DNA of 29,539 nucleotides from an uncultured Pirellulaceae bacterium. GTDB taxonomy: Bacteria > Planctomycetota > Planctomycetia > Pirellulales > Pirellulaceae. The stretch lies in NCBI GenBank assembly GCA_964519825.1, contig CAZFLF010000001.1:1-29539 (forward strand), written 5' to 3'. Under the pieces are notes generated by a model. It made no database searches and was not told where the DNA came from. It worked only from the letters and a program-made list of their open reading frames with translations. The first letter of the stretch is position 1. Each line of letters starts with the position of its first letter. The translations under genes and the position numbers were made by a program. Below are positions 1 through 29,539 of this stretch, one piece after another.

Positions 1-3000
1 CTAACTGATAGTTCCCGTTCAGAATCTCATTGGCATTGACATTAGGATTGTTGGTAAATCCAGAAAACGGTCGAGCTCCAGTGATCATCTCGCCGCGTTC
101 CGCAAACCCGATGACGAGATCGTCAATGTAGACCCCCTCGTTCGGCGCAAAACTACTGTCTGAATAATCAAACCGCAACCGCAAATTGCCCTGCTCCGCG
201 AACGGCGCCAGGTCCACGCGGGCCTGCCGCCAGCCGGTCAACGTCGTGTCGAACAAAGGCGACACACCGGGCTGTGAGAACTGAGCCGGGCTGCTGGATC
301 CAACGATCGTCGTGACGTTTACGGAGTTGATGACCGACACTGTAAACGTGTCCTGCCCAGCTGTCTGATCGAGGAAATAATTAAAATACAGCACCGGGAG
401 GTCGAGGGCGGAGTACCCTTGCAAACTGAATGGATTCGATAAGAGCTCACCTGTTGCGCCCTGGGGAACGGATTGGCTGGCGCCGTCGCCAAAATAGAAA
501 CTCAGTCCAGCATTTCCACCCAGGTTCGATAGGGCGTGATTTTCCACCGACATGTGCAACGTGTAGATGGCACCGGGATTGACTCCCAAGACGGCCCCAG
601 CGGTTACCGGATCTACTTGCTCTACGGCAATGAAATAAGTGCCCGGGTTCGCAAAGGTCGTTTCGATGAACGGGTCACGCGTCGAAGTGCTGCCGGCTTG
701 TCCGAAGTTAATGGACGCCGTGTCGTTCGTGGCGACAACCGCACCCGTCACGTCAAAAATCGTCAACTGCAGGTCCGTGCTGGCCGGGTTCGTCAAGTCG
801 ATGTCGAAGATCCCCACACTATTGGCCACTGGCACCGTAAACGAGTAAAAATCGCGAGTTCCATTCCCCGTTCCGTCAATCGTCAAATGCGGAATCGTCC
901 TGGAAGTGTTTTGATTCGTCGAGTTGCCGATTTCATTGCTAAACAACAAATTCCACGGGCCAAAATTGACGTTCTGCGATCCGAACTGAGAGTCATTGGG
1001 TTCCACTTCCAACAACGTTACGCCGGCACTTAGCGTCACGTCCCGGCTCAAGTCAAACGCCGGCGTCAAACCATGTCCAATATCATTCGTGCGATTCAAT
1101 GTGGTCTGCCAAGAGGCTACGCCGGGAACTCCCGTGACCGGCGTCAAGAGTTCCGACACCACGGGTGCAGCGGCGGTTGACCCGCCCGAAACCCCAATAT
1201 GATCTTCAGCGATTCGCAAGACAGTATTGACGGGCTCCATCCGCAGGCGCGGATTGCTGGGCTGTGAATTGGTGAATTGATCCAAGTCGCGCGGCATTTG
1301 TCCGTTCGACGTGACTGCAACGAAATAGGTACCCTCCGGCAGTTCGGCAGGACCAATCGACGGATCTTTTGGTCCAACGCTGCCGCGCGACAAGTCCGAA
1401 AGATCGGCTCCCGCCAAGGGTCCGGATCTGTCTTCCGAGATATTGGAATCCCGGCCGACCAACACCAGTCTGCGATTGGCGTCGTACACCCAGATACTGG
1501 AATTGAACCGCACGAGGGCATCCGCGCCATCCACATCCAAGACTGTCGGGAAGTGATCGCACAGATTGAATGGATCGTTGGGAGTTTGTAAGGATCCCAG
1601 CGCGCAATTCACACTGTTCGGATTCGCAATGGCGGTGTAATGGACGTCAAATCGATAGAAATCAACATCGACCGAGGAGGACACGGTGCCTGCCACACTG
1701 ATCGCAGCCCGGTCGGAGGTCGCCAGGTTGCCGAGATTCTGCGGCTGATCGCCGGGGCGGATCGCATCGAGCACTAAACTATTGTTGCTGGCAAATGATC
1801 CGGTTAAATCGTCTTCCGCCGCTTCGCCCAGCAACGGTGAGTGTCGCGGGACGCCGATCAATTCGACGCCGTTGTTGGCGTAGCGAATGTCGGCATAACG
1901 AACGGTCGACCCGGGGAATTCATCCTTCTCACGCAATCGGATTTGGAATTGATAAACACCCTTAGTCAAACCATCATTACTGCGCACACGCAGATGGTAA
2001 GAACTCTTCGTGCCGGCATTGCCTGGAAGACCGATCCGCATTCCTGCATCGCGCGGATTGAGCGAATAGAAATCCTTCGGCAGGCCCGAGGCATGAGTCG
2101 CTGCATAGGGAGTCGGCGACTTTTGCAACGGATGGATCAGGTTCGGCTGAATCAACCCGGACACAAAGTCCACAGCCCCGTTAATGTTCTCGTCAATCGT
2201 GTCGTTGGACCGCGCCAGGATTTGACCGTTGGAATCCAACAACTCAATCACGGAATCCAACGCAAATAGGCTGCGGTCGATGTCCAGCCATAACTCCGTG
2301 CCGGCGGTGGCAGTGAAACTATAGACATCGATATCGTTGCGGTCGTTCAGCAGACCCTGAATCTCATATCCCATCCGGAGATTCTCATCCCCCGTTTGCT
2401 CGTTGGACGCCAAACTGCCCAGTAACTGAGCCGTATTCACGGTCGCATTCGTGCCTGGCGCCGTGATATCGGCCGATTCCATTTCGGTCACGATTTCTAC
2501 GTTACGGTCGTTGCTGTCTTGGTCGAGTCGCAGACTTCGCCAATCGTTCGGACGAGGGATGGTGGCGAGGCCGTTATTGTTGGTATCGGTCTGAGGACGC
2601 TCATCGGGTTGCAACCCCGCACCGACGGTGTCGTCGTTTAACGACGTCAACACCACTGGGAAGCCCGGTTGTCCCACGACATGCACGGTGCCGCCGATCC
2701 GATCTTCGATCTCCAGGCGTCTTCCTAAAATAGTGAATCCCGCGCCGTTGTAAGCATTGCGGTTCGAGATCGCACCGTCGTCGATCATGTTGTACGAGTT
2801 ATTCAGCCGTCCCGGTCCCAGCAGCTTGATGACCAGGCTCTCGGTGGAACTGCTTTGCAGCCGCAATCCTCCGTACGTGTGATGTTCGGGCACCACGACT
2901 TCATCGAACGCCCAAATACGAAACCCGTTTCGTGGATCTTGTTGATCGAATTGATTAGTCACTACGTGGACGATGTCGGTATCGTCCCACACGCTTTGCG

Positions 3001-6000
3001 TGGTCAATACTTCACCACGAACCACCATCGCATTCAGGGCGTTGTTGGATAGCCGGTTGTTACGAACCAACGGCCCACGGTTATCTTGGTCGCCTTCGAT
3101 GGCATCGATAAACCCGGTTGATCGACCGTAGTCGACCACAGTTTCGGAGATCAACGAGTTGGCGTTGATCGTCAACACCGGCGATTGGAACGCCGGTGAG
3201 GTCCGATCGGGATCGTTCGCGGCCTTGTATTGAACGTTGTTGTCCCGGAAGGTGTTGTCAAAGATGATCGGTTGAGCACCGCGCACGAACACAGTTCCGA
3301 CGCGGTTATATCCACGACCGAACCGATCCAGTGGTCCTTGTCCGCCGACACCTTCCGCATTGTTTTCGATGATGCTGTGGGCCAGACGGAACTCTGCCTG
3401 ATGGACTTCCAGGACATTGACACCGGTAAACGTCCCTTCGATTTTCGAGACTCCGCCGCCATAGGCGATGACCGCGTGATCGATGCTGCCTCGACTGAGC
3501 GGTCCAAAAAACAAACCGCCCCAGTTACCAGGACGCGGCAGGGTTTGATTCACAACTTGCCGCGCGTCGTCGTTGGTATCAAACGTACCGCCAGCACCAT
3601 ATTTGTCGTCCGCGCGCGACGTGAAAATGACTTCCTGTCCGACTAGTCCCTCCGCGATGAACTGAGCTCCAAAGTTGGCTTCGATACGCCCGCCTTCCGA
3701 CTTCACTACCGTTCCGGGATCAATCGCCAGCCGAGCGTGTGGCCGCGCGCGAATCACGCCGAAGGCGGACGGATCGAGCGTGGCATCCTCGGTGAAACCG
3801 TCATCGATATAGGTCGAACTTGTGGCGTCAATTTCCGCGATGAGCCGGTAGGGACCAATGCCGCCGACGGTACTGCGGTAGATCCGCCGCGCGACGAATT
3901 CGCCAGTCACAGCCGGCAAATTGTCGAGCCGGATGCCTCCTCCAGTGGGAGCTCCGGAGATCGAAACGGTCGTGGTCGGATCGGAAGAGGCTCCCTCGCG
4001 GCCGAGCGCGTCTACAAACACAATGCGATAATTGTAGTCGCCAATTTCCAGCGATCCGCGGGGCTGTACCGTCGAGGTTACTGGTTCGGACGGCGGTGGA
4101 TCGCGCTGCAAAACCGACGACAACGTCGTGCCGCGGTCGACGAAGACGGTATCCGAACCATTGATTTCTGCCACCAGCCGATAGACACGTCCAGCCGGAT
4201 CATCCGTGCGATAGATTCGCCGGCGAGTGAAATCGCCCGTGACCGGTGGCAGCTGATTGAGCTGGATCGCGTTGTTTGCTCCCGTTAGTGTGAAGCTCGC
4301 GGTCGGATTCGACGGTCGACCCTCAAAACCATTCGAATCGACAAAAGTGACCTTGTAGTCATACGTGCCCAGAGCAAGTGTTCCGCCGGTGCGCGGTGTA
4401 AAGGTCACCAGATCGACCGCCGGACGGAGGAGGTCCAAGAACGGCTCGCTGGAGCTGCCTTGAATCACCAGATTCTCCGCCAAAACATGCACGATGTCGG
4501 TGTCATCAAACCGGCCGGACACGGTCAACGGCTGCAACGAATTCCCAGCAGGAGTTTCAATCTTGATGAATAGACCATTCGTCGAATTGTTAATCAGTGT
4601 GTTGGAGTGGATCTCAGGCCCAACGCGCTCGTAGTCCGATGTAAATGTCCCGGCGGTTTGGTAGCGCGGCGAATGGAAATTGGTTTCGTCGAAACTGTTC
4701 GGGGAGGCCGACATGGCTGAGTCGGCGCTCTCGGTGATGCGATTGAATGAAATGGTCGGACGAACGTCCAACATTTGTATTGGATTGACGACTTGCTGGT
4801 TGCCGTCGATTACGACACCGCCGCCACCGCCATAGCGGATGTCGGCGTGGTTGACATAATTCAGAAAGATGCCGTCGTTCTCCAAATTCGGTCGCGACTC
4901 GGCGTCGTCCAAATCGGCGCGGAACATCAGTCCGCCCCAGTCGCCTCGAGCTGGAACGGTCGGCGACGAGGTCGTATCGCGCCCCACGGACTCGTCCAAC
5001 CAAGAAGTGAAATAGACCGACCCGGGCAACGGGTTGCCGGCGGCATCACGCAACACCGCGCCAGTCTGGGGATCGAGCAGGACCGGTGCCCCAAGAATCT
5101 GCAGCGCGCCTCCGCTACGATCGACCGTCAAGCTCGTACTGCCGACGCCGACAAAGGAACGCCGCATTTTGAACACTGCGGCGGGATCGATCATGACCGT
5201 CACGCCGCGCGGCACGGCCATTTCTGTGCCATCACTCAGTGGGCCTGGCAACGTGCCGAATCCAATTTCGTAGGCGAAGTTGTCGTTGATGGTCCCCACA
5301 TTTCCGTCTGATCCGCCGTTCCCAACGATCCGCACGATGTCGCCCGGATGCGCTGCGGCAAAGGCGTTCGCAATTCCCGTCCTCGCTATATTGTTGAACG
5401 GCTTGGCGAGCGAACCGTCGGCGTTTGGATCGGCCTGTTTGTCCACGAAGATCGTCTTGCCTTCGATCACCATGCCGACGAAGCCTGAGCTCAGACTCAG
5501 CGTCCGCTCTCCGGTTAACGTCAGGCGATTCCCCGTGACGGAAACTCCCACGTTGAAGCCGGCGCCGGCGATCGCCGTGGCCAGAGCCTGGGCCAAATCG
5601 GAAGAAGTCGCAGATGTTGAAAACGAAACTCGGGTATTCCCCCCTCCACTCAGGCTATTGTTTGAATCAAATTCGAACTGCCGTACGACACCTTGGCTAT
5701 TGGTAATCGAGATGACTTGCCCGTCGCGAATGGTGGAGCCGTCACCGGTGATCTCCAGAACCCGGAGCAAGGGTCGCGTCTGGAACCAGAAGCTGTGGAC
5801 GCCGCCAGCCACCCCATCTCCGTCTCCGTCGAGCACGGTGAAGTCGCCATCCTTGTCACGAATGGCGTTCTCCTCTTCGACCTGAGACCGGAAATTCAAA
5901 CGGAGGTCATACGATCCCTGGCTGCGCCCATTAATGCCGGTGCCCGCGACTGTCGGATCATATTGGTCGTTCCCCCGCGCGCTGACGCCGATATAGTACA

Positions 6001-9000
6001 CGCCGGGCGACAGATTCAACTCAATATACGAGTCGCGGCTGAAGTAATCGTCATTGCGGGCGATTAATTCACGGCTGCCGTCAGCATTCTCCCGATACAG
6101 GGTCAACGTGGTGTCCAACAAGCTGGAGTTCGGCAGGCGTTCGGCAAACGTCTCCGCCGTGAAATCTCCGGCGCGCCCAGCGTCCAAATCGATCGTGAAC
6201 CGGTACAAATCGATGTCGACCCCGTCCGGCCGATATAAACGTTGACCGTGGATGACATCGGCATTATCGGGGAAAATGGGCTCCGGCTCCGGGTCATTGA
6301 GGAATGGAGACGTCGCGGTGAACCTGGCCATCAACGCGGAGACGGGTAGGTCATTCGCCAACCCGAGACCCAACATGCTGCCGACGCCGACCATGGCGTT
6401 CAGGAACCAATTCGCGCCGTAGTCATCAGTCCACTGAAACCCGTTGTCCATGACCAATAAACTTTCAGCGAATCTCGGATCAACTCGGACCCGGAAATTG
6501 TTGCTCGGAAAGTTCAGGACGTCGGGTAACTGAGTACTGAGAGAATTGATATCTCCGGTGGCAACTGTGAGTCCCTCGCGAGCCGACTCGACAAACTGCA
6601 CGCCCAAATACCGTCCCCATAGTTTGAACGCCTCGCGCGCGCGCTCACGCTGCTGGGCCGTAATCGCGTTGGACAGCGGAATCCCCTGGGGGTCCGAACC
6701 GTAGTCATCGCGAAAGTTGTACAGGATCGTCGTGACCCCAGGCGTGGAGTCACGTCCGTTATCCTGAAAATCGTTATTGATGTGTTGTTCGACACCGAAG
6801 CCAACCTCTTCCGGAATGTCACGATGCCCAGGCTCGTCGTTTCCGCCAGGATAATCCAGCAAGAACGGCAGCGGATCGATCGTCGACGAAATCGTCAAGC
6901 CTTGCGAGGTCTTCACGATGCCGGAGAGGCCGTCGCTCAACAATACCTGCCGATCATTGGTCAAACTGATCTGATCTCCGACGGCAGTGGCTTCAACGTT
7001 GAACGCCGCCGAATTGATTGCGGAGGCAATGCTTTCGGCTAACTCGGTCGGCGTGCTGGCGGCGGAATAAGTGATGGGTCTGGCCAACGGATCGACTTGC
7101 ACACCAATGCCGTCGAAGAACTCGAATGCGACCGTGGTCCCTTGATCGTCGCGAATGCGAATCGTCTGACCGTTGTGGAATCGGTCGCCAGACTGGGTGA
7201 CCCGGAGGGTGGGTCCGGCGTCAAATCGCCCCTCCAAGGTGAGCCGCAGCCCCGACACATCGACCGGAATGCGAACTGCTTGGTCGCCGGTCAACCGAAT
7301 CCGATTCCCGGCGGCCAAAGCCGAAGCCTGAAACGGCGGCGCAACCGTTGGCACAATCGCTGCCGCAATCGCAGCGGCCATCTGGTTCGCGTCAAACGAA
7401 GCATGCGGAACAAACGGTACCGCCACGTGACCAGCCGCAACGCCGCGCCTTCCGGTTAATGATAGATTCGAACCGGTTGGCGCCACGTCCACGTCGCCAA
7501 GATGGACCCGCCCGTTCCCGATATCCAGCGGGCGCACGCCAGTCAGCACATTTGCGGCAACCGCAGCTGCAATGGCATTCGCCGTTTTGGCAGCGATGGT
7601 GAGAAACGTGTCCGCGATGGGACCCGTAACAAACGGAATTGGTTGGTTTCCAGGCGTGAAACTTGCGTTGCTGTCGAACTCGAACGTGACGGCCCCGGCC
7701 CCCTGGCCGACGACAAAGGTCTGGCCGTCGAGAGTCGTAACATCAAACGCCAGTCGCGTCAGCGTACTCCCGGTGACATTGACCGTCGCGCCGGGGGCGG
7801 TGGAGCGAATTTGCACTACGCCTCCACCAAAATTAGCCGTCGAGATGCCGGAAAGTCTCCCTTGCAGAACCGCTTGCCGGATCGCGTCCGCAATCAAACC
7901 ACCGAGCTTATCGGCCGAGTCACCAGCCTGGAATCGGATTGGTATGCGACCGGCCACCACCGTAACCGTCGGATCAGAATCGAATTCAAAAGTCACGGAG
8001 ACCGCGCCGCTGTCCGTGACAGAGAAACTCTGTCCATTAACGATGCCAGTCGCCGCCGCACCAACTACTGGGACTTGCAGTCCGAGCGGAGGGGCGATCT
8101 GTAGCGTGATTCCGCTGTCAAATTCCAACGTTCGGGTATTGTTGGGGTTGGCACTGTCGACGACTTGGATCGTTTGCCCTTCGATGAAACCAGCACCGCT
8201 GGCCGTAACCTCGAGCACCTGACCATTATCAAAGCGATTCTGGAATTGTTTGACGATCCCGTGGGCACCGCTGCTGACATCAACCTTTAGATCCCCGATC
8301 GCATCGCCGACAAAACGAATCTCGTTGCCGGCTAACACCGCGCGGACGCCAAAACTGGCGCTATTGATCGCATTCACAATGGAGTTGGCGATTTCCGCCG
8401 GCGTGTCATTGACGTCAACCGAAATACCAGTGGCAACCGCGTCGTTTTTGATGGCCGGAACATCGGTGTCAAATTCAAACTTCCGGCGAACATTGGCCGC
8501 GTCGGTGATCTCGAAGAAGTCGCCGTCGACGAACGAGATCCCGCTGCCAACAACAGCCACCACCGGGCCGACATCGGTGTCGTCGGCCAGATTCGTGGCG
8601 GTGTCGAATGAACTTCCCAGGCCACTCATCTCGAGCGGCGAGTAGGTCACCGCCCGATCCCCGACTTTGGTCGCCGCAGCTCCACCGCTGATGGAAGCCA
8701 CCAGCAACTTTCTGGCCTCCGCGTGGCTGTTGACTGCCGCGACAACATCTCCCGCCGTCGACTCGTTGTTGAGGTTGGAGTTCAAATCAATCGACACGGC
8801 CTTGCCGACCACATGGACCAAAGGAGCCCCCGCCGCGCCTTGATCGTGGCGCGATACAAACACCGATATCCCTTGTTCACCCGGGCGCACGGCCGTGAAC
8901 TGGATGACGACCTGATCGTCGGTGTTGAAGTCCGAGGAGATTTCCTGCACCGGGGACAACGACAATGGCGGCAACGGTGCCGCTTCGTCCGTCCCAACCC

Positions 9001-9919
9001 GTAAGCGGAAATTCCCTGGTCCAATCAGCACTCCATTGTCTGGGTTCAGCAATTGGTCCAAGTCTTGAGCAAAGGTCAGCGTCGCGATATCCGACGCGGG
9101 ATCGTAGACCACAGTCGTCGGTTGAATTACCACGTCGTCCGTGTTTCGAACGGTGTCATTAGTAAAGATCAGCTGATAAAACTCGGGGTTCTCCGCGGAT
9201 GTCGGCAGCGGACGACCGAGCCCATCGCTCTCCTTCAACAAATCGTCGTTGTTGAAGTAAACCTGGATCTGGTTGCGGGCTTGCGTTAACGCTCCTTGGT
9301 TGCGCGAAATGGGTTGTGGGACAACCGCGACAACCTGCGGACCCAAATCCAATTCAAACCGCACGGTGTCCTTCGTCGCATCGCCGTCACCGTCGTTGAG
9401 TGTCGGGACAAATGACAAAGCACCCTGACCAGGTTGCGTCGGTAGATTACGCAGCGGCGTGGCCGACCCGGCCCCCAGAATCTCGATCTGATATAGGTCG
9501 TCCGGCAACGATTCGGCAAAGCGGATCACCACTTCATTCTGACGCGGCGCGGCCCCCACACCGATAAAACCAGGAACCACGACGTCTTGCGGTTGATTGC
9601 CGATGATTCCGTCGGCTCCTCCGCGGACAATCCGAATCGCATTGAGCGTAGTCGGATCAATCTGTTGATTCTCATCGAACCGAATCGTCACTTGCCTCGG
9701 AGCTTCCGACCGGACATTGGCGCTCGGGTCGGAAAACGAAAACAGATCGCTGTTGTTCGGCTGCAAACCGGTCAACTGAGGGCCATTCGCCAACAGGCGA
9801 CGGTCTTCTAATGATTCCAATAAGAGCCTGCGTTCCATCGCACGCTCGCCCTCGGAACTGGGCTTCCTCCGCTGGCGTTTCGAGACGAATTGCGCAAAAC
9901 GAGATCGTCGCATAGTCAT
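1..9919 (-). CDS. Giant secreted/surface multidomain protein (>3300 aa, 3' end outside window). Order of parts: planctomycete extracellular motif, Ig-like domains, repeated FEFD modules, degenerate M10-like metalloprotease domain, PPC domains, right-handed beta-helix units, MAM/jelly-roll-like domain
   Basis: Not in the ORF track because it has no stop in the window. ATG at 9919 reads MTMRRSRFAQFVSKRQRRKPSSEGERAMERRLLLESLEDRRLLANGP. The same frame gives coherent protein at every spot I translated (~8400, 7000, 6350, 6000, 4950, 3500, 2400, 2-240). The track lists no minus-strand ORF in this frame between 1 and 9900, consistent with no internal stop. PPC-like sequence ARNDDYFSRDSYIELNLSPGVYYIGVS occurs at ~5980-6060. 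Confidence 0.93.
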   Translation of the reverse strand, partial: MTMRRSRFAQFVSKRQRRKPSSEGERAMERRLLLESLEDRRLLANGPQLTGLQPNNSDLFSFSDPSANVRSEAPRQVTIRFDENQQIDPTTLNAIRIVRGGADGIIGNQPQDVVVPGFIGVGAAPRQNEVVIRFAESLPDDLYQIEILGAGSATPLRNLPTQPGQGALSFVPTLNDGDGDATKDTVRFELDLGPQVVAVVPQPISRNQGALTQARNQIQVYFNNDDLLKESDGLGRPLPTSAENPEFYQLIFTNDTVRNTDDVVIQPTTVVYDPASDIATLTFAQDLDQLLNPDNGVLIGPGNFRLRVGTDEAAPLPPLSLSPVQEISSDFNTDDQVVIQFTAVRPGEQGISVFVSRHDQGAAGAPLVHVVGKAVSIDLNSNLNNESTAGDVVAAVNSHAEARKLLVASISGGAAATKVGDRAVTYSPLEMSGLGSSFDTATNLADDTDVGPVVAVVGSGISFVDGDFFEITDAANVRRKFEFDTDVPAIKNDAVATGISVDVNDTPAEIANSIVNAINSASFGVRAVLAGNEIRFVGDAIGDLKVDVSSGAHGIVKQFQNRFDNGQVLEVTASGAGFIEGQTIQVVDSANPNNTRTLEFDSGITLQIAPPLGLQVPVVGAAATGIVNGQSFSVTDSGAVSVTFEFDSDPTVTVVAGRIPIRFQAGDSADKLGGLIADAIRQAVLQGRLSGISTANFGGGVVQIRSTAPGATVNVTGSTLTRLAFDVTTLDGQTFVVGQGAGAVTFEFDSNASFTPGNQPIPFVTGPIADTFLTIAAKTANAIAAAVAANVLTGVRPLDIGNGRVHLGDVDVAPTGSNLSLTGRRGVAAGHVAVPFVPHASFDANQMAAAIAAAIVPTVAPPFQASALAAGNRIRLTGDQAVRIPVDVSGLRLTLEGRFDAGPTLRVTQSGDRFHNGQTIRIRDDQGTTVAFEFFDGIGVQVDPLARPITYSAASTPTELAESIASAINSAAFNVEATAVGDQISLTNDRQVLLSDGLSGIVKTSQGLTISSTIDPLPFLLDYPGGNDEPGHRDIPEEVGFGVEQHINNDFQDNGRDSTPGVTTILYNFRDDYGSDPQGIPLSNAITAQQRERAREAFKLWGRYLGVQFVESAREGLTVATGDINSLSTQLPDVLNFPSNNFRVRVDPRFAESLLVMDNGFQWTDDYGANWFLNAMVGVGSMLGLGLANDLPVSALMARFTATSPFLNDPEPEPIFPDNADVIHGQRLYRPDGVDIDLYRFTIDLDAGRAGDFTAETFAERLPNSSLLDTTLTLYRENADGSRELIARNDDYFSRDSYIELNLSPGVYYIGVSARGNDQYDPTVAGTGINGRSQGSYDLRLNFRSQVEEENAIRDKDGDFTVLDGDGDGVAGGVHSFWFQTRPLLRVLEITGDGSTIRDGQVISITNSQGVVRQFEFDSNNSLSGGGNTRVSFSTSATSSDLAQALATAIAGAGFNVGVSVTGNRLTLTGERTLSLSSGFVGMVIEGKTIFVDKQADPNADGSLAKPFNNIARTGIANAFAAAHPGDIVRIVGNGGSDGNVGTINDNFAYEIGFGTLPGPLSDGTEMAVPRGVTVMIDPAAVFKMRRSFVGVGSTSLTVDRSGGALQILGAPVLLDPQTGAVLRDAAGNPLPGSVYFTSWLDESVGRDTTSSPTVPARGDWGGLMFRADLDDAESRPNLENDGIFLNYVNHADIRYGGGGGVVIDGNQQVVNPIQMLDVRPTISFNRITESADSAMSASPNSFDETNFHSPRYQTAGTFTSDYERVGPEIHSNTLINNSTNGLFIKIETPAGNSLQPLTVSGRFDDTDIVHVLAENLVIQGSSSEPFLDLLRPAVDLVTFTPRTGGTLALGTYDYKVTFVDSNGFEGRPSNPTASFTLTGANNAIQLNQLPPVTGDFTRRRIYRTDDPAGRVYRLVAEINGSDTVFVDRGTTLSSVLQRDPPPSEPVTSTVQPRGSLEIGDYNYRIVFVDALGREGASSDPTTTVSISGAPTGGGIRLDNLPAVTGEFVARRIYRSTVGGIGPYRLIAEIDATSSTYIDDGFTEDATLDPSAFGVIRARPHARLAIDPGTVVKSEGGRIEANFGAQFIAEGLVGQEVIFTSRADDKYGAGGTFDTNDDARQVVNQTLPRPGNWGGLFFGPLSRGSIDHAVIAYGGGVSKIEGTFTGVNVLEVHQAEFRLAHSIIENNAEGVGGQGPLDRFGRGYNRVGTVFVRGAQPIIFDNTFRDNNVQYKAANDPDRTSPAFQSPVLTINANSLISETVVDYGRSTGFIDAIEGDQDNRGPLVRNNRLSNNALNAMVVRGEVLTTQSVWDDTDIVHVVTNQFDQQDPRNGFRIWAFDEVVVPEHHTYGGLRLQSSSTESLVIKLLGPGRLNNSYNMIDDGAISNRNAYNGAGFTILGRRLEIEDRIGGTVHVVGQPGFPVVLTSLNDDTVGAGLQPDERPQTDTNNNGLATIPRPNDWRSLRLDQDSNDRNVEIVTEMESADITAPGTNATVNTAQLLGSLASNEQTGDENLRMGYEIQGLLNDRNDIDVYSFTATAGTELWLDIDRSLFALDSVIELLDSNGQILARSNDTIDENINGAVDFVSGLIQPNLIHPLQKSPTPYAATHASGLPKDFYSLNPRDAGMRIGLPGNAGTKSSYHLRVRSNDGLTKGVYQFQIRLREKDEFPGSTVRYADIRYANNGVELIGVPRHSPLLGEAAEDDLTGSFASNNSLVLDAIRPGDQPQNLGNLATSDRAAISVAGTVSSSVDVDFYRFDVHYTAIANPNSVNCALGSLQTPNDPFNLCDHFPTVLDVDGADALVRFNSSIWVYDANRRLVLVGRDSNISEDRSGPLAGADLSDLSRGSVGPKDPSIGPAELPEGTYFVAVTSNGQMPRDLDQFTNSQPSNPRLRMEPVNTVLRIAEDHIGVSGGSTAAAPVVSELLTPVTGVPGVASWQTTLNRTNDIGHGLTPAFDLSRDVTLSAGVTLLEVEPNDSQFGSQNVNFGPWNLLFSNEIGNSTNQNTSRTIPHLTIDGTGNGTRDFYSFTVPVANSVGIFDIDLTNPASTDLQLTIFDVTGAVVATNDTASINFGQAGSTSTRDPFIETTFANPGTYFIAVEQVDPVTAGAVLGVNPGAIYTLHMSVENHALSNLGGNAGLSFYFGDGASQSVPQGATGELLSNPFSLQGYSALDLPVLYFNYFLDQTAGQDTFTVSVINSVNVTTIVGSSSPAQFSQPGVSPLFDTTLTGWRQARVDLAPFAEQGNLRLRFDYSDSSFAPNEGVYIDDLVIGFAERGEMITGARPFSGFTNNPNVNANEILNGNYQL

Positions 9920-10220
9920 GAACCGGCCCTCACGTCACTTGGTTGTAGCCAAGGCGCGGTGTGATGGGTCTTAATCGTAAAACAGGAAATATAAACAGCT
10001 TGCGTGGCTGGTTTTTTAGCGTGGGGATTAACCATTTGTCGCAGTAAATCCCTATGCAGAGCGAAGTTTCCGTAGATTCCCTCGATTATAGTTGGGCAAG
10101 AGGTCATTGCAACAAAATGGGAGCACCCGATGCATGTATCCCAGATTGCCCAATTAATCAACTGAAGCCCCAAAGAGACTCAACAGATTTGGTGCACGTG
10201 GCTTCGCGGTCAAAGCAGAC

Positions 10221-10251
10221 AATGGACGATTGTCGCCTCAACGAAGTTCCC
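10221..10251 (-). promoter_or_regulatory. Candidate ECF sigma-factor promoter upstream of the giant protein gene
   Basis: Minus strand reads GGAACTT-N16-GTCCAT, which resembles the sigmaE-type ECF consensus (GGAACTT-N16-GTCxxA). It lies ~300 nt upstream of the ATG at 9919. This is a motif match only. Confidence 0.3.
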
Positions 10252-10412
10252 ATTGCTGAAGGGAACCGACGTAAGGATCAGCAAACCCGAATTCGCCCCC
10301 CCGACAATCCTTTCACTGAGTCCAAGGCGTGGACGGTACGTTTAGTGAACGCAAGTTCATAACAGCCCCTGCGAATGCCGTTCCCACTCAGCGTCGCAAC
10401 CGCTGTGGGTGC

Positions 10413-10451
10413 AAAAAAAACCGCGAGGCTGGATCCCAGTCTCTCGCGGTT
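10413..10451 (-). terminator. Rho-independent terminator downstream of the Gfo/Idh/MocA gene
   Basis: Stem AACCGCGAG (10419-10427) pairs with CTCGCGGTT (10443-10451), with extra CTGG/CCAG pairing in the loop. The run of 8 A at 10413-10420 gives a U-tract on the minus strand. It sits ~120 nt after the stop at 10570. Confidence 0.8.
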
Positions 10452-10506
10452 CAAAAAATTCACATTGGTTAGCGTTTCAACTTGGATAGCGATTGGCCCC
10501 TACGGC

Positions 10507-10581
10507 CGCTTAACCCCTCATCGCTAACACCCAGTACGCTAACACCCAGTACGCTAACACCCAGTACGCTTAACCCTTGAT
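10507..10581. repeat. 15-bp tandem repeat: three exact units plus two degenerate flanking units
   Basis: CGCTAACACCCAGTA occurs at 10522, 10537 and 10552. It is flanked in register by CGCTTAACCCCTCAT (10507) and CGCTTAACCCTTGAT (10567, which includes the upstream gene's stop codon). Confidence 0.9.
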
Positions 10582-11895
10582 GCTGTACCCGTTGTGGTAC
10601 TCCTTCTTGACGATGTGCATGACTTCGGGAGCATTTGTCGCCACCAAGTTCTTAGCATCCCATTCGATCTTCTTGCCGACGCCGCCTTGGTCCGCAGTCC
10701 ACACTGCCAGGTTGCCGAGAAGGTTCACTTCGGTCAATGGACCAGAATAATCGGGGAAATTCGACATCGCTTGCTCGCCCCCCTTGATCGCTCGAACCCA
10801 TTCTTCGAAATGTCCTGGCGATTTCGGCCATTCAACTTTCGGTGGCTCGATGCTTCCTAATAACTTCATTCCCTTTTCCGCGTAGTCGCCAGGAGCATAG
10901 AGTGAACCCTTTTCTCCAATAATCAGTGCACCTCTCGTATCCATTTCAGCGCCCTGGAGCAGAGATTCATCGGGTTTCTTTCCGCCGTCGTACCACAGCA
11001 TTTTCAGCGCGGCCCGGTTACCGATGGCTGGAAATTGGAACGTAATAATCGACCACGAGGGATACGTATCTTTGTTGTGACCCGACGTCTCAGCTTGAAC
11101 CGACGAAGGATCCTTCAAATCAAGCCCCATGTAGGGCATGTTCACAGTGTGGCAGGCCATATCACCAAGTGCACCGGTACCAAAATCCCACCAGCCGCGC
11201 CACTTGAATGGATGGTAGCCGGCGTTGTACGGCCGCATCTTGGCGGGGCCGATGAACAGATCCCATTTGACATTCGATGGAATCGGTTGTTCCGGGAGGC
11301 GTTCCACACCTTGGGGCCAGACAGGTCGGTTGGTCCATATATGCACTTCCTTGACGGTCCCTAGGCACCCAGTGCGAAGAACGGCGGCCATTTCGCGCAA
11401 CGAGTTGTCGGCCGTGTACTGATTCCCCATCTGAGTGGCAAGTTTCTTCTCGCGAGCGACTTGACCCAACAGCCGGGCCTCTTCGATCGTGTGGGTGAGC
11501 GGCTTTTGGCAAAAGCAGTGCTTTCCCAGTCGCATGGCCATCAGCGCCGCGGGAGCGTGCGAGTGATCTGGAATGCTGACCGTGACCGCATCGATCGACT
11601 TGCCGATTTCGTCGAACATTTTGCGGTAATCGTAGAACTTCTTGGCTTTCGGGTAAGCCACACTCTTCTTGTTCAAGCTGCTGTCATCAACATCACAGAT
11701 TGCCACAAGATTCCCGTTTGAACCGGCATCGCGAGAATCACTGTCTCCTTTGCCTCCCACACCAATTGACGCAAAGCTGACTTTCTCGTTCGGCGAATTA
11801 CTTTCCTGAGCCGAGACACCTGCGGCTACGAAATATCCAGCGCCGATTACAGCAGACGTCTGCAAAAACTCGCGACGATTCGCACCATGATTCAT
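10570..11895 (-). CDS. Tat-exported Gfo/Idh/MocA family oxidoreductase
   Basis: N-terminal twin-arginine signal NRREFLQTS, Rossmann motif IGVGGKG, PDHSH, CQKPL, GALGDMACH. AAGGAG RBS upstream. Confidence 0.92.
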   Translation of the reverse strand: MNHGANRREFLQTSAVIGAGYFVAAGVSAQESNSPNEKVSFASIGVGGKGDSDSRDAGSNGNLVAICDVDDSSLNKKSVAYPKAKKFYDYRKMFDEIGKSIDAVTVSIPDHSHAPAALMAMRLGKHCFCQKPLTHTIEEARLLGQVAREKKLATQMGNQYTADNSLREMAAVLRTGCLGTVKEVHIWTNRPVWPQGVERLPEQPIPSNVKWDLFIGPAKMRPYNAGYHPFKWRGWWDFGTGALGDMACHTVNMPYMGLDLKDPSSVQAETSGHNKDTYPSWSIITFQFPAIGNRAALKMLWYDGGKKPDESLLQGAEMDTRGALIIGEKGSLYAPGDYAEKGMKLLGSIEPPKVEWPKSPGHFEEWVRAIKGGEQAMSNFPDYSGPLTEVNLLGNLAVWTADQGGVGKKIEWDAKNLVATNAPEVMHIVKKEYHNGYSIKG

Positions 11896-12142
11896 TCCTG
11901 CACTCCTTGATAAACAAAGATTATTCGGTTAGGCCCTGAGCGGACTCAAGCGAGCCAACGGCTTCCCAGCGGTGGAAAGATGCTCACTCGTGGACCGTAC
12001 GCAAATGCCAGCGCGCGGATCGCAGCCATGAGACTAGCCCAGTAACTCGGCGTTTGCAATTCACAACCAGATCACTGCTGGCAACTTGGCATCGGATCGC
12101 ACCAGGAATTGGGGCGGGCAAATGGATCGGGGTGGTGGGCCC

Positions 12143-12382
12143 TTATTTTCCCAGAAGTCGACTGATCTCGGCGATCATCGCATCTTCGTCGGGAAACTGC
12201 CCGGTTTGCAGTTTCGAATAGATAAGCTGGTCATCGACGCCGACTTCAAAGCAGCCGCCACTCGACGGCTCCAATTCCACTCCGGCCAGCTTTTGTTTGA
12301 AGTGAGAAAGGGCTTTGGTCGCCAAACTGACGGCCTTAGGTTGATAGTTTCAGGCAGTGCAATAGCGAATGTGCAGCTTCAT
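12143..12382 (-). CDS. SelT/SelW/SelH (Rdx family) selenoprotein, 79 aa, with UGA at codon 11 read as selenocysteine
   Basis: ATG at 12382 gives MKLHIRYCTA-UGA-NYQPKAVSLATKAL...PSSGGCFEVGVDDQLIYSKLQTGQFPDEDAMIAEISRLLGK*. The C-x-x-U motif, GxFEV and SK..G.FP are Rdx-family hallmarks. The track's 60-aa ORF (TTG at 12325) is only the part after the UGA at 12350-12352. Confidence 0.9.
12308..12337 (-). promoter_or_regulatory. Candidate bacterial SECIS hairpin
   Basis: Just 3' of the UGA the mRNA reads AAGGC-C-GUC-AGUUUGGC-GAC-CAAA-GCC-C-UU. The apical loop starts 21 nt after the UGA and has G at its second position, as in the general bSECIS model. Folded by eye only. Confidence 0.55.
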
Positions 12383-12500
12383 CCAAAGACCCCGACTTGG
12401 TTATTCACGTATTGGTTGTTCACTTGGTGTGTCATGGAGCGACCGATGAGAGCGGACCAAATGTCCGAACGACTCCCAGTTGGCAGGCGGCACTGTCGCA

Positions 12501-12680
12501 CTACTTTTTCTTAGCGGGCTTCTTGGCTGTCTTTGTTGGGGATGGTTTCGCCATCGCGGCGGACTTTCTTTTCTCAACGGCACCTTTCTCAACGGCGCCT
12601 TTCTCGAAGGCCCCTTTCTTAAAGGCTTTGGTCCAATTTGACGAGTACTTGGTATTGGAACCACTATGCAAAACCGTCAT
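12501..12680 (-). CDS. Small basic Lys/Ala-rich protein (59 aa) with a histone-H1-like tail
   Basis: MTVLHSGSNTKYSSNWTKAFKKGAFEKGAVEKGAVEKRKSAAMAKPSPTKTAKKPAKKK has 15 Lys in 59 residues and an internal KGA(F/V)E x3 repeat. It is co-oriented with its neighbours. The ATG at 12680 is preferred over the track's upstream start. Confidence 0.65.
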   Translation of the reverse strand: MTVLHSGSNTKYSSNWTKAFKKGAFEKGAVEKGAVEKRKSAAMAKPSPTKTAKKPAKKK

Positions 12681-12808
12681 GACAATTACACCCACACTTT
12701 CTTTGGTTGAAACGCGCGGCACCGATCACGGATGATCGGACATCAAGATCGGAGAGTGTATCGCCTCGACGGCAAATTTCCCAGGCGGCCGTCGTCGAAC
12801 GGGTGACT

Positions 12809-13780
12809 CTAATGGCCGCCGTTCATGGCAGTGAACATCTTGCGATACATTTCGATCCCCGCGGGTCCGACGAGCACTACGAAGATGCCCGGAAAGATAA
12901 ATAGGACCAGTGGAAAGATCAGTTTGACCGCGGTCTTGGCGGCCTTTTCTTCTGCCAGCTGCCGGCGACGCGTGCGCATCGACTCGCTTTGCACGCGCAA
13001 CGCCTGGGCAATACTCGATCCGAATTTGTCGGCCTGAATAAGAATGGACGCCAACTGCCGGAGGTCTTCGACGCCGCTGCGAATGCCTAGGTCTTGCAAT
13101 GCTTCGGACCGCGTTTTACCCATTTGCAATTGCAGGTTGCACAGCCCGAACTCTTCCGCGATGACGCGATAGGTGCGTTTCATTTCTTCCGCGACTTTCC
13201 GCATGGCTTGATCCAGCCCCAATCCGGCTTCGACGCAGACGACCAGCATGTCCAAGCCATCGGGCAATCCCAGGAAGATCGATTCCTTGCGCTTGGAAGC
13301 CTTGAGGGCGAGCAAAACGTCCGGGATGAAGAACAACACGCAGGCGATCGCGGCCGAGTTGAGCATCGTCTGCATTTTGGTGCCGAACATCAAAATGCCG
13401 CTGCCTCCCAGCAACAGCCCGAGCATCAGACACAGGAACTTCAATCCCAAGAAGACCGTCGACGCGTCTTGGCCGCGAAACCCGGCCTGCAATAAGCGCA
13501 ACTTCAGCTTCCCGACTTCGAGCTCGGTCTTGGGCTGCAGTGCTTTCGCCAGAGCCGGCGTGGCTTTCTCGAGTACGCGCGACATTGCCTCGCCGGGATT
13601 CTTCGTCAGCTCCTCCTTGTTGCGCCGCCCGGACGGTTCGCGCCAGTCATCGAGTCGTTCTTCGGCACGGTTGCGTTTGCCGCCCCCCATCCAATCGAGT
13701 GCGATCCACGCCACCGCCATCGCGCCGACGAATGCCGCGACTGGAATCAACGCGTAGAAACTCATCGCCACGAGGAACAT
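12809..13780 (-). CDS. tadC: Tad pilus platform protein TadC (type II secretion system F family)
   Basis: LPDGLDMLVVCVEAGLGLDQA, ILIQADKFGSSIAQALR, AEEKAAKTAVKLIFPLVLFIFP. Follows tadB with a 2-nt gap. Confidence 0.9.
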   Translation of the reverse strand: MFLVAMSFYALIPVAAFVGAMAVAWIALDWMGGGKRNRAEERLDDWREPSGRRNKEELTKNPGEAMSRVLEKATPALAKALQPKTELEVGKLKLRLLQAGFRGQDASTVFLGLKFLCLMLGLLLGGSGILMFGTKMQTMLNSAAIACVLFFIPDVLLALKASKRKESIFLGLPDGLDMLVVCVEAGLGLDQAMRKVAEEMKRTYRVIAEEFGLCNLQLQMGKTRSEALQDLGIRSGVEDLRQLASILIQADKFGSSIAQALRVQSESMRTRRRQLAEEKAAKTAVKLIFPLVLFIFPGIFVVLVGPAGIEMYRKMFTAMNGGH

Positions 13781-13782
13781 GA

Positions 13783-14760
13783 CTACACCTTGATATTGAT
13801 GATCTTCTTGATGACGAACGCGCCAAGCAGTTGCATCACAACCGCGAACGCCAGTAGTTGTCTGCCCAATTCATCGCGGAACAGCACCATGATGTATTCG
13901 TAGTTCAGCCGGTACATCACCACGAACAAGATCGGCGGCAGTGCGAGCAACACGATGCCGGACAATCGTCCTTCCCCCGTCAATGCCTGGATTTGGCCCC
14001 AGATCTTGAATCGCTCGCGAACTAGATGCCCGATCTTATCGAGGATCTCCGCGAGGTCACCCCCCGTTTGACGCTGCAGGGTGATGGCGGTGGCGAAAAA
14101 CTTCAAATCGAGATTTGGCACACGCTCGGTCATCGTTTGGATGGCGTCTTCCAGGGGAATGCCCAGGTTTTGTTCTTCGTAGCAACGGGAGAACTCCGAG
14201 CGGATGGGTTCGGCCATTTCGTCGCCGACCAGATTGAATCCAGCGCTGAGGCTATGGCCCGCCCGCAACGCGCGGCTGATGAGTTCGAGGGCTTCCGGAA
14301 GTTGAACGCCGAATTTGGTCAAGCGGCGTTTGCGTTTGAAGAGGACAAACAGCATTGGTAAGGATCCGGCCACGAGCGCCGCCAGAGGCATCGCCCACAA
14401 AGGCGAACGGCTTACCAGGCATCCGACGGAGCCTACGACCGACAAGACAATGGTGAGCACGAGGAACTGCGTCGGCCCCAGCTTCACTCCTCCCTGTTCG
14501 AGCATTTTGCGCAAATCGCCGAAATGCGAGAACAACGCTTCTGCCAGGGTCCGCTGTTCTCCTAGCGGCTGCGCCAGCAGTGTCGGCATCTCTTGGCTGC
14601 CAATCCCCTTTCTCCCGGTCGCGGCGCCGGCCGCGGTGAGGAAATCTAGCCGATCTTCCAAATCCGTGGACGACTTGCCGCCGAACGTCATGGCCACGGC
14701 GGCGATGACCGCGGTCACAAATACAAACACGGCGATCAGAATAATGATTGGCGAAAACAT
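13783..14760 (-). CDS. tadB: Tad pilus platform protein TadB (type II secretion system F family)
   Basis: QLPEALELISRALRAGHSL, QRQTGGDLAEILD, LTGEGRLSG. Lies between cpaF and tadC. Confidence 0.92.
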   Translation of the reverse strand: MFSPIIILIAVFVFVTAVIAAVAMTFGGKSSTDLEDRLDFLTAAGAATGRKGIGSQEMPTLLAQPLGEQRTLAEALFSHFGDLRKMLEQGGVKLGPTQFLVLTIVLSVVGSVGCLVSRSPLWAMPLAALVAGSLPMLFVLFKRKRRLTKFGVQLPEALELISRALRAGHSLSAGFNLVGDEMAEPIRSEFSRCYEEQNLGIPLEDAIQTMTERVPNLDLKFFATAITLQRQTGGDLAEILDKIGHLVRERFKIWGQIQALTGEGRLSGIVLLALPPILFVVMYRLNYEYIMVLFRDELGRQLLAFAVVMQLLGAFVIKKIINIKV

Positions 14761-14771
14761 GCGTCACCTGG

Positions 14772-16100
14772 CTAGTCTTTCAGCATGACTCGTTGACGGA
14801 ATGCACTGGCGGGCAACTTTACGCCGCACGATTCCATGCGGTCCATGAAGGTGGGCCGCACGCCCGTGGCCTCGAATCTGCCGCGCGCTCGTCCGCTCTC
14901 GTCAATCCCTTCCTGGATGTACTGGTAAATGTCCTGCATGATCACCGTGTCCTGCTCCATGCCAACAACTTCGGTGATATAGGTGACGCGGCGCGATCCG
15001 CCTTGCAGACGACTGGCTTGAATGATCAAGTCGACGGCGCTGGAGATTTGCTGCCGCATCGCGCGCATCGGCATCTCGAAGCCCGACATCATGATCATGG
15101 TTTCCAATCGAGCCAGCGCATCGCGCGGGGTATTCGCGTGCAGCGTGGTGAGCGACCCGTCGTGCCCCGTATTCATGGCCTGCAACATGTCGAGTGCTTC
15201 GGGTCCGCGACACTCACCGATGATGATTCGTTCAGGACGCATACGCAGGGCGTTGCGGACGAGATCAGTGGCGGTCACCGCACCTTTGCCTTCGATGTTG
15301 GGCGGGCGAGTCTCCAAACGCACGACGTGCTCTTGCTGAAGTTGCAACTCCGCCGCGTCCTCAATCGTCACCACACGCTCATGATTGGGAATGAAGCTGG
15401 ATAGGGTATTGAGCAGCGTCGTCTTCCCGGAGCCGGTCCCGCCCGACACGATCACGTTGAGCCGCGCTTTGATGGCTCCCTCCAGCAACATCACCATCTC
15501 CGGCGTGAACGCCTTGTAGTTGAGCAGATCCTCCAACTTGAGCGGATTGGCCCCGAATCGCCGAATCGACACCGCCGCGCCATCGAGCGCCAGTGGAGGA
15601 ATGATCGCGTTCACGCGCGAGCCATCGGGCAATCGGGCATCGACCATCGGACTCACTTCGTCGACGCGCCGCCCGACGCGGGACACGATGCGGTCGATGA
15701 TCTGCAACAGATGCTTGTTGTCACGGAATTCAACGGTGGTTTTTTCCAGCTTCCCCCGGCGCTCGACATAAATGTTCTTCGGACCGTTGATCAAGATGTC
15801 GCTGATCGTATTGTCCTTGAGCAGGAATTCCAGCGGACCGAACCCCAGCGTTTCATCGAGCACCTCTTCGATCAGCCGATCGCGCTCGCTGCGATTCAGT
15901 AACGTGTCTTCGGTGTCGCAGAGATGCTCGACCACGAGGCGAATCTCACGGCGCAGAATGTCTCCCTGAAGGTCGCCAACGCGGGTCAGGTCGAGCTTGT
16001 CCACCAGCTTGTTGTGGATGCGGCGCTTAAGGGCCTCGTACTCTTGAACCTTCGTTTGCTCCGCGGAACGGGCAGGAGGATTAACCGGTTTCATGACCAT
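14772..16100 (-). CDS. cpaF: CpaF/TadA family pilus assembly ATPase
   Basis: Walker [42 protein letters not shown]. Start placed at ATG 16100 (GGAAAG upstream); 16094 is also possible. Confidence 0.95.
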
Positions 16101-16347
16101 GATGAGCTTTCCACGGATTCTAAGGACCAAAATACCGGCACGTCTCAGTCAATGCCGGCCACGGAAACCAGACCGGCGGCACTGCCGCGGTCTGGCCCGA
16201 TTCTTGTGAACTAAGGAAACATAGCTCACGCGAACCTGCCGTGTGGCGAATCGTCAACGGCTGTGCAAAACGTGCGTGATGGGGAGACCGTAACGACTGT
16301 GCCGAAGAAACGGCCGTAGAATTATCGCGCACGGCCGCGAGTGCGAC

Positions 16348-17802
16348 TCACGGCGACTCGGCCGGCGGAAGGGAAGCCGTGGCGGGGGCCTTCATCAGCA
16401 ACGCGTCGACGTCATTGGCGACGATCACCCCATAGTTCATTGCACCGAGCCAACCGGACATGATGATGCCGACGCTGCCGGCGTGATACAAACCCTGGAT
16501 TTGCGCCGGCAAGGCGCGGCTTACGCCCAGCCCCTCGAACTTCGTGCCGAAACTCGCGCCAAGCACATGCTTGGTGTAATGCTGGAATGTTCGCGGCGTG
16601 GAAGCTTCGACGTGAGCCAGCCGCTCGCGGATGTTCGGTACATATTGATTGAGGTGCTCCAGCGTCTTCTCGATCAGGTCGCGTTTGCTGGCCTCGTATT
16701 CTTCCTCCGGCAGTTTAGCCCAATCGTCGTAATGGGCGTTGGTGCTGGAGACGATTAAACAGCGCGGCCGACCCTGAGGTCGCGTGCGCGGATAATAAAA
16801 GGAGTACGTTCGGCTGGTGATGTCGCGGCTCAAGAGCAGGTCAGTGCGAAATTCGCGGGATGTCGAAGTAAAGAATAAGTCGCCCATGCTTTCGTCCACC
16901 ATTTCGTCGGGCTGCAGAGCGATGTACACCTGCGTACTGGAATTGTTCAGCCGCACCGCGCGCGCTTCCTCGACAAACTTGCGGTCGAAGTATTCTTCGC
17001 CGACAAGGCGTGAGATCGTCAGCTTGAGATTCGAGTTGGAGACAATCGCGCGGCAGCGGATCCGGCGGCCATTCACGGTAACTGCCGTCACGCGCCCACG
17101 TTCCACATGAATCTTCTCCGCAGCGCAGTGAATTCGGACATCCACCTGATTGCGGCGCAATTCCTGCTCCATGAACCCGATCAGCCGGTCCGTACCTCCT
17201 TCAAACGTAAACACTCCCTTGGACATGAAATTTGAAAAGACGATGCCGTAAGTGATCGCCGGGTCTTCCAGCGTCGAACCGTTGGCGTAGACGATCGGCT
17301 CCATCAGCAGCCGGACAACATCCTGGCGACCCGGAAAGTACTTTTCGAACAATTGCCCAGTCGTGAGGGACTGGTCGTCGTAGAAGTTCATCCCACGCGC
17401 CGCCTCGAAAAAAGCTTTCACCGTCTCGGCCGCGACGCCGAAGCGGTTCGTGAGAAGCTGCGTGAAGTCGTCGCGATTGTAGGTCGTCGTCAAGGAAAAC
17501 ATCGGGTTGTCAAACCGGATGCCTTTCAATGGCACGATCGAATCGGCAATCTCTTCCGACCAATAGCGGCGGCAGCTCTTGATCATGCCGTAGGGAAAGC
17601 CGTGCAGCGAAACGTCGAAGATGTGTCCACCCGGCCGCTTGAACCAGGTCGCCATCCCACCCAGCTTGTAATGCTGCTCCACCAACAGCACAGAGTTCCC
17701 GGCGCGTCCCAAAATGTTCGCTGCCGTCATTCCGGCCAAACCGCTGCCGATGACCACCACGTCGTACTGGTCTTGAGCGCCTTGGAGAAAGTCTTTGGGC
17801 AT
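16348..17802 (-). CDS. Phytoene desaturase (CrtI)-like NAD(P)/FAD-dependent oxidoreductase
   Basis: N-terminal dinucleotide-binding [11 protein letters not shown]...[20 protein letters not shown]-terminal GLYHAGS. The substrate cannot be determined from sequence. Confidence 0.8.
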
Positions 17803-17819
17803 GGATGCGTCTTTTCCGC

Positions 17820-19895
17820 TTACGGCTTTCCGCTGTCGGCTGGCGGTGTTTTCACCCTCAGCTCCCGATCATCGCCGCGGAGCCAGCGAACGAGCATATC
17901 GAGATCGTGGTCGCCGAGCAGATTTTGCCGCGGGTTGTCGGCGTGCAGCGCGAAGGACGGCATCCGATCGTTCCCTTTTTCGCCATAAAACCGTGCGTGC
18001 TGCGGGTCGGCGATAAACGCGCGCAACCATTCGCGGGAACCGTAACCTGTGAGGTCGGGCGCGGAACCCAGCTCACCGGCGCTGTGGAACTTGTGGCAAT
18101 CGGTGCAAGCCTGTTCGTTGATCGCTTTCGTGACTGCGGCACGGCCCTTCTCCAAAGAGCCATCCTTTACCAGTTGCGCGTCCTGCTCGTGCTGTCCGGG
18201 TAAGGCTGCCTCGGCGGAAAGTGCCGCAATAATCAGGTCGCGCTGTTGCTTCTGCTCAGTCGAAAGTTGCGCCAATTCGGCTGTAACAAAGCTGGCCATT
18301 TCGCCATCTTTGTGCTTGGTCGCTCCGAAGCCGTCGTCGGTCAGAATATGTTTGGGATCGAGCATTCGCTGGAACCACTCCCGCGTGGCGAAACCGTGCA
18401 GATTCGGCGCTCCAAAGGGGGGCGACTTAGCATTCGGCTGCCCATCCGGCCCCACCGGCCGAACCGGTCCACGGATGCCTTTGCCGGCGGCATCGACATG
18501 CGAATGGCAGATCGCGCAATTGCGACGGAAGATGCGCGGCCCTTGAATCTCGGGATCGTTCCGTACGATGCTGACCGCCGCGCCCTCTTTCGGAATGCCG
18601 TAGAAGTCAACGAGCTGCTTCACGCGTTGGTATTCGTTCTCGGCCTGATCGCGCGCATCGTGGAAACTGACGGCCGCTTCCGTCCGCGCTTTGTGCAATT
18701 CGAGCTTCTCGGCGGATGGCGCCTTTGGATGCCGCGTGTGGTAATTGTCGTGGTCGATGGCTTCGTAGGTTAGGTAGCCCACCCCCGCCAACAGCGTGAT
18801 GATGACAAGGAGATTCATCCAATGCAGATAACGCACCCGGGCAATCAGCGGCATCGCGAATAGGAACGCCATCACGGCACTCGGCACGACGATCGCGCCG
18901 ACGAACTCCGACTTGAATTTCTTCAGCAGTTGGAACAGGAAGAGGAAATACCATTCGGGCCGCGCCGCGCCGTAGGATTCAGTCGGTTCCGCGGGGGGAC
19001 CTAGTTCGGCCCCGTGCCGATAAATCGTCCAGCCAATCACAGCGGCCAATAGCACACCGCAGGCAACCGAGTCCTTGTAAACCTGCATTGGCCAAAAGAA
19101 TTCGTCTGGACGCTTGGGCGAACTCTTGGCAGTGATTCCGTGTTTGCGAAACAGCGCCACGTGTAACGCCAGCACCGCGACGAGTAACCCCGGCAAAACT
19201 CCAGCGTGGAGGGCGAAAAAACGCGTCAGCGTGGCATGACCGTATTCCTTGCCGCCAACGACCAGCTTTTGCATGACGCCTCCTCCCGGCGGAAGGGACA
19301 TCAGTTCCGTAGCCACTTTGGTCGCCCAGTAACCCTTCTGGTCCCACGGCAACAAGTAACCCGTCAGCCCCAGTCCGAGCACGATCAACATCAGCACCAA
19401 ACCGAGCCAGTAGTTGATCTCGCGCGGAGCAACATACGCGCGCCACAGCACGACCTGACCGAGATGAATCGGCAACAGCATGACCATCGCCTGGGCCATG
19501 AAATGGTGCACGCCGCGTAACAGCCAGCCCCCCTGCATCTCATTTTGCAAGTAATACACGCTCTCCCAAGCATTCTGGCTGCCCGGGCTGTACGACATCC
19601 ACAGGAAGATTCCGGTGACGACTTGGGTGACGAAGGCGCAAACGAGCATGCTGCCTGAAACGTAAATCCAGCTGGATCCGCCCGGTATATGCTCCATCAT
19701 GGCTTTGCGGATCGACCTCTTGTACCCCGTGCGGTCATCCAACCAATCGCTGAACAAGTTTGCCACTTTGACCAGCTTTTGTTTCATCGGACGGACGGGG
19801 CGCGGCCCGATTGGGTCACCTGTTTGTCCCTGGGCCGCTCCCGTTGATCGCTGGGTTCCGCGCGGGACATCATCAAATTCGTTCTTAGCTGTCAT
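17820..19895 (-). CDS. Cytochrome b (N- and C-terminal domains) fused to a diheme cytochrome c; subunit of a Rieske/cytb complex
   Basis: Heme b ligand helices [10 protein letters not shown]...IHLGQ and FFALHAG...[21 protein letters not shown], Qo motif RPEWYFLF, two CxxCH motifs (CAICH, CTDCH). An alternative start is ATG 19787. Confidence 0.92.
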
Positions 19896-20005
19896 AGGGT
19901 GGCCGTCGTGCCGTCGAGAAGATCCGCGGGGTGTTAAACAGTCGATTGCGGCGTAATCCAGTCATGCCGGCCCGCGCTGTCAACCGTGACCAGTGCCGTT
20001 CGCGG

Positions 20006-20662
20006 TTACGTCTTGGGAATCTTGTCGTGCCAGCCGGTATAGAAGTTCTGAAATCGGACCCAAACTTCCCCCTCGACGAGTTTCACGGGATCAATTTCGA
20101 GGTCGTCGAGATTACGCGGGCTGGGGTTCTCCATCCCGGACCCGGCCGTTCGGCGTTGGCCGTCGAGATGAAACGAACTGTTGTGACAGGGGCAAACGTA
20201 CGCCTGGCCATTGCACGCGACGCTACATCCGGCGTGTGGGCAAGTGGCATTGAAGCAACGGATCTGGTCATCACCGACCCGCTGCAGAAACACCGCGCCA
20301 ATCGGTTGGTTGGGCGAGAAATTCCAGGCGTCGAGTTGGTCCGCGATGACGGGAAAACGCTGGGGCATTCCGCCAACTGTGAGTGCCGTCAGGGATGCAA
20401 CCCGGATGAAGCCTTCCTGGCCCCCGGTGTGGTCACTTTGTCCGCCCGATTTCGGCAATTTGGGCTGACGTAGCCACGGGTCGAGGAAAGCTGCCAAACC
20501 GATCCCGGCCGGGACCACGCCAACCAAACCGCCAATGACCCAGGCTGCCACTTTGTAAAACCAATTGCGTCGCGCGGGAATGGCTTGGTCGATGTCAGCA
20601 GTTTTCACTGCCACCCTGGGAGATGAAAGAGTCTCCGACGCCATCTTGTTCTGCTTGATCAT
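20006..20662 (-). CDS. Rieske [2Fe-2S] protein of the cytochrome bc complex
   Basis: CPHAGC and CPCHNS boxes, N-terminal ARRNWF twin-Arg-like motif followed by a TM helix. An alternative start is 20644. Confidence 0.92.
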   Translation of the reverse strand: MIKQNKMASETLSSPRVAVKTADIDQAIPARRNWFYKVAAWVIGGLVGVVPAGIGLAAFLDPWLRQPKLPKSGGQSDHTGGQEGFIRVASLTALTVGGMPQRFPVIADQLDAWNFSPNQPIGAVFLQRVGDDQIRCFNATCPHAGCSVACNGQAYVCPCHNSSFHLDGQRRTAGSGMENPSPRNLDDLEIDPVKLVEGEVWVRFQNFYTGWHDKIPKT

Positions 20663-20809
20663 TTGTGGATAGCTCCATGCAAATCACGGTGTTGAAGCTG
20701 GAGCGCTGCGAGGAATCCGGGGCAGCGCGAACTGGCCAGCTTCAGAACCGAGCGTACAGGCGGGGAGGATGGTAGGTGGGACTTTAGGCAGGTTCGCTTA
20801 CTGTGGCGA

Positions 20810-21856
20810 TTATGTCTTGGCCCCGCGCGAAGCGTCAAGCTCTTCGAACGCCGCTCGCACGGCCGTCAATACATTGAGTTGCGCGATTTCATGCGCGCCG
20901 GCAACGTAACCGCCAGCAGCCGCCTTGTGACCACCCCCCTGAAATTGCTGAGCCAGCCGATTGCAATCGATCTCGCAACGGCTGCGAAAGCTGATCTTAA
21001 AGCCACCCTTCGGTTGCTCCACCAAGATCACCGCGAACTGCACGTCCGAGATCGCCAGCGTCATGTTGATGGCGTCTTCCGTGTCGCTCGGCACCGCTCC
21101 GTTTCGCTCAAAGTCGTCGCGCAAGACGTAGGTATGAGCCAACCGTCCGTCCAATTCGACGGCTGTTCGCGACAGAATCACGCCACGCAATCGGACGCGA
21201 CCCAGTGTGTCCTGTTCATACAGATCGCGATAGATGTCCGCCGGCGAAGCACCCGCTTGAACCAGTCGCGCTGCAATCCGATACGTGCCTGGTCCCGTCG
21301 AGCGGAAGCGAAACCAGCCGGTATCGGTTGCGATCGCGGCGAACAGCGGCATGGCTGACAACGGCGTGAGCGGTACCTGCAGCGCATCAGCGGCTTCAAC
21401 GACCAAACGTCCGGTAGCTTCGGCCTGTGTGTTTTTGAATAATTCCGCTCCCAAGTCGTCCTCGCCGACGTGATGGTCGAGCACGATTCGCTGGGCCGGC
21501 AACGACCGAATCGCGTCCGCCATCGGTCCGAGTTGCACCCAGGCGCTGGTGTCAAGGATCATCACGATCTCGCGGTCGAGGAGTTGCTCGACGGGAACCG
21601 TTTGGCCGATAGCTTCGATCCGCCGTTGGGGATCAATGAAGCGAAAAACCGCCGGCGACTCCTGTCCATTGACGATTCGCACGTCTTTGCCCAGCTGGTC
21701 AAGGATCGCCGCCATGCCGAGTTCACTTCCCAAGGCATCACAATCCGGGCGGACGTGGCTGGTCAGCACGAATCGCTGGTGCGAACGGATGACTTCGGCA
21801 AAACGGGGCCAATTAATCGTCATAGAGATTTCTTCGAGACTTGGAAGTACTTTCAT
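20810..21856 (-). CDS. nrnA: DHH/DHHA1 family phosphoesterase (NrnA-like nanoRNase/pAp phosphatase)
   Basis: SHVRPDCDALGS, LDHH, AIATDTGWF, SFRS, GGGHKAAAG. The ATG at 21856 overlaps the ribF stop (ATGA); an alternative start is 21823. Confidence 0.88.
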   Translation of the reverse strand: MKVLPSLEEISMTINWPRFAEVIRSHQRFVLTSHVRPDCDALGSELGMAAILDQLGKDVRIVNGQESPAVFRFIDPQRRIEAIGQTVPVEQLLDREIVMILDTSAWVQLGPMADAIRSLPAQRIVLDHHVGEDDLGAELFKNTQAEATGRLVVEAADALQVPLTPLSAMPLFAAIATDTGWFRFRSTGPGTYRIAARLVQAGASPADIYRDLYEQDTLGRVRLRGVILSRTAVELDGRLAHTYVLRDDFERNGAVPSDTEDAINMTLAISDVQFAVILVEQPKGGFKISFRSRCEIDCNRLAQQFQGGGHKAAAGGYVAGAHEIAQLNVLTAVRAAFEELDASRGAKT

Positions 21857-22788
21857 TCCGCGCGAGGTTCCGCGGCGATTCGCCGGGAAGTTTCCACGTC
21901 GCTGGCCAGCTGCTGCTTGAGTTCGTCCACCGACGGGAAGGGACGAATGTCGCGAAGGCGTCTCAGAAAGTCAACCTCCAGCGGCCTTCCATACAGCGAC
22001 CCCGCGAACCCGATCAAGTGCACCTCGACCTTGCACCTCTGTTCGCCGAACGTGGGATTCGGGCCCAGATTAATCGCCGCGGGCCAGATGGTCTCGTCGA
22101 CGAGCGCACGGCCGGCATACACGCCAGGCGCGGGAAGCAGCGTGTCGATGGCCGATACGTTGGCGGTAGGAAACCCGATTCGGCTGCCGCGCGCCTCGCC
22201 ATGCGTCACGAGTCCGCGGATGCGATACGGTTGGGTCAGCATTTGTTCCGCCGCGGCGACGTCCCCCTGCCGAATGAAATCTCGCACGCGGCTGCTGGAA
22301 ACATAGCCGTCGCCGATCCGCAACGGTTCGACGACCGTCAACGGAATGTGCGCGTCCGCGCACAATTCACCGAGCAACCGGACATCGCCAGCCCGGTCCC
22401 GACCAAAGCAAAAGTTCGGCCCTTCCACCATCGCGCGGGCCGCCAACCTTCCACGCACAACGCAATCGAAGAATTCCCGCGGGGTCAGCGCCAGCAGAGT
22501 TTCATCGGTCGGATACGCGATCATCGCGTCGACGCCGAGCGAATCCAGAAGTTCGGCTTTGCGTTCGGTCCAGGTGAGAGGCGGGGGTGCGGCGTCTGGG
22601 CGAAGCAGACGAACCGGATGCGGGTCAAATGTGAACACAATCGCCGGTCCACCGACCGATTGAGCTTGCGCAAGTAACTCAGCCACGATCCGCGCATGCC
22701 CGCGATGCACACCGTCGAAATTGCCGATGGTTACGGCACCGTGCAGCAAGCTCGGTGACCAGCCCGTCAAATCTCTGACAATTCTCAC
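21853..22788 (-). CDS. ribF: Bifunctional riboflavin kinase/FMN adenylyltransferase
   Basis: IGNFDGVHRGH, TFDPHP, VSSSRVR, GSRIGFPTAN, LGPNPTF, VEVHLIGF. The start is most likely GTG 22788, which overlaps the nnrD stop (GTGA). The track's extra 53 N-terminal residues lie inside nnrD. Confidence 0.95.
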   Translation of the reverse strand: MRIVRDLTGWSPSLLHGAVTIGNFDGVHRGHARIVAELLAQAQSVGGPAIVFTFDPHPVRLLRPDAAPPPLTWTERKAELLDSLGVDAMIAYPTDETLLALTPREFFDCVVRGRLAARAMVEGPNFCFGRDRAGDVRLLGELCADAHIPLTVVEPLRIGDGYVSSSRVRDFIRQGDVAAAEQMLTQPYRIRGLVTHGEARGSRIGFPTANVSAIDTLLPAPGVYAGRALVDETIWPAAINLGPNPTFGEQRCKVEVHLIGFAGSLYGRPLEVDFLRRLRDIRPFPSVDELKQQLASDVETSRRIAAEPRAE

Positions 22789-23648
22789 GGGCCGGTTCCT
22801 GCTTTCCGAAATGCCGCGGGCAAGTATCGGAGCAGGTCGCTGGCGATCATCGACACCTGGCCCAGTTCGCCCGCCGCCAGGTCGCCCGCCAAACCATGCA
22901 CGTGCGCGCCGAGTCGCGCGGCGTCGAACGGCGAAAGGCCTTGGCAAATGAGCGCGACAATGATCCCCGTCAAGACGTCACCCGTGCCGCCGGTCGCCAT
23001 TCCCGGGTTCCCGGTTTCATTGTGGACGGCACGCTGGCCGTCGGTGATCAGCGTGCGGTGTCCTTTCAGCAACACGACGGCATTGCAAGTCTTGGCCAAC
23101 TCCGCCGCCCGCAATTCCTGATTCGCCCGCGGCGATTCATCCCCCCCCACCAACCGGCGGAACTCTCCCGGATGCGGTGTGAGGATTCGTGGGCCAGCCG
23201 GTTCGGCCAGACAATCTTTCCGCTGAGCAATCGCAAACAGCGCATCTGCGTCGACGACCATTGGTTGTGGCAGCACCGAATACATCCAGATCGCCAGATC
23301 GGCGGTCTGCGGCGAGCGACCGATGCCGGGACCACACGCGATGCAATTCGCATGATCCGCCAGCTCGCTGATCCGGTCCTTCGCAGCGACAACGAGGCGG
23401 CCTTCTAGATCACAGGGGAGTGTTGCCGTCATATACGACGGCTCGAAGGACGCAACGGTATCCAGAATCGACTCCGGAACGGCCAGTGTGACGAGCCCGG
23501 CTCCGCTGCGCAACGCCGACATGCCGGCCAGGCCAATCGCGCCGCTCATGCCGCGTGAACCGCCGACCAGCAAAGCGCGACCAAAGTCCCCCTTGTGGCT
23601 TTCCGGTGAGCGTGGAGCAAGTTTGGGAAGGGGCGCTGAATGAGACAT
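22785..23648 (-). CDS. nnrD: ADP/ATP-dependent NAD(P)H-hydrate dehydratase (stand-alone, no NnrE epimerase domain)
   Basis: SHKGDFGRALLVGGS, ALRSGAGLV, VVDADAL, ILTPHPGEFRRL, GNPGMATGGTGDVLTG. Confidence 0.93.
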   Translation of the reverse strand: MSHSAPLPKLAPRSPESHKGDFGRALLVGGSRGMSGAIGLAGMSALRSGAGLVTLAVPESILDTVASFEPSYMTATLPCDLEGRLVVAAKDRISELADHANCIACGPGIGRSPQTADLAIWMYSVLPQPMVVDADALFAIAQRKDCLAEPAGPRILTPHPGEFRRLVGGDESPRANQELRAAELAKTCNAVVLLKGHRTLITDGQRAVHNETGNPGMATGGTGDVLTGIIVALICQGLSPFDAARLGAHVHGLAGDLAAGELGQVSMIASDLLRYLPAAFRKAGTGP

Positions 23649-23651
23649 GTT

Positions 23652-24389
23652 TTATAGACCTGGAGATGCGCCGGTACTGTCGACTGCACGCCGCGCACTC
23701 CGATCGGATTCCTTACGACGTTGCGAGGCGGTCGCGATCAGTCCCGCGACATAACCCCCTTTGAAACCGGCGTCGATGTTCACGACTGCCACGTTGGCCG
23801 CGCAGCTATTCAACATGCTCAACAGCGCAGCAATTCCACCGAAATTCGCTCCGTAACCCACGCTGGTCGGAACGGCGATCACCGGACAATCGACGTAGCC
23901 TCCGACAACGCTGGGCAAGGCGCCTTCCATGCCGGCAACGACCACCACGGCGTCCAAGCCGCGAAGTTGGTCCAAATGAGCAGGCAGTCGATGCGGACCG
24001 GCAACTCCAACGTCGTGGATCATCGTCGTGTCCACACCCATCCAATCCAAGGTCTCGCGAGCCTCCTCGGCAACCGGCAGATCGCTGGTCCCCGCGCTAA
24101 CCACCGCGACGCGCCCGACACGTTCGGTCGACGATGGCTGGCGGGCCGGAATGCGGAAAGTGCGGGCCAACGGGTTGAACTGGCTGGTTGGAAATTGCGA
24201 CAACAGTTGTTCCGCCTTCTCGCTGGAAACACGCGTCGCCAGAACCGGCGTCCCGCTAGCGAGGAGACTTTGAAAGATTCCCGCGAGCGTCTCGGCGTTC
24301 TTGCCGTCGCCAAATACGACTTCAGGGAACCCGCAGCGGTGCTGCCGATCTAGGTCGAGGGTGACAGCTTGGGATTGAGAAGTGGGCAT
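23652..24389 (-). CDS. larB: Nickel-pincer cofactor biosynthesis protein LarB (PurE-like)
   Basis: LDLDRQHRCGFPEVVFGDGK, AGTSDLPVAEEA, DVGVAG, AGMEGALPSVVGG, PTSVGYG, VVNIDAGF. Confidence 0.92.
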   Translation of the reverse strand: MPTSQSQAVTLDLDRQHRCGFPEVVFGDGKNAETLAGIFQSLLASGTPVLATRVSSEKAEQLLSQFPTSQFNPLARTFRIPARQPSSTERVGRVAVVSAGTSDLPVAEEARETLDWMGVDTTMIHDVGVAGPHRLPAHLDQLRGLDAVVVVAGMEGALPSVVGGYVDCPVIAVPTSVGYGANFGGIAALLSMLNSCAANVAVVNIDAGFKGGYVAGLIATASQRRKESDRSARRAVDSTGASPGL

Positions 24390-24411
24390 GGGATCTGGAT
24401 CGACGCATTGG

Positions 24412-25494
24412 CTACTCGTACATCACGACTGTCTTAATACCCTGCGGGACGCGGTGACGGTAGTGCCACAGCGAATCACGCAACGGCACGCGCTCCGTGA
24501 GCAGCGCGGCCAAGTCGGATCCTTGGGACTGCTGTAACTGCTCCAAATGCCGGAGCGCGGCCACAAAATCGCGCGGCGCGGCGTTGACCGTCCCCAAGTG
24601 AACGTGATTCCGCAAGATTGCATTCCGCATCAACACGTCGAGGTTGTGCGGGAGCGGCCGCGGCAAACGTGAACTGCCGAGCCAGACCATCACTCCGCAC
24701 GTCGCCAGTGACTGCGCGGTTTCCATAAGTACCGCGTCGTTGCCGGTGCATTCCAAAATCAAGTCAAATCCATCCTGTTCGACATCGTGCGGTTCGGCCG
24801 TGAAGTGCTGCGCCGGAATGTACTTCGCCCCCAATTGTTGTGCGAGTTGCGAACGGAAGGTGTCGGCTGGGTCGCGTCCGTACACCGTCGTCGGCCAATC
24901 GAAGCAACGGCAAACCAACACGCAAGCGAATGCAATCGGCCCCTGCCCCGTGACCAGGACGCGTGGCGTTTTCTCTTGCCATGCGGACGGCCCGAGTCGA
25001 CCACGTTGGAGCGCAATCGCTTCGTTGACCCCCTTTTCCGCGACGGAGAGCGGTTCGGTTAGCACGGCGACATCGGCAATTTCCGCTGGCACATGAAACA
25101 GGTATCTCGGCTCATCGAGCCAAAAGGGGAACGAGAACCCGTGCTCCAGAACGATCCCACGTTCGGTAAATGTGCCAAACGGCAACATGTCGGGACGCGG
25201 ATGCGAGCGATCGAACGCGCGACGCACCACCGGAACGACAAGATCGCCCGGAGAAAAGTCGGAAACATTGCCGCCAACCTCGACAACACGCCCGAGACAT
25301 TCATGCCCGAGTACAAGATGCGATTCGCCGGCGGGAACCATCGGCGAAGTTGATTCGAGGATATCGCGATCGGTCCCGCAAACGCCCAGCTCGATGGTCT
25401 GACACAGCACTTGGCCAACGTCCGGAGCGGGCGGCGACGAGTGCTCCACCAACTGCGGCTCCGAGCTGCCAGGGAATGCACCAATACCCAACAT
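24412..25494 (-). CDS. Zn-dependent medium-chain dehydrogenase, glucose 1-dehydrogenase-like
   Basis: GVCGTD, LGHECLG, LTEPLS, VTGQGPIA, ILECTG. Start placed at ATG 25494 (GGAG upstream) rather than the track's TTG at 25509. Confidence 0.82.
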   Translation of the reverse strand: MLGIGAFPGSSEPQLVEHSSPPAPDVGQVLCQTIELGVCGTDRDILESTSPMVPAGESHLVLGHECLGRVVEVGGNVSDFSPGDLVVPVVRRAFDRSHPRPDMLPFGTFTERGIVLEHGFSFPFWLDEPRYLFHVPAEIADVAVLTEPLSVAEKGVNEAIALQRGRLGPSAWQEKTPRVLVTGQGPIAFACVLVCRCFDWPTTVYGRDPADTFRSQLAQQLGAKYIPAQHFTAEPHDVEQDGFDLILECTGNDAVLMETAQSLATCGVMVWLGSSRLPRPLPHNLDVLMRNAILRNHVHLGTVNAAPRDFVAALRHLEQLQQSQGSDLAALLTERVPLRDSLWHYRHRVPQGIKTVVMYE

Positions 25495-25516
25495 GCACGC
25501 TTGCTCCAAGTCTTAC

Positions 25517-25547
25517 ATCAGTCGGATCAGTCGGATCAGTCCGATCG
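25517..25547. repeat. 9-bp tandem repeat with an internal mini-palindrome
   Basis: ATCAGTCGG, ATCAGTCGG, ATCAGTCCG, ATCG in the 57-nt intergenic gap. TCGGA-TCAG-TCCGA can form a hairpin. Confidence 0.75.
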
Positions 25548-25551
25548 TTTT

Positions 25552-26931
25552 TCAGTTCGCGTCCCCACCGGTCAGCTTTTCTTCCGCCTTGTCCGCCTGC
25601 CAGGCGACGGCGGTAATCAAGCGAGTCACGGAGAGCGGATCGGCGGTTTCAGCGAGCTGATTGGCCTGCACAACGACCATATCACCCGACGGAGTGCTAT
25701 GGACTGCGAATGCCCCATGCACCATTTGCTGATTGAACTTCAACAGTAGCATCGCGTTTTGCGGTGAGGCCGGGCCACAAACTGAAGAATAGGCAATGAC
25801 CGCATCCCCTTCTGAGTCCTTCGCTGCGAAATTGACCGTAACGGTTTGCTTCCGCAACGATCCAATTTGCACAACCATCTGCCAGACGTCTCCGCTTTCC
25901 TGAATTTGCCAGCCCGCAGAGCGGGCCACGAAGCGTACGAGTTCCTTGGGGTCTCGTGCCACCGGCGCGAGCGCATCGAAGCTCATCGTGCTCGCGGCTC
26001 CCGCCGCAGCCCCGGCGGCAGCAACTGACGCGGTAGCAACCGGAGCGGCAGCCGCCGATGGGAACGCGCCCGGCTGCTGTGAACCTTGCATGGCCTGCTG
26101 AATCATCCCGGGCATCATCATTCCGAAGCCCGCTCCCATTCCCATCCCCATCGCGTTAGCACCACCGCCACCCCCTCCGTGCTCGGCCATCTTCGCCATG
26201 CTGTTGGCGGCTTGATACATGGTGAACGCTCGCAAATCGCCGATCGCGCCCATGCTGCTGCGAGTGTCGATCGCCTTCTGGACTTCCTCCGGCGGCGTAA
26301 TCGCATTAATGAAGAAGTCGACCAACTCCAATCCGTACTTCGTAAAATCGTCACTGACTTTGACGCGCGTCGCAGCGCCAATCTCATCGAACCGAGACGG
26401 CAAATCGAGCATCGCCACATTGAGCGTGCCGAGTATGTCGAGCAACCGCGAGACAATCATGTCCTTCAAATAGGTGGCGACTTCGTCGGTCGTGAACTTG
26501 CCTTGCGTGCCAATCAGGGTATTCAGCAGCACGCTGGAATCGTTGACGCGAAACGAGAACTTGCCAAAACTCCGCAGGCGCACCATGCCGAAATCCTTGT
26601 CGCGGACGGTGATCGGCTGGCGCGTGCCCCACTTTTGATCCAAAAACGTTTGCTTGCCGATGAAGTAGACGGCGGCCTGGAACGGTGATTTTTCCCAGGG
26701 GATCGTCAACAGTCGAGTAATGAACGGGACGTTCATGGTCGTCAGCGTGTGCCGCCCCGCTCCGAACCGGTCCATCGCCTTGCCGTCGCGGAAAAAGACC
26801 GCTTCCTGGTTTTCTTGCACGATGAGCTGAGCCCCGAGCTTGATGTCGGCGGAACCTTGCGCCGGATAACGGTGGACCAGCGCGCGGTTTGTTTCGTCGA
26901 AGAAATCGATGACTTCCAAACGATTGCTCAT
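25552..26931 (-). CDS. SPFH/Band-7 (YdjI-like) protein with a Gly/Ala/Met-rich linker and a C-terminal YbjN/CesT-like domain
   Basis: [69 protein letters not shown] and [11 protein letters not shown] are typical of YdjI-like SPFH proteins. The ~130-aa C-terminal domain has the pattern [16 protein letters not shown]...[13 protein letters not shown]. That fold assignment is inference. Confidence 0.8.
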
Positions 26932-26988
26932 GGGAGTTTCCTTGCCGTGAAATGAACGAGGAGCCGCGAGTGTCGTCGCTGGTGACGG

Positions 26989-27498
26989 TTAGTTCAAGCC
27001 TTCAAGAAGTTTCGTCCGCCCGTCGATTTGCTGCCCCAACTGTTCCAGTTGCTGTTGGATCTGGGTCAACGGGGGGACCGCCGCATTTGAAGTCGATGGA
27101 AGTTGTTCGATAACGGTCACCAGTCCCTGCGCGTCGTCCAAAAGAGACAGATCGTGCTGATAGACTTGATCTAAGAGTGCCTCGTCGACGCGCACGAAAT
27201 CAAAGAAGCCGCTGTACCCGCGCATCGCGCCTTTGAGACGGGACTGCAAGTGATCCAGCCGCGACCGGAGTCGTTCACACTGAGGCAATTCGTCGAGCCG
27301 GCCGGCATCCGCTAGCGACCTCTGAAAGTTGTCGAGACTGGCCTTGCACTTCTGCAGCTGATCCACAATTAGCGTTCGCGCAAGTTGATCGCTGTCGCGA
27401 CGATACTCTTTTTCCAAATAGCCCTTGAAGCCGGGAATCTTGCGGAGCAGCGACTCCAACAGGTTACGTGAGTCAGCATGTCGAGAGGGATCCGCCAC
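26989..27498 (-). CDS. Conserved-looking all-helical hypothetical protein (169 aa)
   Basis: Strong AAGGAG RBS before GTG 27498; LLRKIPGFKGYLEKEYRRDSD; heptad-like Leu spacing throughout; 57 nt upstream of the SPFH gene. Confidence 0.8.
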   Translation of the reverse strand: MADPSRHADSRNLLESLLRKIPGFKGYLEKEYRRDSDQLARTLIVDQLQKCKASLDNFQRSLADAGRLDELPQCERLRSRLDHLQSRLKGAMRGYSGFFDFVRVDEALLDQVYQHDLSLLDDAQGLVTVIEQLPSTSNAAVPPLTQIQQQLEQLGQQIDGRTKLLEGLN

Positions 27499-27687
27499 GA
27501 TGCGCTCCTTGGAAAAGAAAATCGCCAGCTTACCGGCTCGAGAAACACCATCTGATGAGTTCTAACGCCAGTGATTCGATTCACCAGCGCGAATCTTTCC
27601 GCCACCTTTGTAACAAATCTCGGAAGCCGGTCGAGGGTTCATGCGGCCAAATCGTTTAACCGCAAGCCGCAGGCGTGCGCTGTTATG

Positions 27688-27841
27688 GATGGCGGGGCAG
27701 AGCGCAACGACGCCCCCGGCAGCGAATGACTAAATGACTAACGAATGACCAAGCGCCAATGACCAAGGGTAACCCGTATTTACTAACCTCTGACCTCTAA
27801 CCTCTTGGTCCTTAGTCATTCGGGCAGCCGCTCGGCCACCC
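27688..27841. repeat. Composite intergenic element: GC-rich palindrome plus heptamer (STRR-like) arrays forming a long imperfect inverted repeat
   Basis: AATGAC(T/C) at 27725, 27733, 27744 and 27758. CTAACCT-CTGACCT-CTAACCT-CTTGGTC-CTTAGTC runs in 7-nt register over 27783-27817. CGAATGACTAA (27723-27733) is the perfect reverse complement of TTAGTCATTCG (27812-27822). GACCAAG and CTTGGTC also pair. Confidence 0.8.
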
Positions 27842-27868
27842 GCGCGCAAAGGTCAGAACGATCGGACG

Positions 27869-28702
27869 TTACTCAAATGCGACCGTCTTGGCGAATTTTT
27901 TCAATTCTTCCAGCTGGGCCTTTTTGGCTTCGTCGCTGAGCGGATTGCCTTTGAGATAGACTTGCCAGAACGGAGCGAAACGCTGTGAACCTTCCTTGTC
28001 GGCTTTCGCCATTTCGATCAACACCTTCAGGTCTGTCACTTTGTTATTGTCGAGGAACAGGAATTTCCATTCGGTCAGTCCCTTCAAGGGCGTGACATCG
28101 GCGACGGAATTTCCACGGAGATCGAGCGAATCAAGGTTCTTCAGGCCCGCCAGCGGTTGAACGTTGTCAATTTGGTTGCCATCCAAGTAAAGCGACCACA
28201 GCTTGCCAAGACCGGCCAGTGGAGCCAGATCTTTGATTTGATTTCCGGACAAATACAACGACCGCATCGCATCGAGCTTGGCAAGTGGAGCGAGATCGCT
28301 GATCTGATTGTTGGACAAGTGCAAGTACTGCAGCTTGTTGAGACCCTCCAACGGCTTGATGTCCTTGATCTTATTCTTGGCCAACGTCAGTGATTGGATT
28401 CCCTTCAAGTCTTTGAGCGGGGCCACATCCTCAATTTCGTTCCCTTCCAAGTCGAGCAGCGCCAGACTGCGGCATTTCTCCAGTCCAGCTAGATTCTTGA
28501 CTCCTTTGTTCTTGCCTTGAATCGTCGAAATGTTGACCACATCCTCTTCAGTCAGGGGTTGGTCGTTGTTCCGCTTCTCAAATACGTACTTTCGCACCAC
28601 CATTTCCAGGTTCTTATCCGGGAAAATGGTTTGAGCAGCGGCGGGGACGGTCAGAGCGAACGAACTAACGATTAACACAACGGCGGAGAGAATCTTCGTC
28701 AT
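27869..28702 (-). CDS. Secreted internalin-type leucine-rich repeat protein (277 aa)
   Basis: Sec signal MTKILSAVVLIVSSFALTVPAAAQ, cap IFPDKNLEMVVR, seven clear 22-aa LRRs (e.g. LEGLNKLQYLHLSNNQISDLAP) plus partial terminal repeats. GAGG RBS before ATG 28702. Confidence 0.9.
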   Translation of the reverse strand: MTKILSAVVLIVSSFALTVPAAAQTIFPDKNLEMVVRKYVFEKRNNDQPLTEEDVVNISTIQGKNKGVKNLAGLEKCRSLALLDLEGNEIEDVAPLKDLKGIQSLTLAKNKIKDIKPLEGLNKLQYLHLSNNQISDLAPLAKLDAMRSLYLSGNQIKDLAPLAGLGKLWSLYLDGNQIDNVQPLAGLKNLDSLDLRGNSVADVTPLKGLTEWKFLFLDNNKVTDLKVLIEMAKADKEGSQRFAPFWQVYLKGNPLSDEAKKAQLEELKKFAKTVAFE

Positions 28703-29057
28703 GAGTGGTACCTCTAGGCAATCCTTAAACTGGTGGAAACATCGGCGAGCCGCGCGGCTTGGGGAATACTCAACCGCACACAGTTGTTGGCGAAACATTC
28801 CTGCCTATTAAGGCGAGCAAATGTCTCGCTGCGGACCCTCCAGGGAATAACCGCAACTCGCGTTCAAAACAAGGCGGGTTAACTGATAAATAGAGTACTT
28901 GCTGACCCGTAACCAATCCACCCCGGCGATTCGTTTCTTGAGGTGTTTGGGGCGGACTCGCAGCACGGCCTCTACCTCCCCCGCCTTCTTGGCACTGCGG
29001 GTTACGGCCGCTATACATCTTCTGGTGTTTCCGCAACTGCGTCCCGACGAACGAACC

Positions 29058-29539
29058 ATGCCGAGAATCTTGATTACTGCCTTCGAGCCGTACGACATTT
29101 GGTCGGAGAATTCGAGTTGGCTCGCGCTGGTAGAATTTGCCAAAGAGTTGCCAACGGCATCCCAGGTTGTCACGCGGCTTTACCCGGTCAACTTCCAATC
29201 GGTCCGCGAGCAACTCGCGAAGGATCTCGCTGATAATTTTGATTACGCACTGCATCTGGGCCAGGCGCCTGGGGCCACCTTGATTCGACTTGAGGCAATC
29301 GGAGTCAACATTGGTGGAAGCTCGAAAGATCACTCCGATACGTTTCAGCCGCTGGTGACGGACGGACCGGTTGCCTACCGAAGTGCGCTGCCGCTGACCG
29401 CGTGGGCCAAGCATTTGCGCGAATCCGGCATTCCCGCGGCCGTCTCCTACCACGCCGGCACCTACTTGTGCAATGCAACTCTCTACATGAGTCATTATTT
29501 GGCGGAGCAGCAGAAACTGCGGACGCAGACGACGTTCAT
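29058..29539 (+). CDS. pcp: Pyroglutamyl-peptidase I (peptidase C15), 3' end outside window
   Basis: Not in the ORF track. MPRILITAFEPY...NSS...LHLGQAPG...IRLEAIGVN...SYHAGTYLCNATLY...TTFI carries the catalytic Glu and Cys motifs. The catalytic His is expected immediately past the window edge. Confidence 0.92.
   Translation, partial: MPRILITAFEPYDIWSENSSWLALVEFAKELPTASQVVTRLYPVNFQSVREQLAKDLADNFDYALHLGQAPGATLIRLEAIGVNIGGSSKDHSDTFQPLVTDGPVAYRSALPLTAWAKHLRESGIPAAVSYHAGTYLCNATLYMSHYLAEQQKLRTQTTF

Follow-up and report, generated by a model that had tools for sequence, protein, structure and literature searches.

Giant proteins of planctomycetes contain M10 metzincin domains with an intact zinc site that are coupled to PPC domains, and these cassettes are the closest described relatives of the locus presented here. 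An example is a 6858-aa protein of Stieleria varia annotated as 'Matrixin' (PMC7717043). The giant genes of these organisms are numerous and almost wholly uncharacterised. Relatives with solved structures are the matrixins and karilysin (M10A) and the serralysins (M10B), in which the spacer between the third zinc ligand and the Met-turn methionine is long. Metzincins without a zinc site are also described: PMC11266112 presents the non-catalytic ADAMs (such as ADAM11/22/23) as eukaryotic pseudo-metzincins that lost HExxH and were retained as extracellular protein-binding modules. In bacteria, surveys of MMPs explicitly dropped sequences without the motif, according to PMC12587646, and a dead branch of the family has therefore been overlooked so far.

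The window analyzed here is an entire contig (C1) of 29,539 nt from a Pirellulaceae MAG. It carries a giant open reading frame of 3306 codons without interruption, which includes a match to PF07595 (E = 3e-4, below the cut-off) and a match to PPC (Pfam, E = 1.5e-12). An M10-like domain without zinc ligands and a PPC-like domain lie in this frame, surrounded by a long run of repeats and beta-helix/PPC domains (Table 1). The four strings quoted in the initial annotation (TTILYNF, QQRERAREAFKLWGRYLGVQFVE, VGVGSMLGLGL, and SALM) are found in one minus-strand frame where it had placed them. The neighboring genes are functionally unrelated and encode a GFO/IDH/MocA oxidoreductase, T2SS E/F-type proteins, cytochrome b/Rieske proteins, and riboflavin genes.

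Table 1. Features of the giant protein and its pseudo-M10 domain, with nucleotide positions in the window.
Feature	Position	Strand	Residues	Remarks
Giant ORF	2..9919	minus		3306 aa visible; C-terminus beyond contig end
ESLEDRRLLA	9788-9817	minus		planctomycete extracellular motif; N-terminus of giant ORF
Pseudo-M10 (metzincin-fold) domain	6215..6892	minus	1010-1235	
Confidently modelled core of pseudo-M10 domain	6215-6784	minus	~1046-1235	
N-terminal segment PGGNDEPGHRDIP	6812..6850	minus	1024-1036	
TTILYNF	6713-6733	minus	1063-1069	
QQRERAREAFKLWGRYLGVQFVE	6587..6655	minus	1089-1111	helix A + strand II motif
PDVLNFPSNNFRVRVDPRFAES	6461..6526	minus	1132-1153	remodelled S-loop / edge-strand region
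NFRVRVDPRF	6470-6499	minus		within PDVLNFPSNNFRVRVDPRFAES; signature F-x-V-R-x-D-P-x-F
VGVGSMLGLGL	6359..6391	minus	1177-1187	degenerate zinc motif; replaces HExxHxxGxxH
SALM	6329..6340	minus	1194-1197	Met-turn equivalent
DNADVIHGQRLY	6233..6268	minus	1218-1229	C-terminal helix C; model helix 210-219
PPC-like beta-sandwich domain	5885..6214	minus	1236-1345	directly downstream of pseudo-M10 domain

Relationship to the M10 metzincins

Residues ~1010-1235 of the giant protein are genuinely homologous to the catalytic domains of M10 metzincins and have the matrixin/serralysin fold. Searched alone, the domain has no match to PF00413 even at E <= 10, and it is not recognized by Pfam, NCBIfam, or a PDB sequence search; the NCBIfam match lies solely in the PPC-like part downstream. 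Two other identities were rejected: GH30, the sole Pfam match, is spurious (E = 0.014), and trehalase is found by phmmer among PDB sequences at E = 1.3 only. About 700 cluster representatives match the domain (phmmer, E <= 1e-3; best 1e-95), and many of them come from giant proteins of planctomycetes, have HExxHxxGxxH and the Met-turn intact, and score as PF00413. Many of the 56 giant homologues have a precomputed PF00413 assignment.

The intact cassettes belong to the same domain family as the window's domain, and their PF00413-positive domains match it at phmmer E = 1e-40 to 1e-48 with 40-47% identity. Both types have the PGxxDEPGHR segment, the helix A motif, the Met-turn spacing, the helix C block, and a PPC-like domain downstream; they occur in the same type of host protein and often at a similar position in it. 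They differ in the motif, which is HEIGHLLGLGH in the intact cassettes and x-G-x-G-x-x-L-G-L-x-x in the window's clade, and in the edge strand, where the intact cassettes have GPGGVxG and the clade has a 13-residue insert carrying F-x-V-R-x-D-P-x-F. A family profile in which intact and dead forms are mixed finds MMP-12 (E = 2.7e-4); the alignment with the matrixins runs from helix A through helix B and places QQRERAREAFKLWGRYLGVQFVE against RKAFQVWSNVTPLKF of MMP-12. A profile of the dead clade only does not reach any M10 structure, giving flanking-region matches and BMP1 at E = 1.3, and the domain is thus linked by sequence to solved M10 enzymes only transitively, via the intact homologues.

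The AF2 model of the domain has the metzincin catalytic-domain fold, with a five-stranded sheet and helices A, B, and C (pLDDT 80.4 overall, core >90). The top Foldseek matches are all karilysin or MMPs (4in9, 2xs3, and 2xs4; E ~2e-6, prob 1.0). VIA-align matches the model to serralysins and MMPs along 143-193 residues with Z scores of 13.5-15.1; Pseudomonas alkaline protease scores 15.1, and MMP-3 and karilysin score 14.2. The ten best language-model look-alikes in the ESM Atlas are all matrixin clusters, with scores of 0.91-0.93. The M10-like fold proposed in the initial annotation is borne out by these comparisons (Foldseek E ~1e-6 to karilysin and MMPs), but the Z scores are tied and do not separate a serralysin-like from an MMP-like domain.

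Each of the two solved families is similar to the domain in some respects and different in others. The matrixins and karilysin have the same fold (VIA Z ~14, rmsd 2.8-3.2 A over 146-158 residues), but identity is 14-21%, and the domain lacks the catalytic ligands and has no visible structural-zinc His of the MMP S-loop. MMPs are preceded by a pro-peptide, whereas the domain is located mid-chain in a giant protein. The serralysins (1kap, 1sat, PrtC) have the highest Z scores (15.1-13.8) and the longest alignments (183-193 residues); these begin at model residue 19, as the match takes in the N-terminal extension as well. However, rmsd is 3.5-4.8 A, the domain is followed by a PPC-like domain and not by an RTX beta-roll, the Met of the Met-turn is not followed by Tyr, and the spacer from third ligand to Met has 10 residues. 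Overall the domain has the fold, the Met-turn methionine, and sequence homology to bona fide M10 members, while it lacks the three His ligands and the general-base Glu and scores below the PF00413 gathering threshold.

The downstream domain is more weakly supported as the PPC domain of the initial annotation. It scores 30.1 bits with NCBIfam NF038127 (DVUA0089 family; cut-off 29), but the match to Pfam PPC (PF04151) is below the cut-off of 25.9 bits (E = 0.006, 17.9 bits). Homologues of the protein carry precomputed PF04151. The AF2 model of this domain is all-beta (pLDDT 72.8), and its best Foldseek matches are ColG/ColH collagen-binding and subtilase C-terminal domains (E = 2e-3 to 8e-3, TM ~0.5).

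The former zinc site and the rim of the cleft

All of the zinc ligands and the catalytic Glu have been replaced, as the initial annotation had read from the sequence. Alignments with homologues, which have HEIGHLLGLGH at this position, place V1177, G1178, S1181, and L1187 in the columns of His1, Glu, His2, and His3 (H>V, E>G, H>S, H>L). The spacing is retained, and only the Gly of the motif is kept, as G1184. The SALM sequence had been called Met-turn-like, and M1197 is indeed in the Met-turn column of the family (..TIMG), ten residues after the third ligand position as in intact homologues. Members of the dead clade share the consensus dLP.stLm at the Met-turn, with Leu replacing the Met in a few close homologues. 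The correspondence of the motif columns is far beyond chance, judged by the phmmer E values and the fold Z scores. In the model the degenerate motif sits in helix 161-173, which is the active-site helix B, with pLDDT 86-93, although this helix has two Gly and the AF2 model could be over-confident there. With Val, Ser, Leu, and Gly in place of three His and a Glu, the domain would not carry out canonical binding of a catalytic zinc or activation of water. Small and hydrophobic side chains may fill the former metal site, so that the scaffold of helix B and the Met-turn would stay folded without zinc.

No alternative metal ligands are visible at the former zinc site, based on a comparison of consensus sequences and a residue scan of the domain. 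Cys is absent from the domain, and His occurs at three positions only (1032, 1046, and 1224). It is highly improbable that it is still an enzyme that uses other ligands, such as these His and acidic residues, or other chemistry. The three His and several Asp/Glu are near-invariant, the conserved His could form an unrecognized metal site, and migrated catalytic residues are known from some 'pseudoenzymes', as PMC10211241 describes. But the three His are located in the N-terminal extension and in helix C, away from helix B, and the general base has become Gly. Moreover, the His are equally conserved in homologues with an intact zinc site, and therefore they do not compensate for its loss. The P-G-H-R of PGGNDEPGHRDIP and His1046 are near-invariant in intact and dead homologues alike; the N-terminal segment is poorly modelled (pLDDT 52-63 over model residues 1-40). 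Helix C is part of a block, EPxFPG[DN]xDIxHGQxLxRPD, that is conserved across all groups, and we take it to resemble the MMP helix-C motif D-D-x-x-G-I-Q-x-L-Y. No HExxH or HxxEH occurs in the 3306 visible residues of the giant protein, and no active protease domain was found elsewhere within them. An S8 subtilase carrying a fervidolysin-like pro-domain is present at 2961-3348 of one orthologue (P0002), a region that is different in the window's protein.

The dead clade has a new conserved sequence at the putative rim of the cleft. Comparison of group consensus sequences shows that the 13-residue insert with F-x-V-R-x-D-P-x-F is specific to this clade and stands in place of the GPGGVxG segment of intact forms; it would lie in the cleft-rim strand. 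In the model, the QQRERAREAFKLWGRYLGVQFVE region forms helix 79-96 and strand 98-102, and PDVLNFPSNNFRVRVDPRFAES forms strands 125-127 and 133-136 (pLDDT 87-96). The placement of PDVLNFPSNNFRVRVDPRFAES relative to MMP strand IV is inferred from the family-profile alignment, and the dead clade may have rebuilt the upper-rim strand region of the substrate cleft.

Evolution of the inactive forms

The window's domain is on an old, undescribed, all-inactive branch within an otherwise normal protease family. A FastTree analysis places it in an all-inactive clade of 49 of the 181 rows (SH 93); the rows are matches to a dead query, so dead forms are enriched. In a careful IQ-TREE analysis with the motif columns excluded, the branch has UFBoot 95 and SH-aLRT 88 and is present in 98% of bootstrap trees, with the bootstrap short of full convergence (correlation 0.949). 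The 'quick' IQ-TREE run gave this branch an SH-aLRT of only 11%. All trees are unrooted, and a clade is strictly one side of a branch. The clade is deep: its 49 representatives are more than 50% different from one another, and all have the same motif form, x-G-[IVL]-G-x-x-L-G-L-x-x, with Gly at the Glu position (G1178 in the window) in at least 80%.

The initial annotation raised the question of whether intact and dead versions form separate clades, and this is true for the clade of the window's domain but not for all dead forms. Outside it, the site has been lost independently at scattered points of the tree (AU p = 0.013). In a 67-row sample, well-supported branches force at least 4-5 changes and parsimony gives 9-12. 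Of the cassettes retrieved with a dead query, the majority have no intact site.

Selection on the pseudo-M10 domain is clearly purifying. Compared with a same-genus orthologue, pN is 0.217 inside the domain and 0.385 upstream of it; pS in the domain is 0.776 and is saturated even at this distance, so that omega is only bounded and the dN/dS check suggested in the initial annotation is answered by pN << pS. The domain is 60-69% identical to four colinear orthologues from other MAGs, for which the protein means are 46-59% and the preceding repeat region is 14-43% identical. The domain thus has lost its catalytic residues, kept its fold, and remained under purifying selection, as a pseudoenzyme does. 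The absence of a Pfam or NCBIfam match could be taken to indicate a remnant whose site was lost as the gene or domain decayed. However, the reading frame is uninterrupted, pN is far below pS, and the deep clade has one motif form in all 49 representatives; the colinear orthologues, pN << pS, and the tree effectively refute decay.

Intact and dead cassettes are present in the same genome. The MAG has two intact cassettes (contigs C368 and C371; 28.6 and 31.4 bits against PF00413, cut-off 24) and two dead ones (C1 and C40), each in a separate giant ORF. A dead domain could act as a regulator or decoy for the active paralogues, either by pairing with the intact cassettes or through competition for substrates or inhibitors, and pseudo-peptidases that regulate active cousins are a known theme (PMC11266112). 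The paralogues are on different contigs, though, and all cassettes are inside proteins of more than 2000 aa, so a simple heterodimer is speculative and such a role is unlikely.

Possible roles and significance

The domain is very probably an inactive M10 homologue that has been maintained by selection. The best overall explanation, which we consider probable, is a zinc-less, selected pseudo-protease that may serve as a ligand-binding module. An old clade of giant secreted proteins of the Pirellulaceae type has kept the whole M10+PPC cassette without decay, and the remodelled cleft together with the PPC beta-sandwich may form a non-catalytic module for peptide or polymer binding or for docking, at the cell surface or outside the cell. 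Binding specifically, which is suggested by sequence conservation, has a little less than an even chance. The cassette may instead be architectural, a rigid spacer or folding unit whose cleft has no ligand. It is one unit in a long series of repeats and beta-helix/PPC domains, and the repeated independent losses of the site suggest that a cassette in such a setting can often do without catalysis. Conservation above the protein average and a new, highly conserved cleft-rim signature are unexpected for a mere spacer, and we regard this alternative as possible but doubtful.

Within the reading as a ligand-binding pseudo-protease, a more specific proposal is that the dead clade is a neo-functionalized recognition module, in which the M10 cleft with its new rim would have become, once zinc was lost, a specific site for binding peptides or polymers that acts with PPC on giant surface proteins of Pirellulaceae. 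This proposal is tentative and rather unlikely in its full form. If it is true, the many further independent inactivations would mean that the cassette is selected mainly for capturing substrates and not for cleaving them, and the clade would be the bacterial equivalent of the non-catalytic ADAMs. The evolutionary outcome appears to be of the same kind, and function may be similar by analogy, but the ADAMs belong to family M12B, another kingdom, and another architecture, with no direct homology beyond the clan.

The cassette family has uses in annotation and in the study of pseudoenzymes. Annotation pipelines miss the pseudo-M10 domain, or they label the whole protein of its relatives 'peptidase' or 'matrixin'. 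Since there is a deep, conserved M10 clade without zinc ligands and the site is not intact in the majority of retrieved cassettes, such labels are no basis for assuming protease activity. For pseudoenzyme biology the advance is incremental and not a new principle. The family is a natural series of repeated bacterial transitions from enzyme to pseudoenzyme, with intact and dead forms in one genome, and it can be used to study the metzincin scaffold without its metal.

Kinship and fold of the pseudo-M10 domain

The window domain is a conserved pseudo-metzincin, with an M10 fold from which the zinc site has been erased. It lies in a minus-strand reading frame that is uninterrupted from position 2 to 9919 (3306 residues) and runs past the end of the contig, so that the C-terminus is missing; the window is the whole contig, and the MAG is 8.0 Mb and 85% complete. 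The planctomycete extracellular motif LLLESLEDRRLLA and a weak PF07595 match are found at the N-terminus, PPC domains are the sole Pfam matches elsewhere in the frame, and the adjoining genes have unrelated functions. The strings quoted in the initial annotation were all placed correctly, and all fall in this single frame. A GFO/IDH/MocA oxidoreductase gene sits between the giant gene and a T2SS-type gene set about 3 kb upstream, which reads as Tad/type IV pilus-like or type II secretion. Modules ending in [FL]EF[DF], for which no Pfam family matched, are mostly found ahead of the pseudo-M10 domain, and one copy follows the PPC; no other part of the protein is so poorly conserved between orthologues (14-43% identity).

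Features of the giant reading frame and its surroundings, and cassette loci (M10 domain plus downstream PPC-like domain) on other contigs of the MAG
Feature	Residues	Window positions	Strand	Contig	Basis
Pseudo-M10 domain	1010-1235	6215-6892	minus	C1	
TTILYNF	1063-1069		minus	C1	sequence check
QQRERAREAFKLWGRYLGVQFVE	1089-1111		minus	C1	sequence check
NFRVRVDPRF (window form of insert signature)	1141-1150		minus	C1	
VGVGSMLGLGL	1177-1187	6359-6391	minus	C1	sequence check
SALM	1194-1197		minus	C1	sequence check
PGxxDEPGHRDIP...H	1024-1048	6776-6850		C1	
Helix C	1218-1229	6233-6268		C1	
[FL]EF[DF] modules, six copies (FEFD at 481, 644, 746, 1415; LEFD at 598; FEFF at 932)	~470-1420	5520-8530	minus	C1	
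T2SS-E-type ATPase gene and two T2SS-F-type genes		12809-16130	minus	C1	
L002				C368	
L004				C371	
L003/L005				C40	

The M10 kinship is settled by the homologues, since the single domain is invisible to curated libraries: in isolation it has no peptidase match in Pfam or NCBIfam, and none among PDB sequences. A search restricted to the domain region returned 56 giant homologues of 2600-5800 aa, many with a precomputed PF00413 match, whose named sources are Pirellulaceae, Pirellulales or Planctomycetota. At E <= 1e-3, exhaustive phmmer gave 700 cluster representatives, of which 141 reach E <= 1e-30. Nine of 25 members scanned singly match PF00413, the window domain not among them; the two intact paralogues of the same MAG score 28.6 and 31.4 bits (gathering cut-off 24), and its second dead paralogue has no match in the Pfam scan. 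At about 40-47% identity, WF.TAMHEIGHLLGLGHxYDLPxxTIMG of intact homologues occupies the same columns as WFLNAMVGVGSMLGLGLANDLPVSALMAR of the window. The proposed substitutions H>V, E>G, H>S and H>L, with the Gly kept, are therefore exact column assignments, and the Met column is also kept, in agreement with SALM as Met-turn-like. A mixed family profile matches MMP-12 and other MMPs (E = 2.7e-4) from helix A (REvfelysrylGVqF to RKAFQVWSNVTPLKF) through helix B, while a profile of dead members only does not reach the MMPs.

The predicted fold is metzincin-like, as the initial annotation had suggested. An AlphaFold2 model built with a 25-sequence alignment has a mean pLDDT of 80.4 (87-97 for model residues 50-180) and runs from a strand through a long helix, strands and helix 161-173, the site of the degenerate motif, to a C-terminal helix. 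The best 50 Foldseek matches in the PDB are all MMP or karilysin catalytic domains (E ~1e-6 to 5e-5, probability 1.0). With VIA-align, Pseudomonas alkaline protease gives Z 15.1 over 186 residues and the remaining serralysins 13.8-14.6; karilysin, MMP-3 and MMP-7 give ~14.0-14.2 (rmsd 2.7-3.2 A, ~146-158 residues). Judged from this model, serralysin and matrixin affinities are tied; the serralysin match also covers the N-terminal extension. An independent ESM Atlas feature search returned matrixin-type clusters only (scores 0.91-0.93).

Replacement zinc ligands were not found. The domain has no Cys, and its three His (1032, 1046 and 1224) do not substitute for the lost site, because intact homologues conserve them to the same degree and they are located elsewhere, in helix C and the N-terminal extension. 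His1224 and, ahead of the fold core, the segment PGxxDEPGHRDIP...H are near-invariant in intact and dead forms. This segment and the three His could form a pro-segment-like element or a structural metal site, in a region modelled with low confidence.

Dead and intact forms

Among the matches listed, 181 domains are full-length, and HExxHxxGxx[H/D] is kept in 76 and absent in 105; the sample is enriched for dead forms because the query itself is dead. Replacements at the motif are highly varied family-wide (RQ..F, KE..R, QG..Q and HE..S, for example). Within this biased sample, the counts and the variety of replacements point to recurrent inactivation across the family. All trees were unrooted and computed without the 11 motif columns. 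FastTree places the window in a 49-row clade in which every row is dead (SH-like support 93), and parsimony counts 19 state changes on the 181-row tree. With 67 rows, a careful IQ-TREE analysis again yields the dead clade (UFBoot 95, SH-aLRT 88, 98% of bootstrap trees); its branch was weakly supported in a shorter, quick search. A single group of all dead rows was rejected by the AU test (delta lnL 74.6, p = 0.013), showing that losses were repeated. The separation of dead from intact forms that the initial annotation proposed to check is seen for the window's clade, with further losses elsewhere in the tree.

The dead clade has its own hallmarks. The Glu column is Gly in at least 80% of members by group consensus, x-G-[IVL]-G-x-x-L-G-L is the fixed form of the motif, and the Met-turn block D-L-P..L-M is kept. 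A 13-residue insert carries the signature F-x-V-R-x-D-P-x-F, in the position taken by GPGGVxG in intact forms. In the MMP-12 profile alignment this stretch would correspond to the S-loop and strand IV, where the substrate cleft has its upper rim. Dead sequences scattered outside the clade have no such insert, and their losses look recent.

Constraint and the M10+PPC cassette

Four colinear orthologues are 46-59% identical overall, with 60-69% in the domain, 75-77% in the PPC-like domain and 14-43% in the preceding repeat region. The same-genus orthologue reads VGVGSLLGLEL at the motif. Against it, pN is 0.217 and pS 0.776 within the domain (Nei-Gojobori; synonymous sites are saturated, so no ratio is given), and pN upstream is 0.385. 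These counts and the regional identities show purifying selection on the domain, stronger than on the flank. In one orthologue (P0002, from a Pirellulaceae MAG; the others are P0003, P0004 and P0006), residues 2961-3348 hold an S8 subtilase with a fervidolysin-like N-pro domain, where identity falls to ~29% and PPC/MAM-like sequence takes its place in the window; the C-terminal part of the giant protein is therefore modular and variable.

For the PPC domain annotated after the M10-like domain the support is weaker. The 110 residues there are PPC-like: the Pfam PPC match is sub-threshold, NCBIfam DVUA0089 is just over its cut-off, the model is all-beta, and the best fold matches, ColG/ColH collagen-binding domains, reach E ~2e-3. 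The cassette is common to dead and intact forms. The MAG has four, in four giant ORFs: intact on C368 and C371 (HEIGHLLGMGH and HEIGHTLGLDH), and dead on C1 and C40. The C40 motif, RQIGS-T-LLGLGV, has a one-residue insertion, and this copy became inactive independently. The cassette occurs in 20 of 24 other genera of the family, often in several copies and in ORFs of 4000-8500 aa, is patchy across the order (5 of 16 other families), and has matches in 3 genomes of a 200-genome sample from the rest of the phylum.

A zinc-less branch of M10

Giant genes are a known planctomycete trait, and their presumed products are surface or adhesion proteins (PMC5177795); a Stieleria protein of 6858 aa is annotated as Matrixin (PMC7717043). 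A review of pseudo-metallopeptidases treats ADAMs and others; a term search of its text gave two bare mentions of M10 and nothing about bacterial M10 pseudo-peptidases (PMC11266112). A 2025 phylogeny of bacterial MMPs dropped every sequence lacking HEXXHXXGXXH (PMC12587646). A partial literature search found no description of the dead clade. Homology, fold, trees and constraint together support the initial reading of a catalytically dead M10 fold, and the window domain sits in a deep dead branch, not annotated before, of an M10+PPC cassette that is lineage-specific. Its most likely function would be a non-catalytic binding or docking role. Pseudo-peptidases are already known as a kind, and the zinc-less M10 dead clade adds to them.
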